Part shown: one piece after another, positions 1 to 64,000 of the stretch
Layout: every line of letters starts with the position of its first letter
Numbering within the stretch: position 1 is the first letter of the stretch
Origin: Armatimonadota bacterium
GTDB lineage: Bacteria; Armatimonadota; UBA5829; DTLH01
NCBI GenBank assembly: GCA_038207085.1
Contig: JBBRAE010000015.1
Span: forward strand, 1-64,000
Direction of reading: 5' to 3'
DNA: 64,000 nt
Notes under the pieces: model-generated
What the model saw: only the letters and a program-made list of their open reading frames with translations
Told to the model about the DNA's origin: nothing
Databases searched by the model: none
Position numbers and translations under genes: made by a program

Positions 1-141
1 GCCCGCTCCGGGGATATTCGCCACATGGAAGGTGATTCTTCGCGTGCGAAAGAGCTTCTAGGCTTTGATTTGTCCGTCGACTTCGACACCGGCCTGCGGC
101 GTATGATCGAATGGATGAATAGCAAGCGGGAGGCAAAATGA
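1..141 (+). CDS. NAD-dependent epimerase/dehydratase, C-terminal fragment (5' end outside window)
   Basis: Frame 1 reads ARSGDIRHMEGDSSRAKELLGF...GLRRMIEW then TGA, typical of an extended-SDR C-terminus; ATGA overlap with the next gene. Confidence 0.75.
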   Translation, partial: ARSGDIRHMEGDSSRAKELLGFDLSVDFDTGLRRMIEWMNSKREAK

Positions 142-1307
142 CTTTGGCAGGAGGCTCTGACAGTCGCCCGCTGATCGTTCAGGTCATCACAACTCTTGGT
201 GGTGGTGGGGCGGAGCGAGAAGTCGCAAGATTTGCAAAAACGCTCCACCAGACCGGCGCGTATCGAGTGGTTGTGTGTTGTATAATGGGACGTGGCAGTT
301 ACGCGGATGACGTCGAGCGCTCCGGTGTGCAGGTTGTCGTGTTGAACGAGGGCAAACGCCCATCGCATGTGATGGCTCGGGACTTGTTCGGATTTTTCAA
401 GAAAGTCCGTCCGACCGTCGCGCACACCCATATGATAGGATGGGCTCCGGCTGTCGCGAAACTCGCGGGGGTTCCTGTGATCGTGCAGAGCGAACACGGA
501 CTCCATGAGTGGCGAAATACGCTTGGGATTTGGGGCGATAGCTTCGGGATGGCGTTTGCTGACAAGGTCGTGGCCGTCGCTGAAGCCGTGCGCAAGTATC
601 GGGTCGAGCGCTGGAAGGTGTCTTCTTCCAAGGTGATTGCGATTCCAAACTGCGTCGAGGCGATCGCCTCTATGAGCCCGCAGGAGATTGCCGCGAAGAA
701 ATCGGAGCTGGGCCTGCCGCCGGATGTGGTGACAATCGGCATGGCCGGGCGCCTGCTTCCGATCAAAGGATGGAACTACTTCATAGATTCCGCCGCCGAG
801 GTGCTGAAACAGGCGCCGGAGTGTCGCTTTGTTCTGATCGGCGACGGGCCTTTGCGCGAAGAGCTCCAGGGGCAGATAGACCGGATGGGACTGGGTGCTA
901 ATGTCAGCATGCTCGGTTTTCGCGAGGATGTTCGGCAGCTTATGCAGGTGATGGATATCGTGTGCCTCTCTTCTCTGACCGAAGGGACTCCGATAACCAT
1001 TCTTGAGGCGATGGCCTGCGGCAAGCCCGCAGTCGTGACCGATGTCGGCGGCTGTTCTCAGGTGGTGCAGGACGGGGTTACGGGGTTTGTAGTCCAGCCC
1101 AGGGACGTGCTCGCGTTCTCCGTTGCGACTTTGAAACTGGTTCAGGATCCTGCTCTGCGTCGAAGTATGGGTGAGGCAGGATTAAACAGGGTTCTTGGTG
1201 AATACTCGGTTTGTACCAATCTGAACAGATGGATGCGGTTGTATTACGATATAGCCGCTACGAAGGGCACTCAACTTCCAGTCGGAAAAGAAGGTAGTAG
1301 TTCGTGA
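138..1307 (+). CDS. Glycosyltransferase family 4 (GT-B)
   Basis: GGAE N-terminal motif; EGTPITILEAMACGKP motif. Confidence 0.92.
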   Translation: MTLAGGSDSRPLIVQVITTLGGGGAEREVARFAKTLHQTGAYRVVVCCIMGRGSYADDVERSGVQVVVLNEGKRPSHVMARDLFGFFKKVRPTVAHTHMIGWAPAVAKLAGVPVIVQSEHGLHEWRNTLGIWGDSFGMAFADKVVAVAEAVRKYRVERWKVSSSKVIAIPNCVEAIASMSPQEIAAKKSELGLPPDVVTIGMAGRLLPIKGWNYFIDSAAEVLKQAPECRFVLIGDGPLREELQGQIDRMGLGANVSMLGFREDVRQLMQVMDIVCLSSLTEGTPITILEAMACGKPAVVTDVGGCSQVVQDGVTGFVVQPRDVLAFSVATLKLVQDPALRRSMGEAGLNRVLGEYSVCTNLNRWMRLYYDIAATKGTQLPVGKEGSSS

Positions 1308-2566
1308 AAGTCCTGATGGTCAACAAGTTTTTCTATCCTGCTGGTGGTCCTGAGACTATGATGCAGCAGTTGATGGAGGGTCTCGCGGAGCATGGACATG
1401 AAGTCGCGCCGTTCGCCATGCAGCACCCGAACAATTGGCCGAGCGAGTGGTCGGATTACTTTGTCAGCAATGTTGACTACAACAAGGGCAAATACGGCCC
1501 CGCACGAATGGCGGGTGAAGCTGTTCGCATAATCTATTCTGTGGAAGCCCGCCGAAAGATCGGCGCGCTTGTTCGCAAGTTCAGGCCCGATGTCGCCCAT
1601 CTGCACAATATCTACCACCAGATTTCACCTTCGATTCTACCTGAGCTCAAGCGCGATGGGGTACCTATGGTGCTCACCCTGCACGACGCAAAGCTTATGT
1701 GCCCGGCGGAACATTTCTTTGTCCGCGGGGAGATATGTGAGCTGTGCCGAGGCAAGTATTTTCACCACTGTCTTAGGCGAAAGTGCATCAAGGACTCATA
1801 CCCCAAGAGCGCGCTTGCCGTGCTTGAGATGTATATCCACAGGATGTTCAGGATGTACGGGCGCAATATAGATCTTTTTGTAGCGCCAAGCGAGTTCTAC
1901 CGCCAGAAACTGATCGAAACGGGAAGAACTACGCCTGAACACATCATCACCATCTACAACAGCGTGGACGTGGACGCGATCAAGCCAACCGAACCCGGTG
2001 ACTACGCGCTATATCTAGGTCGTGTTGACCGTCATAAGGGCGTGTTCACCCTGCTTGAGGCGATGAAATCGTGCCCGGGAGTCAAGCTCAAGATGGTCGG
2101 TAAGGGGGACGCCGAAGATGAATGCGCGCAGATCATCAAGGAACATGGCCTGAGCAACGTCGAGATGCTCGGCTTCAGGACCGGCGATGAGCTGAACAAG
2201 ATTATCGACGACTGCGCGTTTCTCGTGACGCCTTCGGAGTGGTATGAAAACTGCCCACTCGTCGTGATAGAGGCCGCTGCTGCCGGCAAACCGGCTATCG
2301 TTAGCCGCATCGGCGGCGTTCAGGAGTTGGTCGACGCTGGGAGAACTGGTTTCACAGTGGCTCCGGGGTCGGCGAAGGAGCTTGCAGGCAAGATCGAACT
2401 GTTTGGCAAGCACCCCGATGTCGTTCGGGAGATGGGGCAGGCTGCCAGGCAGAAGGCCGAAATGGAGTTCTCTCGGCAGGTCTTCTACGAAAAGACGATG
2501 CAGTCCTACGAACTCGCCGCCGAGCTTGCAAAGAAGCATGGTCGGCGCGGTCACTTCAATATTTAA
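1304..2566 (+). CDS. Glycosyltransferase family 4
   Basis: ENCPLVVIEAAAAGKP motif; HLHNIYHQISPS; Cys-rich insert typical of this subfamily. Confidence 0.92.
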   Translation: MKVLMVNKFFYPAGGPETMMQQLMEGLAEHGHEVAPFAMQHPNNWPSEWSDYFVSNVDYNKGKYGPARMAGEAVRIIYSVEARRKIGALVRKFRPDVAHLHNIYHQISPSILPELKRDGVPMVLTLHDAKLMCPAEHFFVRGEICELCRGKYFHHCLRRKCIKDSYPKSALAVLEMYIHRMFRMYGRNIDLFVAPSEFYRQKLIETGRTTPEHIITIYNSVDVDAIKPTEPGDYALYLGRVDRHKGVFTLLEAMKSCPGVKLKMVGKGDAEDECAQIIKEHGLSNVEMLGFRTGDELNKIIDDCAFLVTPSEWYENCPLVVIEAAAAGKPAIVSRIGGVQELVDAGRTGFTVAPGSAKELAGKIELFGKHPDVVREMGQAARQKAEMEFSRQVFYEKTMQSYELAAELAKKHGRRGHFNI

Positions 2567-2662
2567 CTCCTCGTCTGGATATCTAGCTTCAGACTGCCCG
2601 CTTGGTGTATAATGTTATGTTGATTATACTCAAACGGCCTCACTGGCCGCATGGAGGGTGGA

Positions 2663-2992
2663 ATGAAGAAAATTACCGTGGTCTCCTCTGTTGTGCTCAC
2701 TGCGTGTGCTGTCGTGGCCTTGGCTACACCAGCCTGGCAGGGGGTTTTCAACAAGACCTACACTCCCAAGTCGGGCTCAGCGCTAGCGAAGGCCAGATGT
2801 TCGTCGTGCCATGCCAAAGGCTCAACAGCGAGCCTGAACGTTTACGGCAAACAGCTCAAGGGTAAACCTGTGACCGCCGCTTCGCTTAAGGGCATTGAAA
2901 AGCTTGACTCAGACAAAGACAAGGCGTGCAATATCAAGGAGATCAAAGCAGGGACGCTTCCCGGCGACTCCAAGAGCAAGCCGAAGATCTGA
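2663..2992 (+). CDS. Small exported monoheme c-type cytochrome
   Basis: Signal peptide, CSSCH heme motif, C-terminal DSD..NxxEIxAGTLPGD motif; SD GGAGG before ATG 2663. Confidence 0.75.
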   Translation: MKKITVVSSVVLTACAVVALATPAWQGVFNKTYTPKSGSALAKARCSSCHAKGSTASLNVYGKQLKGKPVTAASLKGIEKLDSDKDKACNIKEIKAGTLPGDSKSKPKI

Positions 2993-3036
2993 AATAGAGT
3001 GGCTAGTCGCTAGTTTCTAGCCCGGATTATATTCGT

Positions 3037-3078
3037 GCCGACGGGTGTTCACGTGACGCCCGTCGGCCTTTGTGTTTA
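3037..3078 (+). terminator. Intrinsic terminator
   Basis: GCCGACGGGTGT/ACGCCCGTCGGC stem followed by a T-rich tract. Confidence 0.7.
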
Positions 3079-3173
3079 TTTGTCGGGGATGGGTTTAGCG
3101 TGCTCTCTTGTTTGACCCAGAGAGCAAATCGTGGTACCATTTTCGCTGTAGTAGGGGGTCGGAAGGAAACTAA

Positions 3174-4496
3174 ATGGACAGGCCAATTGTAGCCGTCGTG
3201 GGCAGGCCGAACGTAGGCAAATCCACGCTGTTTAACAGAATAGTAGGACAACGCATAGCGATTGTCGAGGACACGCCCGGGATCACTCGCGACAGGCTGT
3301 ATGCCGAAGCCGAGTGGCGCGGACGCCAGTTCGTGCTCACCGATACGGGTGGGATCCTGTTCAATGAGACCGATCCTCTTACCGTGCAGGTCGCCCAGCA
3401 GGCACAGCTTGCGATGGAGGAGGCCGACGTGATTGTCATGGTCGTCGATGCGACCGAAGGCGTCACGGGCACAGATGAAACCCTGGCCCTGGAGCTGCGA
3501 AAGACCAAGGTCCCGGTCATTCTTGTCGCTAACAAGGTCGACAACGAGAAGGTCGAACAGGAATCGTCTGATTTCTATCGCCTGGGATTTGAAGTGATTT
3601 TTCCCGTGTCCTCGATCCATGGCCGTGGTCTTGCCGACGCGCTCGATGCCGTGATCGACTCGATGCCGGCGATTTCTGACGAGGATGTTTACCCATCAGA
3701 TGCGATCCGCATTTCGATCGTGGGGCGTCCAAATGTCGGAAAGTCGTCCATCCTGAACGCGATTCTCGGCGAGGAACGGGTGATTGTCTCTGATATCCCC
3801 GGCACGACCCGTGATGCGATCGATACGCTGATTACCCATGGCGAGCAGGAGATTGTGCTGATCGACACCGCCGGAATCAGGCGGGCAGGCAAGATACAGG
3901 GTTCAGTCGAATATTATACCGTGCTTCGGGCCGTTCGCGCGCTTGAGCGCGGCGATGTGGGGCTATTGGTAGTCGACGCGGAGGCCGGAGTCCTTGACGG
4001 TGACAAGCGGGTCGGTGGCTTTATCCATGATGCGGGGCGCGCCTGTGTCATCGTCGTTAATAAGTGGGATCTTGTAAAGGGTAAGACGAGCTTCAAGGCG
4101 TTTGCCGAGCACGTCCGCACAGAGATTCCTTTCCTGGATTATGCTCCGATTGTTTTTGTGTCGGCTCTTGAGGGCTCGGGTATCAGTGAGGTCGTGCCTG
4201 CGGGTATTGAGGTTGCTGGAAACCACGCGATGAGGGTTTCGACGGGCGAACTGAACCGTCTGGTTCAGAGTGCTGTCGACGCTCACCCGATTTCCCGCAA
4301 GGGAAGACAGCTTCGCATCAAGTACGCCACGATGCCTGTCGTGAAGCCACCTACCGTGATCCTGTTCGTCAACGACCCGGAACTGGTGCATTTTTCCTAT
4401 ATACGCTACATCGAGAACCAGATCCGAAAAGTCTTCGGCTACCAGGGCACGCCGATCAGAATATTTGCGAGGAGACCCGAGAAGGGGAAAGAGTAG
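3174..4496 (+). CDS. der: Ribosome biogenesis GTPase Der (EngA)
   Basis: Two GRPNVGKS G-domains plus KH-like C-terminus. Confidence 0.98.
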   Translation: MDRPIVAVVGRPNVGKSTLFNRIVGQRIAIVEDTPGITRDRLYAEAEWRGRQFVLTDTGGILFNETDPLTVQVAQQAQLAMEEADVIVMVVDATEGVTGTDETLALELRKTKVPVILVANKVDNEKVEQESSDFYRLGFEVIFPVSSIHGRGLADALDAVIDSMPAISDEDVYPSDAIRISIVGRPNVGKSSILNAILGEERVIVSDIPGTTRDAIDTLITHGEQEIVLIDTAGIRRAGKIQGSVEYYTVLRAVRALERGDVGLLVVDAEAGVLDGDKRVGGFIHDAGRACVIVVNKWDLVKGKTSFKAFAEHVRTEIPFLDYAPIVFVSALEGSGISEVVPAGIEVAGNHAMRVSTGELNRLVQSAVDAHPISRKGRQLRIKYATMPVVKPPTVILFVNDPELVHFSYIRYIENQIRKVFGYQGTPIRIFARRPEKGKE

Positions 4497-4831
4497 GGAA
4501 AATGCAAAGTGCAAATTGATGGGATAGGTGGAGGGCGATAGGTTGTACCTCTTGTCGGGAGATAGCCTCGATCGTTCGGGAGATTGCTCCCTATTGTTCG
4601 TCCGGATCTGTGATCCGGGACGATCAGGCAGAATAGGCATCTGTGATGCCGGTAGATTGGGCACGGTCGAAAGAACGGGATCACAGATCCCTTGACTGCC
4701 AAGAAGGCCCGGATTGCAAATCTGGGCCAACTCAGGCAAATCGAGGCCAACTTAGACCACCAGTCTCCCAACTCTCGCCAGTCCCCAATTTTGCATTTTT
4801 CACATTGCAGTATCCCCCGTTGGAGGTATTG

Positions 4832-5464
4832 ATGAAAGCAGCCGTGCTAGTCTTGATATCGTATTTTCTTGGGTCGATTCCCTTTGGGTTGATCCTGGGA
4901 AAGGTGTTTCGCGGGATTGATATTCGGGACTTTGGCAGCGGCAACATCGGCACTACCAACGTGTTTCGTACGCTTGGGCCGGGGCTTGGGACGGTAGTCT
5001 TCGTCACCGACACCGCCAAAGGCGCGGGGGCGGTGTTTCTTGCCAAGGCGCTGATGCAGGGTGATTCGCAGGCGGCCTGGGTGATCGTTGCGGGTTGTCT
5101 TGCCATTATCGGGCATATGGCGTCAATATTTCTCAAGTTCAGAGGTGGGAAAGGGGTTGCGACAAGCCTTGGGATGATCGTCGGGATGAACCCCCTGATC
5201 GCTGCTATTTGTTTTGTTCTCTGGGTGACGCTTGTCGCGGTGACGCGGTTCGTGTCGGTCGCCTCGATTATCGCAAGCTTTTCGGTAACGACGATGATGT
5301 ACTTCTCGCCGGTGCTTTTTGATGCAGAGGTTCCTCGTGGCTACACGATAACCGCCTTCGTGGCCGCGCTTCTCATACTCCTAAAACACCGCTCGAACAT
5401 CAAGCGGTTGATTCAGGGCACGGAGCCCAAGTTCGGACAGAAAGTCAACGTAGAAGGAGAATGA
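4832..5464 (+). CDS. plsY: Glycerol-3-phosphate acyltransferase PlsY
   Basis: GSIPFG, GSGNIGTTN, GGKGVAT, HRSNIKRL motifs; start moved to ATG 4832 after GGAGG. Confidence 0.96.
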   Translation: MKAAVLVLISYFLGSIPFGLILGKVFRGIDIRDFGSGNIGTTNVFRTLGPGLGTVVFVTDTAKGAGAVFLAKALMQGDSQAAWVIVAGCLAIIGHMASIFLKFRGGKGVATSLGMIVGMNPLIAAICFVLWVTLVAVTRFVSVASIIASFSVTTMMYFSPVLFDAEVPRGYTITAFVAALLILLKHRSNIKRLIQGTEPKFGQKVNVEGE

Positions 5465-5985
5465 CACCTATGGACGAGACAAGCCCCTTCGCCGGCCTCG
5501 CCATTGACGCCATCGTGCTCTATGTAAGTGAGGGGGAAACCCTTCCTGTTCCCTCGGCACTCCCCGAGGAGATGACTGCCTGCTGCGGCGTCTTCGTCTG
5601 TATCAAAAAGTACGGCGAACTGCGCGGATGCATCGGGACGATCGAGCCGATGTGCGACACCGTCGCCGAGGAGATCATCCAAAACGCGATAAACGCCGCT
5701 ATGCGCGACCCAAGGTTCCTTCCAGTCGAGCCCGAAGAGCTCGAGCTTCTTTCCTGTTCCGTGGACGTTCTCACGCATCCCGAGCCGGTGGACGGATTCG
5801 ACTGCCTCGACCCCGCCCGCTACGGCGTGATCGTCGAATGCAACGGCCGCAGAGGGCTCCTTCTCCCCGACCTAGACGGTGTGGACACAGTGGAGGACCA
5901 AGTGTCGATTGCCTGCAGAAAGGCCGGAATCCGGCACCGCGACGGGATACAGCTCTATCGCTTCGAGGTGAAAAGGTACGATTAG
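5461..5985 (+). CDS. AMMECR1-domain protein (AmmeMemoRadiSam protein A type)
   Basis: GVFV..K..GELRGCIGT, DPRF, GLLLP motifs. Confidence 0.9.
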   Translation: MTPMDETSPFAGLAIDAIVLYVSEGETLPVPSALPEEMTACCGVFVCIKKYGELRGCIGTIEPMCDTVAEEIIQNAINAAMRDPRFLPVEPEELELLSCSVDVLTHPEPVDGFDCLDPARYGVIVECNGRRGLLLPDLDGVDTVEDQVSIACRKAGIRHRDGIQLYRFEVKRYD

Positions 5986-6069
5986 TGCGAACAAGACCGG
6001 CTCGGCTCTGGTGTTTGCAGGCGCGATGTACATTGTCCTTGCGAATCACAAGCCCACAGATTCTGCCAA

Positions 6070-8313
6070 CTATGTCTCTTCGTAGATCTGCACAAAGTCC
6101 TCTGTTGGTTCGCCTGCCGGGAGTTCTCCGTAGCGCTTCCTCTCACGGAACATCCTTATCGCAAGATAGACGACCGGGAGTATCCCCGCGACTATGAATA
6201 TCACGTCGCCGGGGAAGCGAAGCCACTCGAACACTCTAACGGCAGGCTGGGCGAAAAATTGCGGATCTCGCACCTTCCAATAGCCCTGCCCGAAACTCTG
6301 GAATAGTTGGATCGTCCCAATTGGGATCAAATTGACGAATATCATCCACGCCAGGCCGATATTCAGCCCCCAGAACGCTGTCTTCATTGCAAGCTCGCTC
6401 TTGCGGTCTGGCCTGATGAAATATCGCGCGGCGAACATGAAGAACCCGATCGCGAGCATCCCGTAGACACCCATCATCGCCCCGTGCGCGTGGTTGGCGG
6501 TGAACTGGGTACCGATTTCATAGTAGCTGACGATAGGCAGGTTGATCAGGAACCCGAAGATCCCCGCGCCGAGGAAGTTCCAGAACCCGACTGCGATCAG
6601 GAACATTACCGCCCACTTGTGCGGGAACTGTCCGGCAGGAGTGCAGAAGGCGCATTCCTCATCCCGACGCCGACCGAGCTGCATGAACCTCCAGGCCTCC
6701 ACAGTGAGCAGGACGAGTGGGATGACCTCCATAGCCGAGAACACCGCTCCAAGCGCCATATGGGCCGCTGGAGCCCCGCTAAAGTAAAGATGGTGCATAG
6801 TCCCAATCACGCCGCCGATGGAATAGAGAATAATATCGAGGTATACCACCCGAGTCGCCGTCGTCTGCCGCACCACGCCAAGCAGCACAAAGATGAACGC
6901 GACCATAATCGTCGTGAAAAGCTCCAGAAAGTCTTCGACCCAGAGGTGGACCACCCAGAACCGCCAGAAGTCCATCACAGCGAAGTTAACGACCTTGCCA
7001 AAGACCATACCCGCCGAGTAGAACACGGGGATCGAAAGTGCGCTGTAGAGGAACAGATACGGCAAATTTCCCGGGTGCTCGCCCCGGAGTCGCCCTGCCA
7101 TCGCCCGAACCAGGATCGCGACCCATATCAGCATCCCCACAGTGAGAAGTATCTGCCAGAGCCTGCCGAGATCGAGATACTCCCACCCCTGCGCGCCGAC
7201 CCAGAACCAGGGGCCACTTCCGGGGATACGGTTCATCACGCTAGCGGCTTCACCTATCATGCTGCCAACTACGACAAGCACAATAGCGCCAAAGAGGCCG
7301 ATTGCGAGCTTGTCCTGGTGTTTAGGCTCGCGCCGGGCGATCATCGTCGCGAGGAATATCCCCATCGCCATAAAGCTGGTCGCCACAAAGAAGATGGCAA
7401 GCTGCAGGTGCCACATCCGCGAGAGGTTGTAGGGGAGCCACTTGGATATGTTGAACCCATAGAACCCGGCGGGCTCGACGTGGTAGTGCGCGTTCGCCCC
7501 GCCAAGGAGCCCTTGGGCGAAGAAGAGCCCCGCCACAACGAGAAAATACCACGCTGTCGCCCTCTGAGCAGGGGAGAGGCGCACGTCTTCCGGTGGTCGG
7601 AATTTGAACGTCTGCTCGGGGACTTCTTCTGCCGATCCATGCCACCCCAGTAGATTGTATCTGCCAAATATGAAGAGCACCAGGCCGATGCCACCGAGAA
7701 GCCCAATCAGACTGAGCACGCTCCACAGAAACGCCTGCGCGGTCGGCGCGTTTCCAACCAGCGGCTCCGAGGGCCAGTTGTTGGTGTAGGAATAGTTCGT
7801 GCCCGGTCGAGTCGCCGCGGCGGTCCAGGCAGCCCAGGAGAAATAAGCCGTGAGCTTGCGCACGTCCTCGGGGTTTCGGGCGAGATTCGGGCGCTTCAAG
7901 CCTTGCTGTGAATCGGTCGGGCCGAACCATTTGGTGTAGAACCCGCGCATCTGATCGAAACCATAGACTTGGCCAGCTGTATAAGCGAGAGACTTTGTGC
8001 TCTTGACGTAAGCGTTAAGCTTGAACTCGCGTCGCACCTGTTCGTTCACATCTGCTGGAGACCCACCTTGCCCTGAGTAGAACCTCTCCGCAGCCGTCGC
8101 CGAGCCGTGGAGATACTGCGCGGTGAAGTCTGGCCCGAGATACGCGCCGTGCCCGAAGATCGAGCCAAACTGCATCAGTCCGTAGCGCTGGAATATCTGC
8201 TGTCCGTCCATCACGTCGCGTCCTGTGAAGAGCACGGAGCCGTCTGGTCGAAGTGTGCGCTCAGGGATCGGCGGGTGCTGAGTGGATATCAGCCTTGCGA
8301 GGATGCCGAGCAC
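6070..8313 (-). CDS. norB: Quinol-dependent nitric oxide reductase (qNor); N-terminus possibly truncated
   Basis: GSIFGHGAYLGPDFTA, YTNNWP, HLWVE, GTMHH, HAHGAMMGVYG heme/non-heme-Fe motifs. Confidence 0.9.
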   Translation of the reverse strand: MLGILARLISTQHPPIPERTLRPDGSVLFTGRDVMDGQQIFQRYGLMQFGSIFGHGAYLGPDFTAQYLHGSATAAERFYSGQGGSPADVNEQVRREFKLNAYVKSTKSLAYTAGQVYGFDQMRGFYTKWFGPTDSQQGLKRPNLARNPEDVRKLTAYFSWAAWTAAATRPGTNYSYTNNWPSEPLVGNAPTAQAFLWSVLSLIGLLGGIGLVLFIFGRYNLLGWHGSAEEVPEQTFKFRPPEDVRLSPAQRATAWYFLVVAGLFFAQGLLGGANAHYHVEPAGFYGFNISKWLPYNLSRMWHLQLAIFFVATSFMAMGIFLATMIARREPKHQDKLAIGLFGAIVLVVVGSMIGEAASVMNRIPGSGPWFWVGAQGWEYLDLGRLWQILLTVGMLIWVAILVRAMAGRLRGEHPGNLPYLFLYSALSIPVFYSAGMVFGKVVNFAVMDFWRFWVVHLWVEDFLELFTTIMVAFIFVLLGVVRQTTATRVVYLDIILYSIGGVIGTMHHLYFSGAPAAHMALGAVFSAMEVIPLVLLTVEAWRFMQLGRRRDEECAFCTPAGQFPHKWAVMFLIAVGFWNFLGAGIFGFLINLPIVSYYEIGTQFTANHAHGAMMGVYGMLAIGFFMFAARYFIRPDRKSELAMKTAFWGLNIGLAWMIFVNLIPIGTIQLFQSFGQGYWKVRDPQFFAQPAVRVFEWLRFPGDVIFIVAGILPVVYLAIRMFRERKRYGELPAGEPTEDFVQIYEET

Positions 8314-8602
8314 GAGAAATCCCCCAAGTCCCGGCAGTCACGTCTCCCAACCCTGTCCCAGCATGTCCAGCATGAAAATATCCTGGCGAATTTACCCGAT
8401 TTGCGGCTTACCTGCTTGAATTTCCCAAATGGCTGAGGTACACTTCGGTATGGTACAACTTCTGCATAAAGTATGAATACGCCGCAAACAGGCCGAACTC
8501 AGACGGGGAGCAAATGTAGGCACCCAGGCTCTATGAGGTCGCGCAGTGTGTGTGCTAATGTTGACGGGGCCTCAACCCCGCATGTGTTGGAGAAAGTAGC
8601 TG

Positions 8603-9817
8603 ATGATAAGCTGGAGCACAAGACTCAACGTTGAACGCATAAATCAGGGTATGCCGATCATTGCAGCCGATACTAACGGCTGGGACGATGGCTATACTCT
8701 CAACCCGACGGCCATTTACCTCGAGAGATCGCCTAAGAACGACGAGGTTATAAAGGGCATGCTCGGAGTACAGACACTTGATGATCCCCGTCTCGCCCGC
8801 GGCGCAGTGGCCGTCCTTTATCGTGGTGTGCCTCGCGAGAAACCGGGACTTCCTACCCTTCGCTCGTCCGTAGGTCTCGCCGTCTTCACTCCCAATCTCG
8901 AGCTCGTGAAGCGGTTCCCTTACCCGGTCATCGTTCCGAGTGACGACCCGATGGGATGCGACTACAACGGCGTCGAAGATCAGCGCGTCACCAAAATCGG
9001 CGACACGTTCTATTTGGTTTACTGTGGGTTCAACCCCCGCCTTTCCCGCAGGCACAACATCCATATTTGTATGGCGGAGTCCAAAGACCTGATCCACTGG
9101 ACCAAGCTCGGACCCGTCGCAGGCAGCGTGAACGACGTCCCGAACAAAGATGCGGTGCTTATGGCCGACAAGATCGAGGGCTACTATGTGATGCTTCATA
9201 GACCGTGCATCGGCTACCAGGGGAGCCTCAGCATATCGATCGCCGTTGCGACATCTGTTACCGGCGAGTGGACCGACCTCGGCACCATTATGAAACCAGT
9301 CCGACATCCCAAGTATCGGATGTCCTGGGTAGGCGGCGGCTCGACCCCGCTTGCAATCGGTGGGAATCGCTATCTCTGTGATTATCATACCGGCAATTAT
9401 TTCGCGACAGGTGAGCGCGACTACTTCGGAAGCTATGCGATTCTGAACTTCGATCGGTTCGACGTGAACCACCCTGAAAGAATAGTAGAGACCCGGTGCG
9501 AGGGCGTGATCGTCCCCGAGACCGAGTATGAGCTCGATTCCCCGTGGCCGCACGACAAAACGCTGAACTGCGTTTTCCCCTGCGGAAGCTACGAGCTTGA
9601 CGGAGATATCGTCCTGACCTACGGCGGGGCAGACGCCTACGTCCTTGGCGCGAGGCTGAACAAAGAAGACTTGGTAGCCGAGCTTGAGGGCACCGGCTAC
9701 TGCCCGATCCTGGAAGTCGCCAACGAGCGGATCCCCGTTCGCTCCGGTGTGCGCATCCCAAGGCCGCACGCAAGCGGCATCCGCCATCGCCAGCACGTGC
9801 CCGCAGACCCCAGCTAG
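8603..9817 (+). CDS. Glycoside hydrolase family 130 (mannoside phosphorylase-like)
   Basis: LNP, GVEDQRV, NKDAVL, LHRP, NCVFPCG, YGGAD motifs. Confidence 0.85.
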   Translation: MISWSTRLNVERINQGMPIIAADTNGWDDGYTLNPTAIYLERSPKNDEVIKGMLGVQTLDDPRLARGAVAVLYRGVPREKPGLPTLRSSVGLAVFTPNLELVKRFPYPVIVPSDDPMGCDYNGVEDQRVTKIGDTFYLVYCGFNPRLSRRHNIHICMAESKDLIHWTKLGPVAGSVNDVPNKDAVLMADKIEGYYVMLHRPCIGYQGSLSISIAVATSVTGEWTDLGTIMKPVRHPKYRMSWVGGGSTPLAIGGNRYLCDYHTGNYFATGERDYFGSYAILNFDRFDVNHPERIVETRCEGVIVPETEYELDSPWPHDKTLNCVFPCGSYELDGDIVLTYGGADAYVLGARLNKEDLVAELEGTGYCPILEVANERIPVRSGVRIPRPHASGIRHRQHVPADPS

Positions 9818-9823
9818 AAACAC

Positions 9824-9861
9824 AGAAAGAGGCGATGGTAGCTCCACCATCGCCTCTTTCT
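9824..9861. terminator. Bidirectional terminator between convergent GH130 and xylA
   Basis: Perfect 16-bp inverted repeat AGAAAGAGGCGATGGT/ACCATCGCCTCTTTCT. Confidence 0.85.
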
Positions 9862-9866
9862 CACTA

Positions 9867-11177
9867 CTACACTATATCGTTCACGATGTTCTCAAGTAGC
9901 TCCTGGCGGCCGCTCTTGACCTCCGGCTCGCCGTTTGTGAGGGTGAACTGCTCAAGCTCCTCGAAGCCGACTTTGCGACCCTCGATCTCGCTTCCGATGC
10001 CTGCGTCCCAGCCCGCGTAACGCGCCTTGACGGCGTCCGCGATTCGACCATCTTCAATGATCTTCGCCGCGTTCTTCAGACCCCTCGCAAACGTGTCCAT
10101 CGCGCCAATGTGGGCGTAGAACAGGTCATCGAGGTCCGTCGACTGCCTGCGGACCTTGGCGTCGAAGTTCAGGCCGCCTGTGGTCAATCCGCCACCCTTG
10201 AGAATGGTGTACATCGCAAGCGTCGCGTCCTGGATGTCGGTCGGGAACTGGTCCGTGTCCCATCCGAGCATAGAGTCGCCCCGGTTGGCGTCGACCGAGC
10301 CCAGAATCCCGTTTGCCACACAGTATTCAAGCTCGTGCTGGAATGTGTGAGCGGCGAGCGTCGCGTGGTTGGCTTCGACGTTGATCTTGTAGTCGTTTGT
10401 GAGGCCATTCTTGATGAGAAAACCATGCACGGTCGAGCTGTCGAAGTCATACTGGTGCTTGGTCGGTTCTTTGGGCTTCGGCTCGATGTAGAGCTGGCCG
10501 ACGAAACCGATCTTCTTCTTGTAATCGACCGCCATCTGGAGGAAGATCGCGAGGTGGTCGAGTTCCCTGCCCATATCGGTGTTAAGAAGCGTCTCATAAC
10601 CCTCGCGACCGCCCCAGAAGACGTAACCCTGGCCGCCGAGTCGCTGTGTGACCTCCATCGCCTTCTTGACCTGACTTGCGGCGTAGGCGAAGATAGCGGG
10701 GGAGGGGTTGGTCGACGCGCCGGACATAAACCGCCTGTGGGAGAACGCGTTTGTTGTTCCCCAAAGGAGTTTCACGCCGGTGTCGCCCTGAAGCTTCTCG
10801 GCGAGGTCGACGATTTTGTCGAGCCGCTTGTTGGTCTCCGCGAGGTTATCTGCCTCGGGTGAAATGTCGCGATCGTGGAAGCACCAGAAGCCTACACCGA
10901 GCTTGGTGAAGAACTCAAACGCCGCGCGCATCGTCGCTTCGGCCGCTTCCATCGGGTCGCTTGGGGCGTCCCAGGGACGAATCAGCGTGCCGGGGCCGAA
11001 GGGGTCGCCGCCGGTGCCTTTGAAGGTGTGCCAGTAGGCGACGGCAAAGCGCAGGTGATCAGCCATCGACTTGCCGAGGATCTTCTCATCGGCGTTGTAG
11101 TGCTTGAATGCAAGCGGGTTCTTGGAATCTGCTCCCTCGAACTTGATCGTTGGAATATTCGGGAAAAACTCGGTCAT
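9867..11177 (-). CDS. xylA: Xylose isomerase (class II)
   Basis: [32 protein letters not shown] motifs. Confidence 0.98.
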
Positions 11178-11192
11178 ATGTTTTCTCCTTTG

Positions 11193-11906
11193 CTAGAAAT
11201 AAAGCTCCTCCAGTCCTCCGACTACTCCGGGCTTGCCGGGGAAGGGTACGCCTCGTGTCTTCATAGTGTTCTCAAGCGCGACGACTTCCTCACGGGCAAT
11301 CTCTTTGATCGGGAAACCTGCGGACTTCGCATGAATCAAGCTTAGCGCAGTGCCCTCAAGCACGTCGATCTGCCCGAAGGCGGCGATGATGTTCCCGGTC
11401 GAAAGCGCGATCACACCGTGGTTCTCCATGATAAAGGTGTTGTACCGGTCGAGATACGGCTTGAAGTTGTCGGCGAGCCGCTGAGTCAGTGGTTCAGCGT
11501 AGGGGACAACCGGGACTGGGCCGCACTCGATTATCGTCTCAGGGAAGTGCGGGCGCATGAGCAGGTTGTCGGCCGTAGAGATTGCAAATGCGCAAGCTGC
11601 GGGCGGGTGCGCATGGATTACGCTTTTGACGTCTGGGCGCTGCTTGAAAATCTGGAAATATATCGCCGTCTCGCCGGTAGGCTTGCGGTCGCTTTCCAGT
11701 GTTTCGCCTGCTGAGTTCACAAACACCATATCACAGTCGCGGACGAGCGCTTTGTAGAGCCGGGTGGGGGTGATCAGGAAAAGATCGTCATCAAGGCGCA
11801 TTGCGAGGTTGCCGCCTTCGCTCGTGACGAAACCCTTGTCGGCAAGCAGTCCACAGACCGCGATGCATCGCTCGATCTCACTTGCATACTTCTTTCGGAG
11901 ACTCAT
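11193..11906 (-). CDS. Class II aldolase/adducin family protein
   Basis: GGN, ITPT, HAHP, ENHG metal-binding motifs. Confidence 0.88.
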   Translation of the reverse strand: MSLRKKYASEIERCIAVCGLLADKGFVTSEGGNLAMRLDDDLFLITPTRLYKALVRDCDMVFVNSAGETLESDRKPTGETAIYFQIFKQRPDVKSVIHAHPPAACAFAISTADNLLMRPHFPETIIECGPVPVVPYAEPLTQRLADNFKPYLDRYNTFIMENHGVIALSTGNIIAAFGQIDVLEGTALSLIHAKSAGFPIKEIAREEVVALENTMKTRGVPFPGKPGVVGGLEELYF

Positions 11907-11966
11907 ACTTATACGAACCTTTCAGCGCAGTATCGGGCCATTTCCATATTCTGCTTAGAGTTCCGG

Positions 11967-13121
11967 CTAAGCCCGACTGTGAAACTTGTGGAATATGCGG
12001 GAAAATAGGGGAGGCTTGGGGGCCTCGACGACTGCGTCTTCAGTGCCGCGGAGCGGCGGATAGAACTCTAGCACGAGAAGCTGAATGCTGGCAGCGATCG
12101 GCACCGCGAGGATCATCCCCATCAGCCCGAACATCTGACCGCCGATCAAAAGGGCGAGGATCGCAAGCGCAGGATGAATTCCGACCGCCTTTCCGACGAT
12201 TCTCGGGGTGACGGCGTTGTCGAACACTTGGTTCAGCACAAGAATTGTCACGGCGACCCATGCGGCGATTATCGGATCGCCGGTGTTACTAACAAATGCG
12301 ATCAGCGAGACGAGCAGCAGTGTCGTGATCGTTCCAACATAGGGCACAAGAGAAAGCGCTCCGGCAACGGTGCCGAGCAGCACCGCATAGGGAACTCCCC
12401 ACAGCCCAAGCGCGACACCGCAGGCGATGCCGTAGAGAAATGCGACCGAAAGAAGCCCTCGCATATATGCGCCGAAAAGTCCTCCGACTGACCCGGCAAG
12501 CTCAGCCGTGCGCTCTCTGTAGGGCTCGGGGAAGACAAGCAGCGACTTCTGCTTGATTTTGTTGATGTCGGCGAGCAGAAAGACTGCGATGATCGGGATC
12601 AACACCAGCCATACAGCCTTGCCGATCAGTCCTGCAAGCGTGCTTGCGAGGCCGCTGAAAGACTTGGTGATCGCCGTCTGCGCCCGGTTGGATACTTCTG
12701 TTGTGATAGCCTGCGCGGTCGTCGGCAGGTGGAACCTCTTAAGAAGTCCCTGATGGCTGTTGGTAAAGGTCTCAAGCGCCCTCTGTCCCTGCTGATAGTA
12801 CCCCGGCAGGTTGCTCGCAAGTTCTGTAGCCTGTCCAGCTACGGCAGGCACGATGAACACGCCGAAGAGACCGACTGCGGCAAGAAACAGCACCGCAATG
12901 ATCGCCACTGACCACCCGCGGGCAAGTCCCCGCGCCTCAAGCCTCGAAATCGTAGGGTCGAGAAAGAGCGCAATCGCCACCGCAATGGAAAACGGGAGAA
13001 GCACGCTCAAAACGGGCTGAATAATAGGCTTGTAAGTAAGCGTGATGATGCCGAGTGCGGCGAGCACCGCGACGAGAGCAGCCGCCAAAGCCGTGACCCT
13101 AAGCCAGCTATTTGTGATCAT
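11967..13121 (-). CDS. AI-2E family transporter
   Basis: Polytopic membrane protein; VPYVG, PRIVGKAVGIHP, GMILAVP motifs. Confidence 0.9.
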   Translation of the reverse strand: MITNSWLRVTALAAALVAVLAALGIITLTYKPIIQPVLSVLLPFSIAVAIALFLDPTISRLEARGLARGWSVAIIAVLFLAAVGLFGVFIVPAVAGQATELASNLPGYYQQGQRALETFTNSHQGLLKRFHLPTTAQAITTEVSNRAQTAITKSFSGLASTLAGLIGKAVWLVLIPIIAVFLLADINKIKQKSLLVFPEPYRERTAELAGSVGGLFGAYMRGLLSVAFLYGIACGVALGLWGVPYAVLLGTVAGALSLVPYVGTITTLLLVSLIAFVSNTGDPIIAAWVAVTILVLNQVFDNAVTPRIVGKAVGIHPALAILALLIGGQMFGLMGMILAVPIAASIQLLVLEFYPPLRGTEDAVVEAPKPPLFSRIFHKFHSRA

Positions 13122-13266
13122 AAGTTGAGGCCCTAAAGAAGCAGTCTGTTAACAAGCACAACAATATCGACGGCGCTATCTGCGGCGTCTCCTAAAGGCT
13201 GGCGCGTAGCGCCACCGAAAACTTGCGCCGCGTCAGATATTCATCCGTCGCGGCGCACAAACAACC

Positions 13267-14055
13267 CTACGCGCTAAGAAGCTCTTTCAAGCGTTTCAGC
13301 GCCTTCTGCTGAAGCCGCGAGACGTGCATCTGTGAGATGTTCAGCCTCTTTGCGACCTCAGTCTGGCTCATATCCTTGAAGAACCTGTAGTAGATAATGG
13401 CCTTTTCCCTCGGTTCGAGGCTATCCATCGCTTGCTTCAGGTCTCCGTATGTTTCGATATTCTGCAGCGACCCATCAAGATCGCCGATAAACTCGGCAAG
13501 CGTGAGCGGCGCCGATTCCCCCTCGTGCGAAAGCTTGCTGTCGAGGGAAACGGTGTCATAAGCATTTCCAAGTTCGATCGCCTCAAGGGTCTCTTCCTCG
13601 GATGCGCCCACTTCACGCGCTATGTCCTGTATGGTAGGAGGCCTTCCGAGCCGTTGACTTAGCCGCTCGGCTGCCTTGTTAGCCGCAAGATTGAGCTCCT
13701 GCAGCCTTCTTGGCACCTTGAGGCTCCAGGCCTTGTCCCGGAAGTGACGCCTGATTTCGCCGACAATGGTAGGCGTTGCATACGTCGAGAACTTGGTGCC
13801 GCGTTCCGGGTCGAACCGGTCGATCGCGTTGATCAACCCGATAACCCCGACCTGCACCAGATCCTCAAGCGCCTCACCTCTATTGGCGAACTTACCAGCC
13901 AAAAAGCGCACCAGGTTTTGGTGCATAAGGACTAGATGATCGCGTACCTTGGAGTCGCGCGTCCTCGTGTACCTAAGGAACAGCTCTTCGGTGCTTTCCG
14001 CGGTCCAGTCGGCTGCGCCACCCTTTCTTCGCGTAACCATAGCTTTATCCTGCAT
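13267..14055 (-). CDS. SigB/SigF-family RNA polymerase sigma factor
   Basis: DLVQVGVIGLINAIDRFDP, YATPTIVGEIRRHFRDK, ISQMHVSRL. Confidence 0.95.
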   Translation of the reverse strand: MQDKAMVTRRKGGAADWTAESTEELFLRYTRTRDSKVRDHLVLMHQNLVRFLAGKFANRGEALEDLVQVGVIGLINAIDRFDPERGTKFSTYATPTIVGEIRRHFRDKAWSLKVPRRLQELNLAANKAAERLSQRLGRPPTIQDIAREVGASEEETLEAIELGNAYDTVSLDSKLSHEGESAPLTLAEFIGDLDGSLQNIETYGDLKQAMDSLEPREKAIIYYRFFKDMSQTEVAKRLNISQMHVSRLQQKALKRLKELLSA

Positions 14056-14461
14056 ATTTGATCATTCTGACCTGAGTGCCGCTATCCTGAGACGTGATAG
14101 TCACTTCATCGACCAGAAGAGTTATTAAGAGAGCTCCGAGATTCTCCGGGTCATATTCTGCCCCGCTGTCGGATGTCTCTTCGCGTCTCTCTCCCGCACC
14201 ATCGATGATGTCCACCATCAGTTTGTCATCAGTAATGCTGCTTTTGACGATGATATCCGTGCCGTGTCTGCCGTTCTTGGATGCCCATTCGACAGAAGTC
14301 GTACACGCTTCGCCGACAGCAAGACGCACATCCTCCACTTGATCATAGGAGAACTTCATCCTGCTCGCGACGCCAAGTATTGCCAACCTGGCAACGCCTA
14401 CATATTCGGGCTTGCACGGAATCTTGAGTTCTACGATTGCAGGCTCGCCGTTAGCTTCCAC
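14045..14461 (-). CDS. RsbW/SpoIIAB-like anti-sigma factor with degenerate ATP-binding boxes
   Basis: PEYVGVARL, DVRLAVGEAC; lies between STAS and sigma genes. Confidence 0.85.
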   Translation of the reverse strand: MEANGEPAIVELKIPCKPEYVGVARLAILGVASRMKFSYDQVEDVRLAVGEACTTSVEWASKNGRHGTDIIVKSSITDDKLMVDIIDGAGERREETSDSGAEYDPENLGALLITLLVDEVTITSQDSGTQVRMIKYAG

Positions 14462-14538
14462 CCAACCACGCTCCCTTCATACCAACAGCCGGCGACATGC
14501 CGAGCTGATATTCAACTTTCAATGTTAGAATACAAACG

Positions 14539-14892
14539 TTAACGAGCAACGCGAATACCCGCCTTAGCTTCGTCAGCGCTCGAATAGATATCGAATATCT
14601 TGTCGAGTCCGGTAATCTCGAATACCCGGCGGATTCTTGGGTTCGGGCAAATGAGCGAGAGGTTGCCGTCGCGCTCCCTGATCCTTTTGAGCCCGCCTAT
14701 CAGCACGCCGAGGGCAGTGCTGTCGAAGTAATCGACCTTTGTGAGGTCTACGACCATCTGCTTGGTTCCTGACTCCAGCAGCGTAATCATCTGCTGCTTG
14801 AGTTGCGGTGCCGTGTAGACATCCACCTCACCTTCGAGTTCGATCACAGGAACATCCGCTTCAAGGTTTTCAGTCTCTATTTTGAAGTTCAC
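14539..14892 (-). CDS. RsbV-like anti-anti-sigma factor (STAS)
   Basis: GEVDVYTAP, YFDSTALG, FEITGL; GTG start at 14892 after GAGGTG. Confidence 0.92.
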   Translation of the reverse strand: MNFKIETENLEADVPVIELEGEVDVYTAPQLKQQMITLLESGTKQMVVDLTKVDYFDSTALGVLIGGLKRIRERDGNLSLICPNPRIRRVFEITGLDKIFDIYSSADEAKAGIRVAR

Positions 14893-15010
14893 TAGAATAT
14901 CACCTCGATCTGACACAAGCGCGCGATGGTCTGCGCACTGGTCTATTCTCATTTCCCATAGAAATACCTACGGGTTTCTACCGCTCAATCGTTCCCACCG
15001 GAGAGGTTGT

Positions 15011-15310
15011 TCAACCCTCCTGCGGGGCCTCTGGCATTTCTTCAGTAACATTTCGTTTCTGCACGGCATCGCGACCCGCGTCATATGCCTGCTGCACCTT
15101 GATCTTGGCGGTGTCCATCAGCTCAGTGCTTTTCTTCCGCAGATCATCGGTAGACTTGGAAAGATCCTGCGCGGCCTTCTTCAGGTCATCGCGGGTTTCC
15201 AGCCCGGACTTTGGCGCAAGTAAAAGAGCAGTCGCTGCGCCAATAATCGCGCCAACGCCGATTCCAGCAAGAAAATTAGTTACTACACTTCTCTCTTCGT
15301 TATCAGACAT
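15011..15310 (-). CDS. YtxH-like general stress protein
   Basis: GAIIGAATALLLAPKSGLETR motif. Confidence 0.88.
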   Translation of the reverse strand: MSDNEERSVVTNFLAGIGVGAIIGAATALLLAPKSGLETRDDLKKAAQDLSKSTDDLRKKSTELMDTAKIKVQQAYDAGRDAVQKRNVTEEMPEAPQEG

Positions 15311-15746
15311 TTTCCGAACCCTCCTTGGTAGATGGCGGTTTTTGCCATTTACGTTCTTCAGTAGTACCTGACGGGCTTTTAAGCGCCCTCAGGACTTCGA
15401 TAGTTCCCATCAAAACACGTCCGATAGTCAGCTTGCCACTTTGGACGGTCTTAACCGCAACCTCTGCGACCGCAGCACCGGAGATGAGCCTATCAGTGGA
15501 ACGCAATACTGAGTCTACCCGATCCAGCTCCATCTCAGCGCGCGTAGCCACAAGTTCGATGCTGTGCAGGGCGTCCTCTGTGGCGTCAAGCACCCCAGGG
15601 AGCTTTTCGGCTATCGTGCCAAGCGCCTGATCGGCGGCGTCAGCGGTTTTTGACACTCTTTGAAACACAAAAACCGCGCCCACAACGAGTGCAACAAGTA
15701 TCAGGCTATTTAGCACTACAAGCGTTACTATCAATCCAGTGAGCAC
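15303..15746 (-). CDS. DUF948/YoxC-like membrane-anchored coiled-coil protein
   Basis: N-terminal TM then amphipathic helices, next to ytxH; GTG at 15746 after AGGAGG. Confidence 0.65.
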   Translation of the reverse strand: MLTGLIVTLVVLNSLILVALVVGAVFVFQRVSKTADAADQALGTIAEKLPGVLDATEDALHSIELVATRAEMELDRVDSVLRSTDRLISGAAVAEVAVKTVQSGKLTIGRVLMGTIEVLRALKSPSGTTEERKWQKPPSTKEGSENV

Positions 15747-16840
15747 GGTTCCTCCTGCGGCACGATGACTCCGCCGCCTACCACAACATCGTCGTGATAC
15801 CAAACTACAGCCTGGCCCGGTGTAATGGCACGCTGAGGCTCATCAAACACCACCTCTGCACTGTCATCCCCAAGCGAGCGGACTACCGCCGCCGAGTTTG
15901 AGGCATTATACCTGATCTTGCTAGTAACGGCAAGGGTAGCTGGCAGGCTTTCTATCGATATCATATTAATATTTTCCGCGACCAGTTTGGATGCAAACAG
16001 ATCTGCGTCCGTCCCGACTACGACAGTGTTCGTCCTGTGATCGATACGCACGACATAAGTCGGCTTGCCGGTTGCGATTCCGAGGCGCTTTCGCTGACCT
16101 ATGGTAAAAAACGCGATTCCTTTATGCTCGCCCAGTGTCTTGCCCGAAACGTCGATGATCGGGCCGGGCTGCACGAGCTCCGGGGCGACTTTGGCAAGAA
16201 ACCCCCGATAATCTTTGTCCGGAACAAAACAAATCTCCTGGCTGTCGGGCTTGTCAGCGACGAGCAGTCCGAGTTCTGCCGCCATCTGCCTGATCTCAGG
16301 CTTGCTCTTCTCTCCGACTGGGAAAAGCGTTCGCGCGAGCTGTTCCTGTGTAAGTCTGTATAGTGCGTAGGACTGATCCTTAGACTTACTCGCACCGCGA
16401 AGCAGGAGCCATCGTCCCGTCTCTTCGTTCTGCGCGACTCTGGCATAATGCCCGGTCGCTATCTTATCAGCCCCTACAGTTAATGCCCAATTGAGCAGCG
16501 CGTCAAACTTCACAAACTCATTGCATCGCACGCACGGGTTCGGCGTTCGGCCCCGTTTGTACTCGCTTACAAAGTCCTCAATGACCGTTTCTCGAAAAAT
16601 GTCCTGCATCGGGACGACCATGTGCCTGATGCGAAGCTTGGACGCGACCCGCTTGGCGTCCTCGATCGTCTCAAGGCTGCAACAGCCGCCGCTTGAGTCT
16701 TCCTGCATGTCCCGGAGAAGACACATCGTCACTCCGATGACCTCGTAGCCCTGCTCCAGGAGTATCGCCGCCGCGACCGAGCTATCAACGCCGCCGCTCA
16801 TCGCGACGACCACCGGCCTGCGAGCGCTTGTTCCTGCCAT
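15731..16840 (-). CDS. mnmA: tRNA 2-thiouridylase MnmA
   Basis: AMSGGVDSS, TPNPCVRCN, KDQSY, DSQEICF. Confidence 0.97.
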   Translation of the reverse strand: MAGTSARRPVVVAMSGGVDSSVAAAILLEQGYEVIGVTMCLLRDMQEDSSGGCCSLETIEDAKRVASKLRIRHMVVPMQDIFRETVIEDFVSEYKRGRTPNPCVRCNEFVKFDALLNWALTVGADKIATGHYARVAQNEETGRWLLLRGASKSKDQSYALYRLTQEQLARTLFPVGEKSKPEIRQMAAELGLLVADKPDSQEICFVPDKDYRGFLAKVAPELVQPGPIIDVSGKTLGEHKGIAFFTIGQRKRLGIATGKPTYVVRIDHRTNTVVVGTDADLFASKLVAENINMISIESLPATLAVTSKIRYNASNSAAVVRSLGDDSAEVVFDEPQRAITPGQAVVWYHDDVVVGGGVIVPQEEPCSLD

Positions 16841-16843
16841 TAC

Positions 16844-18181
16844 CTATTGTCCTTCTGTGTCCGGCTCGGTCCTGCCGAGCGATTCCAGCCGCTTTTTGAA
16901 TTTCGCCTCATGCCCGCGATCTGTAGGCTCATAATACGTCTGGCTTTTCATGCCCTTGGGCACATAATCTTGTTCCACGTGGCCTCCGGGGTAGTCGTGC
17001 GGGTATTTGTACCCCTTTCCGTGGCCGAGTTTCTTCGCTCCGGAGTAAGACGTGTCCCTGAGGTAGATAGGCACCGGCGGCGGCTGATGTTCTGAAACGT
17101 CCTTCATCGCCCTGTTGATCGCGACGTAGCTTGCGTTGCTTTTCGGAGCGCATGCGAGGTAGACCACGGCTTGGGCAAGTGGAATCTTTGCCTCGGGCAT
17201 CCCGACGAACATCACGGCCTGCGCTGCGGCATTTGCGACAACCAGCGCCATCGGGTCGGCGTTCCCGACGTCTTCAGATGCCTGGATGACTACCCTGCGG
17301 GCAATGAACTTGGGGTCTTCACCGGCGTAGAGCATCCGCGCGAGCCAGTAGAGCGCCGCGTCCGGGTCCGAGCCGCGCATGGACTTGATAAACGCTGAGA
17401 TTGTGTCGTAGTGGTTATCGCCGTTCTTGTCGTAGCTCAGCACTCTCTGCTGCGCGGCCTCTTCGGCGATATCGATGGTAACGTGCCGCACGCCCAGAGA
17501 GTCGGGTGGGGTGGTCATCACGCACATCTCAAGCGAGTTGAGCGCGCTTCGGGCGTCGCCGTTTGCTACGTCGATGAGGTGATCGATGGTCTCCGGCTCG
17601 ATCTCCACCTTGAACCCGCCAAGCCCGCGCTCGGGGTCCAAAAGCGCTTGGTCGATAATCGTCTTGATGCTATCGTTCGTCAGCCTCTCGAAGCGAAATA
17701 TGCGCGAGCGCGAGATCAGTGGAGAGTTGACTTCGAAATATGGGTTTTCGGTCGTCGCGCCGATCAGCACGATCGTCCCTGCCTCAACGTGCGGGAGGAA
17801 GGCGTCCTGCTGGGCTTTGTTGAAACGGTGAATCTCGTCGACGAAGAGAATGGTCTTCTCTCCGTAGACCTTGCGCCGTTCGGCGGCCCGCTCGACGGCT
17901 TTACGCACGTCGGCTATGCCTGAGATGACTGCGCTGAAGTTCTCAAAAACCGCCTTGCTGGTGTTTGCGATGATCCCCGCAAGCGTGCTCTTGCCGCACC
18001 CCGGAGGCCCCCAGAATATGACTGATGTAAGCTCATCGCGCTCGATCGCCCGTCTGAGCAGGTTCCCCGGCCCGAGAATATGCTCCTGCCCGACGAACTC
18101 ATCGAGCGTCCGAGGCCGCATTCGCGCCGCAAGCGGCTGACCGCCCGTGTTGTCAGTTGTTTCTTCAAATAATTGTGCCAT
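16844..18181 (-). CDS. rarA: Replication-associated recombination protein RarA/MgsA
   Basis: PLAARMRP, GPPGCGKS, DEIHRFNKAQQD, SEDVGNADP. Confidence 0.97.
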   Translation of the reverse strand: MAQLFEETTDNTGGQPLAARMRPRTLDEFVGQEHILGPGNLLRRAIERDELTSVIFWGPPGCGKSTLAGIIANTSKAVFENFSAVISGIADVRKAVERAAERRKVYGEKTILFVDEIHRFNKAQQDAFLPHVEAGTIVLIGATTENPYFEVNSPLISRSRIFRFERLTNDSIKTIIDQALLDPERGLGGFKVEIEPETIDHLIDVANGDARSALNSLEMCVMTTPPDSLGVRHVTIDIAEEAAQQRVLSYDKNGDNHYDTISAFIKSMRGSDPDAALYWLARMLYAGEDPKFIARRVVIQASEDVGNADPMALVVANAAAQAVMFVGMPEAKIPLAQAVVYLACAPKSNASYVAINRAMKDVSEHQPPPVPIYLRDTSYSGAKKLGHGKGYKYPHDYPGGHVEQDYVPKGMKSQTYYEPTDRGHEAKFKKRLESLGRTEPDTEGQ

Positions 18182-18272
18182 AAGTCTCTACTTGGAAGTT
18201 TCTACCAATATATATACGCGACCGGCGGCGATATTCCTCGCGGGCGGGCAGAGATATAGTGAAGATGAGTGG

Positions 18273-18932
18273 TTATCTGTTACGCGCCATCTCGTCTCGT
18301 TGCTTGCGGAGCAAATCTATGACCTCGGTGTCGCTCGTCTGCAGGAAGTCGTGATACCAGTGACCAACCGCAAGGAACGGAGTCGGGGTTGTGACTGCGT
18401 AGAAGGCGTCCACCATCCGGGAGAGCGTTTCCGCGCCTTCGGGGGCGGCGACGGGTACGGCGAGCACGATTTCCTTTGGTTCGAGCCGCTTTAGACCAAC
18501 GACCGCAGCCTGCATCGTGTAGCCGGTCGCGATGCCGTCGTCGACTATGATGATCGTTCGCCCCGTCACGTCCGGTGGGGTCGAATCCCCTCTATAGAGC
18601 ACCAGTCTGCGGTCGATCTCATCAAGCTGGCTCTCGATTTCTCGCTCGATATAGTCGTAGGTGACGCCGAGCACGCGTATCGCGCGCTTGTCCAGGATCG
18701 CTTCGTGGTTGCCCCATGCCGAAATCGCGCCGATCGCGAGTTCCGGCTCCTGCGGTGCGCCAAGCTTTCTTGGGACGATCACGTCAAGCTCAAGGCCAAG
18801 GGCGCGCGCGACTTCGTAGCCGACCACGACCCCGCCTCTTGGGATGGCGAGCGCCAAAGCGTCGCTGCCCGAGTATTTCCCGAGCAGCGACGCCAGTTTT
18901 TGTCCGGCTTCTCGTCTATCTTCAAAGACCAT
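18273..18932 (-). CDS. Phosphoribosyltransferase family protein
   Basis: FEDRREAG, PRGGV, VDDGIATG motifs. Confidence 0.9.
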   Translation of the reverse strand: MVFEDRREAGQKLASLLGKYSGSDALALAIPRGGVVVGYEVARALGLELDVIVPRKLGAPQEPELAIGAISAWGNHEAILDKRAIRVLGVTYDYIEREIESQLDEIDRRLVLYRGDSTPPDVTGRTIIIVDDGIATGYTMQAAVVGLKRLEPKEIVLAVPVAAPEGAETLSRMVDAFYAVTTPTPFLAVGHWYHDFLQTSDTEVIDLLRKQRDEMARNR

Positions 18933-18940
18933 TGGGCGAT

Positions 18941-21415
18941 TTACACCGCTACAGTTGCCTTCTTTCGCTTGTTCGACGACTTGCTCGCTCCGTTTTCCGG
19001 CTCAAGCGCGGTTTCCAGCACCTGTGCGATGTCGTCAGCGTAAACGAACTCAAGCTCCCTGCGGATCTCCTCCGGAATGTCTTCCAATACGTCTTTCTTG
19101 TTCTCGCTTGGGACTATGATGGTGCTAAGTCCCGCTCGCTTTGCGGCAAGCGACTTCTCTTTGATCCCACCTATCGGGAGCACCTTGCCGCGAAGCGTGA
19201 TCTCACCAGTCATCGCCACTTCGCTTCGCACCTTGCGCCCTGTTAGAAGCGACGCAAGCGCCGTCACCATGGTAATACCCGCTGAAGGGCCATCTTTAGG
19301 TATCGCGCCGGCCGGAACATGCAAATGTATGTCAGACTTTGCGAAGAATTCTTTATCAATCTTCAACTGGTCTGCATGCGACCTGATATATGAAAGCGCA
19401 GCCTGTGCCGACTCTTTCATAACGTCACCTAGCTGTCCGGTGAGGGTGAGCGTTTTGCCTCCGGACATCCTCGTCGCCTCTACAAAGAGCACGTCGCCGC
19501 CGACCGGGGTCCAGGCAAGGCCAATTGCAACGCCGGGTTCGGATACTCGTCCCCGAAGTTCTTCAAAGAGATACCTTGGAGAACCCAGATACTTTCGCAC
19601 CTGATCAATCGTCACTTCGACCGGCTCCGTGCGCCCTTCGGCGAACTCTCGCGTCGCTTTGCGGCAGATGGAGGCGATCTCACGCTCCAGGTTTCGCACA
19701 CCGGCCTCGCGGGTGAACCCTCGGATGATATCAAGCACCGCGTCATCGGTGAACGAGATATGCTCGTCCGACTTGATGCCGTGCTCCTCAAGCTGCTTTG
19801 GTATCAAATGGCGTTTGGCGATCTGGAGCTTTTCAACCTCAGTGTAGCCGGGTAGCTCAAGAATCTCCATTCTGTCCCTAAGCGGCGGCAGGATGGTGTC
19901 GAGCATGTTCGCTGTCGTGATAAAGAGCACTTTCGAGAGATCATACGGCACTTCCAGATAGTGGTCTCTAAACGTCGAGTTCTGCTCGGGGTCGAGTACC
20001 TCAAGTAGCGCCGAGCTTGGGTCACCCCGGAAGTCTGCGCCGACTTTATCTATCTCGTCGAGCATAAATAGTGGGTTGTTCGAGCCCGCGCGGCGAATGC
20101 TCTGCACGACTTGGCCCGGAAGCGCGCCGATGTAGGTGCGCCTGTGCCCCCTGATCTCGGCCTCGTCGCGAATGCCGCCGAGCGACATCCGAATGAAGTT
20201 GCGTCCGATGGCACGAGCGATCGACTTGCCAAGGGATGTCTTGCCCACTCCGGGAGGTCCCACAAAGCAGAGTATCGGGTGGCGCATCGTGCCTTCGGTC
20301 TTGAACTTTCTGACCGAGAGATACTCAAGTATCCTGTCTTTTACTTTCTCAAGGCCGAAGTGGTCCTCGTCGAGTATTCTCTTCACCTCTGGGATGTCGA
20401 GGTTGTCCTCGGTCGCTATGTTCCAGGGAAGGGAAACGAGCCAGTCGATGTACGTGCGTGCGACGGTATACTCAGGCGCGGCGGGAGGCATTCGGTTCAG
20501 CCTCTCCATCTCACGCTGGGCCTCTTTTTCGGCTTCCGGCGGGAGCCCGACTTTTCTGATCTTTTCGCGAAGTTCCTCAAGCTCGGCTGCGCGTTCGTCG
20601 CCTTCGCCCAGTTCGCGCTGGATCGCCTTCATCTGCTCTCTCAGATAATACTCGCGCTGGGTCTTGCCAAGCTCCTGATGCACCTGCGACTGGATCTTGC
20701 TCCCGAGCTCAAGCACCTGGGCCTCGCGAATCAGAATCGTGAGAAGCTTCTGCAGCCGCTCTCTTATCCCGACGGTCTCAAGCAGGTCCTGCTTTTCTAT
20801 CACGGGCACCGGCAGGTGAAGCGCGATTGTGTTTGCGAGAATGTCGGGCTTGGTGATGGCGTTTGAGATGTTCTCAAGCTCGTCCGGAAGCTCCGGGGAG
20901 AGCGATACAACCTTCTGAAACGCGGTTGCGACGTTCCTGCGAAGCGCCTCGACCTCCATCTCCTCTTCGGGCTTCCAGTCCACCACATCGGGCATCTCTT
21001 CGACTTTTACCTTGAAATACGGGTCGCTTTGGATCATCTCTTTGATCCTGATGCGCTTCAACCCCTGAACGATCAGGCGCTGACCGTCGGGAAGTCGGAG
21101 CATCGTGTGTATGACCGCTGCACATCCTACTTGATAGAGCTCATCGAACTTCGGCGATTCGGCTGACGCATCGCGCCTGGCGATGACTCCGATTATCCTC
21201 GACTCGCTTACGACCACGTCGTCTACGAGTTTCATCGAGTTCTCTTTTGCGACCAGAAGCGGCATCACTACCGACGGAAACAGGGCTGCATCGTTAAGAG
21301 GAAGCAGGCTAAGAGTGTCAGGGACCGTGTGAGAGTGGTCCATCATCTCTGACTCTTCTGCAGTCCCTTCCATTACTTCGATTTCAATCTCTTCCTTCTT
21401 CACCTTTTTTCTCAT
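18941..21415 (-). CDS. lon: ATP-dependent protease La
   Basis: [24 protein letters not shown] catalytic Ser; start at 21415 or slightly upstream. Confidence 0.97.
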
Positions 21416-21507
21416 ATCCGGCTCCAAATCTAGCTGCACGTGCAGCAATCGCTAAGATGCGCGTGCGCGCACAGAGCGTTATCGTCTCGTGGCTTACAAA
21501 TATTCGA

Positions 21508-21978
21508 TCAGTCGATAGGGACGTTCAGCTTCTCGTTTTCGGTCTGTTTGGGAAGCGTAATAATCAGAAATCCTTCGCGGTAGGTCGCCTGGAGATTCTC
21601 ACGATCGATCTTGATCTCCGGCGGGATAGGTATAGTCCGCTCGAACGGACCATAGTATACTTCAAGCTGGTAGTAGCGGATAACCCCTCCACGGTCCATG
21701 TTGCCTTCCCTGCGGATGCCGCGAACGGTGAGAAAGCGGTCATCAGCAGAGAGCGAAACATCCACCTGTTCGGACTTGACTCCGGCCGCGCATACCTTGA
21801 CGATGAGGCTATCGAGGGTTTCGTAGATATCTACCCTCGGCGACCAGACCTCCCCGAGCGTCCCCGGCAGGCCGAACATCTGCATCAGCATATCGTCGGA
21901 CATCCGGCGCATCTGCCTCTCAAGTTCTTCGAGCATATCATCATAAGATTTGAACATCGTATCTTCTCCCAGGCTCAT
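21508..21978 (-). CDS. Hsp20/alpha-crystallin small heat-shock protein
   Basis: PRVDIYET, YGPFERTI, ATYREGFL..LPK; upstream of lon. Confidence 0.92.
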   Translation of the reverse strand: MSLGEDTMFKSYDDMLEELERQMRRMSDDMLMQMFGLPGTLGEVWSPRVDIYETLDSLIVKVCAAGVKSEQVDVSLSADDRFLTVRGIRREGNMDRGGVIRYYQLEVYYGPFERTIPIPPEIKIDRENLQATYREGFLIITLPKQTENEKLNVPID

Positions 21979-22079
21979 CGTTGCATTACAGGGAAACCTT
22001 CAGTTATTGTACCCACGAAACGGCAGCTCGGCAAGCTTAAGACGAAAAAAGTTGTGATAAATGCGATGCGGCACACAAG

Positions 22080-22113
22080 AAAAGAGGCCCGAGGCTCTTT
22101 GCCCGGGCCTTTT
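22080..22113. terminator. Intrinsic terminator after the GH94 gene
   Basis: AGGCCCG/CGGGCCT stem flanked by A and T tracts. Confidence 0.7.
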
Positions 22114-22141
22114 CACATTCCCAACCAATTCTATACCAAGC

Positions 22142-24577
22142 CTATTCACGAGCACGCTGGCTTACCAATTCGGAGGGAAGCTCCATCGTCTTGGATTCGT
22201 GGGTTCCCATCTTTACTTTGACTTCGTGGGCCTTGCCGTCGGCGAAAATGGGCAGAAGCTGCGACTCCCAACGCTCGCCGTCCACTGTGACCTCGACCAC
22301 ACCCATGCTGACGTGCTCGGGATTAACGACCTCAATCTCGTAGGTTGCCCGCCTGAACCGGCGCGTGACGCTGAACCCGTCCCACGCCGACGGGATGCAG
22401 GGGTCGACAAGCAGCCCGCGCACTTCGGGGCGAACTCCCATTATCCAGTCGAGCGATACCTTCCACATCCACGCGGCGGTGCCCGTCATCCACGAGAACT
22501 CGCCCATTCCGTAGAACTGGGAGTCCGGCCCGTGGACGTACTCGCTGTAGGCGTATGGTTCGACCTTGTAGACGTCGGGCTGCCTGCCTCGGTTAATAAA
22601 CGAAGTCATTCTCCACAGGTCGAAGGCGTCGTTTCCTCTTCCAAGGACGCATTCAGCCATCACCGCCCACGCGACGGGGTGATTGAACACGGTGCCGTTT
22701 TCCTTGGTGCCAGGGGCAAAGCGTGAGATGATCCCAAGTTTCGGGTCGGGCTCGCGGTAGGCGGGCAGGAATAGCGCCGGGCCGTAGTCGGTGAGAAGCT
22801 CGCGCTTGACCGAGTCCATCGCGCGGATTCCACGGTTCTTTGGCGCGGCCCCAGCGATCACAGGCCAGCTCTGGGCGTTTAGATAAATGCGCCCTTCCAT
22901 GTTGCGAACACTTCCAAAGGCTTCGCCATCGTCGCGGGTGCCCCTGATATACCAGTCGCCGTCCCAGAGGTGCTCGTTCATATCGCGAATCAGCTTCTCT
23001 CGTGCATCGCTATACTTTTGGGCGAGCGTGTCGCTTCCCGTATACCACAAAAGAAGCGATACTTCGCGAAGCATCCAAGCGAGGTGCGCGGCGACCATTG
23101 TAGTCTCGCCTCGACCCTGACGGCCCACGTAGTCTAGCCCGTCGTTCCAGTCCGCGGCCATAATAAGGGGTATCCCCCGGTCGCTCATGTGACCGAGTGT
23201 GTAGTCGAGCGCGCGCAGAACGTGCTGGCGGACGGTTTCGGCGCCTGTGTCGTAGTATCGAACCGCCTCATCGAGAAAGACGAGATCGCCCGATTCTTTG
23301 AGATACTCAAGCACCCCGAGCACAAGCCACATGGGGTCATCGGAGTGACCCGTCTTGACGCCGATGTTGGTGAGCGGGTCCCAGTTGTGAAGCGTGCTTC
23401 CGTCGGGGAACTGGTGCTCCAGGAGATAGATAACCCGCTGGCGCGCCCATTCCATGTCGTTTGGGAGCACCGCGAGCATGTCCTGCCAGGAGTCACGGTG
23501 CCCGATGATCGAGCCGCCGCCGACGTAGTAGGAGTCCATTCTAGACCAACGCGATGTTATCCACGCCTGATACTTGTTCCAGATGTTAAACGACAGGTCG
23601 AAATCGGCATCGGGAGTGTCGCACATCGTCCGCCCAAGATAGTTGTTCCAGTATAGCTCCACCTCACCGAGCCCGCGTTCAGCCTCTTCCCAGGTGTCGT
23701 AGCGCTCCTTGAAGACTCGGGCGTCCTCTTTCCTGTAGGCGACGCCGACTATCACGACAAACTTGATCTCCTCGCCGGGCCCAAGCTCTATACTGTGCTC
23801 GAATGCACCTATGATGTCCTGACCGTTGCCCTGAGTTCCTGAACACGTGCCCCTTTCGACCGCCTGGGGGTTGCTGTAGTCGTGATACTGCCCTATGAAC
23901 CCTTCATTGAAGCAGTCGAAGCCGTCGTAGGGGAGGCTCGTGCTCATAAAGGCGAACTTGTCCCATCGCGCGTTCGGGTTGCCACCGCCCGGGCTTGTGA
24001 TGTTCCAGAACCGGGTGCTCACAAAAATGATATTGTCTTCGACGCTTGATTCGTTAAATAGCTTGGAGAACTCGGCCTCAGCGAGGTTGTAGGCGTAGTT
24101 GGCGAGGTCCCACTCGACAAACGGAAACGCTTTGATCTTTCTGGTCCGGTCACTTGTGTTCTTGAGCCGGATCATCCAGACTTCGACATCGTCTCTCGGG
24201 GGAACGTAGTATGTGACGTTGCTGTCGATCTCGCTGTAGCTATAATCTATGCTCGTGTAGCCGATGCCCTGCCTTGCCTCGAAACGTCCGCCTTTTCTGC
24301 ACACAGGCTGCCAGCCTGCACTCCAGTACTCCCCCGTTTCCTGGTCTCGGAGGTATATATAGCGTCCGGGACGGTCTCTGCGAACGACGAGTGGGGGATA
24401 CTCTCGGGTAATTCTGTTGTAGCCCGATGTCTCGTAGAACGAGTGCCCGCCGCCGGTGTGCGAGCATAGCGCGCAGTAGCGTCCGTTGGACAGGTAGTTG
24501 ATCCAAGGCCTTGGTGTGTCTGGACGCGTGATAATGTATTCGCGACCGTCGTCTGAAAAATGGCCGTAATCGCTCAT
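22142..24577 (-). CDS. GH94 glycoside phosphorylase (cellobiose/laminaribiose phosphorylase-like)
   Basis: TPRPWINY, SDDPMWL, ADWNDGL, PGTKENG, WMTGTA. Confidence 0.93.
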   Translation of the reverse strand: MSDYGHFSDDGREYIITRPDTPRPWINYLSNGRYCALCSHTGGGHSFYETSGYNRITREYPPLVVRRDRPGRYIYLRDQETGEYWSAGWQPVCRKGGRFEARQGIGYTSIDYSYSEIDSNVTYYVPPRDDVEVWMIRLKNTSDRTRKIKAFPFVEWDLANYAYNLAEAEFSKLFNESSVEDNIIFVSTRFWNITSPGGGNPNARWDKFAFMSTSLPYDGFDCFNEGFIGQYHDYSNPQAVERGTCSGTQGNGQDIIGAFEHSIELGPGEEIKFVVIVGVAYRKEDARVFKERYDTWEEAERGLGEVELYWNNYLGRTMCDTPDADFDLSFNIWNKYQAWITSRWSRMDSYYVGGGSIIGHRDSWQDMLAVLPNDMEWARQRVIYLLEHQFPDGSTLHNWDPLTNIGVKTGHSDDPMWLVLGVLEYLKESGDLVFLDEAVRYYDTGAETVRQHVLRALDYTLGHMSDRGIPLIMAADWNDGLDYVGRQGRGETTMVAAHLAWMLREVSLLLWYTGSDTLAQKYSDAREKLIRDMNEHLWDGDWYIRGTRDDGEAFGSVRNMEGRIYLNAQSWPVIAGAAPKNRGIRAMDSVKRELLTDYGPALFLPAYREPDPKLGIISRFAPGTKENGTVFNHPVAWAVMAECVLGRGNDAFDLWRMTSFINRGRQPDVYKVEPYAYSEYVHGPDSQFYGMGEFSWMTGTAAWMWKVSLDWIMGVRPEVRGLLVDPCIPSAWDGFSVTRRFRRATYEIEVVNPEHVSMGVVEVTVDGERWESQLLPIFADGKAHEVKVKMGTHESKTMELPSELVSQRARE

Positions 24578-24813
24578 TCGTCTTCGCCGACCTCCATAAC
24601 TACAGTCAGTTCCTCGACATCGACCTGCCTGACACCGGGGATGCCCTGCGCCACCATTTGGGCGAGCTCGCGCTGTTCGGGGCTGTCCACTCTGCCCTTG
24701 AGCGATATCTCACCGTTTGCCGCCCGCACCATAATCGGCAACCCACCGATGCGTTTGTCCTGGGTCATGGCATGCCTGACTCGCTGTGCCAGTGCTTCAT
24801 CCTGGAAACCCAC
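24574..24813 (-). CDS. Single BON-domain protein
   Basis: D..L..RV..A, G.I.LKG.V, IPGVRQV pattern; ATGA overlap with GH94. Confidence 0.85.
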   Translation of the reverse strand: MGFQDEALAQRVRHAMTQDKRIGGLPIMVRAANGEISLKGRVDSPEQRELAQMVAQGIPGVRQVDVEELTVVMEVGEDE

Positions 24814-24847
24814 CTCGCGCTACCTCCATTCACACCCAGCCCGGTAT

Positions 24848-24873
24848 TTTCCCTCGCAGAAGAGCTGCGAAAC
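24848..24873 (-). promoter_or_regulatory. Candidate SigB-type promoter for BON-GH94
   Basis: GTTT-N16-GGGAAA on the minus strand, ~35 nt before the start codon. Confidence 0.5.
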
Positions 24874-24996
24874 ATAACGATGGGGCTGTTTTCGTACGCA
24901 AATCAGCGCCCGTCCACCGCGTGTTTTGTTTATGCTGGTGAGCAGGCGCTGATCGTATAGAGCATTGTTATGAGTATACCCGCGAATGGGGCTTTG

Positions 24997-25578
24997 CTAT
25001 CGCTTATCGATCTCCAATAGCGTTTTTTCGGCTTCTTTGGCGAGTTCCGAGCCGGGGGATATTTTCTTCACTTCAAGCAGGGAGGCTCTCGCACCAGCCA
25101 TGTCTCCGGTCTGTGCAAGTGCGACTCCGAGCCAGTAGCGGCTTTGGATGTGTTTGGGGTCGAGCTTTGCCGCATCACGAGCTATCTCGGCTGCACGAGA
25201 TGGTTTGCCCGCGCTGATATACATAGCGGCGAGGTCGGTCATAACGTTCGGGTCGTTCGGTTTCTTCGCAAGCGACTTTTCGTAGGCGTTGATCGCGACG
25301 GAGAGGCTTGAGTGCATGGTGTCGTAGGCGTGGTTGCCGATCTCAGATAGCGCCTGGGGGTCGGTCTGCTGGTCTATCATCTGAAGCGCCGCCTGAGCGG
25401 TTTGTGCGCTATCCTGAGCCGAAAACATATCCGCGTGGTTATGACCCGACTGCGCGGGGGACTTTGGGGCCATGCTCCAGCCGATGATCGCGCCCGCGAA
25501 CAGGCACAGTATCCCGATTATTCCAACATACTCGATACGAAGCCCCAAGGGGCCGCTTGGATTGCGTTTTTCAGCCAT
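24997..25578 (-). CDS. Membrane-anchored TPR protein
   Basis: N-terminal TM, His-containing linker, TPR-like repeats. Confidence 0.8.
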   Translation of the reverse strand: MAEKRNPSGPLGLRIEYVGIIGILCLFAGAIIGWSMAPKSPAQSGHNHADMFSAQDSAQTAQAALQMIDQQTDPQALSEIGNHAYDTMHSSLSVAINAYEKSLAKKPNDPNVMTDLAAMYISAGKPSRAAEIARDAAKLDPKHIQSRYWLGVALAQTGDMAGARASLLEVKKISPGSELAKEAEKTLLEIDKR

Positions 25579-25579
25579 A

Positions 25580-26545
25580 CTAATCGATTGACTCCGCGAT
25601 TTTCTTCAGTTCGCCGGCGGGGATATCCGCGACGATGATGATGTTCTTGTCGTTCCTGGTAACCGACGTAACGTTCGCTTGCCCAGCTCTCATAATCTCG
25701 CAATCTTTGCTTTTGCAGCTGGTCTTGCACGACTTAGCGCAGTTGTGTTTGGCGGACATCTCGTAGATGGAGATGCTGTTCATGCCGTCGCTGTAACGTA
25801 TATGCGCTACTTTGCGGTCCGGGCAGCACGGGCAGGGCTGCACGTTGACTCCGGCGAGCTTGTATCCCGCGGGGAGAGATTTCGGCAGAGCAATGTGTAC
25901 GCCCACAGCCTTCTGTGCCAGGGCGATGTCGTTGGCGCGCGAATCTGTTACCGTCACCCAGCTATTGTCGACGAACTCGGGTTTGGCAAATCGAGAATCT
26001 GCCAAGGCTTTCACTTCTATATATGAGATGCGTGTAAACTCAGTCGACGATCTCACCTTTTCACAGCAGTCTCTGACTTCAGTGCGAAGTATGACCCCCG
26101 TTTTCTTATCAACCCAGATGCGCTTTGAGGAGTTTTTGCCGTGCTTTGCCCGTATGTCAATTATCGCTGCGCGCTGTCCGGCTACGACACCGTCTCCAAC
26201 CCAGCGTGGCTCATAGTTTGCAGGGAATCTTGGCTCAAACCCAGCGCGTTTGACTTCGATTTCTCGCGTCTTGCGCCTGTAAGTTCGGGTCTCCTGGGGA
26301 GTTGTTATGATTGTCACGCCGTTTGGGTATTCGATCATCTCGAACTGTCCATTGTGGCTCACTATTGCTGAGGTAGTGTATTCGCGGTTTCCGAGCATTA
26401 CTCTGCTGGTGACAGTGCCTCCATAGGCGCAGGTCGGCGTGTCAGACAAGAGTGTAGTTGCCCGGACTCTGGAGGCCAGTGTGCTGAGTTGCCAGGTCGT
26501 GAATACGACAACCACCAGGGTGATGAGTATAGCCCACCGTTTCAT
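25580..26545 (-). CDS. MucB/RseB-like periplasmic regulator, Cys-rich
   Basis: VAGQRA, RIWVDKKTGVILR, LPKSLPAGY, YSDGMNSISIYE; downstream of the anti-sigma gene. Confidence 0.8.
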   Translation of the reverse strand: MKRWAILITLVVVVFTTWQLSTLASRVRATTLLSDTPTCAYGGTVTSRVMLGNREYTTSAIVSHNGQFEMIEYPNGVTIITTPQETRTYRRKTREIEVKRAGFEPRFPANYEPRWVGDGVVAGQRAAIIDIRAKHGKNSSKRIWVDKKTGVILRTEVRDCCEKVRSSTEFTRISYIEVKALADSRFAKPEFVDNSWVTVTDSRANDIALAQKAVGVHIALPKSLPAGYKLAGVNVQPCPCCPDRKVAHIRYSDGMNSISIYEMSAKHNCAKSCKTSCKSKDCEIMRAGQANVTSVTRNDKNIIIVADIPAGELKKIAESID

Positions 26546-27033
26546 TGTTCGCTGTGACCTCTGTCTGAGCTCATAGATGCGATAAACCCGAGGCTTACCC
26601 GGTCCGCGTAGGCGTCGTCAGACGACGCTGCGGCATGGTCGGCCACATAGGGCATCATTGCCATATCTGCGTTATGCACTGGTACCTTGGGCGATGGGCC
26701 AAGCACGACAGCACCTGCAATAGCTGCGAAGCCGACCGCAAAGGCAATCGCCCTCCTGGGCGGAAAAAATGCGTTTTGGAGCCGATCCATCAGCCCGAAC
26801 CACGGCTTTTGTGCAATTCGGCTGCTCACGCTCTGCCAGAGATCGCTCGGTGGCTCGAGTTCGCCGATATTCTCGACGACCATACTCATCACGCTCTCAA
26901 GGCGGGCAAGCTCGGAGGCGCAATTCACGCAATTGTCCAAGTGCAGAGTGACCGACTGCGACACGCTATCGGAAAGGTTGCCGACCGAGTAATCGGCTAT
27001 TAACTTGTCTACTTCTTCACAATTCACTGCCAC
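26542..27033 (-). CDS. zf-HC2 (ZAS) transmembrane anti-sigma factor
   Basis: HLDNCVNC motif plus a TM helix. Confidence 0.88.
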   Translation of the reverse strand: MAVNCEEVDKLIADYSVGNLSDSVSQSVTLHLDNCVNCASELARLESVMSMVVENIGELEPPSDLWQSVSSRIAQKPWFGLMDRLQNAFFPPRRAIAFAVGFAAIAGAVVLGPSPKVPVHNADMAMMPYVADHAAASSDDAYADRVSLGFIASMSSDRGHSEQ

Positions 27034-27046
27034 TCACAGCTTTCTC

Positions 27047-27125
27047 TAGCCTGCATTATTAACGAGGAGCGTGAATAATGCTTTGCTAGCGAGAGCTTTA
27101 TTCGCTTCACGAATAAAGCGGGCTA
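27047..27125. repeat. 79-bp palindromic dispersed element, copy 1
   Basis: TAGCCTGC...GCGGGCTA termini with two internal hairpins; closely similar to 33929-34007 and 45797-45875. Confidence 0.9.
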
Positions 27126-27761
27126 ATCAACATAATGCGAGAGTTTTCTTTTGAGTTCTTCCCTGGCCCGTGAGAGCCGGGACTTGACGGTGCCGATCGG
27201 CGAGTCGAGCATTTTTGCGATCTCGGACACGTCCATCCCTTCGAGATGGTGCAGCACGATGACCGTTCTGTGCTCGGGCGAGAGCGTTGATACCGCTCGC
27301 CTGATCGCCTGCTGCTTATCATCAAGAAGAAGCTGTTTTTCCGGCCCGATCGACGGGTCGGCAATCTCTCGGCTGACCTCTCCGTCCTCAAACTTTACGG
27401 TTGCGTCGAGCGATTCGGTATTCGGCTTCTTGCGTCGCCCGAAATCTCGACAAACGTTCACCGTCACCGTTCGAAGCCAAGTCAGAAACGCCTCTTCGGC
27501 GCGAAGCCTCCCGATGGAGTTGAAAACCTTGACGAAAACTTCCTGGGTGAGCTCGGAGGCGTCGCTTTCGTTGCCGACAAGCCTGTAAGCCATGTTGTAC
27601 ACGCGCTTTTGATAGCGGCGAAACAGCTCCTCGAACGCTGAAACATCGCCAGCTTTGGTGCGGCGGACGAGACTAACGTCCGCCATCTCAGGAGATGATG
27701 CGCCGCGGCCGTTTCCGTTGCTATCAGGGTGTAAGACGCTGGTCACTGTGTTGGGTTCCAT
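27123..27761 (-). CDS. ECF (RpoE/SigW-like) sigma factor
   Basis: DASELTQEVF, FLTWL, EIAKML..PIGTVKSRLSRAR. Confidence 0.95.
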   Translation of the reverse strand: MEPNTVTSVLHPDSNGNGRGASSPEMADVSLVRRTKAGDVSAFEELFRRYQKRVYNMAYRLVGNESDASELTQEVFVKVFNSIGRLRAEEAFLTWLRTVTVNVCRDFGRRKKPNTESLDATVKFEDGEVSREIADPSIGPEKQLLLDDKQQAIRRAVSTLSPEHRTVIVLHHLEGMDVSEIAKMLDSPIGTVKSRLSRAREELKRKLSHYVD

Positions 27762-27808
27762 AATTCTCTCTCGGATTCCATCGTTTCCATTTTACAACAA
27801 ACTGTGAA

Positions 27809-27837
27809 ATATTACACCAGCCTTGTTCTCATATCAA
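27809..27837 (-). promoter_or_regulatory. Sigma70-type promoter for the ECF operon
   Basis: TTGATA-N17-TAATAT. Confidence 0.5.
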
Positions 27838-27841
27838 AAAC

Positions 27842-27870
27842 AAAAGTGGCCGCCCGTTTGGACGACCACT
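27842..27870 (-). terminator. Intrinsic terminator
   Basis: AGTGGTCGTCC/GGGCGGCCACT stem followed by TTT on the minus strand. Confidence 0.65.
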
Positions 27871-27915
27871 GGTATTCGTCTGTGATTGCATGCTTTGTGG
27901 CTGTGAGAAAATACG

Positions 27916-28476
27916 CTAGAATCTGGTTCCTATCTCGATGGACCACACCCCATCGTCGCCGGGGTTCTCACCGCCCTGGAAGCCTCCCTGGAAGAAGAGC
28001 GTTTGGTCGAAGTCTGCACCTGCTTTGATTCCCCAACCGAAGCTGAAGCCGTCGCTTATGTCGAGTTCGGGGATCTCGTTGCTTGCCCACCTGAAGCCTG
28101 CGCCGATCTGTGTATAAACCCGAGTTCCCTGCAGGTTGCCATAGCTTCTGTAGTTCAGAAGTGTGGAAACGAGCTGCTCGTCCCCGGTAGTAAGGGTGTT
28201 GATCGGGATCAGGTCAGAGGTGATCGATATCCACTTGTTGCCTTCGCCCTGAATATCGCCCAAAGGCGACTGGTAGCCGAAACCTACGAGGTAGGTTGTG
28301 TCGTCTTTGGTGTTTCCGGTAAGAAACGCGATGCCTCCGTGGATGTCCCACCGCGAAGCCTCGATCGCTGGGTTGACGGCGTCTCCCCAGTAGTCGTCCC
28401 ATTGCGCGCTGGCCGTTCCTGGGAATGCAAGCACCGAAACCACGAGCAAAATTGATACAATGGCAAACCGTTTCAC
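27916..28476 (-). CDS. Exported protein, probable small outer-membrane beta-barrel
   Basis: Signal peptide (ASA-Q), alternating beta pattern, C-terminal Phe. Confidence 0.65.
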   Translation of the reverse strand: MKRFAIVSILLVVSVLAFPGTASAQWDDYWGDAVNPAIEASRWDIHGGIAFLTGNTKDDTTYLVGFGYQSPLGDIQGEGNKWISITSDLIPINTLTTGDEQLVSTLLNYRSYGNLQGTRVYTQIGAGFRWASNEIPELDISDGFSFGWGIKAGADFDQTLFFQGGFQGGENPGDDGVWSIEIGTRF

Positions 28477-28519
28477 GTCTGGTTCCTCCCTTCAAGGATG
28501 ACCGTAATGTGCATTATTG

Positions 28520-29299
28520 TTACCACAGGTACTTCACACCGAGAATCAGCCCGCTCTCTGTAAGACCGTTGAACTGATTGATATCATGAATCAGTCTCTT
28601 TGCGAGATAATATCTCACCCCTGAGACGGTTTCGAGCCCCGCTTCGAGGTTGTAATCGAAGAAATTGTCCCTGTCTATGTCGCCGACTTCGGTCACGAAG
28701 TGTCCTGTTGCGCTGCCATAGAACATCCCCGAGCGGCAGTAACCGAGGCAGAGGGTATCGACCTGGGCTAGAAAATCCCACTGATAGTCGACGTCTATTG
28801 TGTGAGCGTAGTATCCGACCGCGAATCTTAGATTCGGCTTGCCGCCCTTCTGCCATCCTATGTTATAGAGTTCGTAGGACTCGTCGGTGTCGTTGGGTCG
28901 GTCGATCGTGTGAAACGACTGGTGCCTGACGCTGAAGATATACGCCTGTGACCCTTTTGGACGGTACGCGGCGAGCTCGAACGTCCCCCTGTAACGATCG
29001 GGCTGGAAGCTGTCTTCATCGGTATCTTCTATCAGCGTAAGCACTCCGCCCCCGAAGTTGAAGTGTGTCTTTCCCCAGGAGCCGAAGTCAAACGACGTAT
29101 TGATGTCGGCGAGATACTTGTAGGGCTCCCCTGTAATCCACCAGTCGGCCTCTACGTCACCGTGGGTCTTGCTTATCGCAGACGGTGGCGCAGGCACGGG
29201 GTAGGGGAACGGAGGCGCAAGCTGAGCGAGCGCGGGGCCTGCGATGAGTGCTATGAACAACGCTGCTATACGCATTTTTGTGTTAGACTCCTTTGACAA
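28520..29299 (-). CDS. Exported protein, probable outer-membrane beta-barrel
   Basis: Signal peptide (ALA-Q), amphipathic strands, ends GVKYLW; start may be the second Met. Confidence 0.6.
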   Translation of the reverse strand: MSKESNTKMRIAALFIALIAGPALAQLAPPFPYPVPAPPSAISKTHGDVEADWWITGEPYKYLADINTSFDFGSWGKTHFNFGGGVLTLIEDTDEDSFQPDRYRGTFELAAYRPKGSQAYIFSVRHQSFHTIDRPNDTDESYELYNIGWQKGGKPNLRFAVGYYAHTIDVDYQWDFLAQVDTLCLGYCRSGMFYGSATGHFVTEVGDIDRDNFFDYNLEAGLETVSGVRYYLAKRLIHDINQFNGLTESGLILGVKYLW

Positions 29300-29328
29300 G
29301 AGGTATCCTGGCGGTTAGTCGCTAAGTT

Positions 29329-29354
29329 GTACCCGCCTGGCTTGTTATCCAAAC
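29329..29354 (-). promoter_or_regulatory. Candidate SigB-type promoter
   Basis: GTTT-N16-GGGTAC upstream of 28520..29299. Confidence 0.45.
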
Positions 29355-29406
29355 TGCGCATTATCGAAGCTGGGTAAGTACATAAATGCGAAAATGGTGA
29401 TCGATT

Positions 29407-30399
29407 ATGCCTGCAAACCTGACTCCGCAATACCTTGAGGCTGAAGCCCGGTATAGAGCCGCAGACGCCGACGAGGAGAAGCTCGAAGCGCTCGATGAGA
29501 TGATGGCTGTCATCCCCAAGCACAAGGGGACCGAGAAGATGCGCGCCGACATCAAGAAGCGCATCGCCAAGCTCAAACAAAAAGAGAAATCCTCCGGCGC
29601 GGCAAAACGTGGGGTCGACTATCACGTCGAAAAAGAGGGCGCGGGCCAAATCGCGATAGCTGGTCCGCCCAACACTGGCAAATCGATGATCGTCTCACGC
29701 CTCTCTGCCGCCCATCCCGAGGTCGCCGACTACCCGTTTACGACTAAACTCCCTCTTCCTGGGATGATGGAGTTCGAGGACGTGCTCGTTCAGCTAGTCG
29801 ACACCCCTGCGATCGCCCCTGAGATGACCGAGCCGTGGGTAGTTGCGCTCGTGAGGTCTGCCGACGCCGTCGTGCTGGTGCTGGACGCCTCAAACGGGAC
29901 GATTCTTGATGATATGGAGCAGTTTCAGTCCGAGATTGCGAAGTCCAAGCTGCACCTGGTCGCCCCCGGCGAGTCGCCGAAGGGGGATTACCCCATCGGC
30001 ACCGTGTTTCGTCCCGCGATAATCGCCGCGAACAAGATAGACCTCCCGGGCGCGCGCGAGGACCTGGACGTGTTCGTCGACCTCTACCAGCCCGACCTCC
30101 CGGTGCTCCCGATCTCGGCGCAATCAGGCGAGGGGTTAGAAGAGCTAAAGAGCCGAATCTGGAGTCTTCTTGGAATAGTCCGAGTCTACACCAAGATCCC
30201 CGGCAAGCCCGCCGACCTGGGTCGCCCCTTCACCCTGAAGCGAGGCAGCACCGTAGCCGACCTGGCATCGACCGTCCATAAAGAATTCGCCGGCCGCCTA
30301 CGATTCGCCCGTGCCTGGGGCAAGGGAAAGCCCGACGGCGCGATGATAGGCCGAGAGCAGGAGCTTGAGGATGGGGATGTGGTGGAGCTGCACGTGTGA
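29407..30399 (+). CDS. DRG/OBG-family GTPase with TGS domain
   Basis: PKHKGTEK, GPPNTGKS, YPFTT, NKID, C-terminal TGS. Confidence 0.9.
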   Translation: MPANLTPQYLEAEARYRAADADEEKLEALDEMMAVIPKHKGTEKMRADIKKRIAKLKQKEKSSGAAKRGVDYHVEKEGAGQIAIAGPPNTGKSMIVSRLSAAHPEVADYPFTTKLPLPGMMEFEDVLVQLVDTPAIAPEMTEPWVVALVRSADAVVLVLDASNGTILDDMEQFQSEIAKSKLHLVAPGESPKGDYPIGTVFRPAIIAANKIDLPGAREDLDVFVDLYQPDLPVLPISAQSGEGLEELKSRIWSLLGIVRVYTKIPGKPADLGRPFTLKRGSTVADLASTVHKEFAGRLRFARAWGKGKPDGAMIGREQELEDGDVVELHV

Positions 30400-30906
30400 G
30401 GGAAAACGATCGGGGGTAGCTCCCGACGATTGGCCCGTGTCGAGGGTTTGGGTGGAGCGCACGTTTCGAGAGCCTCAACGTGATTGGCTTTAGATTGATC
30501 TGTAATTGGAAGATTGGTGGGCGCGGTACGATCTCTCATATCTCACCCAAGTCAAACCCCTCACCCTGAGGCTCTCGAAGGGTGCGATAGACAAATCTAT
30601 CAATGTGCCACATCAAATGGGAGCTGATCGCACGCGATATTCATCGCGTGCGAAATAGAACAATTAGGGAGCTTGGCTCCCGGCGAATCGCTTCAGACGA
30701 TCTCCTGACTGTAAGCCCTCATCTTTGTTTCGCGGTCGTGATACATATCGCGCCTTATCAAGGGATACCTTCCGCAATCTGCAGATGTATATGTTCGTTT
30801 GTGTCCAAAGAGCCCCCCCCAACAGGAATATAGGATAATGATAATGTCGCATAGCACAACAGTCAAGCCTGGTAGCCATGTCACCGACTTTTTCTGTTTG
30901 AAACTC

Positions 30907-30935
30907 TTTACAAAGCCTGCTGAGTATGCTAATAT
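30907..30935 (+). promoter_or_regulatory. Sigma70 promoter for tRNA-Val
   Basis: TTTACA-N17-TAATAT with TGn extension, 10 nt before the tRNA. Confidence 0.65.
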
Positions 30936-30945
30936 AGTGGCCGAT

Positions 30946-31020
30946 GGGCGGTTAGATCAGGGGGAGATCGCTTCGTTGACACCGAAGAGGCCATTGGTTC
31001 AAATCCAATACCGCCCACCA
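30946..31020 (+). tRNA. tRNA-Val (GAC)
   Basis: Cloverleaf: acceptor GGGCGGT/ACCGCCC, D-stem GATC/GATC, anticodon stem CTTCG/CGAAG with loop TTGACAC, TTCAAAT T-loop, encoded CCA. Confidence 0.97.
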
Positions 31021-31130
31021 TACATTCCAACACAGAGGTGGTGCCTGCGCCACCGACCAAATTGTGCGACAGGGCTGGTAGGGCTGGGCTTTACCAGTCG
31101 TAGTTTTGTACGGACCCTGGGGTAAAAAAG

Positions 31131-32123
31131 ATGGCAGTACTCGTAACTGGCGGGCTGGGGTATGTTGGCTCGCATGCGGTGAAGCGCTTGGTAGATCGCG
31201 GCGGGCAGGTGGTTTGCCTGGACGATCTCTCGTTTGGACACAAGGGCGCGTCAAGCGGAAGTGAAGTCGTGACCGGCGATATCGGCGACGCGAAGCTCCT
31301 TCAGGAAATCTTCGCAAAGTATCCGATTGACGCTGTGATGCACTTTGCCGCGTTTGCAGCGGTCGGCGAGTCCGTGGAGAACCCTCAGAAGTATTACATC
31401 AACAATATCTCCAAGAGCCTCGTGTTGATCCAGGAAATGCTGCGCGCGGGAGTCAAGAGGATGATCTTCTCCTCCACAGCCGCGACGTTCGGTGAGCCGC
31501 AGGTGATCCCCATCCCTGAGGACCATCCCAAGGATCCGACCAACCCCTACGGGCGCTCGAAACTTATGCTCGAAGAGATTCTGGCCGAGTACGACACCGC
31601 CTACGACCTCAAGTGGACCGCACTTCGATATTTTAACGCATCCGGCGCTGACCCTTCGGGGACCATCGGTGAAGACCACACACCCGAGCATCACCTAATC
31701 CCACTGGTGTTCGACGTTGCGCTCGGCAAGCGTGAGAAGATTATGATGTTCGGCACAGACTGGCCGACACACGACGGAACCTGCATTCGCGACTACGTCC
31801 ACGTGACCGATCTCGCACAGGCGCACCTGCTTGCGCTTGAGGCGCTTGAGGCCGGTGGTAAAAGTACGGTATATAATATGGGTAACGGCAGCGGGTACAC
31901 CGTCAAAGAGGTCATCGAAATGGCCGCAGAGGTGACGGGCAAAGATATCCCCGCAGTAGCCGCTCCGAGAAGGGCAGGGGACCCGGCAAGGCTCGTTGCA
32001 AGCTCTGACAAGATCAAGAGTGAGCTAGGCTGGAAGCCCGAATACCCTGAACTCAGGACGATCATCGAGACCGCCTGGGCGTGGCACTCGTCGCATCCAA
32101 AAGGGTATGATGACAAGAGATAG
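31131..32123 (+). CDS. galE: UDP-glucose 4-epimerase
   Basis: TGGLGYVGSH, PYGRSK, LRYFNASGA, DGTCIRDYVHV. Confidence 0.96.
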   Translation: MAVLVTGGLGYVGSHAVKRLVDRGGQVVCLDDLSFGHKGASSGSEVVTGDIGDAKLLQEIFAKYPIDAVMHFAAFAAVGESVENPQKYYINNISKSLVLIQEMLRAGVKRMIFSSTAATFGEPQVIPIPEDHPKDPTNPYGRSKLMLEEILAEYDTAYDLKWTALRYFNASGADPSGTIGEDHTPEHHLIPLVFDVALGKREKIMMFGTDWPTHDGTCIRDYVHVTDLAQAHLLALEALEAGGKSTVYNMGNGSGYTVKEVIEMAAEVTGKDIPAVAAPRRAGDPARLVASSDKIKSELGWKPEYPELRTIIETAWAWHSSHPKGYDDKR

Positions 32124-32221
32124 AGGCTAGTGGCCAGGGTTGCTGCCGCCCAAACATTACAATTCAACAGGCATCGCCAGCAAGCTAATAGCTAATAGCT
32201 GCAAAAAAAGGAGAGTTCGTA

Positions 32222-33931
32222 GTGGAAAACATAGAGACGATTCGGCATTCCACGGCGCACGTTATGGCGCATGCGGTGGAGAATCTGTTCCCCGACGTGA
32301 AGATCGCGATCGGGCCGTCGATTGACGACGGGTTCTACTACGACTTCGACAAGTCGACGCCGTTTGTCCCTGAAGATCTCGCAAAGATCGAGAAGGAGAT
32401 GACAAGGGTCGTCAAGAAGAATAGCCCCTTCGTCCGCCGTGAAGTCACCAAGGCCGAAGCCAAAGAGATCTTCAAAGATCAGCCCTACAAGCTCGAACTG
32501 ATTCGCGATCTTGAAGACGAGACGCTCACAGTTTACGAAGAGGGCGGGTTTGTCGACCTCTGCCGCGGACCGCACGTCGAGGCCACCCGGAAGGTCGGCG
32601 CGTTCAAGCTTCTCTCCATCGCGGGCGCTTATTGGCGTGGCGACGAGAAAAACCCCATGCTTCAGCGCATCTACGGCACAGCGTGGGCGACCAAGGAAGA
32701 GCTAGAGGAGCACCTTCACAAGCTCGAAGAGGCCGAACGCCGCGATCACCGCAAGCTGGGTCGTGAGCTTGAGCTGTATTCGATCGAGGACGAAGTCGGC
32801 GCAGGGCTTGTGCTCTGGCACCCCAAGGGCGCGCTGATCCGAAAGATTATTGAAGACTATTGGCGCGACGCCCACTACAAGGGCGGCTACGACCTCGTGC
32901 AGACCCCGCACATCGCCCGGCAAGAGCTGTGGGTGACGAGCGGACACCTTGATTTTTACTCCGAAGGCATGTATGGGCCGATGGAGGTCGAGGGGCAGCC
33001 GTATCGCATCAAACCGATGAACTGCCCGTTCCACCTCGCGATCTACAAGACGCGCCTGAGGAGCTACAGGGAGTTCCCGATCCGCTGGGCGGAGCTTGGG
33101 ACGGTTTACCGCTTCGAGCGCTCAGGGACGCTCCACGGCCTGATGCGTGTGCGAGGATTCACACAGGACGATGCGCACATTTTCCTGACGCCCGATCAGC
33201 TTGACTCCGAGATTGAGCGGACGCTTCGTTTCTCAATCGAGATGCTGGCCGCGTTCGGGTTTACCGAATACGATATTTATCTGTCGACCAAGCCAGATGG
33301 CAAGTACGTCGGCTCTGACGAGAGCTGGGAGCAGGCGACCAACGCACTTCGGACATCGCTTGAGGCCGCTGGGCTTGAGTATAAGGTGGATGAGGGCGGC
33401 GGCGCGTTCTACGGGCCGAAGATCGACATCAAGATCAAGGATGCGATCGGTCGAATCTGGCAGTGCAGCACCATCCAGGTTGACTTCAACGAGCCCGAGC
33501 GATTCGATATTACATATATTGCTGACGACGGCAAGGCGCATCGGCCGATAATGATACATCGTGCGCTGCTCGGTTCCATCGAGCGGTTCTTCGGTGTATT
33601 GGTCGAGCACTACGCCGGTGCTTTCCCGCTGTGGCTTGCGCCGGTGCAGGCGGTCATTTTGCCGATCGCTGACCGACACCAGGATTATGCCCACAGTGTT
33701 GCCGAGAAACTGTCGGCGAAGGGCTTCCGGGTGAAAGTGGATGTTCGGAACGAAAAAACCGGGTATAAGATTCGGGAAGCGCAGGTTCAGAAGATACCTT
33801 ATATGCTCGTTGTTGGCGACCGCGAGGTCGAAAGCGAAGAGATTTCGGTGCGTTCCCGCGACCTCGGGGACCTCGGATCCAAGGGTGTCGATCAGTTTGC
33901 AGGTGAGCTTTCCACTGAATTAGGCTCTTAG
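32222..33931 (+). CDS. thrS: Threonine--tRNA ligase (short form without TGS domain)
   Basis: RHSTAH, DLCRGPH, RDHRKLG, KPMNCP, AFYGPKID. Confidence 0.98.
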   Translation: MENIETIRHSTAHVMAHAVENLFPDVKIAIGPSIDDGFYYDFDKSTPFVPEDLAKIEKEMTRVVKKNSPFVRREVTKAEAKEIFKDQPYKLELIRDLEDETLTVYEEGGFVDLCRGPHVEATRKVGAFKLLSIAGAYWRGDEKNPMLQRIYGTAWATKEELEEHLHKLEEAERRDHRKLGRELELYSIEDEVGAGLVLWHPKGALIRKIIEDYWRDAHYKGGYDLVQTPHIARQELWVTSGHLDFYSEGMYGPMEVEGQPYRIKPMNCPFHLAIYKTRLRSYREFPIRWAELGTVYRFERSGTLHGLMRVRGFTQDDAHIFLTPDQLDSEIERTLRFSIEMLAAFGFTEYDIYLSTKPDGKYVGSDESWEQATNALRTSLEAAGLEYKVDEGGGAFYGPKIDIKIKDAIGRIWQCSTIQVDFNEPERFDITYIADDGKAHRPIMIHRALLGSIERFFGVLVEHYAGAFPLWLAPVQAVILPIADRHQDYAHSVAEKLSAKGFRVKVDVRNEKTGYKIREAQVQKIPYMLVVGDREVESEEISVRSRDLGDLGSKGVDQFAGELSTELGS

Positions 33932-34007
33932 CCCGCTTTATTCGTTAAGCGAATAAAGCTTTCGCCAACAGAGCATTATTCACGCTACTCGTGAATAATG
34001 CGGGTTA
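33929..34007. repeat. 79-bp palindromic dispersed element, copy 2 (opposite orientation)
   Basis: TAGCCCGC...GCGGGTTA; its first TAG is the thrS stop codon. Confidence 0.9.
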
Positions 34008-34032
34008 GTGGAGAAAACGTTGACTGTTGTAG

Positions 34033-34061
34033 TTGACATCCGAGCCTGCGTTAGTTATACT
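34033..34061 (+). promoter_or_regulatory. Sigma70 promoter for infC-rpmI-rplT
   Basis: TTGACA-N17-TATACT. Confidence 0.8.
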
Positions 34062-34124
34062 ATCAAGAAGAATCCGGGGGGACGGCGCGTTAACGCGTCT
34101 CCCTGAGCCTGAGGTGTTACGACT

Positions 34125-34709
34125 ATAGAACGAGATTTCAGGGTCAACCGCGAGATTCGCGCTCGCGAGGTTCGTCTTATTGACGAAGAAGGCAATCAGG
34201 TCGGCGTTGTGCCGTTCCAGAAAGCCGCTGAAATGGCGATGTCCAAGAATATGGACCTCATTGAGGTTGCGCCTAGCGCTAACCCGCCGGTTTGCCGCAT
34301 CATGGACTACGGCAAGTACAAGTATGAACAGGGCAAGCGGGTAAGGGAAGCGCACAAGAAGCAGCGCACCAGCGAGATGAAGGGCGTCAGAATGCGGCCC
34401 GGCATCGATGAACATGACTTTCAGTTCAAGCTGAAAAATGCTATGAAGTTCCTGAAAGAAGGAGACAAGGTCAAGTTCACGATCATCTTCCGCAGCAGGG
34501 AGATCACGCATCCGGAGTTTGCTCGTCGCTCGCTGCAAAGAATTGCAGAGGCTGCCAAGGAGATCGCAACCACGGAGAAGTCGCCTTCGATGGAAGGCAG
34601 GACCATGATTATGATCCTTGCCCCCAGGGCTGCCGATCCCAAAGCTGAGAAGGAGAAAGCCGCCAAGACGAGCGCTCCTGCCGAAAAGAAGGAAGCACCC
34701 GCGAGTTAA
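34125..34709 (+). CDS. infC: Translation initiation factor IF-3, non-canonical ATA start
   Basis: Frame extends upstream of the tracked ORF as IERDFRVNREIRAREVRLID; GAGGTG 8 nt before ATA 34125. Confidence 0.95.
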   Translation: MERDFRVNREIRAREVRLIDEEGNQVGVVPFQKAAEMAMSKNMDLIEVAPSANPPVCRIMDYGKYKYEQGKRVREAHKKQRTSEMKGVRMRPGIDEHDFQFKLKNAMKFLKEGDKVKFTIIFRSREITHPEFARRSLQRIAEAAKEIATTEKSPSMEGRTMIMILAPRAADPKAEKEKAAKTSAPAEKKEAPAS

Positions 34710-34831
34710 CTCGATGGTTCCGCTTATAAGAGTCTCCCCCGGCGCTTTGGCGTCTGGGTGACATATATTCGTCTGCGTGCTGTTGGCTGTTGGCTAACTG
34801 TCGGCAGCTAATAGTAATAGTGAGGTATACA

Positions 34832-35029
34832 GTGCCTAAGATTAAAACTAACAAGACCGCTGCAAAGCGGTTCAGGATCACTGGAACCGGGAAGATTATG
34901 CGCTGCAGCACCCGGTTGAACCATCTTATGATTAGCAAATCGTCTTCGCGCCGTCGTCGTCTGACCGCTGGTGGTCAGGTAACCAAGGGCGAGGCGAAGA
35001 GAATCAGAAGGATGCTTCCCGGCATATAG
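34832..35029 (+). CDS. rpmI: 50S ribosomal protein L35
   Basis: MPKIKTNKTAAKRFRITGTGK; GTG start after GAGG. Confidence 0.96.
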   Translation: MPKIKTNKTAAKRFRITGTGKIMRCSTRLNHLMISKSSSRRRRLTAGGQVTKGEAKRIRRMLPGI

Positions 35030-35137
35030 ACCCTGGGGGGATGGGGGTCAGGGGATAGGGATTTGTGAGTCCTTAGCCCTCAGCCTCTAGCCCCAGGTCA
35101 TGCTCGGATATTGACTACGAAGTAGGAGAATACAGAT

Positions 35138-35497
35138 ATGCCACGCGTTAAACGCGGCACTATGACGCACAAGCGTCACAAGAAGATTCTGGCGCAGGCT
35201 TCAGGCTACTGGGGTGGGAGAAGTCGGCTTTTTAAGACAGCGAAAGAAGCTGTACATCACGCCGGACAGTATGCGTTCCGTGACAGACGGAACCGCAAGA
35301 GAGCTTTCCGCAGACTGTGGATCACGCGTATCAGTGCTGGGTGCAGAGAACTTGGTATGCCTTACAGCAGGTTTATCGAGGGTCTCACCAAGGCCGGTAT
35401 ACAGATCGACAGGAAAATGCTTTCCGAGTTGGCGATTCACGACGCGGACGCGTTCTCCCAGATTGTTGATCAGGCTAAAGCTCACGCTACTGGTTAA
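35138..35497 (+). CDS. rplT: 50S ribosomal protein L20
   Basis: [26 protein letters not shown]. Confidence 0.98.
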
Positions 35498-35768
35498 GTG
35501 AAACGGCGGCGTACAACGTTGCGTCGTCTGAGTATAGTCACAGATCCCGCAAAGGGCTGTGATAAGATGGGCCAGGGGTATTGTTCCCACAGGTCCACAA
35601 CAGATATATCGCCCAACGTCCAATGGTCATAGTCGTTCATCGCGCGCCGAAAACTCGATGTTTTTTGGCACGGCTGGCGGCTTAGGCAATTGGGCGTTGT
35701 GCTATCTTAGGGGTTGGAAGGCGCATGCACGGGCTGGCTCGTGGAGTCTTCCGCAAGTGAGTAGTGAT

Positions 35769-36761
35769 ATGGCGGAATTTGAGGCGATAACAAGTCTTGA
35801 GGCTGAGGCGGCGGGCAAAGTGGCCGCGTCGGGCTCTATCAAAGAGCTAGACGACCTCGATGTCGAGTTCCTCGGGCGCAAGGGCAAGGTGACACTGCTG
35901 CTTCGAAGCATCAGTGAGCAGCCTGCCGACCAACGGCCTGCGTTTGGTGGGCGGGTCAACTTGGCGAAGAACAACATCGCGGCTATGATTGTCGATCGGC
36001 GTGAGTCGCTTGGCACAGGTGAGTCGAAAGCAAGGCTAGTGGCTGAAGCGATCGACGTCACGATGCCGGGTAGGTTCTACGATGTCGGGCGGCCGCATGT
36101 TTTGGTCGAGACGATGGCCCAGATCAAGCGAATCTTCATTGGGCTCGGCTACGAGATCGTCGAAAGCCCCGAGATCGAGGAGTATCGTTACAACTTCGAG
36201 GCGCTGAACTACCCCGAGGAACACCCCGCGATGGACGAGCAGATGTCGTTCTACATCACGGATAAAAACCTGCTGCGCACTCAGACGACCGCCGTCCAGA
36301 AGCGCATAATGGACCAGCGCAAGCCCCCGCTTCGCATCTGCACCCTTGGCAAGTGCTTCAGGTATGAAGCCGTCGACGCGACCCACGGGCACACGTTCCA
36401 CCAGGTGGACTGTTTTGCGGTCGACGAGCATATCACGATGGCTGACCTGAAGGGCACGCTCGCACAGTTCTGCCACGAGATGTTTGGCCCTGATACGCGG
36501 GTGCGTTTCAGACCCGACTTTTTCCCCTTTGTTGAGCCCGGTGTCGAGATCGCTGCGAGCATCGGCGGCGGGAGATGGCTTGAGCTAGGCGGCGCGGGGA
36601 TGATTCACCCCAACGTGCTTGCGGCTTGTGGCATTGACTCCAACAAGTATTCCGGGTTTGCTTTTGGCTTGGGGATTGACCGCACGCCAATGATCAAGCA
36701 CGGCATTGACGATCTTCGCCTCTTTATGGAAAACGACCTTCGTTTCTTGAGACAATTCTGA
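35769..36761 (+). CDS. pheS: Phenylalanine--tRNA ligase alpha subunit
   Basis: LGRKG, HPAMD, LRTQT, FPFVEPG, GFAFGLG; start moved to ATG 35769. Confidence 0.97.
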   Translation: MAEFEAITSLEAEAAGKVAASGSIKELDDLDVEFLGRKGKVTLLLRSISEQPADQRPAFGGRVNLAKNNIAAMIVDRRESLGTGESKARLVAEAIDVTMPGRFYDVGRPHVLVETMAQIKRIFIGLGYEIVESPEIEEYRYNFEALNYPEEHPAMDEQMSFYITDKNLLRTQTTAVQKRIMDQRKPPLRICTLGKCFRYEAVDATHGHTFHQVDCFAVDEHITMADLKGTLAQFCHEMFGPDTRVRFRPDFFPFVEPGVEIAASIGGGRWLELGGAGMIHPNVLAACGIDSNKYSGFAFGLGIDRTPMIKHGIDDLRLFMENDLRFLRQF

Positions 36762-38851
36762 TGAGAGTTCCTGTTGAGTGGATAAGTGAATATGTAGACA
36801 TTCAGGCCCCTATTGATGAGCTTGCTGACTTGCTCACGATGGCCGGGCTTGAGGTGGAGGAGATCCAGGCGATCTCACCCGACGACCTTGCACGAAGCGG
36901 CGGAGTTCCCGATAGCCGCGACGCGCGCGTCATGCTGACCAAAGTCACCCCGAACCGAGGCGACTGGCTCTCCATGATCGGCGTCGCCAGGGAGATTGCG
37001 GCCAACACGGGCTGGAAGTTCAAGCTTCCTGAGCCTCAGGTCGAAGGCGCCGGGGCGGACGTGGCGGGCCAGATCAAGATCAGCATCGCCGACCCCGACC
37101 TTTGCAATCGCTACGTCGGCATGGTCATCAGGGGTGTTCAGATCAAGGAGTCCCCGACCTGGCTCAAGAACCGTCTTGTTATGGCCGGTATGCGCCCGAT
37201 CAACAATATTGTCGACATCACAAACTACGTGATGCTTGAGCTTGGGCAGCCGCTCCACGCTTTTGACTACGACCTCGTTCAGGGACATGAGATCATCGTT
37301 CGCCGGGCAAAAGAGGGCGAGAAGATCACCTCGATCGACCAGGCTGAGCGCGAACTTCGTCCTGACACTCTCGTGATCGCCGACGCAGGCCGCGCAGTCG
37401 CGATCGCCGGGGTGATGGGCGGGTTTGAAAGCGAAGTCACTCACACTACGACCAATATTCTTCTTGAATCGGCAAACTTCGACGCGGTTTCCATCAGACG
37501 TACATCAAAAGTCCTTGGGCTTGTGACCGAGTCGAGCTATCGATTCGAGCGAGGCGTGGACCCTGAAATCGCCGCGCTTGCCGCCCCCCGAGCAGCCGAG
37601 CTTATGGCTGAACTCGCCGGTGGAGAGATCGCGTCGGGGATGGTCGACGTTTACCCCGGCAAGAAGGAACCGAAGAAGATCGTTGTGCGCCCAGAGCGCG
37701 TCGACGCGCTCCTTGGCGAGCATATTGACCCAGCTGCCGCCGTAAGCCACCTGATTGCGCTGCAGATTCCTGCAGAGTTCCTGGACGGCAAGATTGTCGC
37801 AACCGCGCCGAGCTTCAGGTCCGATATTGCGATCGAAGTGGATATCATTGAGGAGATCGCCCGCATCCACGGCTATGAGAACATCCTTGAAACGCTGCCT
37901 TCGTTCCCGCTTCAGGGCAAAGACAGCGATGCAGGTCTCTTTGTCGAGGAGCTTCGCCAGGCGATGATGGCCGCTGGCATGCAGGAAGTGCTCACTCACA
38001 GCGTGGTCGACCCGGTGAGTGTCGAGCTCTCAGGCTACGGAGAGAAGATCCTGCCGCTAAAGAACCCGCTTTCTGAAGATGTTTCCCGCATGCGCCCGAT
38101 GCTTGCGCCGAACCTGCTGCAGGTGATCACCCGCAACCAGGCCGTCGGGGCCAAAGACATCAGCATATTTGAGATCGGTAAGGTTTATCGGAGGACGGAC
38201 ACCGGCGGGATATACGAGTATCGATCCGCCGCCGGCGCGATGGTCGGCAGCCAGTGGGCGAGCGCGTGGAGCATCAATCGCGATACCCTTGCAGCGGACT
38301 TTTTCCTCACAAAAGGTGCGCTCATCGGCGCGCTCACCCGAATCGGTGTGAAGAACATCACAGTCGAGCCCGCGGAGCACCCACTGCTTCACCCGACCCG
38401 ATCTGCCCGTGTGCTGGTTGACGGCGAAGAGATCGGAATCCTTGGCGAGGCCTCTCCTGAGGCGCGCGAGAAGCTCGATCTTCGTGGCCGCCCTTGCGTC
38501 TTTGAGTTTGATGTCGAGAAGCTGATGGGCCTTGTCCCTGTGACTGTTGGCTACAAGCAGCTTCCGAGGTTCCCCGCGATTCACAGGCACATAGGCGTCG
38601 TGCTGAAGCGGGACCTGCCCTATGTCGATGTTTTGGGGAACATACGCCAGTCCGGCGGCGAGATTATCGAGGGCGTCGAGCTTCTCGATGTCTACACTGG
38701 CTCCCAGGTCGGCGCAGATGAGAAGAGTTTCACCCTTTCACTTGTTTTCCGCTCACCTGAGCGCACCCTTACCGACGATGAGGTCAATGGCGTCCTCGAA
38801 TCGGTCAAGACCAGACTGGCATCAACCTTCGAAGCCAGCTTCAGGGGATAA
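36761..38851 (+). CDS. pheT: Phenylalanine--tRNA ligase beta subunit (B2 domain absent)
   Basis: TPNRGD, GQPLHAFD, SYRFERG, FDX-ACB C-terminus. Confidence 0.96.
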   Translation: MRVPVEWISEYVDIQAPIDELADLLTMAGLEVEEIQAISPDDLARSGGVPDSRDARVMLTKVTPNRGDWLSMIGVAREIAANTGWKFKLPEPQVEGAGADVAGQIKISIADPDLCNRYVGMVIRGVQIKESPTWLKNRLVMAGMRPINNIVDITNYVMLELGQPLHAFDYDLVQGHEIIVRRAKEGEKITSIDQAERELRPDTLVIADAGRAVAIAGVMGGFESEVTHTTTNILLESANFDAVSIRRTSKVLGLVTESSYRFERGVDPEIAALAAPRAAELMAELAGGEIASGMVDVYPGKKEPKKIVVRPERVDALLGEHIDPAAAVSHLIALQIPAEFLDGKIVATAPSFRSDIAIEVDIIEEIARIHGYENILETLPSFPLQGKDSDAGLFVEELRQAMMAAGMQEVLTHSVVDPVSVELSGYGEKILPLKNPLSEDVSRMRPMLAPNLLQVITRNQAVGAKDISIFEIGKVYRRTDTGGIYEYRSAAGAMVGSQWASAWSINRDTLAADFFLTKGALIGALTRIGVKNITVEPAEHPLLHPTRSARVLVDGEEIGILGEASPEAREKLDLRGRPCVFEFDVEKLMGLVPVTVGYKQLPRFPAIHRHIGVVLKRDLPYVDVLGNIRQSGGEIIEGVELLDVYTGSQVGADEKSFTLSLVFRSPERTLTDDEVNGVLESVKTRLASTFEASFRG

Positions 38852-38938
38852 ACAGACCGGATATAGGAAGTGCCGGCTATAAATCGAAGGACCATACCAG
38901 ACCGCTGTGGAAGGAACTGCGGCGAAAGGAGACAAAAG

Positions 38939-39589
38939 ATGGTTGTGGATAGTCAGGGCTCTGTAGCTGACCTGGAGTCTATAATCTGCCGTCTGCGCGA
39001 CGTGATTTCCGCTCGCGTTATTACCGGGGACACCGGCGATATCGTGGAAATCCACGTGCTAACAGAGGCAACTAGAGCGCCAAAGCAGGTGGTTCGAGAT
39101 ATCGAGTCCGCTGTGATGGCAACACTGGGAATGGAGCTTGACCATAGGAAGGTCAGTGTGGCCCAGGTGGCAGGTAACGGCCACAAGCCTCAGCAGCAAG
39201 GACGCCTGAAGTTCTCCGATGTAAGTATTTCCCTGGACGGAAGCCGGGCCGAGGCAACGGTGCATCTCGGACGTAGTGGCGTCGTTCACACGGGCACAGC
39301 AAGCGGCCTAAGCTCCAGCAACAGTCAGATGAAGCTGGTCGCAACCGCGACACTTCGCGCTGTTGAAGACGCTGGTGCGGCCGATGGCACAATGGTGGTC
39401 GAGGATATGACCACTGGCGTGACCCTTGCCGGCAAGAACATAGTTGTCGTGCTTGTAAACAACGTGACTGACCGTGGGGATGATCTCCTCACTGGGTCGG
39501 CGGTTGTCAAGCAGGATTTATGGAAGGCCGTGGTTAATGCTACTCTAGACGCCATTAACAGGCGAGTTACATTGACAACCGGCGATTGA
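38939..39589 (+). CDS. Conserved hypothetical two-domain cytoplasmic protein
   Basis: EIHVL...PKQVVRDIES...DHRKVSVAQ domain plus alpha/beta C-terminal domain ending ATLDAINRR; AAGGAG before ATG 38939. Confidence 0.8.
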   Translation: MVVDSQGSVADLESIICRLRDVISARVITGDTGDIVEIHVLTEATRAPKQVVRDIESAVMATLGMELDHRKVSVAQVAGNGHKPQQQGRLKFSDVSISLDGSRAEATVHLGRSGVVHTGTASGLSSSNSQMKLVATATLRAVEDAGAADGTMVVEDMTTGVTLAGKNIVVVLVNNVTDRGDDLLTGSAVVKQDLWKAVVNATLDAINRRVTLTTGD

Positions 39590-39602
39590 TCCATGCTCTA
39601 CA

Positions 39603-39628
39603 AGGGGCGGGCGTAAGTGTTCGCCCCT
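39603..39628 (+). terminator. GC-rich hairpin (weak terminator or stabilising stem)
   Basis: AGGGGCGGGCG/TGTTCGCCCCT stem; no clear U-tract. Confidence 0.45.
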
Positions 39629-39632
39629 CATA

Positions 39633-39996
39633 TATAGTCTCAGGATTAGTCGATGATAGATTCGAGCCAATGACGCGAGCGAAATGGTATTGAGCGGTAA
39701 ATATTTCGACCCGAGCGGAGCGGTCTATTCATCCCTGTGAGCGGTACGGGGATAGATTAACGCGAAAGGGGTTGAAAATACAAATGGCACGTCTGTTCAA
39801 GGTTCTGATCGCTCTGGCGACTCTGGCTGCAACCTGCGGCGCAGCGTATAAGTTTTATCCGCCTCCCCCTATCTAGTGCTTAGCTTGTAGTTATGCACTT
39901 GATTGGCCGGAACGCAGGATGTAACCCGGTAAGTTTGAACCAGACTGCCCTCGTCGTTGGCTCTAATCTCTTATCGATACCCCTGAGATCGCTATG
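39633..39996 (+). ncRNA. Putative large structured RNA / structured small mRNA enclosing a peptide ORF
   Basis: Long-range pairing 39650-39675 with 39952-39977 and 39638-39644 with 39982-39988; several internal hairpins. Confidence 0.6.
39784..39876 (+). CDS. Unannotated 30-aa signal-peptide-like precursor MARLFKVLIALATLAATCGAAYKFYPPPPI
   Basis: ATG 39784 to TAG 39876; purine-rich AAAGGGGT upstream; basic n-region, hydrophobic h-region, short polar tail. Confidence 0.7.
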   Translation: MARLFKVLIALATLAATCGAAYKFYPPPPI

Positions 39997-40106
39997 GATA
40001 TCAAGATTCTACGGATGGACGGCATAATAGAATATTGGGACGATGTTTCGTCGGACTGGAGAAAGGCCTTCAACCGCGTTGACTTATAGCGGCTCAGGTG
40101 GATCGT

Positions 40107-41648
40107 ATGGCAAACAATAAGAGTCCTTATGACCTCTACTGCCGAATATCCATAGTGCTTGCGCTGGCTATGGCGTGTGCAGCGTATAGTGCTGTACCTC
40201 CCCGGCCCAACGCCTGGGCTGGAATGCTGGCTTTTCTCTTGCTCGCGATCTGTGCCGAGCTTATGCCTGTCAGCATCAGATCCAACCAGACGGAAATCGT
40301 CATCAGTTCTCCGATTCACTGGGTAGCCATGCTGCTCTACGGCCCGTTTGTGGCGACTGCGGTTGCGGTTACGGCTTATGGGGCGGTCAACGTGACCGCG
40401 TGGCTATCGGGGCGATATTTTCTCAAGCACGGCAGCGACGGAAAGACCGGGATATTTCGAGATATACTCGCGTTTTTGGCCGGATACTGGGGGGGGCGCG
40501 CGGACTACCCCGCGAGGTGGGCCCTCAAGCTGATTTCGGCGAACTGTGCCTCCCACGCGATACTGGCGTGCTCTGCCGCCGCTGTCTATTTGCTCGCCGG
40601 CGGCATCATCGGAGCCCACAACCTGCTTGCCTCCGCATCCACGTGGATGGTGATGCTTCAGGTGATTTTTCCGTTTATGCTCTCCGTCGGCGCGTATTTT
40701 CTTGTTGACGAGTCTCTCTACGTTATAGTAATCATCGTATTCGAGAACAGGCCCGAGGACTTTCGAGACTGGTATAGTTTTGCTCTGCGCTGGAAGATGC
40801 TGTTCGTCGATACTGTGCCGCTTAGCAGGAGGCAGTATCTGTTCCTTCCTCCAATTACGCTCTTGCTTGTGTATTTGTATATACACCTTGGCGTGTGGAG
40901 CGGTTTGGTTATCTTGGGGCCGTTTTTCGCCTTCAGGCTATCTGTGCAGAAGTCTGTAGAACAACAGCAGGTATACTTGGACACGATTGCGGCGCTTGGC
41001 ACGTATATGCAGCATTATCACCCCTACACAAGAGGGCACCTAAAGCGCGTAGCCGATATGTCGGAGAGGCTTGCCCGGGAGCTGCATCTGGCATCTGAGA
41101 CTGTGATTTTGATGCCGTACGCGGGGCTGTTGCACGACATTGGCAAAGTAGGGGTTTCAGAGGAAATCTTGGACAAGGTTGGAAAGCTCACAGATGAAGA
41201 ATGGGCGAGCATCAGGGAGCATCCGGTGAAAGGCGCGGAGATCGTCGCGCATCTCGACTTCCTGAACAGCACCGTAGACTGGATCAAGTATCATCACAAG
41301 TGGGCCGACGGCTCAGGGTACCCTGACGACGGCGCAAAAAACGGCGGCGTGCCCATCGAAGCCGCGATTATCGCCGTTGCCGACGCTTTTGACGCGATGA
41401 CCGACGACCGGGAAATGTCACTGGACTGGACATGCGACTCCTGCGGCTACAAACCCGAGGACGGCGTTCGTCCTGGCGTTTGCCCGAAGTGCAACGCGCC
41501 CAAGCACAGGGTATATCGACAGCCGCTTACGACCGGTGACGCTATAAACGAGCTGCGTAGAGGCGCTGGGTCGCAGTTCAATCCCGAGGTCGTAAAGGCA
41601 TTTCTTACTATGGTGGACAGGGAGGGAATCAGAGTTGGTGGAAGCTAG
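40107..41648 (+). CDS. Polytopic membrane HD-GYP phosphodiesterase with rubredoxin-like insertion
   Basis: Multi-TM N-terminus; YTRGH, LLHDIGK, HH..DGSGYP, VADAFDAMT; CDSC/CPKC insert. Confidence 0.9.
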   Translation: MANNKSPYDLYCRISIVLALAMACAAYSAVPPRPNAWAGMLAFLLLAICAELMPVSIRSNQTEIVISSPIHWVAMLLYGPFVATAVAVTAYGAVNVTAWLSGRYFLKHGSDGKTGIFRDILAFLAGYWGGRADYPARWALKLISANCASHAILACSAAAVYLLAGGIIGAHNLLASASTWMVMLQVIFPFMLSVGAYFLVDESLYVIVIIVFENRPEDFRDWYSFALRWKMLFVDTVPLSRRQYLFLPPITLLLVYLYIHLGVWSGLVILGPFFAFRLSVQKSVEQQQVYLDTIAALGTYMQHYHPYTRGHLKRVADMSERLARELHLASETVILMPYAGLLHDIGKVGVSEEILDKVGKLTDEEWASIREHPVKGAEIVAHLDFLNSTVDWIKYHHKWADGSGYPDDGAKNGGVPIEAAIIAVADAFDAMTDDREMSLDWTCDSCGYKPEDGVRPGVCPKCNAPKHRVYRQPLTTGDAINELRRGAGSQFNPEVVKAFLTMVDREGIRVGGS

Positions 41649-42318
41649 TCCCTGGACCACAGGTGTGATCTTCGCGGTCTCCGTATCCGTCGTGACGACG
41701 GTTGGGAGTTGGTATTACTCTGCCATATACCAGCCGCGCAAGATGGAGCGGTCGTATAAGAGGTCACTTTATACCCTTGCTGCGGCGGTCGAGACCCGGG
41801 ATTCGGGAACGATCGGTCACGCCGAGCGTGTGGCAAACTACGCCGTAGCGGTCGCTGACCTGCTCGGGATCAAGAAACGTGACCGGCTGAGGATCGAATA
41901 CGCGGCGCTCCTGCGGGACATCGGCAAAGTGAACGTCCCCGCGTCGCTTTTGAACAAGAAGACAAAGCTTGAGCCCGAAGAGTGGGAGAAAATCAAGGGG
42001 CACGCAAATGCGGGCGCTGAGATCGTAAGCGCTGTGCCTTTTTTGGCGTTTCTTGGCGACCTGATCCTCCATCACCACGAGTGTTGGGATGGGTCGGGGT
42101 ATCCAGACGGGCTTGTTGGTGATGAGATACCGCTTGGGGCGCGTATTCTCGCTGTAACGACTGATTATGATGCGATCACATCCGACCGTCCATATCACGA
42201 ATCGCGACCAGCAGAGGTTGCGGTAGACGAGATTAGGGCGGGGCGTGGGTCAAAGTATGACCCCGCGGTTGTTGACGCATTTATTAGGGTTCTCGAATCT
42301 CAAGGTATCGGTAACTAA
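41635..42318 (+). CDS. Single-TM HD-GYP domain protein, HD motif altered to RD
   Basis: GHAERV, LLRDIGK, HHHECWDGSGYP, DYDAITSDRPYH. Confidence 0.9.
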   Translation: MVEASPWTTGVIFAVSVSVVTTVGSWYYSAIYQPRKMERSYKRSLYTLAAAVETRDSGTIGHAERVANYAVAVADLLGIKKRDRLRIEYAALLRDIGKVNVPASLLNKKTKLEPEEWEKIKGHANAGAEIVSAVPFLAFLGDLILHHHECWDGSGYPDGLVGDEIPLGARILAVTTDYDAITSDRPYHESRPAEVAVDEIRAGRGSKYDPAVVDAFIRVLESQGIGN

Positions 42319-42897
42319 ATGGCTGAAGCAGCAGCAATACTTTCATTCATAATCGCACTTTTCAGGCGCGGACGCCCTGCGGGGCTTGCAGATCTGTTTG
42401 ACAACGTAAGGCATTTTTGGCTGGTGCTGGTGCCGTTTGTGATGGTTATCGTCATGTCAGTTGGCAACGGACGGGTTTCGCCGGCGGTCTGGCTGCCGCT
42501 CAGCGCCTGGCTGCACGTGATCTACTCGGTGGCGCTCGTTGCGTTTTTCGCCGTGAACCTGAACATCCGGGGTATGTGGTCGCTGCTGCTGGGGCAGGGG
42601 CTGAATATGCTGCCGATCCTAGCCAATGGAGGCAAAATGCCGATCTCCGTATGGGCCGGAAGGGTCGCGGGGATGCCGGAGTTACCAAGTATGATGCTAA
42701 GGCACGTGGCAATGTCATCTTCCAGCCGGTTCAACTGGCTCGGGGACTTTATCCCTATCCCTGTGAAACTGAAGTTTCTGCTGATTGGCGGCGTACTGAG
42801 CCCGGGAGACGTGTTCATTGCGATCGGCCTCTTCGTGTTGATCCAGTGCGCTATGTGCCCTGTGAAAAAGAAGGTCTCCGGAGCCCAGAATGCCTGA
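42319..42897 (+). CDS. DUF5317-family membrane protein
   Basis: GLN....ANGGKMP, WLGDFI, LSPGDVFI motifs recognised from memory as DUF5317. Confidence 0.8.
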   Translation: MAEAAAILSFIIALFRRGRPAGLADLFDNVRHFWLVLVPFVMVIVMSVGNGRVSPAVWLPLSAWLHVIYSVALVAFFAVNLNIRGMWSLLLGQGLNMLPILANGGKMPISVWAGRVAGMPELPSMMLRHVAMSSSSRFNWLGDFIPIPVKLKFLLIGGVLSPGDVFIAIGLFVLIQCAMCPVKKKVSGAQNA

Positions 42898-44554
42898 AAA
42901 AGCTGGACAGCGAAGAAAAACACGCGCCGATCTGCCGGTGCTGATTGGCCTTGCGGTTATCGTCGCCGTGGCAGCGGTTTTGCGCTTCTGGGCCCTCAAG
43001 TGGGGTCTTCCAAATGCGCTTCATGACTATACGTACCACCCTGACGAGTCTTTTCAGGTGCGGTCGATGCTCAGCATCCTCTCGACAGGGCTTGACCCTG
43101 GGTTCTACAACTATCCGTCGGGCTATATGAACCTCGGAGCGCTTGCGATCAAGATCGCGAACGGCTACGGGATGCCGATGGAGAACCTCTACGCGCCATA
43201 TCTGGTCGCAAGGGTCCTTGTCGCTGCGATGGGTGCGCTTACGGTGCCTGTGGTTTTTGGCATAGGAAACCGTCTGTTCGGGCGCGCCGTCGGGCTTCTT
43301 GCAGCTGCGATATTTGCGCTTATGCCGCTTCATATCGTCCACAGCCACTTCGCCAGCGTCGACGTTCCCGCGACTCTTTGGGTGGCCGCGGCGATGCTCC
43401 TTGCCGCCGCGATCTACACCCGACCGACTCTTTCGATTTATATCGCCGCTGGGGCCGCCGCTGGCTTTGCCGCAGGGACGAAATACAACGCGGCGCTTGT
43501 GATCGTGCCAGTGGTGGTCGCGCATTTTCTCAGGCAGGACGGGTCTCGTCCGCTTGATCGAGTGAAAGACAGCAGACTGTGGTTTGCGCTTGTCTCGTGT
43601 GTCCTTGCGTTCTTTGTGGCGACGCCGGGCTGGCTCGTCTGGCCGGACAGGTTCATCGGGGATGCCAACAGTGGAAGCGGACTCTTGTATGAGCTTCACC
43701 ATGCGGCGACCGGGCACGGGTTCGTATTCATCGATCGTGGCCCGGGCTGGTTTGATATACTCACAAACAGCATCGGCTACGGCTTGGGCGTATTCTTGCT
43801 CGTGATGTCGATGTGCGCTGTCGGCTATGCGCTCTTGCGGCGGACCCGCGCGGACTGGATTCTGCTATCGTTCCTCGTGCCGTATTTTGTGATGATCGCG
43901 CTTTCCGAGGTTAGGTTTACCCGCTACGCGCTTCCGATGCTCCCCGTGCTCGCGGTGCTTGTCTCGCGGATGATGGTGGGAGTTCACACTGTGCTTGTGG
44001 AGCAGGAGGCGAAGTTCCTGCGATGGGTCTGGGTCGTGGGGTGCGGGGTTGTGCTGGTGTATACCGGGGTCTACGCGGCTGCGTTTCTCAGTCTCTTCTC
44101 GCAGCCGGACCCAAGAGAGGTCGCTCTACATTGGTTTGAAGAAAACGCGCGACCAGGTGCGACGGTCGGGCTTCCGACTGTGCCGTGGTTCTACTCACCG
44201 CCTTTTGTGCCTGCGATTGTGGGCATGCCAAGCCGTATGGACAGGTACCAGGCGATGTCTCAGTCGAGCTTTCGATTGGTGACTGAGCTGACCAGGGAGT
44301 GGGACCCGAGGGTGATCACCGAAAACCACCCCGACTTCGTCGTTACAAGCGATTATGAGTATGAGGACCCGCAGCGCCTGAAGCTGCGAGACTACGAACA
44401 GTTCGCCCACGAGCTGAACAAGAATTACGACGATGCAGCGGTGTTTCATAAGAACTTTTCTGCCTTCGGTGTCGATTTCGGCCCGACGGAATGCCTGCCG
44501 CATGACATGAGGTATATGGCGCCCACCATCCGGGTGTACAGGAATCGCCGATGA
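42890..44554 (+). CDS. GT-C (ArnT/PMT, GT39/GT83-like) membrane glycosyltransferase
   Basis: LRFWALKWGLP..HPDE, HSHFASVDV, GTKYN, RYALP. Confidence 0.85.
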   Translation: MPEKAGQRRKTRADLPVLIGLAVIVAVAAVLRFWALKWGLPNALHDYTYHPDESFQVRSMLSILSTGLDPGFYNYPSGYMNLGALAIKIANGYGMPMENLYAPYLVARVLVAAMGALTVPVVFGIGNRLFGRAVGLLAAAIFALMPLHIVHSHFASVDVPATLWVAAAMLLAAAIYTRPTLSIYIAAGAAAGFAAGTKYNAALVIVPVVVAHFLRQDGSRPLDRVKDSRLWFALVSCVLAFFVATPGWLVWPDRFIGDANSGSGLLYELHHAATGHGFVFIDRGPGWFDILTNSIGYGLGVFLLVMSMCAVGYALLRRTRADWILLSFLVPYFVMIALSEVRFTRYALPMLPVLAVLVSRMMVGVHTVLVEQEAKFLRWVWVVGCGVVLVYTGVYAAAFLSLFSQPDPREVALHWFEENARPGATVGLPTVPWFYSPPFVPAIVGMPSRMDRYQAMSQSSFRLVTELTREWDPRVITENHPDFVVTSDYEYEDPQRLKLRDYEQFAHELNKNYDDAAVFHKNFSAFGVDFGPTECLPHDMRYMAPTIRVYRNRR

Positions 44555-44670
44555 GGCTTCTCGCTGTGCAAAACACGCACGCATTGGCGACAGCATCGTC
44601 TGTAGACGATGCGAAAGCACTGTCAGCCTCATCACGATCGAGATGAAAATGGCACAAACCGCCATTTTCT

Positions 44671-45570
44671 ATGGAGGAAATGATGGACGCAGATGCTCAA
44701 AAATTTCTCGACTATATGCTCGTTGAGCGCGGGATGTCGTCCAACACCATAGCGGCTTACGGACGGGACATTGGCCAGTTCGTCGAGTTCGCGCGTGAGA
44801 TGGGGACGACCTCAGTCGGCAATATTCGCTCGACCCTGCTTATGGTGTATTTGGCGAGGCTGCAGCGGGAAAACTACGCTTCTTCGAGCGTGGAACGCAA
44901 GCTTGCCTCGATCCGAGCGTTCGTGAAGTTTCTGCAGCGGGAAGGCGATGTCAAGAAGGACCCGACCGAAGCGATCGAAAACCCTCGGCCCGCCAAGCCG
45001 CTCCCGAAGACGCTTACCGAGGAAGATACCGTCAAGCTTCTGCGCCAGCCGGATATTACCGACGCAAATGGCCTCCGCGACAGGGCGATGCTTGAGACTC
45101 TCTACGCTACGGGAGTGCGTGTCTCCGAACTGATCAATCTTCGTGTAGAGGACGTGAACCTCACCGCCGGGTTCCTGAGGTGCATGGGCAAGGGCTCCAA
45201 AGAGCGCGTTGTGCCACTGGGGGACGCGGCCGTCGAGATGATCGAGCAGTATATGGCAAGTGTGCGACAGAGTTTCCTGAAGGGCGGGCGCTCTGAGTAT
45301 CTGTTTCTCACCAACCGCGGCGGCCCGATGACCCGCGTGGGCTTTTGGAAGATCATCAAGAAGCACGCGGTTGCGGCGGGGATCACGAAATACATCACCC
45401 CGCACGTGCTGCGCCACTCGTTTGCGACTCATCTGCTGGAAAACGGTGCCGATATTCGCTCGATCCAGGAGATGCTCGGCCATGCAAGCGTCGCCACGAC
45501 TCAGGTCTACACACATGTCACGCGCGATCATCTGAGGGAAGTCTATAACAGGGCGCATCCAAGGGCGTAG
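44671..45570 (+). CDS. xerD: Tyrosine recombinase XerD
   Basis: YATGVRVSEL, GKGSKER, PHVLRHSFATHLL, LGH, TQVYTH, HPRA end; followed by deoB. Confidence 0.95.
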   Translation: MEEMMDADAQKFLDYMLVERGMSSNTIAAYGRDIGQFVEFAREMGTTSVGNIRSTLLMVYLARLQRENYASSSVERKLASIRAFVKFLQREGDVKKDPTEAIENPRPAKPLPKTLTEEDTVKLLRQPDITDANGLRDRAMLETLYATGVRVSELINLRVEDVNLTAGFLRCMGKGSKERVVPLGDAAVEMIEQYMASVRQSFLKGGRSEYLFLTNRGGPMTRVGFWKIIKKHAVAAGITKYITPHVLRHSFATHLLENGADIRSIQEMLGHASVATTQVYTHVTRDHLREVYNRAHPRA

Positions 45571-45589
45571 GGGGAAGTAGCTAGTGGCC

Positions 45590-45662
45590 AGTGGGTCCAC
45601 TTGGCATGAAATCAGCCATTGTTGGGTGGCGATTTCCGAATCGCCACCCCAAAGCTAAGACG
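45590..45662. repeat. ~72-bp REP-like repeat, copy A
   Basis: Near-identical to 52559-52630; hairpin GGGTGGCGATT-TCCG-AATCGCCACCC. Confidence 0.88.
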
Positions 45663-45796
45663 TGATGGTCGGGTAGATGTCTACCCGACCATCATTCCCA
45701 GGGCATTTGCCACTGAAGATGCTATAGTTATGTTCAATCTGGCGATGTTGTATGCTGCTGGAACGTTTCTATTAGTCCCAATTGTGGGCTTTGCAC

Positions 45797-45875
45797 TATC
45801 CCGCATTATTCACGAGTAGCGTGAATAATGCTCTGTTAGCGAAAGCTTTATTCGTGAAGCGAATAAAGCGGGCTA
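45797..45875. repeat. 79-bp palindromic dispersed element, copy 3
   Basis: TATCCCGC...GCGGGCTA with the same two hairpins. Confidence 0.9.
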
Positions 45876-45935
45876 TGCAGTTCCCGCAGCGATTGCAAGT
45901 CTTTACACTTGTTGCTGTTGACTGAATTTCGCGTT

Positions 45936-47105
45936 ATGATCAACCGTGTAATAATCATAGTTCTGGATTCGGTGGGGGTGGGGGAGCTGCCCGACGCCTC
46001 TCTGTATGGGGACGTTGGGACAAACACGCTCGCGCACGTCGCCCAAGCTGTCGGCGGCCTCGATCTGCCGAATTTTGAGCGGCTTGGGCTTGGGAACATC
46101 ATCCAGATCGAAGGTGTGCCGCCTGTAGAGCACGCCGCAGGGGCTTTTGGAAAGATGACTGAGCTGTCCTGCGCGAAAGACTCGACCACCGGGCACTGGG
46201 AGCTTGCGGGAATCATTACAAAATCGCCCTGGCCGATCTACCCCGATGGCTTTCCTCCTGAGGTCATAGAGCCGTTTGAGCGTGCCATCGGCAGAGGTAT
46301 TCTCGGGAACCGTACCGCATCCGGCACTGATATTATGAAGGAGCTTGGCGAGGAGCACGTCCGCACCGGCAAGCCGATCGTCTACACCTCAGCCGACAGC
46401 GTCTTCCAGATCGCCGCACACGAAGATATCGTGCCCTTGAGTGAGCTCTACCGTTGGTGTGAGATCGCGCGGGAGATTATGGCCGGTCCCCACGCAGTAG
46501 CAAGAGTGATCGCAAGACCGTTTCTTGGCAAACCCGGTGAGTTCTACCGGACCCCTGCGAGGAAGGACTTTTCAGTCGCGCCCCCTGTTCTTACGGTGCT
46601 CGATCGTGTGCACAATGCGGGATTGTCTACGATTGCGATCGGTAAGATAGAAGACCTCTTCGCCTGCCGAGCAATGACCGAGGCGCTCCACGGCGCAAGT
46701 AATAAAGAGAACACCGAACACATCATCAGTGTGATAGTGTCGGGGCGGGGCAGCCTTGTCTTTGCAAACCTCGTCGATTTCGATATGAAATACGGTCACA
46801 GAAACGACCCCGAGGGCTACGCCGCTGCGCTCAAAGCCTTTGACTCTGAGTTGCCGACAATTCTGTCTTCTATGAAAGCTGATGATCTTCTGATCATCAC
46901 AGCCGACCACGGATGCGACCCAACCACGCCAGGGACAGACCACACCCGCGAATACGTCCCGGTCATCGCTGTCGGGCCTGCAACTGTGCCTGGCGTCGAC
47001 ATGGGAGTGCGCGCAAGCTTCTGTGACGTCGCGGGGACGGTCTGCGAGGCTCTTGGAGTCGCCTCTCCACCTTGCGCGAAGAGCTTTCTAGGGGATATAC
47101 TCTAG
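45936..47105 (+). CDS. deoB: Phosphopentomutase
   Basis: IVLDSVGVG, KDSTTGHWE, YTSADSVFQIAAHE, TADHGCDPT, HTREYVP. Confidence 0.97.
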   Translation: MINRVIIIVLDSVGVGELPDASLYGDVGTNTLAHVAQAVGGLDLPNFERLGLGNIIQIEGVPPVEHAAGAFGKMTELSCAKDSTTGHWELAGIITKSPWPIYPDGFPPEVIEPFERAIGRGILGNRTASGTDIMKELGEEHVRTGKPIVYTSADSVFQIAAHEDIVPLSELYRWCEIAREIMAGPHAVARVIARPFLGKPGEFYRTPARKDFSVAPPVLTVLDRVHNAGLSTIAIGKIEDLFACRAMTEALHGASNKENTEHIISVIVSGRGSLVFANLVDFDMKYGHRNDPEGYAAALKAFDSELPTILSSMKADDLLIITADHGCDPTTPGTDHTREYVPVIAVGPATVPGVDMGVRASFCDVAGTVCEALGVASPPCAKSFLGDIL

Positions 47106-47142
47106 CCTGCTTTATTCGTGAAGCGAATAAAGCTGTCGCTGA
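47103..47142. repeat. Half copy of the 79-bp element
   Basis: TAGCCTGCTTTATTCGTGAAGCGAATAAAGCT; the TAG is the deoB stop codon. Confidence 0.85.
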
Positions 47143-47167
47143 TATTACCTGAAAGGACGCATTTGAA

Positions 47168-47674
47168 ATGAGCAACTTCAAGCAGATAGACCCCGCAGAG
47201 ATCCAGGAGAGCGTCTTCAAGCTCGTAGGAACGGACTGGATGCTCATTACCGCGGGTGCTCCTGAGTCGTTCAACACCATGACCGCAAGTTGGGGTGGTC
47301 TTGGCGTGATCTGGGGCAAAAACGTCGGGATGTGTGTAGTCCGTCCGACCCGCCACACCTACAGCTTTATGGAGGACTCCGACTACTTCACGCTAACGTT
47401 TTTCCCCGAAGAGCATCGCGGCGCGCTCACGTTCTGCGGCACAAAGTCAGGTCGGGATGTCGATAAGTGCAAGGAAACCGGCCTCACTCCTGCCTTTACC
47501 GAGACTGGAGCACCCTATTTCGAGGAGGCGAGGATCGTTATGGTCTGCAAAAAGCTCTACTGGCACGACATCGACCCGGCCCAATTTGTCGACCCCGAGA
47601 TCGATCGCAATTACCCACAAAAAGACTACCACCGGATGTATATCGGCGAGATCGTAGAGTGCTTGGCTAGATAG
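47168..47674 (+). CDS. Flavin reductase-like (flavoredoxin family) protein
   Basis: WMLITAG, NTMTASWGG, CGTKSGRDVDK, HRMYIGEI. Confidence 0.9.
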   Translation: MSNFKQIDPAEIQESVFKLVGTDWMLITAGAPESFNTMTASWGGLGVIWGKNVGMCVVRPTRHTYSFMEDSDYFTLTFFPEEHRGALTFCGTKSGRDVDKCKETGLTPAFTETGAPYFEEARIVMVCKKLYWHDIDPAQFVDPEIDRNYPQKDYHRMYIGEIVECLAR

Positions 47675-47762
47675 AGGCCGGGGATTAGATGTTGGGGGCT
47701 GGCAAGGCCAACCCCCGATGATTCACGTAATAATCACTGTTCGCTTTACGAATAACGCGTGC

Positions 47763-48704
47763 TTAAAGAATCGGCTTTATTTTGGTGAGCACGTTTTTGT
47801 CGATGCTTGCGTCGGTGTTTTCGAAGTTGACGCCGTCGAACAGAAACCAGTCTTCCTGGTGTTCGACGGTTTCACCCGGCTCAATAATATCGATCGGCCC
47901 GAGCGACTCAAGTTCAAGCATATCGGCATTTGTGAACACCTCGAAGTTGCAGCCGTTGTCGGGGTAGAGCGAGTCTTCCTCGAAAGACACGGTCTTTACA
48001 AAGAGGTCTCCACCTCGGGCGTAAGCTCCCCAGCCGATTGAGTTCGAGAGCCCGATCTTTTGCGGCTTTGGCGCGCCCGGCTGCTGCTTGATGATCGTAT
48101 ACTTCTCAAGGAACTGATACCTCGGGTCGCAGAGCTTGGTGTAGGACCAGAGCATCATCGTGCGGACCGGCAGGTAGTATCTGGGGTCGCCCGGCTTGCC
48201 CGGAACGTCGGGGACATCAGGGTGCGGCGCGTAGCCTTCCATCGGGAAGATCGCCTGCCCGCCCCCGGCCATCACCGAAAGCGCCCACGGCGCGAGTTCT
48301 ACGTCCCAGAGCCCGGTGTTGGTGATTCTGTGGATCACCTCAACGTGGTTTGAGTCCGGATCCAGCGTGATGATAATCTCTTTCTGCAGGCCAGTCGTCG
48401 TCTCAACGTCCTGAACGAGCTGCAGCGTGTCGCCGACAACTTGGGTCTTAACAGGGAAGTTATCAGGGAAGTAGGTGCGGGGCATCGACTCGGGCGCGTG
48501 CCAGAGCCTGTGTCCGCCAAACGCCATCCATTCGTCCCCGCCGGTCTTGCCGAGCTGGGTCTTGTCCTCATGAAACAGGTTTTCCCCGCCGACAAAGCCG
48601 AACCTGATAATCCTCGGCCCCACATCCGTCGTTGCGATCAGTTCAATCTTGCCGTTCGATAGTCTGACACAGTTCTGCCAGCCACCGTATGCTATTGTTT
48701 CCAT
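47763..48704 (-). CDS. Conserved hypothetical protein, galactose-mutarotase-like (DUF4380-like)
   Basis: GPRII, GGHRLWHAPE, ELESLGP; start at ATG 48704 after GGAG. Confidence 0.75.
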   Translation of the reverse strand: METIAYGGWQNCVRLSNGKIELIATTDVGPRIIRFGFVGGENLFHEDKTQLGKTGGDEWMAFGGHRLWHAPESMPRTYFPDNFPVKTQVVGDTLQLVQDVETTTGLQKEIIITLDPDSNHVEVIHRITNTGLWDVELAPWALSVMAGGGQAIFPMEGYAPHPDVPDVPGKPGDPRYYLPVRTMMLWSYTKLCDPRYQFLEKYTIIKQQPGAPKPQKIGLSNSIGWGAYARGGDLFVKTVSFEEDSLYPDNGCNFEVFTNADMLELESLGPIDIIEPGETVEHQEDWFLFDGVNFENTDASIDKNVLTKIKPIL

Positions 48705-48846
48705 CTTAAATTCGTCTCCAGATTCAGTTGATTCTGATAGATAGTTAGCCGTCAGGCCGCTTGCTTCCTGCTTTTCTGAGTTTTGGGATTTCGTGGAAAA
48801 TAACGCGAAATGGTCGAGCAACACGGAAGTTTTATGGGCTCGTCAA

Positions 48847-48875
48847 TTGACACAGAGGCTGCAAAGACATATAAT
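48847..48875 (+). promoter_or_regulatory. Perfect-consensus sigma70 promoter for hppA
   Basis: TTGACA-N17-TATAAT. Confidence 0.88.
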
Positions 48876-48977
48876 TAATTTGGAAATCAGTGGCCTACAC
48901 CGCTACATGTATGCTGCCGCAGCGTTGTGTGAATACAAGCAGCGCGCGGCATTTTGTGCGTCTGGTTCTGATCTCCA

Positions 48978-49048
48978 GTGATTATAGGTTGTGACCCGGT
49001 GCGGTGAAATGCCTGCACGTTTGTTGGGTCAACGCCAAGCTGCATCAT
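48978..49048 (+). promoter_or_regulatory. Candidate riboswitch in the hppA leader (DUF1646/Na+ class-like)
   Basis: Outer stem GTGAT..TAG/CTG..ATCAT, GGTTG and CGCCAAG junction strands, inner stem TGACCC/GGGTCA, directly before AAGGAGG. Confidence 0.45.
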
Positions 49049-49064
49049 CTTATAAGGAGGACTG

Positions 49065-51560
49065 TTGAAGTTGCGAACAGCAAAAAGGGCGCTCTACGGA
49101 CGCCTCACGATGATCTTCGGTCTCTGCGCGCTGATCTTGGCTGGGTTGCCGGCTGCAACTTGGGCAAATGAAGCTATCGAACTGCCTGAGTTCGGCACTC
49201 TGCCCATGATGAACACGGCGATCTGGATCGTCTTCGCCAGCGCTATCATCGGTCTACTCTTTGGCGCCAAGTGGTATTTCTCCATTATGAAGGAGAACCC
49301 CGGTTCCAAGGGTATGGTCGAGGTATCAAAAGCCGTTCAGGAAGGGGCATGGGCCTACCTGAAGAAGCAGATGAAGACGATGATTTGGTTCGTCGTCATC
49401 ATTATGGTTGGTCTTGTTTTTCTTTTCAAGGGCAACCCCGCTTACAATGTTGAGGGGACTGCGATGCCGCTTTATATCGGCGTCTCCATTGCCTTCTTCT
49501 TGGGAGTAGCTTCATCCTACCTCGCCGGCCTTATTGGTATGGTGATGGCGGTCAATGCAAACTGCCGCGTCGCTAATGCCGCGCTTTCGAGCTTCAAGAA
49601 GGCCCTGTACGTCGCGTTCCGTTCCGGAGCTGTCTCCGGTATGGCGACCGTTGGGCTTGGTCTGCTTGGCGCTTGTATCGTTTTCTTCCTCTTCGGCAAC
49701 CAGTCGATGAAGGTGCTTATCGGATTCGGTTTCGGTGGATGTCTTGCCGCCCTCTTCATGAGGATCGGTGGTGGTATCTTCACCAAGGCTGCTGACGTAG
49801 GCGCTGACCTCGTTGGTAAGGTCGAGCAGGGCATTCCTGAGGATGACCCACGAAACGCTGCTACAATCGCTGACAACGTCGGCGATAACGTCGGCGACTG
49901 CGCCGGTATGGCTGCGGACATCTTCGAGTCTTACGAGGTTACCCTCGTGGCTGCGATCATCCTCGGCGCGGCTGCTTCTACCGTTGTTGGTGGTGGCGCT
50001 GCGGTGCTTGCGCTTGTTGTCTACCCGCTGCTCATCAGAGCGGTCGGCGTATTCGCTTCTATTATCGGTATCTACAGCGTTGTCGGCTCCGACAATATGA
50101 ACATGGACCCGATGAGACCGATCAACAAGGGATTCTGGGTTTCCTCGATCCTTGCTGTTGCCGGATTCTTCGCGATCTCCAAGTTCGTCTTCACCGCTCA
50201 GCCGATCAACATCTTAGACGCTGCCGGCAACATTGTCGCAAACGTCGCTTGGTGGAAGTTCGCTGTTGCGAACCTTATGGGTATCGTTCTTGCGCTTTCA
50301 ATAGAGCACCTGACCGAGTACTTCACATCGACCGACAAGAAGCCGGTTATCGAGGCCGCTAAGGCCGCTAAGTCTGGGCCTGCCACTGTTATCCTTTCCG
50401 GTTTTGGCGCTGGTCTTGAGTCGGCCGTTTGGAGCGTTGTCGCGATCTGTGTTGCGATCCTCGCTTCCGTCCTTCTCTTCGCCGGTAGCCCGCAGCTTGC
50501 TGCTTACGGCGTGGCTCTTACCGGTCTTGGCCTTCTTGCCACCACAGGCTTTATGCTTGCGATGGACACCTACGGCCCGATCTCTGACAACGCAAACGGC
50601 GTCTTCGAGATGTCCGGCGCGTTGAAGGAGCCTGGTGTCAGCCCCAACGCTCACAAGATCGTTGCCAAGCTTGACGCTGTTGGTAACACCACCAAGGCGC
50701 TGACCAAGGGTTTGGCGATCGCCACCGCTGTTATCGCAGCGACTGCGCTCTTCAGCTCGTTCATGGCCGACGCTGGTCTTACAAGCATCAGCATCAACAA
50801 GACCAACGTCTTCATCGGTCTTCTGCTCGGTGGAGCAGTTCCCTTCCTCTTTAGCTCGTTCGCTATCAACGCGGTCAGCCGCGCGGCGTTTGAGCTTGTG
50901 GAGGAGGTTCGCCGCCAGTTCCGCGAGATCAAGGGGATCATGGAATACGATCCTCGCTCCGGCTCTGACTACGGCAAGCCTGAGTATCAGAAGTGCGTTG
51001 AGATCTCGACTGCCGCTGCGCAGAAGGAGCTCCTTAGCCCGGCGATCCTCGCCGTGTCTGCTCCTATTTTCATCGCCTTTGCTCTTGGTCTTGAGTCGCT
51101 CGGTGGATTCCTCGGCGGCGTTATCCTTTCCGGTCAGTTGATGGCAGTTATGCTTTCCAACTCGGGCGGACTTTGGGACAACGCTAAGAAGAAGGTCGAG
51201 GACGGCATGTTCGGTGGCAAGGGCACCGAGGAGCATAAGGCTACTGTCGTCGGCGACACCGTTGGTGACCCGTTCAAGGACACCGCTGGTCCTGCTCTGA
51301 ACCCGCTGATCAAGGTTATGAACCTGGTTGCGGTTCTGATCGTTCCGGTTATGGTTGGGTTCGAAGGCGGCAAGATGGTCGAGAAGATCAAGCCGCTCTA
51401 CGAGCAGGTCAACGCGACTGCTCTTATTGTTACGCTTGTCACGCTTACAGCTCTTGTCATTGCTACGCTCTGGAGCAAGAGAGGCTCGCTCAACGTCGAC
51501 ACCAGCGCTCCCAGCAGTTCTCTCGACGTAGAGACCGAGAAGGAGACTGTAACGGTCTAA
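49065..51560 (+). CDS. hppA: Membrane-integral pyrophosphatase, K+-independent type
   Basis: GGIFTKAADVGADLVGKVE, DNVGDNVGD, GNTTKA, GDTVGDPFKD; TTG start after AAGGAGG. Confidence 0.97.
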   Translation: MKLRTAKRALYGRLTMIFGLCALILAGLPAATWANEAIELPEFGTLPMMNTAIWIVFASAIIGLLFGAKWYFSIMKENPGSKGMVEVSKAVQEGAWAYLKKQMKTMIWFVVIIMVGLVFLFKGNPAYNVEGTAMPLYIGVSIAFFLGVASSYLAGLIGMVMAVNANCRVANAALSSFKKALYVAFRSGAVSGMATVGLGLLGACIVFFLFGNQSMKVLIGFGFGGCLAALFMRIGGGIFTKAADVGADLVGKVEQGIPEDDPRNAATIADNVGDNVGDCAGMAADIFESYEVTLVAAIILGAAASTVVGGGAAVLALVVYPLLIRAVGVFASIIGIYSVVGSDNMNMDPMRPINKGFWVSSILAVAGFFAISKFVFTAQPINILDAAGNIVANVAWWKFAVANLMGIVLALSIEHLTEYFTSTDKKPVIEAAKAAKSGPATVILSGFGAGLESAVWSVVAICVAILASVLLFAGSPQLAAYGVALTGLGLLATTGFMLAMDTYGPISDNANGVFEMSGALKEPGVSPNAHKIVAKLDAVGNTTKALTKGLAIATAVIAATALFSSFMADAGLTSISINKTNVFIGLLLGGAVPFLFSSFAINAVSRAAFELVEEVRRQFREIKGIMEYDPRSGSDYGKPEYQKCVEISTAAAQKELLSPAILAVSAPIFIAFALGLESLGGFLGGVILSGQLMAVMLSNSGGLWDNAKKKVEDGMFGGKGTEEHKATVVGDTVGDPFKDTAGPALNPLIKVMNLVAVLIVPVMVGFEGGKMVEKIKPLYEQVNATALIVTLVTLTALVIATLWSKRGSLNVDTSAPSSSLDVETEKETVTV

Positions 51561-51588
51561 CCAGATCGTTGCTTGAAAAGAAACACTC

Positions 51589-51623
51589 ACGGGGCGGAGC
51601 TTACGGGTTCTGCCCCGTTTCTA
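51589..51623 (+). terminator. Intrinsic terminator after hppA
   Basis: ACGGGGCGGAGC/GTTCTGCCCCGT stem followed by TTCT. Confidence 0.8.
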
Positions 51624-51634
51624 TGTACGGCTTG

Positions 51635-51663
51635 TTGACATAGCCGCCGCCTGTCGCTAGTAT
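51635..51663 (+). promoter_or_regulatory. Sigma70 promoter for the mscS-like gene
   Basis: TTGACA-N17-TAGTAT. Confidence 0.6.
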
Positions 51664-51692
51664 ATCGATGGGCTTGTATTGCCACGGAGGAC

Positions 51693-52526
51693 TTGATGAG
51701 AAGCATATTTACGACGGATTTTTGGATCGACTTCATTCAGCAAAAGGGCGCAAAAGCGCTCGACGCCGGGTTGCAGACGCTTTTCATCGTTGTTCTGTTT
51801 CTTGTGGCCCGTTATGTAGTCTTTCGCCTGATCACCCGTGCGATGGAAATGTTCGTGGCCCGTGGCGAGGCGCTTGGACGCATTGCGTCAATGAGTCGTG
51901 CGAGAACGCTTGGCGGGCTCTTGAAGAGCATCTCGAACTACGTGCTGATGTTCATCGCCGTGTTTATGGTCATGCGCGCATTTGGAGTCGATCTCTTGCC
52001 GATTCTCACCGCCGCAAGCGTAGTAGGGTTGGCTGTCGGCTTCGGGGCGCAGAAGCTCGTGAAGGACGTGATTTCAGGCTTCTTTATTCTGCTTGAGAAC
52101 CAGTATTCGGTCGGCGAATATGTTACGATCGGGGCATCCAGCGGCGTCGTCGATGACCTTGAGATGAGAACGACCCGTATCAGAGACGACGCCGGAAGGC
52201 TCACGATCATCTCAAACGGCGACATAACTACCGTGATTAATCACTCCCGCGGACCCCTTATTATCAGCCTTGAGGTGGGGGTCGCACAGGGCACTGATCT
52301 TGAGCAGGCCTGCGCCACTTTGCGCGACCTTGGGGTCAGATACTCGGAAGGGCGATGTGGTGTGCTCGGCCCGTTCACCTGCGACGGTGTCGCTGCGATG
52401 GACGCGACCAAAGTGACGCTTAGGCTTGTAGGTCGCGTCGATCCCCTGTTGCAGCAGGAGGTGCTGCTCGATCTGCGCAAACGCGTGAGGGATGCGCTTA
52501 TGGAAAATGGCATACAAATCGCCTGA
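51693..52526 (+). CDS. Small-conductance mechanosensitive channel (MscS/YbiO-like)
   Basis: GLAVGFGAQKLVKDVISGFFILLENQY. Confidence 0.92.
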   Translation: MMRSIFTTDFWIDFIQQKGAKALDAGLQTLFIVVLFLVARYVVFRLITRAMEMFVARGEALGRIASMSRARTLGGLLKSISNYVLMFIAVFMVMRAFGVDLLPILTAASVVGLAVGFGAQKLVKDVISGFFILLENQYSVGEYVTIGASSGVVDDLEMRTTRIRDDAGRLTIISNGDITTVINHSRGPLIISLEVGVAQGTDLEQACATLRDLGVRYSEGRCGVLGPFTCDGVAAMDATKVTLRLVGRVDPLLQQEVLLDLRKRVRDALMENGIQIA

Positions 52527-52558
52527 TGCTGCTGCTCAGTTATTATCATTGCTGCCGT

Positions 52559-52646
52559 AGTGGGTCACTTGGCATGAAATCAGCCATTGTGGGGTGGCGA
52601 TTTCCGAATCGCCACCCCAAAGCTAAGACGGGATTTCCGAATCCCG
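52559..52646. repeat. ~72-bp REP-like repeat, copy B, with an extra sister hairpin
   Basis: Matches 45590-45662; followed by CGGGATT-TCCG-AATCCCG. Confidence 0.88.
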
Positions 52647-52743
52647 AATGGCGTAATGCATGGCAATTGAGCCAGTAGAACAGGGCAGACGTGACACGGG
52701 CCGGAGAGTGTGTTAGTCCCCGGCCCGCAATATGTGTAGATGA

Positions 52744-53304
52744 CTAGCGATCGATCGCAAAAAGCGTCTCGCCGTCCTCGATGCTAACAATCTTCACTTC
52801 GTGCTCGGTGACGAGGGCAACGCTTCCCAGTTTAACGCCGTCGCGCTCGAACTTGGGGAGCGACGGGCTGCCTGGGTTAAGAAAGATTATCCCGTCACGG
52901 CGCTCAAGCACCGGGATATGGGTGTGGCCGGTGACGAAGATATCGGCTTTGAACTTCTTACCAAGCGCGACCATAGCCTCATCGTTGTAGATATGCCCGT
53001 GGTGGACCATGATCCTCGTGCCTTCGATCTCAGCGAAGGCATATGGGCTCTGCACCGGGATATTGAGAAGCTCCTCATAGACCGGCGCGTCGCAGTTGCC
53101 TTGTGCGATAATGATCGGCGTCTCAGTTGTGTTCAGCGCCTCGGCGAGCGCGGGGATATCGTAGCCCTCGGTGTAGCCGAGTCTCGGAGGGTGGTAGAGG
53201 ACGTCGCCGGCGTGGACGATCGCATCCACGCCGACAAATATCTTCTCAGCCTTCTTCCACGCGTCTATTCTTCCGTGTGTGTCGCTGATAATCCCGATCT
53301 TCAT
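52744..53304 (-). CDS. YfcE-family metallophosphoesterase
   Basis: ISDTHG, HAGDV, GNCD, HGH, GHTH, NPGS. Confidence 0.92.
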   Translation of the reverse strand: MKIGIISDTHGRIDAWKKAEKIFVGVDAIVHAGDVLYHPPRLGYTEGYDIPALAEALNTTETPIIIAQGNCDAPVYEELLNIPVQSPYAFAEIEGTRIMVHHGHIYNDEAMVALGKKFKADIFVTGHTHIPVLERRDGIIFLNPGSPSLPKFERDGVKLGSVALVTEHEVKIVSIEDGETLFAIDR

Positions 53305-54470
53305 GGGTTAGCCGCCGCAGGCATTTCGTCCAGCCTGAGTGAAACCTTTACGGTCTGGTTGGTCCTTGCATGCCACACTGTGAGGTCGACAATCTGGCCC
53401 ACTTTCGCCATCTTGACGAACTCGGAGATGACTGACGAACTCGTGACCTTCTTGCCGTTGATCTGAGTGATCACGTCGAGCGGCATAAGCCCTGCGCGAT
53501 CGGCTGGGCTGTTTGGAACCACTTCCCGGATAAGCGCACCGTCGACCTTGGGCAGGTTGACCTGGCCGTTTGCGCCAAGTTCTCGGCGGACATCATCGTT
53601 CACCTGCAGATACATAATCCCGATCCACGGACGGACAACTTTGCCTTTGGAGATCAGTTCGTTGGCGATCTTCATTGCAGTGTTGCTGGGAATGGCAAAT
53701 CCGATGCCTATGCTTCCGCCGCCGGGCCCCGCAGAGGCGATCGCCGTGTTGATACCGACAAGCCTCCCTGATAGGTCAGAAAGCGCGCCGCCGCTGTTTC
53801 CCCGGTTGATCGAGGCATCGGTCTGGATCGCCTTTTCGAGCACTGTGCCTTCAATCTGAAGGTTTTCGCGTACAGTTGCGCTGACTACACCTACAGTGAC
53901 CGTTGTTCCCAGCCCAAGCGGGTTGCCGACTGCGATTACCCAGTCACCGACTTCGAGCCTGTCGGAGTTGGCCGGAGCCGCCGCAGCAAGCCCGGTGGCG
54001 TCGATCTTGATAACTGCGAGATCGGTCTTCGGGTCGCGACCGACAAGGCGCGCAGGGTAAGACTTCTCTTTGCCGTCCTTGTTGTGAAGTCGCACCGTGA
54101 CTTTGTTAGCGTCGGCGACTACGTGATTGTTTGTGAGAATATATCCGTCGGGGCGAATGATGACCCCCGACGCCTGCCCCTTCGGCACAACTTCCTGCGG
54201 CTCACCGAAGCTAAAGAGCCCGCCGAAGCCGCCGGACACCTGTGGCCGCCCAACTGTGTCTATGTTTACGACGTATTGTTCGGCAATTGCAGCAGCGAGG
54301 GCAACCGGGTTCTTGTCGCCCGCAGCAATCGGAGATAACGAGGACGGCGCAGGCGAAGACGCGATGCCGCCCATAGTCGGCGAACCGTACTGCGTCTTTA
54401 GTATCAGGGCGCAGGCGGCGAATCCGAGCACAAACACCAGAACATATGCGATTAGTTTTTTCAAGTCCAT
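53301..54470 (-). CDS. HtrA/DegP-like serine protease with PDZ domain
   Basis: TNNHVV, DLAVIK, INRGNSGG, PDZ. Confidence 0.95.
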   Translation of the reverse strand: MDLKKLIAYVLVFVLGFAACALILKTQYGSPTMGGIASSPAPSSLSPIAAGDKNPVALAAAIAEQYVVNIDTVGRPQVSGGFGGLFSFGEPQEVVPKGQASGVIIRPDGYILTNNHVVADANKVTVRLHNKDGKEKSYPARLVGRDPKTDLAVIKIDATGLAAAAPANSDRLEVGDWVIAVGNPLGLGTTVTVGVVSATVRENLQIEGTVLEKAIQTDASINRGNSGGALSDLSGRLVGINTAIASAGPGGGSIGIGFAIPSNTAMKIANELISKGKVVRPWIGIMYLQVNDDVRRELGANGQVNLPKVDGALIREVVPNSPADRAGLMPLDVITQINGKKVTSSSVISEFVKMAKVGQIVDLTVWHARTNQTVKVSLRLDEMPAAANP

Positions 54471-54485
54471 GTCCCCCTGGAGTCT

Positions 54486-54956
54486 TTACTTCATTGCTCT
54501 CAGCAGGTTTGCCATCTCGATGGCGGCTTCTGCGGCGTCGGCTCCCTTGTTGCCTGACTTAGTGCCAGCGCGCTCGATTGCCTGCTCGATATTCTCTGTC
54601 GTGATCACACCAAATATCGTTGGAACGCCGGTCGACATACCGACCTGAGCGATACCCTTGGCTGCCTCAGCGGCGATATAGTCGAAGTGAGGGGTCGAGC
54701 CCCGAATCAGTGTCCCCAGGCAGATCACTGCGTCGTATTTGCCACTCTTTGCCATGACGTTTGCAGCCATAGGCACTTCAAACGACCCCGGCACGCGCGC
54801 GATTTCGATACTTTCTTCGTCGGCTCCATGTCGGATAAGCGCGTCCATCGCCCCATCGAGCAGTTTGTTCGTGATAAAGTCGTTGAACCTGCCTACGACG
54901 ATCCCAAACTTCAGACCCTCCGCGAGCAGCTTTCCTTCGTATGTTTTCGGCATCAA
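54486..54956 (-). CDS. ribH: 6,7-dimethyl-8-ribityllumazine synthase
   Basis: [29 protein letters not shown]. Confidence 0.97.
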
Positions 54957-54964
54957 AAACCTCC

Positions 54965-56173
54965 CTACAGATCGTGTCCCATTCGTTCTTTTTTAGTCTT
55001 CAAATATTTCTTGTTAGCGGCGTTAGGTATGCAGACCAGTGGCACGCGTTCGGCGATTTCAAGATCGTAGCCTCGAAGCGCAGCATACTTGGCCGGGTTA
55101 TTGGTCATAAGCCTGATCTTTTTCAGGCCGAGATCAACCAGAATCTGCGCGCCGATGGAGTAATCCCGCATATCAGGCGGGAAGCCCAGCATCTCGTTTG
55201 CCTCGACGGTGTCCGCGCCGTGGTCCTGCAGCGAATAGGCCTTGAGCTTGTTCACAAGCCCGATTCCACGCCCCTCGTGATGATAGATATATAGCAGCAC
55301 TCCCTTGCCTTCTTTGGCGATGGTCTGCATAGCGACATCGAGCTGTTCGCCGCAGTCGCACCGAAGCGACCCGAGCACGTCGCCGGTGAGGCACCCGGAG
55401 TGGATGCGCACAAGCGTAGGCTCGCCGTCTGAGACATCACCCATCACAAGGGCGATGTAGGGGTTGGCGTCGACCGTGGTCTCATAGCCGTGCGCGACAA
55501 ACTCGCCCCACTTGGTCGGGATAGGCGTCTCGACTATCTGATGGACAAGCTTTTCGTTGACTCGTCGGTAACGAATAAGGTCCGCGACCGTGGCCAGCTT
55601 GAGATCGAACTTCTTGGCAAGCTCCCAGAGCTCAGGAACAAGCGCCATACTGCCGTCGCCGCTCATGATCTCGCAGCAGACGCCTACAGGCGCCATTCCT
55701 GCAATACGCATAAGGTCGATAACCGCCTCAGTGTGCCCGGCGCGCACTAGAACCCCGCCGTTCTCGGCTCTGAGTGGGAAAACGTGCCCTGGACGCAGCA
55801 GGTCCTTGGGTTTGGTCTTGGGGTCGGCCAGCGTGCGGATGGTGATTGCTCTGTCGCTTGCAGAGATACCTGTGGTAGTCCCACGGGCAGCCTCCACGCT
55901 CACTGTAAACGCCGTTCCGCGGACGGAAGTGTTATCGTCGGCCATAAGAGCGAGGTCGAGAGCGTCGGCGCGGCCCTGGGTCATAGGTGCGCAAATGAGC
56001 CCCCGACCGTGGATCGCCATAAAGTTGACGGCCTCGGGCGTGATCGTTTCAGCGGCCATAATAAAGTCGCCTTCGTTTTCGCGGTCCTCGTCATCTACGA
56101 CGATCACCATTTTTCCGGCCTTTAAGTCTTCGAGCACCTCTGGAACTGTGCTGAAGATCGGTTTATCCACCAA
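54965..56173 (-). CDS. ribBA: Bifunctional DHBP synthase / GTP cyclohydrolase II
   Basis: [38 protein letters not shown]. Confidence 0.97.
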
Positions 56174-56177
56174 GGGT

Positions 56178-56822
56178 TTACTCCTCTATCCAACCCGCGT
56201 CCGCAAGAAGCTGCTCGGTGACACCCTTGCCACCAGAACGCGCGGTAACAAACTTTTCAACATACTTGCCGATGATGTCGGCTTCAAGGTTAACAATATC
56301 TCCCGGTCTCTTGGATACAAGATTCGTGCTCGCGATTGTGTGCGGGATAAGCGCGATCTCGAACGTATCGCCATAAACTCTTGCAACGGTCAGGCTGATG
56401 CCATCAATCGCAATCGAGCCCTTCGAAACGATATAGCGAATGACGTCTTCGTGCGCACTGATAGCAAGCGTTGCTGCGCCGGGCCGCTGATCGAACCTGG
56501 TAATCGTTCCCGGCCCATCGACGTGCCCGAGAACAAAGTGCCCCCCGAATAGACGATTCGGGGACATCGCTCGCTCCAGGTTCACTGGGTCACCCGGTCT
56601 AAGCCGTCCAAGACTCGTCTTTGAAAGTGTCTCTTCTACTGCGTCAAAGCTTAGTTCGCTTCCGTTCATCGTGGTGATGGTGAGGCAGACGCCGTTGATC
56701 GAGATACTGTCGCCGATCGCCGCGCCCTGTGAGACTACTGGGGCGTCGATACGTATCTGCGCGCCCGCACCGCGAGCAAGCATCCTTATCGTTCCTACCT
56801 CTTCAACTAGCCCCGTAAACAT
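56178..56822 (-). CDS. ribE: Riboflavin synthase alpha chain
   Basis: MFTGLVEE, NGVCLT, GGHFVLGHVD, DGISLT. Confidence 0.97.
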   Translation of the reverse strand: MFTGLVEEVGTIRMLARGAGAQIRIDAPVVSQGAAIGDSISINGVCLTITTMNGSELSFDAVEETLSKTSLGRLRPGDPVNLERAMSPNRLFGGHFVLGHVDGPGTITRFDQRPGAATLAISAHEDVIRYIVSKGSIAIDGISLTVARVYGDTFEIALIPHTIASTNLVSKRPGDIVNLEADIIGKYVEKFVTARSGGKGVTEQLLADAGWIEE

Positions 56823-57874
56823 GGATATGCCTCAATCATAATGTCGCAGCCGATATTCCTGACTTTTAGCCGCTCTAGCGCGAAAGCCTCGGCCATCATC
56901 GCGACGCCGAGCCCTTCGACTGGCGTGCGAGCTTCAGCCCCACCTATTATCTTCGGCGCGATGAACACAATTACCTTGTCGACAACGCCAGAAGATAGCG
57001 CGCTTGCCGCGATCCTGCCGCCTCCCTCAAGGAGAATGCTCGTAACGCCAGTTTCGCCAAGCGCCCTCATAAGCGAGGGCAGACTGACCCGGCCCGCATC
57101 TTCTTCTATGATTAATATACGCGCTCCCGCCTGCTTGAGTTTCACGATTCTATCCTCAGGCGCAGACTGCGTGGTTGCGATGATCGTCTCGCCCGGAAGT
57201 GAGAACATTTTTGCGTCGGCAGGCGCAAGCGCTTTGCTGTCGACGACGAGCCGGGTGGGGTAGCTGACGCGCCCCTGTCTCGCCGAGAGCTCTGGGTCGT
57301 CGGCAAGCAGCGTTCCAACGCCTACCATAACCGCGTCGACTCGGCTCCTCACACCGTGGACGATTCTTCGAGACTTGTCGCAGCTTATCCACTTGGAGTC
57401 ACCAGTTCGGGTCGCGATCTTGCCGTCAAGAGTCATCGCAAACTTGAGCGTAACAAACGGCAAACGCGTGGTAGTGTGCTTGATAAACACTTCATTCAGC
57501 TTTCGCGCCTGGTCTTCGAGTATGCCGACGCCGGTTGTGACCCCGGCTGTCTGAAGCTCGGCAAGCCCTTTTCCAGATACAGCAGGGTTCGGGTCGACCA
57601 TCGCCGCTTCAACATGGGAGATCCCGGCAGCAATGACAGCCTGGGTGCAGGGTGGGGTGCGGCCGAAGTGGCAGCAGGGCTCAAGCGTCACGTACATAAC
57701 AGCGCCGCGCGCCTTGTCTCCGGCGGCTTTGATCGCTTCGACCTCAGCGTGCGGCATACCTGCGCGCCTGTGATAACCCTCGCCTACGATTTCTCCGTCC
57801 CGCACGATAACCGCGCCAACCATCGGGTTTGGGCTCGTCCTGCCTCGTCGCGCCAGGGCAAGCGCCCTTCGCAT
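56807..57874 (-). CDS. ribD: Riboflavin biosynthesis deaminase/reductase
   Basis: PNPMVG, HAE, LEPCCHFGRTPPC, LEGGG. Confidence 0.97.
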   Translation of the reverse strand: MRRALALARRGRTSPNPMVGAVIVRDGEIVGEGYHRRAGMPHAEVEAIKAAGDKARGAVMYVTLEPCCHFGRTPPCTQAVIAAGISHVEAAMVDPNPAVSGKGLAELQTAGVTTGVGILEDQARKLNEVFIKHTTTRLPFVTLKFAMTLDGKIATRTGDSKWISCDKSRRIVHGVRSRVDAVMVGVGTLLADDPELSARQGRVSYPTRLVVDSKALAPADAKMFSLPGETIIATTQSAPEDRIVKLKQAGARILIIEEDAGRVSLPSLMRALGETGVTSILLEGGGRIAASALSSGVVDKVIVFIAPKIIGGAEARTPVEGLGVAMMAEAFALERLKVRNIGCDIMIEAYPCLRG

Positions 57875-57888
57875 GTAATCCTTGGCCT

Positions 57889-58242
57889 CTATTCTTCTTG
57901 CCTTTCCTCACCAAATGCGCCGTGAAACGCTTCGCGTCGGCTTTCCCGATAGTTCACGAGCCCTGCGCGCACGTCGAGCAGTGCAACAAATATCAGGAGG
58001 AACGAAAGCATCGTCGTCGCTCCCCAGTAGCCGATCTCGAAGTAGGGGTTAGTCCGCGCGTGAACTACCGGCCCGACGATGACAAGCGCGAGGATGACGT
58101 CCATCATCCCTGCCGCGAGCACACGATAGAGCTTCTGGCGTCTGGTCACCATCCGGGTTCCGTGTGTCCACGCGCGCGCTTCAAAGATGATAGCGGCAGT
58201 GACGACGACAATAGCTGCGCCTGCGAGGATCTGAGCAGTCAC
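57889..58242 (-). CDS. Hypothetical membrane protein (about 3 TM)
   Basis: Fills the gap between rpe and ribD; hydrophobic segments; SD present. Confidence 0.7.
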   Translation of the reverse strand: MTAQILAGAAIVVVTAAIIFEARAWTHGTRMVTRRQKLYRVLAAGMMDVILALVIVGPVVHARTNPYFEIGYWGATTMLSFLLIFVALLDVRAGLVNYRESRREAFHGAFGEERQEE

Positions 58243-58248
58243 GGCAAG

Positions 58249-58920
58249 CTATCCTTTCGCGCCGAGCGCACTTGCTTCAAGCTCGCGAAACGCGTCAGCC
58301 GGTGGCACTGCGTTGTTGTAAACAGAGCTTCCCGCAACCAGAAGGTTTGCGCCTGCCTCGACCACCCTGCGGGCGGTTTTGGTGTCGATGCCGCCGTCAA
58401 CAGCGATATCGATCTTGCGCCCGGTGCGGTCCGCCATCTTTCTGGCCTCGGTGATCTTCGGAAGCATAGCATCGATAAACTGCTGACCGCCGAATCCGGG
58501 ATTCACAGTCATCACGAGTATGAGATCAACATCGTCCATGATATACTCAATCGTCGAAAGGGGTGTGGCGGGGTTCAGGGCAACGCCTGACCTCTTGCCA
58601 GTTGCGTTGATCTGCTGGACAACCCTGTGTAGATGCGAAGAAGCCTCAACGTGCACGGTGATCGAGTCCGCCCCGGCATTTGCGACCAGTTCGATGTATT
58701 GCTCGGGGTGGTAGATCATCAGGTGGACGACGAACTCCATATCCGTGAACGGTCGCAGGGCGCTGACGACCATCGGCCCGAAGGAGATGTTCGGGACGAA
58801 GTGCCCGTCCATCACGTCGAAGTGCAGATACTTCGCGCCGCAAGTTTCCACCTCACGCACAGATTTGGTGAGGTCAGCAAAGTCCGCCGACAGAAGCGAC
58901 GGCGCAAGTTTGAGCTCCAT
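58249..58920 (-). CDS. rpe: Ribulose-phosphate 3-epimerase
   Basis: APSLLSADF, HFDVMDGHFVPN, MTVNPGFGGQ, VDGG. Confidence 0.97.
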   Translation of the reverse strand: MELKLAPSLLSADFADLTKSVREVETCGAKYLHFDVMDGHFVPNISFGPMVVSALRPFTDMEFVVHLMIYHPEQYIELVANAGADSITVHVEASSHLHRVVQQINATGKRSGVALNPATPLSTIEYIMDDVDLILVMTVNPGFGGQQFIDAMLPKITEARKMADRTGRKIDIAVDGGIDTKTARRVVEAGANLLVAGSSVYNNAVPPADAFRELEASALGAKG

Positions 58921-58937
58921 AGCTAGACTATTATTCC

Positions 58938-60644
58938 TTATGGCACAATGTAGTCATCGACCTTGGCGTCGTCGACGTAGACTTTGATTCTGATGTTGTC
59001 GCCCGCGGCGGTGACAGAGGTGTCTACCCCCTCGCCGGGGTCAGCGGCTTGTGTGAAGCTGTCTACCCTGTTGCCCTGGGAGTCGTAGGCGTCAACTCTC
59101 ACCACCTGGCTGCGGTCAGGCGTCGACGGAACATCCACATGGATGGGAATAGTCCTCTCCTGTGGCTGGGCAGGTTGCTCAGTCGTGTTTGCTTCTGGTT
59201 GAGGTTCGGTCGTCGGCTCCGGGCCCAGACTGATCAAGATATCTACAGGTTTTGACGGTTCGAGCCTCGATCCGGGCGGCGGCGACTGGTTGATAACCCT
59301 GTCCACCTGAACGCTCGGGCTGTACTCCGATGTCGTCTTCCCCGGGACAAACCCCTGGTCCACGAGTCTCCTGCGCGCCTCATCAGCTGAAAGCCCGATT
59401 ACCTCCGGCACAATAATCGTCTTTGGCCCTCTGCTCACCCATATCTCGATCTTGGGCTGGTCTTTGGGCACCGTCGCCCCCGATTTGGGGCTCATATTGT
59501 AGATATGGTCCTCGGGGATAGAGTCGTTATACTCGTGGTGCTCTATCAGCTGGAAACCCCGTCGGCTAGCGATCTGCTGCGCCTCTTCAAGCGTCTGCCC
59601 GACAAAGTTCGGGACAGCGATCTCTTTAGTCTTTGGGCCAAAAAGCACTGTAAAGAGTATCGCGGTAACGATCGCGACCGCGAACACTCCGATGATCGAC
59701 ACAAGAAACGTCTTTCTGAAGCTTTCGACTCGCTCGACCTCAGGCTCGTAGACGAGTTCGTCTTCCGAGGCGGGTGGGGGTGCAAACTCCGGGCGCACCG
59801 TAGCGGCTGGCGCTTCACCGGTGCGAAGCCACTCACGCACTCGTTCAAGAGCCGCCGCGAACTCAGACGCGCTGGCGAAACGCTTTTCAGGGTCCTTCTG
59901 CATCGCACGCATGACGATCTCGTTTAGGAGGGCAGGCACACCCGAGTTGCGGGCATGAGCCGATGGCACAGGGTCCTGAAGCTGCTTTGCTGCGATTGCG
60001 GCAGAGGTAGTGCCATCGTATGGCACCGATCCCGTAAGCATCTCGTAAAGCACGATTCCAAGGGAGTAGACATCGCTTGCCGGCTGAGCTGGTTCCCCGC
60101 GAATGACTTCAGGGGACAAATAATGCACCGAACGCAGCATCGTCGCTTCGCGAATCGCAGGAAACGCCGCCAGCGCACGGGCTGTGCCAAAATCCGTCAG
60201 CTTGATCTGACCCTCAGGGCTCGTAAGTATATTGTGCGGGCGCACGTCACCGTGGACAACGCCGGTCTCGTGCGCCGAGTCGAGCGCGTGGGCGACCGCA
60301 GCAGCGATATCGACCGCGTACGAGGTCGAAAACGGAGCAGTCCTGCGTATACGATCCTTGAGGTTGATGCCGCGCACATACTCGACGGCCACAAAGTAGA
60401 TGTCGTCCTGTGAGTCGGCCTCAAAAACGCGGGCGATGTTTGGATGGCTGAGGTCGGCTGCCATTTGGGCTTCGGCAACCATCCGCTCGCCGAACTCGGT
60501 ATTGTCCGAATACGGCGGCACAAGGACCTTGACGGCCACCAGCCGGTTCAGCACCTTGTCCCGCGCTTTATACACGGAGAAGAAGCTTCCGTCCCCACAC
60601 TTTTCCAGAACTTCGTACCTGTAATTGACGACTTTGCCTATCAA
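58938..60644 (-). CDS. PASTA-domain Ser/Thr kinase (PknB/PrkC-like), divergent
   Basis: VAVK, HGDVRPHN, DFG, YLSPE, TM, two PASTA repeats. Confidence 0.92.
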   Translation of the reverse strand: MIGKVVNYRYEVLEKCGDGSFFSVYKARDKVLNRLVAVKVLVPPYSDNTEFGERMVAEAQMAADLSHPNIARVFEADSQDDIYFVAVEYVRGINLKDRIRRTAPFSTSYAVDIAAAVAHALDSAHETGVVHGDVRPHNILTSPEGQIKLTDFGTARALAAFPAIREATMLRSVHYLSPEVIRGEPAQPASDVYSLGIVLYEMLTGSVPYDGTTSAAIAAKQLQDPVPSAHARNSGVPALLNEIVMRAMQKDPEKRFASASEFAAALERVREWLRTGEAPAATVRPEFAPPPASEDELVYEPEVERVESFRKTFLVSIIGVFAVAIVTAILFTVLFGPKTKEIAVPNFVGQTLEEAQQIASRRGFQLIEHHEYNDSIPEDHIYNMSPKSGATVPKDQPKIEIWVSRGPKTIIVPEVIGLSADEARRRLVDQGFVPGKTTSEYSPSVQVDRVINQSPPPGSRLEPSKPVDILISLGPEPTTEPQPEANTTEQPAQPQERTIPIHVDVPSTPDRSQVVRVDAYDSQGNRVDSFTQAADPGEGVDTSVTAAGDNIRIKVYVDDAKVDDYIVP

Positions 60645-60646
60645 GA

Positions 60647-61735
60647 CTAGTCTCTCCCGTAGCTCTTGAAGAGCTTACCCCAGTCGGTATCAAGCATCTT
60701 CTTTACCCTTGGCAGACCTTTCAGCCTGTACCAGTAGGCATCGTGATAGAGCCTCGACGCGTAGTATGCCCACGGCGCGATGCAGCTCCTGAGGAGCGCT
60801 TTTTCAAGGGGTTTTAGCGGCCCGTGATAAATCAGCTTTTGTCCCCGCGATGCAAAAGTCTCCTGCTTGCCGTGGAAATGGAAATTGATCTTGGATATGT
60901 CTTCGCCGACGATATCAAGCTCCTTTACATCTCCGCAGCCAAGTCCCGACTCGTGAGCGAGCCTGATGAACTTCAGGTCCATAGGGTCAAAGCCCATCAT
61001 CTTCGCGGCGACCGCATCGATTGCGACCTGATCGGCGCTTGCGAGGATGTAGTTCTTGACATGCGGCACCATCGCCCGTGGGCCGGGTCCGTCACCTGCG
61101 ATTGTGCCGTCGGTGACAGCGAAGATACCGGGATGAATTTCCTTCTGAATGGCAAGGAGGTCGACGAGTGTCTCGTGGATCACCGCATGCGTCCAGTGCC
61201 TGTTCTCGCGAAGAAGACCACCGAACGCGTTTTTCATCGCGCCGGTCATCGTAGTAAAGACATGAGTTTTGAGCGTAGGCATATGGATCGCGTTTTTGTC
61301 CAGAAACATCTTCGGGATCCATATACCATCCGGAAAGACCTTGTCGAGGACGAGCATCTTGGCTTTGGGCTCGTATTTGATCCATTCGGAACCGTCTTCA
61401 TACAGATACACAAACTCAAGATTGTGTTTGTCGATGACCGATTCCAGATGGTTGTTCTTTGCCCCGGCTTTTGGGTCAACGACGACGGTGCGGTTCTGTG
61501 CGGGTATCAGGTTCTTGTATCCCGCGTCTTTCAGAGCCTGTGTAACGCCGTCGAGCTGCCACGGGGTGGTGGAACACGCAGGGTAATAATAATGCCAGGA
61601 AATATTGATCTTGAGGATGGTGTCTTTGTCTTTGGGGAGGTGTTTCTGCACGTCCGCCATCTCCATCAGGCGGGCGTAGTCCGAGACAACCGTCTCCGGA
61701 CTGGTTTTCATCACTGCAACCTTCGATTTTTCCAA
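60647..61735 (-). CDS. DUF362-domain protein
   Basis: LKINIS, PTLKTH, TGAMKNAFG, DQVAIDA. Confidence 0.85.
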   Translation of the reverse strand: MEKSKVAVMKTSPETVVSDYARLMEMADVQKHLPKDKDTILKINISWHYYYPACSTTPWQLDGVTQALKDAGYKNLIPAQNRTVVVDPKAGAKNNHLESVIDKHNLEFVYLYEDGSEWIKYEPKAKMLVLDKVFPDGIWIPKMFLDKNAIHMPTLKTHVFTTMTGAMKNAFGGLLRENRHWTHAVIHETLVDLLAIQKEIHPGIFAVTDGTIAGDGPGPRAMVPHVKNYILASADQVAIDAVAAKMMGFDPMDLKFIRLAHESGLGCGDVKELDIVGEDISKINFHFHGKQETFASRGQKLIYHGPLKPLEKALLRSCIAPWAYYASRLYHDAYWYRLKGLPRVKKMLDTDWGKLFKSYGRD

Positions 61736-61843
61736 TGCTATCCTCCAGCTGACCGCGTCCGCGTGAAACGCAGTCGCGTCCCTATATAGATAACGACCGA
61801 AGAGCCGAAAGGTTACGCCTGTCTGCTAAAAAAGCGTGGCATG

Positions 61844-62953
61844 TCACATTTCGGCGGTGGCGAAGAGCCTTGACTGCTCCCCAAGCGCCGACCTGACGTC
61901 CTTGTCGGTCACCTTCTCCGATATCTCCACCTGTCCAATTGCCGCGAGCAGCACGAATCTCAGCTTGCCGAAGACGACCTTCTTATCATAGGACATAGCG
62001 CGGATCACGGAGTCCACATCGATGTCTCTATCAGGCGCAATCGGAAGCCCAACGGCAGAAAGCGCGCGCGCGACCTCGGACACAACGGGCATCCGAGCAA
62101 TCCCAAGCGCCTCCGAGATGATCGCCGCGGTCACCATTCCTATCGCGACGGCTTCACCGTGTGAATACTTCGCGTACCCAGTGGCGGTCTCGATGCCATG
62201 CCCAACTGTGTGGCCGAAGTTCAGAATCGCTCGCAGGCCCGACTCGCGTTCGTCGCGGGTCACAACTTCGGCTTTGATCTCACAGCTTCTAGAGATAGAC
62301 TGCTCAAGCACGTCTCTGTCAAGAGTGAGAAGCTCACTGGTGTGCGCTCCGAGAAAAGCGAACAGGCTTTCGTCGAATATTATACCATGTTTGATCAGTT
62401 CAGCCAAGCCGCCGGCAAACTCCCGTCTCGGCAGAGTCGCAAGCACGTCCGGGTCGATGATCACTCGCTTAGGTTGATAAAACGCTCCCACAAGGTTCTT
62501 TCCCTGCGGCAGGTCGACTCCAACCTTACCGCCAACGCTCGCATCAACCTGGGCAAGAAGCGTGGTCGGAATCTGCACAAAGTCGATCCCTCGCAGATAC
62601 GTAGCCGCCGCAAACCCGCCAAGGTCGCCGACAACTCCGCCGCCAAGCGTTACGAGCACTCCGCCACGGTCTATGCGAGCGTCGAGCAGACGATCATATA
62701 CCGCCGAAACGGTCTGGAGCGTCTTGCACTCCTCGCCACCTGGTATCTCAGCCACGAATGCCTGAAAACCAGCAGCTCGAAGGCTCTCAAGCACATCTCC
62801 CGCATAAAGCTTACCAACCGCGGGCTCAGTGACGACGAGCGCCGTTCTTCCACGACATACCGAAGCAATCTCTGCTCCTGCGCTGGGAAGGACTCCGCTT
62901 TCGACGACTACCTCGTAGCTTCGAGTTCCGAGGTCAACCTTGACTTGTGCCAT
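61844..62953 (-). CDS. aroB: 3-dehydroquinate synthase
   Basis: GGGVVGDLGGF, PTTLLAQVDASVGGK, LNFGHT, HGEAV; start ATG 62953. Confidence 0.97.
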   Translation of the reverse strand: MAQVKVDLGTRSYEVVVESGVLPSAGAEIASVCRGRTALVVTEPAVGKLYAGDVLESLRAAGFQAFVAEIPGGEECKTLQTVSAVYDRLLDARIDRGGVLVTLGGGVVGDLGGFAAATYLRGIDFVQIPTTLLAQVDASVGGKVGVDLPQGKNLVGAFYQPKRVIIDPDVLATLPRREFAGGLAELIKHGIIFDESLFAFLGAHTSELLTLDRDVLEQSISRSCEIKAEVVTRDERESGLRAILNFGHTVGHGIETATGYAKYSHGEAVAIGMVTAAIISEALGIARMPVVSEVARALSAVGLPIAPDRDIDVDSVIRAMSYDKKVVFGKLRFVLLAAIGQVEISEKVTDKDVRSALGEQSRLFATAEM

Positions 62954-63455
62954 TCTCTCGATAAATCTCCACGATTTCGCGCGCGACCGCGCTTGCAGGA
63001 CGCGACGACGTGTCCACCTCGAAGTCCGCGGCGGAATAGTAAAGCTGTCGGGACTCAAGGAGCGTTCGGATGTGGTCCATCTTGTCGTCCGTGCGGAGCA
63101 GTGGACGGTCATTGCTTCGCATAGTGCGCTTATAGATGACTTCCGGGCTTGCGCCGAGGCAAACCAGAACACCGTGCCGCTTCAGATTTTTCACGTTATC
63201 GTCGTCGAGCGGCACGCCGCCACCCGTAGCGATTACCTGACCTTCTTTGGCCGAAACTTCCTCGACAACCTGTCGCTCAATATCCCGAAACTTGGGCTCT
63301 CCAAGGCGCGCGAAAATGTCATTGATAGACATATCCATGCGCTGGACGATCCTGTCGTCTGTGTCTACGAACCTCAGCCCCAGTTGACGAGCAACCATAT
63401 GGCCGACCCGGCTCTTGCCTGTCCCCATAAAACCTATTAGTACTACATTTTTCAT
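62934..63455 (-). CDS. aroK: Shikimate kinase
   Basis: GFMGTGKS, GEPKFR, ATGGG, RPLL. Confidence 0.96.
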   Translation of the reverse strand: MKNVVLIGFMGTGKSRVGHMVARQLGLRFVDTDDRIVQRMDMSINDIFARLGEPKFRDIERQVVEEVSAKEGQVIATGGGVPLDDDNVKNLKRHGVLVCLGASPEVIYKRTMRSNDRPLLRTDDKMDHIRTLLESRQLYYSAADFEVDTSSRPASAVAREIVEIYRENGTSQG

Positions 63456-63507
63456 GACGCATTCTTTGAGGCGGAGGCTGGCCAGACTTCCACGCCGCCC
63501 TGCTGAC

Positions 63508-64000
63508 TCATTTCCTCTCTAAATACGTTCCTACCGACTGCTTTAGTTCTCCGATGTTATCACCGGGGAACTTTTCAAGAACAGCTGTTGCAAGAGTGAT
63601 GGCGACCATTGCCTCGCCAACCACTGCAGCTGCCGGAACCGCGCACACGTCGGAGCGTTCAGCGTGAGCGGGTGCAGGTTCTTTCGAACGAGTATCGACC
63701 GACCGGAGCGGCTTTGTGAGTGTAGGAATCGGCTTCATAGCCGCCCGAATCACCAGCGGTTGACCATTGGTCATACCGCCTTCCGTTCCGCCTGCGTTAT
63801 TGGAGAACCTGGTGAAGTGGCCGTTCTCATAGCCGATTTCGTCGTGCACCGCTGACCCCGGACGCACTCCGACTTCAAAACCCATACCGATCTCAACGCC
63901 TTTGATAGCGTGGATTGACATCACTGACTGGGCAAGTAGCCCATCAATTCTTCTGTCCCATTGCACGTGGCTGCCTAGCCCGACAGGAACGCCTTCTGCG
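63508..64000 (-). CDS. aroC: Chorismate synthase, C-terminal part (5' end outside window)
   Basis: [34 protein letters not shown]. Confidence 0.96.

What the first reader, a model, noticed from the sequence alone, without database searches (positions are those of the whole stretch)
39633..39996. Long-range ~40-bp imperfect duplex encloses the peptide gene
Seen: TCGATGATAGATTCGAGCCAATGACG (39650-39675) pairs with CGTCGTTGGCTCTAATCTCTTATCGA (39952-39977): 22 Watson-Crick pairs, 2 G-U and 2 mismatches. It extends outward via TCTCAGG/CCTGAGA (39638-39644/39982-39988) and TATAG/CTATG. More hairpins follow the ORF (39875-39899, 39928-39949). The G-U pairs on the plus strand hint at selection at RNA level. 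Known: such flanking stems are RNase III processing signals, and 5'-3' pairing controls some type I toxin mRNAs. Inference: the peptide mRNA is excised, stabilised or circularised as a separate unit from the operon transcript.
Basis: partly seen in the sequence, partly recalled or inferred. Interest (0 to 1): 0.8.

Follow-up and report, generated by a model that had tools for sequence, protein, structure and literature searches.

The report
Conserved RNA clamp around peptide gene
The long stem is real: it is the closing helix of a previously undescribed, evolutionarily conserved folded RNA of Armatimonadota bacteria that wraps a tiny membrane-peptide gene and hides its ribosome-binding site, but what opens it and whether it is cut out of the operon transcript remain untested.

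Summary
Observation confirmed. Arms 39650-39675 and 39952-39977 pair as described, and the stem scores 42 against 20.8±2.6 in shuffles. The inner 13 bp (39663-39675 / 39952-39964) form the closing helix P1 of a 230-320-nt RNA domain. One copy per genome was found in 35 of 53 genomes of the class, in 2 further families of the phylum (Armatimonadota), and in 9 metagenome loci. P1 keeps pairing in 98.2% of cells, and 12 of 13 pairs show compensatory changes. The outer ~25 bp of the 40-bp duplex occur only in this lineage.

The domain also holds:
- a Shine-Dalgarno sequence masked by an upstream anti-SD, seen in four co-varying sequence versions;
- 3-6 AGCG motifs in the 5' part;
- a hairpin with an AGCG loop;
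- a 27-32-aa ORF under purifying selection (M.RL.KVL.ALA.LA..G...W..WPP-stop).

It always lies between a gene for an unknown protein with a LeuA-type regulatory domain (35 of 35 co-occurrence) and a membrane HD-domain gene. There is no Rfam hit, no repeat copies and no recurrent antisense promoter.

Best reading: a structured, translationally gated small-protein mRNA whose ends are clamped by P1, which may be an RNase III or stability element. RNA-level selection is supported. Excision is plausible but untested. A hok-like 5'-3' lock on translation is not supported in silico. Circularisation has no evidence.

The parts
38939..39589 (+). Upstream gene 'ORF239' (216 aa from the ATG at 38939; the mechanical ORF starts at GTG 38870). 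Unknown family: an N-terminal alpha-beta-beta-alpha-beta domain followed by a LeuA/citramalate-synthase-type regulatory domain. Always directly upstream of the element.
   Evidence: No Pfam family. 643 homologues, all hypothetical, from Armatimonadota where a source names them. AlphaFold model pLDDT 84.6. Foldseek matches LeuA 1sr9/3fig and CMS 3f6h at E 8e-6 to 3e-4. VIA-align matches 3f6g_B at Z 9.5, rmsd 3.2, 109 aligned, model residues 88-211. Same contig and strand as the RNA in 35 of 35 genomes, -52 to 169 nt apart.
39633..39662 (+). Lineage-specific outer 5' strand of the duplex: TATAG, TCTCAGG and TCGATGATAGATT.
   Evidence: Pairs with 39965-39996 in the MFE. No counterpart in the other 17 loci, except an unrelated 37-bp extension in L006. 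Absent from the metagenome relatives.
39663..39675 (+). P1 core, 5' strand (CGAGCCAATGACG).
   Evidence: Covariance-model match G000:C15:39661-39966. Pair counts.
39678..39743 (+). AGCG-motif region. Five copies at 39678, 39693, 39714, 39719 and 39740, including the invariant GAGCGGAGCG at 39713-39722.
   Evidence: Mean 4.7 AGCG per ~105-nt 5' part against 0.67 expected from shuffles; 0-2 in the remaining ~170 nt (29 sequences). Invariant columns.
39706..39712 (+). Anti-SD (TCGACCC), 5' strand of P2.
   Evidence: RNAalifold P2. Four co-varying versions across lineages.
39731..39753 (+). P3 hairpin (ATCCCTG / CGGGGAT) with the loop TGAGCGGTA.
   Evidence: 7 of 7 pairs show changes on both sides.
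39768..39776 (+). Shine-Dalgarno region GGGGTTGAA, 3' strand of P2.
   Evidence: CGAAAGGGGTTGA is invariant in 18 of 18. It lies 8-13 nt before the start codon in 29 of 29.
39784..39876 (+). Small ORF, 30 aa, MARLFKVLIALATLAATCGAAYKFYPPPPI, stop TAG.
   Evidence: Intact in 29 of 29 homologues at 27-32 aa. Variability by codon position 0.24/0.13/0.46. Alignment A5.
39875..39899 (+). Local hairpin just after the ORF.
   Evidence: MFE fold. This 3' part is variable among relatives.
39952..39964 (+). P1 core, 3' strand (CGTCGTTGGCTCT).
39965..39996 (+). Lineage-specific outer 3' strand of the duplex.
40098..41648 (+). Downstream membrane protein with an HD_5/HD domain (HD-GYP type). Conserved neighbour.
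   Evidence: Pfam HD_5 at 2.3e-28. A same-strand homologue lies downstream in 30 of 33 loci; the 3 misses have 113-500 nt of flank.

Best explanation
The duplex is the closing helix (P1) of an undescribed, conserved, structured mRNA domain of Armatimonadota. The domain is about 305 nt here (39661-39966) and about 365 nt with the local extension.

Its layout:
- P1 ties the 5' end of the domain to its 3' end.
- Inside, a 5' region of about 105 nt carries 3-6 AGCG motifs in loops.
- A conserved anti-SD:SD helix (P2) masks the ribosome-binding site.
- The masked site belongs to a 27-32-aa ORF for a small hydrophobic peptide, either a single-pass membrane peptide or a signal-peptide-like one.

Shown by computation: P1, P2 and P3 are under structural selection, the ORF is under purifying selection, and the whole unit is single-copy and inherited together with the upstream LeuA-regulatory-domain gene and the downstream membrane HD-domain gene.

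Inferred:
(a) In most lineages the domain is transcribed as the tail of the upstream gene's transcript, because the stop codon lies only 4-15 nt from P1 in many loci.
(b) P1 insulates the fold from the flanking mRNA and protects its ends. Where it is 20 bp or longer, as here, it offers an RNase III site that would release a discrete peptide mRNA.
(c) Translation of the peptide is gated at P2, not by P1. It is opened or locked by a trans-acting factor that reads the AGCG loops; the co-inherited upstream protein is the first candidate.

My odds: P1 is a functional RNA helix closing a small-ORF mRNA domain, about 0.9. It has a processing or stability role, about 0.4. AGCG-factor gating, about 0.3.
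For: Distribution:
- One match per genome in 35 of 53 genomes of the class: f1 6 of 6 including this genome, f3 2 of 2, f2 14 of 28, f4 4 of 6, f5 9 of 11.
- 2 of about 136 genomes outside the class (fetched).
- 9 of 10 metagenome loci that hold the upstream gene; the tenth is cut off 57 nt after the gene.

P1:
- 35 sequences, 98.2% of cells paired, 12 of 13 pairs with changes on both sides, 0 of 500 shuffles reach the covariation score, slid controls at most 47.7%.
- The helix has different sequences in different families: GAGCCAACGGCG, GGGCCGACGG, GGACCGAUAU, CUUAAGCCGGCGAUGA, and a 28-bp form in f4.

P2, anti-SD/SD, in four versions: UCAACCC/GGGGUUGA, ACCUUC/GAAGGU, ACCUCC/GGAGGU, CUCC/GGAG.

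P3: 7 of 7 pairs covary.

AGCG motifs are about 7-fold enriched in the 5' part.

ORF: 29 of 29 intact, with the third codon position most variable.

Strand: the reverse strand scores at most 20.7 bits.

The gap between the upstream stop and P1 is 4-15 nt in 17 of 27 loci where it could be measured. No sigma-70-like promoter was found in 38800-40300.

An RNase III gene is present, 240.6 bits against a cut-off of 166.

The upstream gene and the RNA are present in the same 35 genomes and both lacking in the other 18.
Against: - No transcript data: no RNA run was listed. Ends, processing and even co-transcription are therefore inferred.
- In f2 the core P1 is only 12-13 bp, plus a short second helix of about 5 bp across a bulge. 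That is short for RNase III, so cleavage cannot be a universal function.
- In f4 genus g26 and in G086 a TATAAT-type box lies between the upstream gene and the element. There the element may have its own promoter.
- The upstream protein has no recognised RNA-binding fold. Its N-domain matches common ferredoxin-like domains at Z about 8-9, and its C-domain matches an amino-acid-binding regulatory domain.
- No conserved alternative partner for the anti-SD was found, so no switch mechanism is visible in the sequence.
- The co-occurrence of adjacent genes can arise from single deletions, and related genomes are not independent.
- The pair counts were made on alignments fitted to the model's structure.
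Confidence: 0.5

Rival explanations
1. Leader-peptide or ribosome-arrest device that controls the downstream membrane HD-domain gene. Ribosomes pause at the C-terminal W-P-P-(P)-stop, sensing EF-P, prolyl-tRNA or a small molecule, and the pause changes the folding around P1 and so the expression of the next gene.
For: - 15 of 29 peptides end in PPP-stop, mostly preceded by W, Y or F.
- WPPP and YPPP are among the strong stalling XPPP motifs in E. coli (PMC4176338, passages read; PMC11669330, abstract).
- In f5 the HD gene's predicted start lies 13-21 nt after the element.
- In f4 g26 and G086 a promoter-like box precedes the element, so there it would be a 5' leader.
- The HD gene lies downstream in 30 of 33 loci.
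Against: - In f1 and f2 the HD gene starts 16-490 nt after the element, often behind a -10-like GGCATAAT box.
- The tail varies: PPR, PPK, PPRG, PPGL, PPA, PPQ, and WPKWP in f4.
- The stop codon is 42-90 nt from the 3' arm, outside a ribosome footprint.
- No terminator/antiterminator pair and no masked downstream RBS was seen.
- Residues along the whole peptide are conserved (L4, K6, L8, L11, L14, G19). That points to a functional peptide, not a mere sensor of decoding.
Confidence: 0.15
2. Dual-function regulatory RNA of the RNAIII kind. The transcript encodes the peptide, and its AGCG loops also act as seeds or as a protein sponge on other targets. P1 gives the RNA its stable scaffold.
For: - Repeated AGCG motifs, many of them unpaired in the MFE folds: 57% of motif nucleotides.
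- A large multi-helix fold closed by 5'-3' pairing around a small ORF whose translation is structurally restrained. RNAIII is similar: it encodes the 26-aa delta-hemolysin, whose translation is delayed, possibly by an intramolecular interaction of the 3' end (PMC12612679, passages read).
Against: No targets were sought or found. There is no evidence of a separate stable transcript. The motif is only 4 nt long. Strict linkage to two neighbouring genes suggests local, cis-acting use.
Confidence: 0.1
3. Type I toxin-antitoxin-like locus. The peptide is a membrane toxin, and its mRNA is kept inert by 5'-3' pairing until its 3' end is processed, as for hok or aapA1.
For: - A hydrophobic peptide of about 30 aa, a masked SD and a long-range 5'-3' helix.
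- AapA1 is a 30-aa toxin whose full-length mRNA fold impedes translation and is activated by 3' processing (PMC5416894, abstract).
Against: - Single copy and strictly syntenic across several families of a phylum.
- Only 2 of 29 loci have any sigma-70-like hit on the minus strand inside the element, and at different positions.
- The reverse strand scores at most 20.7 bits.
- Removing either arm does not change predicted SD accessibility.
- The anti-SD is local.
Confidence: 0.07
4. Translational-coupling bridge. P1 brings the stop codon of the upstream gene next to the start of the HD gene, so that terminating ribosomes melt P1 or re-initiate across the base of the helix.
For: In f5 the upstream stop is 5-8 nt before P1 in 7 of 8 loci, and the predicted downstream start is 13-21 nt after the element.
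Against: This does not hold in this window (about 73 nt to the P1 core and 131 nt to the next start), nor in many f1 and f2 loci. The start codons of the downstream genes were assigned mechanically.
Confidence: 0.06
5. Chance inverted repeat, or the ends of a mobile element.
For: None beyond the inverted-repeat form itself.
Against: Stem score 42 against 20.8±2.6 in shuffles. One copy in the genome. No Rfam or repeat family. Conserved with compensatory changes at a fixed genomic position.
Confidence: 0.01

Closest known systems
Type I toxin mRNAs with long-distance 5'-3' interaction (hok/Sok; aapA1/IsoA1 of Helicobacter pylori; PMC5416894, abstract read)
   Same: A hydrophobic peptide ORF of about 30 aa inside a highly folded mRNA, a masked SD, and a helix joining the 5' and 3' ends.
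   Different: Here the SD is masked by a local anti-SD that is independent of the end-to-end helix. No antisense gene is detected. The locus is single-copy, syntenic and vertically inherited across families. Toxicity is unknown.
Staphylococcus aureus RNAIII / hld (PMC12612679, passages read)
   Same: A large multi-helix RNA that carries a small-peptide ORF whose translation is restrained by intramolecular structure, with repeated short motifs in loops.
   Different: RNAIII is a free-standing, quorum-sensing-driven transcript with known C-rich seed loops and targets. Here the RNA sits inside or at the end of an operon, the motif is AGCG, and no targets are known. There is no sequence or Rfam relation.
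RNase III processing stalks formed by sequences flanking rRNAs and phage T7 early mRNAs (recalled textbook knowledge; no paper read here)
   Same: Flanking sequences pair into a long duplex that encloses the functional RNA. The duplex in this window is about 40 bp and imperfect. The genome has an RNase III gene.
   Different: Cleavage is untested. In family f2 the helix is only about 13+5 bp. The enclosed RNA is a small mRNA, not an rRNA.
SD-sequestering cis-regulatory leaders (riboswitch expression platforms, protein-binding leaders such as CsrA/TRAP targets with repeated short motifs; recalled)
   Same: A conserved core of unpaired nucleotides next to an anti-SD:SD helix, and repeated short motifs in loops.
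   Different: No ligand or binding protein is known. No alternative conformer was found. No Rfam family matches. The regulated ORF is inside the fold, which is closed behind it by P1.
Nascent-chain arrest peptides and polyproline stalling (WPPP; PMC4176338 passages, PMC11669330 abstract)
   Same: A C-terminal aromatic-Pro-Pro-Pro-stop in about half of the peptides.
   Different: The motif is not universal. At 27-32 aa the N-terminus would hardly leave the exit tunnel, so a SecM/MifM-type pulling mechanism is unlikely (inference). No regulated downstream structure was identified.

Membership tests
Any Rfam 15 family | Covariance-model match at or near the gathering score | tested here: not met
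   cmscan of 38500-41000 on both strands at E up to 10 gave only a chance lncRNA hit outside the element (12.7 bits, E 6.3).
Type I toxin-antitoxin | Small hydrophobic peptide ORF | tested here: met
   30-aa ORF with a hydrophobic core, conserved in 29 of 29. Toxicity itself was not tested.
Type I toxin-antitoxin | Antisense or overlapping sRNA antitoxin gene | tested here: inconclusive
   A sigma-70-like scan of the minus strand found hits inside the element in 2 of 29 loci, at different positions. The reverse strand scores at most 20.7 bits. Other promoter types or trans-encoded antitoxins are not excluded.
Type I toxin-antitoxin (hok/aapA1 type) | SD sequestration depends on the 5'-3' long-distance helix and is relieved by 3' truncation | tested here: not met
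   Predicted unpaired probability of the SD is 0.32 for the full element, 0.31 without the 3' arm, 0.31 cut after the ORF and 0.31 without the 5' arm (means of 29 sequences). This is in silico only.
Type I toxin-antitoxin | Patchy, often multi-copy or mobile distribution | tested here: not met
   One copy per genome at a fixed syntenic position in 35 genomes of the class and 2 outside it.
RNase III processing stalk | About 20 bp or more of dsRNA formed by flanking sequences | tested here: met
   Met in this window (about 40 bp, imperfect), in L006 (37 bp) and in f4 (about 28 bp). In f2 there are only 12-13 bp plus a short second helix, so it is not met family-wide.
RNase III processing stalk | RNase III encoded by the organism | tested here: met
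   TIGR02191 match at 240.6 bits, cut-off 166.25.
RNase III processing stalk | Staggered cleavage within the stem in vivo or in vitro | not testable with these tools
   No RNA holder was listed.
Riboswitch-like or protein-dependent translational leader | Conserved anti-SD:SD helix with covariation | tested here: met
   Four co-varying versions across lineages.
Riboswitch-like or protein-dependent translational leader | Mutually exclusive alternative structure (anti-anti-SD) | tested here: inconclusive
   No recurrent alternative partner of 6 nt or more for the anti-SD in 29 sequences. Only ungapped pairings were searched.
Ribosome arrest or leader peptide | Conserved arrest motif at the stall site | tested here: inconclusive
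   PPP-stop in 15 of 29. PP lies within the last residues of all 29, but f4 has WPKWP or WPKLPA.
Ribosome arrest or leader peptide | Stalled ribosome overlaps a structure that controls the downstream gene | tested here: not met
   The stop codon is 42-90 nt from the 3' arm. The downstream start lies 13 to about 490 nt beyond the element.

The most novel reading that the evidence does not exclude
The three co-inherited parts form one signalling module. The upstream protein, whose C-terminal domain resembles the leucine/isoleucine-binding regulatory domain of LeuA and citramalate synthase, would sense an amino acid and bind the AGCG loops of the P1-clamped RNA. That would unmask the SD and allow synthesis of a 28-30-aa transmembrane micro-protein. 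The micro-protein would then dock onto the membrane domain of the neighbouring HD-GYP-type phosphodiesterase and tune cyclic-di-GMP turnover. This would be a new RNA-protein-micropeptide relay from metabolism to second-messenger signalling.

The only direct hint for the last step is a weak one. Complex prediction gave 'weak support': median score 0.33 (runs 0.42, 0.33, 0.15) against a best control of 0.00, partner pLDDT at least 50, and runs agreeing in at least 76% of contacts. In the tool's calibration the mark was reached by 116 of 157 solved complexes and 2 of 215 mismatched pairs, but scores of 0.60 or less came from only 18 of those 157 and from both mismatches, so such a pass is more often wrong than right unless it was likely beforehand.
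Probability: 0.1. Interest if true: 0.85.

Novelty: new variant of a known kind. Interest (0 to 1): 0.62.

Why it matters
Armatimonadota are a little-studied phylum. I found no described structured RNA of this kind for them: Rfam gave no hit, and two full-text searches returned nothing relevant (no paper held all three terms; none of the 12 papers listed was relevant).

This element is a strong candidate for a new RNA family:
- about 270 nt long, with three helices that covary;
- a repeated 4-nt motif;
- an embedded small protein under purifying selection;
- strict linkage to a sensor-like protein and to a cyclic-di-GMP-type phosphodiesterase.

It offers a clean natural case for asking how bacteria gate the translation of micro-proteins, and why an mRNA should be closed end to end. 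It also gives a testable handle on two protein families of unknown function.

Tried and rejected
- Sequencing runs: no RNA holder was listed.
The protein atlas gave no usable hit.
- Earlier findings of this scan: nothing by place, sequence or words.
- Loose DNA pattern over 401 genomes of the phylum: it gave 6 hits in 5 genomes outside the class. Five were fetched (L041-L045) and, together with L018, none matched the covariance model, so they were chance hits. The second hit in G119 was not fetched. The same pattern missed the real f4 copies.
- Measuring the 'outer helix length' from MFE folds with 35-nt flanks: spurious flank pairs and large loops made the numbers uninformative, and I do not use them.
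- Simple promoter/terminator scan of 38800-40300: no promoter-like site, and one terminator-like site inside the HD gene. Uninformative for an organism whose promoters are uncharacterised.
- A conserved promoter inside the 3' end of the upstream gene (TGCTACACT over codons N-A-T-L): rejected by eye, because the synonymous positions vary freely among loci.
- Lipoprotein reading of LAATCG: rejected, because the Cys is replaced by Ala or Ser in f2 and f5.
- Signal-peptidase cleavage after AGA: doubtful, because many f2 peptides have Pro at +1. The rule that Pro at +1 blocks cleavage is recalled, not checked here.
- P1b (GGCAG/CUGCC) and P2b recur in the per-sequence folds, but their register differs between families, so I could not count them on the model-fitted alignment.
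- Closer relatives to test the window-specific outer extension: none was found in genome contigs or metagenome contigs.
Full report
1. THE OBSERVATION

The repeat finder extends them to 31 nt at 81% complementarity. The outward extensions TCTCAGG/CCTGAGA and TATAG/CTATG also form in the minimum-free-energy fold of 39625-40000. That fold is much better on the + strand (-145.2 kcal/mol, z -4.6) than on the - strand (-119.8, z -2.85). A search for the best long-range ungapped stem in 39600-40020 scores 42, against 20.8±2.6 (maximum 29) in 100 dinucleotide shuffles.

The element is single-copy. The 401-nt stretch, and the 26-nt arm with up to 3 mismatches, each occur once in the 3.35-Mb assembly. 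The mobile-element reading is therefore out. Rfam 15 has no family for it.

One correction: the peptide ORF begins at ATG 39784 (39784-39876 with the stop, 30 aa).

2. WHAT IS CONSERVED

A DNA search of 61 related genomes found the region in 19. All 18 loci that I read show the same order of parts:
- the end of an upstream gene (...KQDLWKAVVNATLDAINRR...);
- a 5' arm with the core GAGCCAACGGCG;
- several AGCG motifs;
- CGAAAGGGGTTGA;
- a small ORF;
- a variable stretch;
- the 3' arm CGCCGTTGGCTCA.

RNAalifold on their alignment gave three helices: a 13-bp closing helix P1, an anti-SD:SD helix P2, and a hairpin P3 with an AGCG loop.

A covariance model built from this alignment finds exactly one full-length match in 35 of 53 genomes of the class: f1 6 of 6 with this genome, f3 2 of 2, f2 14 of 28, f4 4 of 6, f5 9 of 11. 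It finds 2 more among about 136 genomes of other classes of the phylum. It also finds 9 matches in 10 metagenome loci that had been retrieved only through the upstream protein; the tenth ends 57 nt after the gene. Record titles and source names place all of this in Armatimonadota.

3. THE STEM IS UNDER STRUCTURAL SELECTION

Counts for P1 alone on the 35-sequence model alignment:

| Measure | Result |
|---|---|
| Cells forming standard pairs | 98.2% |
| Same after shuffling the 3' letters | 83.6±0.8% (0 of 500 reach the observed value) |
| Same with partners slid by 1-3 columns | 21.6-47.7% |
| Pairs with changes on both sides | 12 of 13 |

For the whole 41-pair structure on 29 sequences, 93.4% of cells pair, against 83.2% shuffled and at most 44.3% slid.

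These alignments were fitted to the model, and the genomes are related, so the shuffle counts are not probabilities. The helix is nevertheless rebuilt from different letters in different families:
- GAGCCAAUGACG in this window;
- AAGCCAACAGCG/CGCUGUUGGCUU;
- GGAUCGGCGGCU/AGCCGUCGGUCC;
- GGGCCGACGG;
- GGACCGAUAU;
- CUUAAGCCGGCGAUGA/UCAUCGCCGGCUUAAG;
- an unrelated helix of about 28 bp in f4.

G-U pairs and the model scores fix the + strand as the functional one: 34.7-245 bits forward against at most 20.7 bits reverse.

Only the inner 13 bp (39663-39675 / 39952-39964) are universal. The one exception is an independent 37-bp extension of unrelated sequence in L006. I found no genome close enough to test the extension for covariation.

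4. WHAT THE STEM ENCLOSES

(a) A masked ribosome-binding site. The SD GGGGUUGA (39768-39776) pairs with UCGACCC/UCAACCC about 60 nt upstream. In most families both strands are nearly invariant, but the pair has been replaced together three times: ACCUUC/GAAGGU in f4, ACCUCC/GGAGGU in G086 and CUCC/GGAG in G110.

(b) AGCG motifs. There are 3-6 per ~105-nt 5' part (mean 4.7 against 0.67 expected) and 0-2 in the other ~170 nt. They include the invariant tandem GAGCGRAGCG and the loop of P3, whose 7 pairs all covary.

(c) The ORF. It is intact in 29 of 29 at 27-32 aa, preceded by the SD at 8-13 nt, with variability by codon position of 0.24/0.13/0.46. The consensus is M-(K/S)-(R/T)-L-x-K-V-L-(L/I/V)-(A/G)-L-A-x-L-A-x-(T/S)-x-G-(A/S)-x-(W/F)-x-x-(W/F/Y)-P-P-(P/R/K)-stop. 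It has a basic N-terminus, a helix of about 17 hydrophobic residues with Leu at positions 4, 8, 11 and 14, and an aromatic, proline-rich end. This looks like a single-pass membrane micro-protein, or a signal peptide with a tail of about 8 aa. I cannot decide between the two.

5. DOES P1 LOCK TRANSLATION, AS IN hok OR aapA1?

In silico it does not. The predicted unpaired probability of the SD is 0.32 in the full element and 0.31 after deleting the 3' arm, everything after the ORF, or the 5' arm (29 sequences). No recurrent alternative partner for the anti-SD exists.

No sigma-70-like promoter recurs on the minus strand: 2 of 29 loci have a hit inside the element, at different places. Together with the single-copy, syntenic, vertical distribution, this makes a type I toxin-antitoxin reading unlikely. 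Toxicity was not tested, however, and the promoter scan is crude.

6. GENOMIC SETTING

The element always lies between the same two genes.

Upstream gene (38939-39589):
- It has no Pfam family. Its 643 homologues are all hypothetical proteins.
- Its model (pLDDT 84.6) has an N-terminal alpha-beta-beta-alpha-beta domain. That domain matches only common ferredoxin-like domains at Z about 8-9.
- Its C-terminal half matches the leucine/isoleucine-binding regulatory domain of LeuA and citramalate synthase: Foldseek E 8e-6 to 3e-4; VIA Z 9.5, rmsd 3.2, 109 aligned.
- The C-terminal half also shows sequence similarity to the C-terminal part of ~450-500-aa ORFs elsewhere in these genomes, which I take to be LeuA-type synthases (not checked against a family library).
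- A strong orthologue is present in exactly the 35 class genomes that have the RNA, on the same contig and strand, -52 to 169 nt before it. The other 18 genomes have neither. It is also present in both out-of-class genomes.

Downstream gene: a membrane HD_5/HD-domain protein lies on the same strand in 30 of 33 loci; the three misses have too little flank.

Spacing:
- The upstream stop codon is 4-15 nt from P1 in 17 of 27 loci where it could be measured. That leaves no room for a promoter, so in most lineages the RNA is probably the tail of the upstream transcript. In this window the gap is about 73 nt to the core, or 44-49 nt to the extended stem.
- In f5 the next gene's predicted start follows the element by 13-21 nt.
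- In f1 and f2 it follows by 16-490 nt, often behind a GGCATAAT box (40021-40028 here).

In f4 (g26) and G086 a TATAAT-type box lies between the upstream gene and the element.

7. MECHANISM

What the data support is a self-contained, folded small-protein mRNA with two features. Its translation start is held in a helix that evolution maintains. Its two ends are clamped by another maintained helix.

I infer that P1 insulates the fold from the neighbouring coding RNA and protects its ends. Where P1 has grown to 20 bp or more, it would also be a substrate for the genome's RNase III; this applies to this window, L006 and f4.

Because the f2 helix is only about 13+5 bp, cleavage cannot be the conserved function. 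A clamp or scaffold role can be.

The gate on translation is P2. The AGCG loops are the obvious handle for whatever opens or locks it, and the co-inherited sensor-like upstream protein is the first candidate, although it has no recognised RNA-binding fold.

Rivals that remain open:
- a leader or arrest-peptide role for the HD gene. WPPP and YPPP are strong stalling motifs in E. coli (PMC4176338 passages; PMC11669330 abstract), but only 15 of 29 peptides end in PPP-stop and the geometry does not fit;
- an RNAIII-like dual-function RNA (PMC12612679 passages);
- a translational-coupling bridge in f5.

8. A SIDE TEST

Folding the peptide with the first 300 residues of the HD protein, both as alignments, gave 'weak support'. 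The median score was 0.33 (runs 0.42, 0.33, 0.15) against a best control of 0.00, with partner pLDDT at least 50 and runs agreeing in at least 76% of contacts. In the tool's calibration the mark was reached by 116 of 157 solved complexes and 2 of 215 mismatched pairs. Scores of 0.60 or less came from only 18 of those 157 and from both mismatches that passed, so such a pass is more often wrong than right unless it was likely beforehand. I use it only for the speculative reading.

9. NOVELTY AND VERDICT

There is no Rfam family. One full-text search returned no paper holding all three terms, and none of the 12 papers listed by a second was relevant.

The kind is familiar: a structured mRNA with a masked SD and 5'-3' closure around a small ORF, as in type I toxin mRNAs and RNAIII. 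This is a new variant of that kind:
- a different architecture, with a local SD mask plus an independent clamp;
- a repeated AGCG motif;
- housekeeping-like vertical inheritance;
- fixed partnership with a LeuA-regulatory-domain protein and an HD-GYP-type membrane protein.

The RNA-level selection is well supported. The proposed processing is plausible but untested, and circularisation is unsupported.

Noticed in passing
window 40021-40028: A GGCATAAT box, like a -10 element and TG-extended in several relatives, recurs between the element and the HD gene in many f1 and f2 loci but not in f5. In f4 (g26) and G086 a TATAAT-type box lies upstream of the element instead. The promoter position relative to the element seems to differ between lineages.
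   Followed up: partly
window 39604-39629: A GC-rich hairpin (GGGGCG...CGCCCC) lies directly after the upstream gene's stop codon, without a U-tract, in the extra ~60 nt that this lineage has before the stem.
   Followed up: no
window 38939-39589 and homologues: The upstream protein is an undescribed family: a ferredoxin-like N-domain plus a LeuA/citramalate-synthase regulatory domain. It has 643 homologues, all hypothetical; two are labelled 'predicted nucleic-acid-binding protein' by one source and one carries PF08502.
   Followed up: partly
L006 (G004), around the element: The 37-bp extension of P1 in this genome is built from short tandem repeats, (CCATGAC)n on the 5' side and (GGTTAGA)n-like units on the 3' side.
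   Followed up: no
L091 (G018:C97), 575-963: A degenerate copy. P1, the SD and the peptide ORF are kept, but the AGCG/anti-SD 5' domain is missing. It is followed by repeated TTAGTTGCTTCGGTATCC units up to the contig end.
   Followed up: no
G035:C5:1382968-1383603: The upstream-gene match is interrupted by 1 TGA and 2 TAG, while the RNA element next to it is intact at 233 bits. The genome is rated 60% complete, so assembly errors are possible.
   Followed up: no
window 41635-42897: After the membrane HD protein come a second, soluble HD_5 protein and a DUF5317 membrane protein. ORFs of matching sizes (231 and 190 aa, not checked by Pfam or BLAST) follow the HD-size ORF in the f4 genome G042, so the conserved block may be larger than three genes.
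   Followed up: partly
f1/f3 loci, ORF codons ~16-19 and the 3' part: In families where the peptide has Thr-Cys-Gly (ACCUGCGG), a conserved GCAGGU downstream of the stop codon pairs with these codons in the per-sequence folds. f2, with Ala in place of Cys, lacks both this and the longer 3' part. This was not counted.
   Followed up: no

Follow-up and report, generated by a model that had tools for sequence, protein, structure and literature searches.

CsrA/Rsm proteins recognise GGA (A(N)GGA) motifs displayed in loops, one of which overlaps the Shine-Dalgarno (SD) sequence of the target. The guanidine-II (mini-ykkC) riboswitch carries repeated ACGR loops with a self-complementary CG core upstream of the SD. 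In the hok and aapA1 mRNAs, a long-distance 5'-3' interaction combined with sequestration of the SD keeps a small toxin untranslated; SecM, MifM and TnaC are leader or arrest peptides. According to published accounts, the hut operon of Bacillus subtilis has its regulator gene in first position and a repeated short RNA motif, XAG, whose copies form two clusters in the leader and are read by the multimeric, ligand-activated HutP with remodelling of the RNA structure (PMC2425495); the trp leader contains 11 (G/U)AG repeats read by the oligomeric, ligand-bound TRAP (PMC3064811); the target of ANTAR proteins consists of two tandem hexaloop hairpins, with A at position 1 and G at position 4, that overlap a terminator (PMC3369931, supplemented by general knowledge of the field); and sequences that stall E. 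coli ribosomes include consecutive prolines and the synthetic motif WPPP (PMC4176338, PMC11669330).

The leader described here lies in the window, that is, the whole 64,000-nt stretch of Armatimonadota DNA that was analysed, between an uncharacterised gene (gene X) and a small ORF. On comparative sequence evidence, its GAGCGG motifs, with the core AGCG, are part of one copy of a cis-regulatory mRNA leader family found across Armatimonadota. The locus resembles hut in that gene X is directly upstream of the RNA and a very short motif is present in several copies; it differs in the motif itself (AGCG instead of XAG), in the lack of a HutP family match for X, and in the site of control, which here would be SD sequestration (translation) and in the HutP system is a terminator. 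With the trp leader it shares a multivalent array of short repeats; however, TRAP repeats are regular and unstructured, whereas the AGCG copies are irregular and placed on a covarying scaffold, and X has no match to the TRAP family either. As in CsrA/Rsm targets, the motif occurs in hairpin loops near the SD and control would be exerted at translation initiation, but AGCG flanks the anti-SD and the candidate regulator is locus-specific, not global. Instead of the ANTAR hairpin pair, there is a single covarying local hairpin (P3) with a loop of 7-10 nt, and the leader contains no terminator-like site. The earlier note had remarked that neither CsrA nor ANTAR sites are matched well by the motif, and this holds, the conserved word being AGCG and the covarying local hairpin being only one. 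Guanidine-II leaders are similar in that a short conserved motif with a self-complementary dinucleotide core is repeated within one leader; however, the loops are 7-10 nt long here and are not tetraloops, no Rfam match was obtained, and most lineages have 3-7 AGCG copies, mostly outside hairpin loops. The small ORF is reminiscent of arrest peptides, as in most lineages its predicted product ends with W/F-P-P(-P) at or beside the stop codon, but a peptide of 25-38 residues would be wholly inside the ribosome tunnel, which makes a pulling-force sensor unlikely. Three traits of type I toxin mRNAs recur here: the predicted peptide is small and hydrophobic, the 5' and 3' parts interact over a long distance, and the SD is sequestered by pairing. 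In the literature outside the subscription journals, as far as its texts were accessible, no description of the AGCG motif or of protein X was found.

The AGCG array and its homologues

The motif copies listed in the earlier note were all confirmed on the + strand: GAGCGGT at 39692, 39718 and 39739, GAGCGG at 39713, and GAGCGA at 39677 (Table 1). The array is located between the stop codon of the upstream gene (39589) and the ATG of the small ORF (39784). Counted over both strands, GAGCGG is not common in the window (47 matches versus 61.8 +/- 6.7 expected). When the window was simulated 200 times with a first-order Markov model, four copies inside 60 nt never arose, the highest number being three (3/200). 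Five AGCGR copies inside 90 nt were seen in 7/200 such simulations, so this looser count carries little weight by itself, and the case for the motif was decided by conservation across homologues.

Homologous loci came from several sources. DNA matching the 311-nt region was present in 15 of 40 related genomes. Scanning species genomes for an exact pattern yielded 20 loci, belonging to Armatimonadota/Armatimonadetes wherever the phylum was named, and a metagenome scan yielded 27 loci, 26 of which are true elements; the remaining match (L051) was rejected as a false positive from a coding region. The metagenome loci were picked by the P1 5' arm and the SD block only, AGCG being no criterion. A covariance model was built on a MAFFT alignment of 40 distinct elements (A3), and a further alignment (A4, 48 distinct rows) was fitted to that model. 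Within the order, the model detected the element in 22 of 36 genomes, always in exactly one copy; in an even sample of the phylum, it was detected in 9 of 151 genomes.

Among the non-coding letters of A3, the AGCG cores and the block CGAAAGGGGTTGA are invariant. The tandem copies 3 and 4 form the most conserved block of the leader, and in 48/48 elements the P3 loop has the form nnAGCGnn. Conservation in homologues, for which the earlier note had proposed a check, was found most strictly for copies 3, 4 and 5 (Table 1). The copy number ranges from 1 to 7 among lineages, the motif itself being unchanged, and from one homologue to another the copies lie several nucleotides closer together or farther apart.

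A scan of positions 38500-41000 with Rfam 15 cmscan at E<=10 gave only a chance lncRNA match on the other strand (38661-38759). At the gathering score, a single tRNA was identified in the whole window and the leader was unmatched, and 14 representative related loci had no matches at E<=0.1; the Rfam scan suggested in the earlier note accordingly assigned neither the leader nor its relatives to a family. Elsewhere in the genome, the pattern AGCGRAGCG...AGCG is not enriched (19 matches versus 41 for the reversed control), and hence there is no sign of a wider regulon.

Table 1. Features of the leader and the adjacent genes (positions in the window)
Feature	Position	Strand	Remarks
Gene X	38939..39589	+	Uncharacterised, about 215-216 aa; candidate trans-acting partner
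P1 5' arm (GAGCCAAUGACG)	39664..39675	+	Pairs with 39952-39963
AGCG copy 1 (GAGCGA)	39677..39682	+	P1-P1b internal loop; kept in 39/48 distinct homologues
P1b 5' arm (GGUA; consensus GGCAG)	39686..39689	+	Pairs with 39946-39949
AGCG copy 2 (GAGCGGU)	39692..39698	+	P1b-P2 junction, before the anti-SD; kept in 45/48
Anti-SD (UCGACCC; family UCAACCC), P2 5' arm	39706..39712	+	Pairs with GGGUUGA at 39769-39775
AGCG copies 3 and 4, tandem (GAGCGGAGCGGU)	39713..39724	+	Directly 3' of the anti-SD; kept in 48/48 and 47/48
Hairpin P3 (UCCCUGU / ACGGGGA)	39732..39752	+	Arms 39732-38 / 39746-52; 7/7 pairs change on both sides
AGCG copy 5 (GAGCGGU)	39739..39745	+	P3 apical loop; kept in 48/48
SD block (GAAAGGGGUUGA)	39764..39775	+	SD of the small ORF; P2 3' arm (39769-39775); invariant in 40/40
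Small ORF, 30 codons (MARLFKVLIALATLAATCGAAYKFYPPPPI)	39784..39876	+	Basic N-terminus, hydrophobic stretch, aromatic-Pro-Pro end
3' arms: P1b 39946-39949, P1 39952-39963	39946..39963	+	Close the fold about 70 nt past the small-ORF stop
-10-like box (GGCAUAAU / GGCATAAT)	40021..40028	+	Between the element and the HD-GYP gene (by eye)
Multi-pass membrane (7TM) HD-GYP gene	40107..41648	+	Pfam HD_5, 2.3e-28; HHKWADGSGYP in the translation

Leader fold and the enclosed small ORF

Both alignments support a common fold of the leader. In A3, 93.7% of cells are paired, compared with 28-45% with slid partners, and both-side changes are found in 20 of 32 pairs, a value equalled in 0/500 shuffles. A4, having been fitted to the model, is biased towards the proposed structure; its share of paired cells is 92.7% versus 26-46% with slid partners, and 26 of 37 pairs have changes on both sides (0/500 shuffles equal it). 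P1, a helix of 13 pairs in the family, has 97-98% of cells paired and both-side changes in 10-11 of the 13 pairs; its arms were also recovered by BLAST as an inverted repeat. P1b comprises five pairs (88-91% of cells paired), of which 3/5 in A3 and 5/5 in A4 changed on both sides. In the aligned sequences, P1/P1b is shown as a long-range helix wrapping the small ORF of 26-32 codons. The seven pairs of P2, between the anti-SD and the SD, are near-invariant (96-97% of cells paired, 0 pairs changed on both sides); by eye, the anti-SD and the SD still pair in two distant members whose letters differ (CUCC/GGAG for L100, CUUC/GAAG for L101). In the minimum-free-energy fold of the window, UUUCGACCC is paired with GGGUUGAAA. 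A further short helix, P2b, is formed by the letters past AGCG copy 4 with the letters preceding CGAAAGG. Its score is 10.3, compared with 8.47 +/- 0.30 in shuffles (0/300 equal it); the register of P2b is shifted in the family of the window, and 72% is paired in fixed columns. The final G of copy 4 is part of P2b in many members.

The helices are rich in G-U and U-G pairs on the + strand (18 U-G at one P3 position), and therefore the fold is that of + strand RNA and not of DNA or of an opposite transcript. Single-sequence folding of the window revealed no unusual stability (z -0.61 and -1.55). For the internal loop formed by the invariant GAGCGAAGC and CGAAAG, K-turn and GNRA structures were considered and rejected, as the canonical patterns are not matched (by eye). 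In the alignments, the AGCG copies are shown to occupy unpaired positions of this covariation-supported fold, and the leader is almost certainly a conserved functional RNA element. The parts adjacent to the SD make up a core module consisting of the anti-SD, tandem AGCG, an AGCG-loop hairpin and the SD.

In the earlier note, three consecutive hairpins, each with AGCGG in the loop, had been drawn upstream of the SD. Complementary segments exist for all three, but only the third (39732-38 / 39746-52) is conserved; it is hairpin P3, with AGCG in the loop and all seven pairs covarying. The first (39680-85 / 39703-08) scored 8.38 against 8.17 +/- 0.26 in a permutation control, and its 3' arm overlaps the anti-SD. 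The second (CCG/CGG, 39711-23) falls within the invariant block, so that covariation cannot test it, and its CC is part of P2 in the consensus fold. With only the third stem conserved, the three-hairpin picture proved to be one-third right. The long-range helix enclosing the ORF and the SD/anti-SD helix are absent from the earlier note.

The frame of the small ORF is open in 40/40 homologues, with a length of 26-32 codons, an ATG start in 38/40, and TAG, TAA or TGA as the stop codon in 25, 13 and 2 cases, respectively. The fraction of non-consensus letters at codon positions 1, 2 and 3 is 0.205, 0.101 and 0.426; this coding pattern marks the small ORF as a genuine gene. The predicted peptide starts with a basic segment, continues with about 16 hydrophobic residues followed by G-A, and ends with aromatic-x-x-aromatic-Pro-Pro-(Pro/Arg/Lys). 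Aromatic-Pro(-Pro) is located at or near the peptide end in 40/40 aligned sequences, as well as in 28 distant small ORFs.

These distant ORFs come from genomes in which X orthologs were identified by profile (39 of the 151 sampled genomes of the phylum). Thirty of the 39 have no match to the RNA model; the DNA after X was read in 29 of them, the other being a contig edge, and 28 of the 29 distant loci, selected by the X ortholog only, were quantified. A comparable small ORF with a W/F-P(P) end is present in 28/28 (e.g., MGKWTSVLLALLSMVLAGGARLAWP and MARFYKIVAAVLGFLLLGGAQTVFWPT). The leaders, taken as at most 140 nt before the small ORF, contain 109 AGCG versus 18 CGCT, with 24.9 expected from shuffles. 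At least three AGCG copies are present in 24/28 and tandem AGCGRAGCG in 15/28; the exceptions among the 28 loci belong to one family (f29), in which 4 of 5 leaders have a single AGCG. The 29th locus (L131) has the same look by eye. The distant leaders cannot be aligned to that of the window, yet in their folds an AGCG-loop hairpin again appears just before the SD; the tandem AGCG is 5' of the anti-SD in some loci and 3' of it in others. A long-range helix around the small ORF was found in 17/28 distant loci with 0/60 shuffles at the observed score. These helices were scored by a contiguous-helix scan; RNAduplex gave sprawling full-length duplexes.

Gene X and its linkage to the RNA

Within the order, a strong X match and the RNA go together: 22 of 36 genomes have both, and 0 of the 14 others have such a match. 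As the genomes are related and the two are neighbours, this co-occurrence does not count as independent evidence. The 14 RNA-less genomes have at most a weak X match, and such a match in the genome of the window is a GGDEF paralogue. At the 26 loci detected with the RNA model, the X ortholog is upstream in 26/26 and is preceded by pheT in 25/26, while a membrane HD-GYP gene is downstream in 25/26, the exception being a contig edge. In another set of 23 loci (L109-L131, two of them model-positive), an HD-GYP homologue follows X in 21, the other two again being contig edges. The distance between the X stop codon and P1 has a median of 13 nt and does not exceed 25 nt in 31 of 43 loci. One family has its tandem AGCG within the final codons of X. 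A stop codon so near P1 leaves no space for a promoter, and the leader is most likely co-transcribed with X. Two genomes depart from the linkage: G018 combines an intact X with a deleted AGCG array, and G035 combines an intact RNA with an X that carries stop codons.

No family was assigned to X in Pfam/NCBIfam (E<=0.1 or E<=1), and its profile had 0 matches to PDB sequences at E<=1. The AF2 model of X (pLDDT 88) consists of two domains. The N-terminal domain is predicted to be alpha-beta-beta-alpha-beta, a common fold for which the best Z (7-8.6) was with unrelated proteins; in the Atlas this domain had no usable match, and the whole X resembled unnamed clusters only, with hints of relatives in Bacillota and Gemmatimonadota. 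The C-terminal domain, modelled as (beta-beta-beta-alpha)x2, appears to resemble the leucine/isoleucine-binding regulatory domain of LeuA/CimA (LiCMS, MtLeuA), with a predicted fold match at Foldseek E 1.4e-5 and VIA Z 9.7, rmsd 3.2 over 109 residues. The LeuA_dimer family (PF08502) is precomputed on one homologue cluster, the X of the window itself having no Pfam match. A paralogue of the C-terminal domain is found at the end of a CBS-CBS-GGDEF protein of the same genome (28% identity, E 7e-11). A domain shared with a GGDEF protein is more readily explained as a module for ligand binding or dimerisation than as one for RNA binding. The assignment of weak X matches in ORFs of about 450 aa to LeuA was wrong, the one in this genome being the CBS-CBS-GGDEF protein with the X-like C-terminal domain. 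X is mildly acidic (median pI 6.0). A prediction of the two-copy X complex gave a score of 0.41 against a mark of 0.42 and is neutral on dimerisation.

Candidate readers of the array and possible downstream control

The AGCG array is probably a protein-binding array. A word that is kept while its copy number varies, that is displayed in a loop near the SD and that is accompanied by one linked gene is expected of an operator for a dedicated RNA-binding protein, and one to seven copies of the same motif would be typical of an array of protein sites and not of one ligand pocket. The protein reading the array would probably be oligomeric. Operons that combine a leading regulator gene with a short motif repeated in the RNA are established for HutP and TRAP. 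With a confidence slightly better than even, we consider the best explanation to be a multivalent operator through which an RNA-binding protein, X being the likeliest one, would control translation of the small ORF. Of the interpretations in the earlier note, the multivalent site for an RNA-binding protein is accordingly the best supported, by conservation, by the unpaired positions of the copies and by the co-occurrence with X, although only a third of the hairpin display that went with it was retained. The best candidate for the binder is X, which is encoded immediately upstream, is probably co-transcribed and has a C-terminal domain of the predicted ligand-binding type. The lack of a recognised RNA-binding domain, the pI of 6.0, the genomes G018 and G035, and the few AGCG copies in f29 speak against X, and its chance of being the binder is somewhat below even.

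Binding would set whether the SD stays locked in P2. Clamping, i.e. repression, is favoured, as most AGCG copies are accessible in the closed fold; opening would be equally mechanistic and is also possible, as copy 4 overlaps P2b. In this way, translation of the proline-ended small ORF would be controlled. It is rather unlikely, though by no means far-fetched, that X is the founder of a new family of signal-responsive RNA-binding regulators, with a metabolite- or c-di-GMP-sensing C-terminus and an AGCG-reading N-terminus, which gates translation of the leader peptide and, by way of the long-range helix, of the HD-GYP gene. If true, this would constitute a post-transcriptional feedback loop on c-di-GMP turnover, with HutP/TRAP-like logic implemented by unrelated proteins.

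Provided that the reading of the array is true, the novelty would be threefold: a family of structured RNAs that Rfam lacks, of which 48 distinct members are aligned; AGCG as a recognition word; and X as a candidate for a new class of RNA-binding regulators. The covarying motif is fit for submission as a new RNA family even without X as the binder. To our knowledge, Armatimonadota have few cultured members, and almost nothing is known about their post-transcriptional regulation. The helix-wrapped small ORF and the proline-terminated peptide would make a compact system in which leader-peptide translation is combined with a protein-bound operator.

Other explanations assign the array to a different reader or to none. 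The main rival, though unlikely, is an RNA that acts like a riboswitch or organises its own tertiary structure; its AGCG copies would interact mutually or line a ligand pocket, and the ligand would stabilise the SD-sequestering P2. The GC of the AGCG core, through which the copies could pair, is self-complementary, and the most conserved nucleotides occupy the junctions, the internal loop and the apical loop on a covarying scaffold of which the SD is part; conserved junction and loop nucleotides on such a scaffold are the usual anatomy of translational OFF riboswitches. Moreover, X has no RNA-binding signature, and the neighbouring genes of c-di-GMP turnover provide a plausible ligand. However, no Rfam riboswitch matched, the c-di-GMP and guanidine classes included; the number and arrangement of AGCG copies vary and the remaining leader is unalignable, which a single pocket would not tolerate; and the strict linkage to X is left unexplained. 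Co-occurrence with X is equally unexplained by a general RNA-binding protein, one form of a decidedly unlikely proposal under which the array has some other reader at the RNA level, such as a small RNA with a CGCU seed, or an endoribonuclease for which the copies would be a recognition or processing signal and P1 an excision stem of the RNase III type. In processing stems, a long-range helix encloses the functional unit, and the architecture of the leader resembles this; the strand bias of AGCG (109 sense versus 18 antisense) and the lack of RNA-binding hallmarks in X would also suit such a reader. Against it, the alignments contain by eye no conserved CGCU partner within the element, and the rest of the genome shows no enrichment of the motif pattern.

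As a type I toxin-antitoxin-like mRNA, the transcript would hold a small hydrophobic membrane peptide untranslated through a 5'-3' interaction and SD sequestration. The peptide of 26-32 aa with a predicted hydrophobic helix, the long-range helix linking the leader to the region after the ORF, and the pairing of the SD with an upstream anti-SD are consistent with this function, but it is very improbable: there is a single copy per genome, fixed between X and the 7TM HD-GYP gene throughout the phylum, which argues for vertical inheritance and not for the patchy multicopy pattern of type I toxin loci; the aromatic-Pro-Pro end of the peptide is conserved; no antisense gene is evident; and the AGCG array would have no explanation. 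Direct-repeat DNA operators for a transcription factor, which the earlier note had offered as its other reading, would account for direct repeats on one strand near a gene start and are extremely improbable. The G-U and U-G pairs that P1 and P3 form on the + strand would become A-C mismatches if the opposite strand or a cruciform were folded instead, and homologues differ by several nucleotides in the distance between copies. In addition, in 31 of 43 loci the array is too near the X stop codon to leave space for a promoter, and no site passed a promoter consensus scan of the window, with no sigma-70-like promoter at 39300-40300.

If the array is a multivalent operator for a dedicated protein, the downstream 7TM HD-GYP gene would possibly be controlled too, in those lineages where the long helix abuts the next gene. 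In some lineages, the small-ORF stop codon is 1-9 nt from the 3' arm of this helix and the next gene begins just past it; there, translation of the small ORF could open the helix and be coupled to that of the HD-GYP gene. Through the link to HD-GYP and GGDEF genes, a possible post-transcriptional branch of c-di-GMP signalling could be approached experimentally. In the order to which the window belongs, the distance from the stop codon to the arm and the presence of a -10-like box (Table 1) indicate that coupling to the HD-GYP gene is not general. A G(G/C)CATAAT-like word is found by eye at the place of this box in most loci of the order.

A natural variant of the RNA element, and an X gene with stop codons

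Two loci carry a disruption of either X, the uncharacterised protein gene (38939-39589) just upstream of the RNA element, or the element itself, the AGCG-repeat leader around the small ORF (the coordinates of the features are listed in the table). In L097 (genome G018), X is intact; the AGCG array has been deleted together with helices P2 and P3, the hydrophobic stretch is missing from the small ORF, and tandem copies of a unit of about 18 nt replace the 3' arm. In L076 (G035), X is interrupted by one TGA and two TAG stop codons, while the adjoining RNA element has the top score of all elements. As the G035 genome is only 60% complete, these stops could be either an assembly error or the mark of a pseudogene.

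Junction between X and the array

In family f20 of the X loci (L122, L123, L127 and L128), tandem AGCGAAGCG occurs within the final X codons (Ser-Glu-Ala); thus, in this family the array begins inside the X mRNA. The hairpin directly following the X stop codon in the window was found only in this genome and is without a T-run; in most relatives, its place is taken by P1, which begins 4-25 nt past the stop codon.

Interval before the HD-GYP genes

The word G(G/C)CATAAT, possibly a -10 box, is conserved in the interval from the RNA element to the HD-GYP gene (window 40021-40028, same place in L077-L096); a GC-rich hairpin precedes it in some loci. The same interval of L089 contains an insertion of tandem GAGGTTA/GGTAAGA-type short repeats with an inverted copy. 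The tandem HD-GYP genes overlap by 14 nt.

Related sequences elsewhere in the genomes

The genome under study (G000) encodes a CBS-CBS-GGDEF protein whose last domain and the C-terminal domain of X are homologues, with 28% identity at E 7e-11. Weak matches of this kind, in ORFs of 182-508 aa, were found in most genomes of the order, some of these genomes being without X. A scan of G000 for the AGCGRAGCG...AGCG pattern yielded, among its matches, three near-identical stretches of about 44 nt, from AGCGAAGCGTC to TGAGCG, which may be part of a repeated gene or element.

Locations of the features discussed
Feature	Location	Remark
GC-rich hairpin GGGGCG...CGCCCC	window 39604-39629	directly 3' of X stop codon
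First HD-GYP gene of tandem pair	window 40107-41648	membrane N-terminal half and Cys-rich insert
Second HD-GYP gene of tandem pair	window 41635-42318	
DUF5317 membrane protein	window 42319-42897	after second HD-GYP gene
Natural variant locus	L097 (G018) 1500-1885	
X gene with stop codons	G035:C5:1382968-1383603 (L076)	
GAGGTTA/GGTAAGA-type repeats	L089 (G004)	about 300-420 nt into examined segment
CBS-CBS-GGDEF protein	G000:C38:2456-3784 (= L149:457-1785)	442 aa
~44-nt stretches	G000, C5:135365-135408; C6:127275-127318; C14:41588-41630
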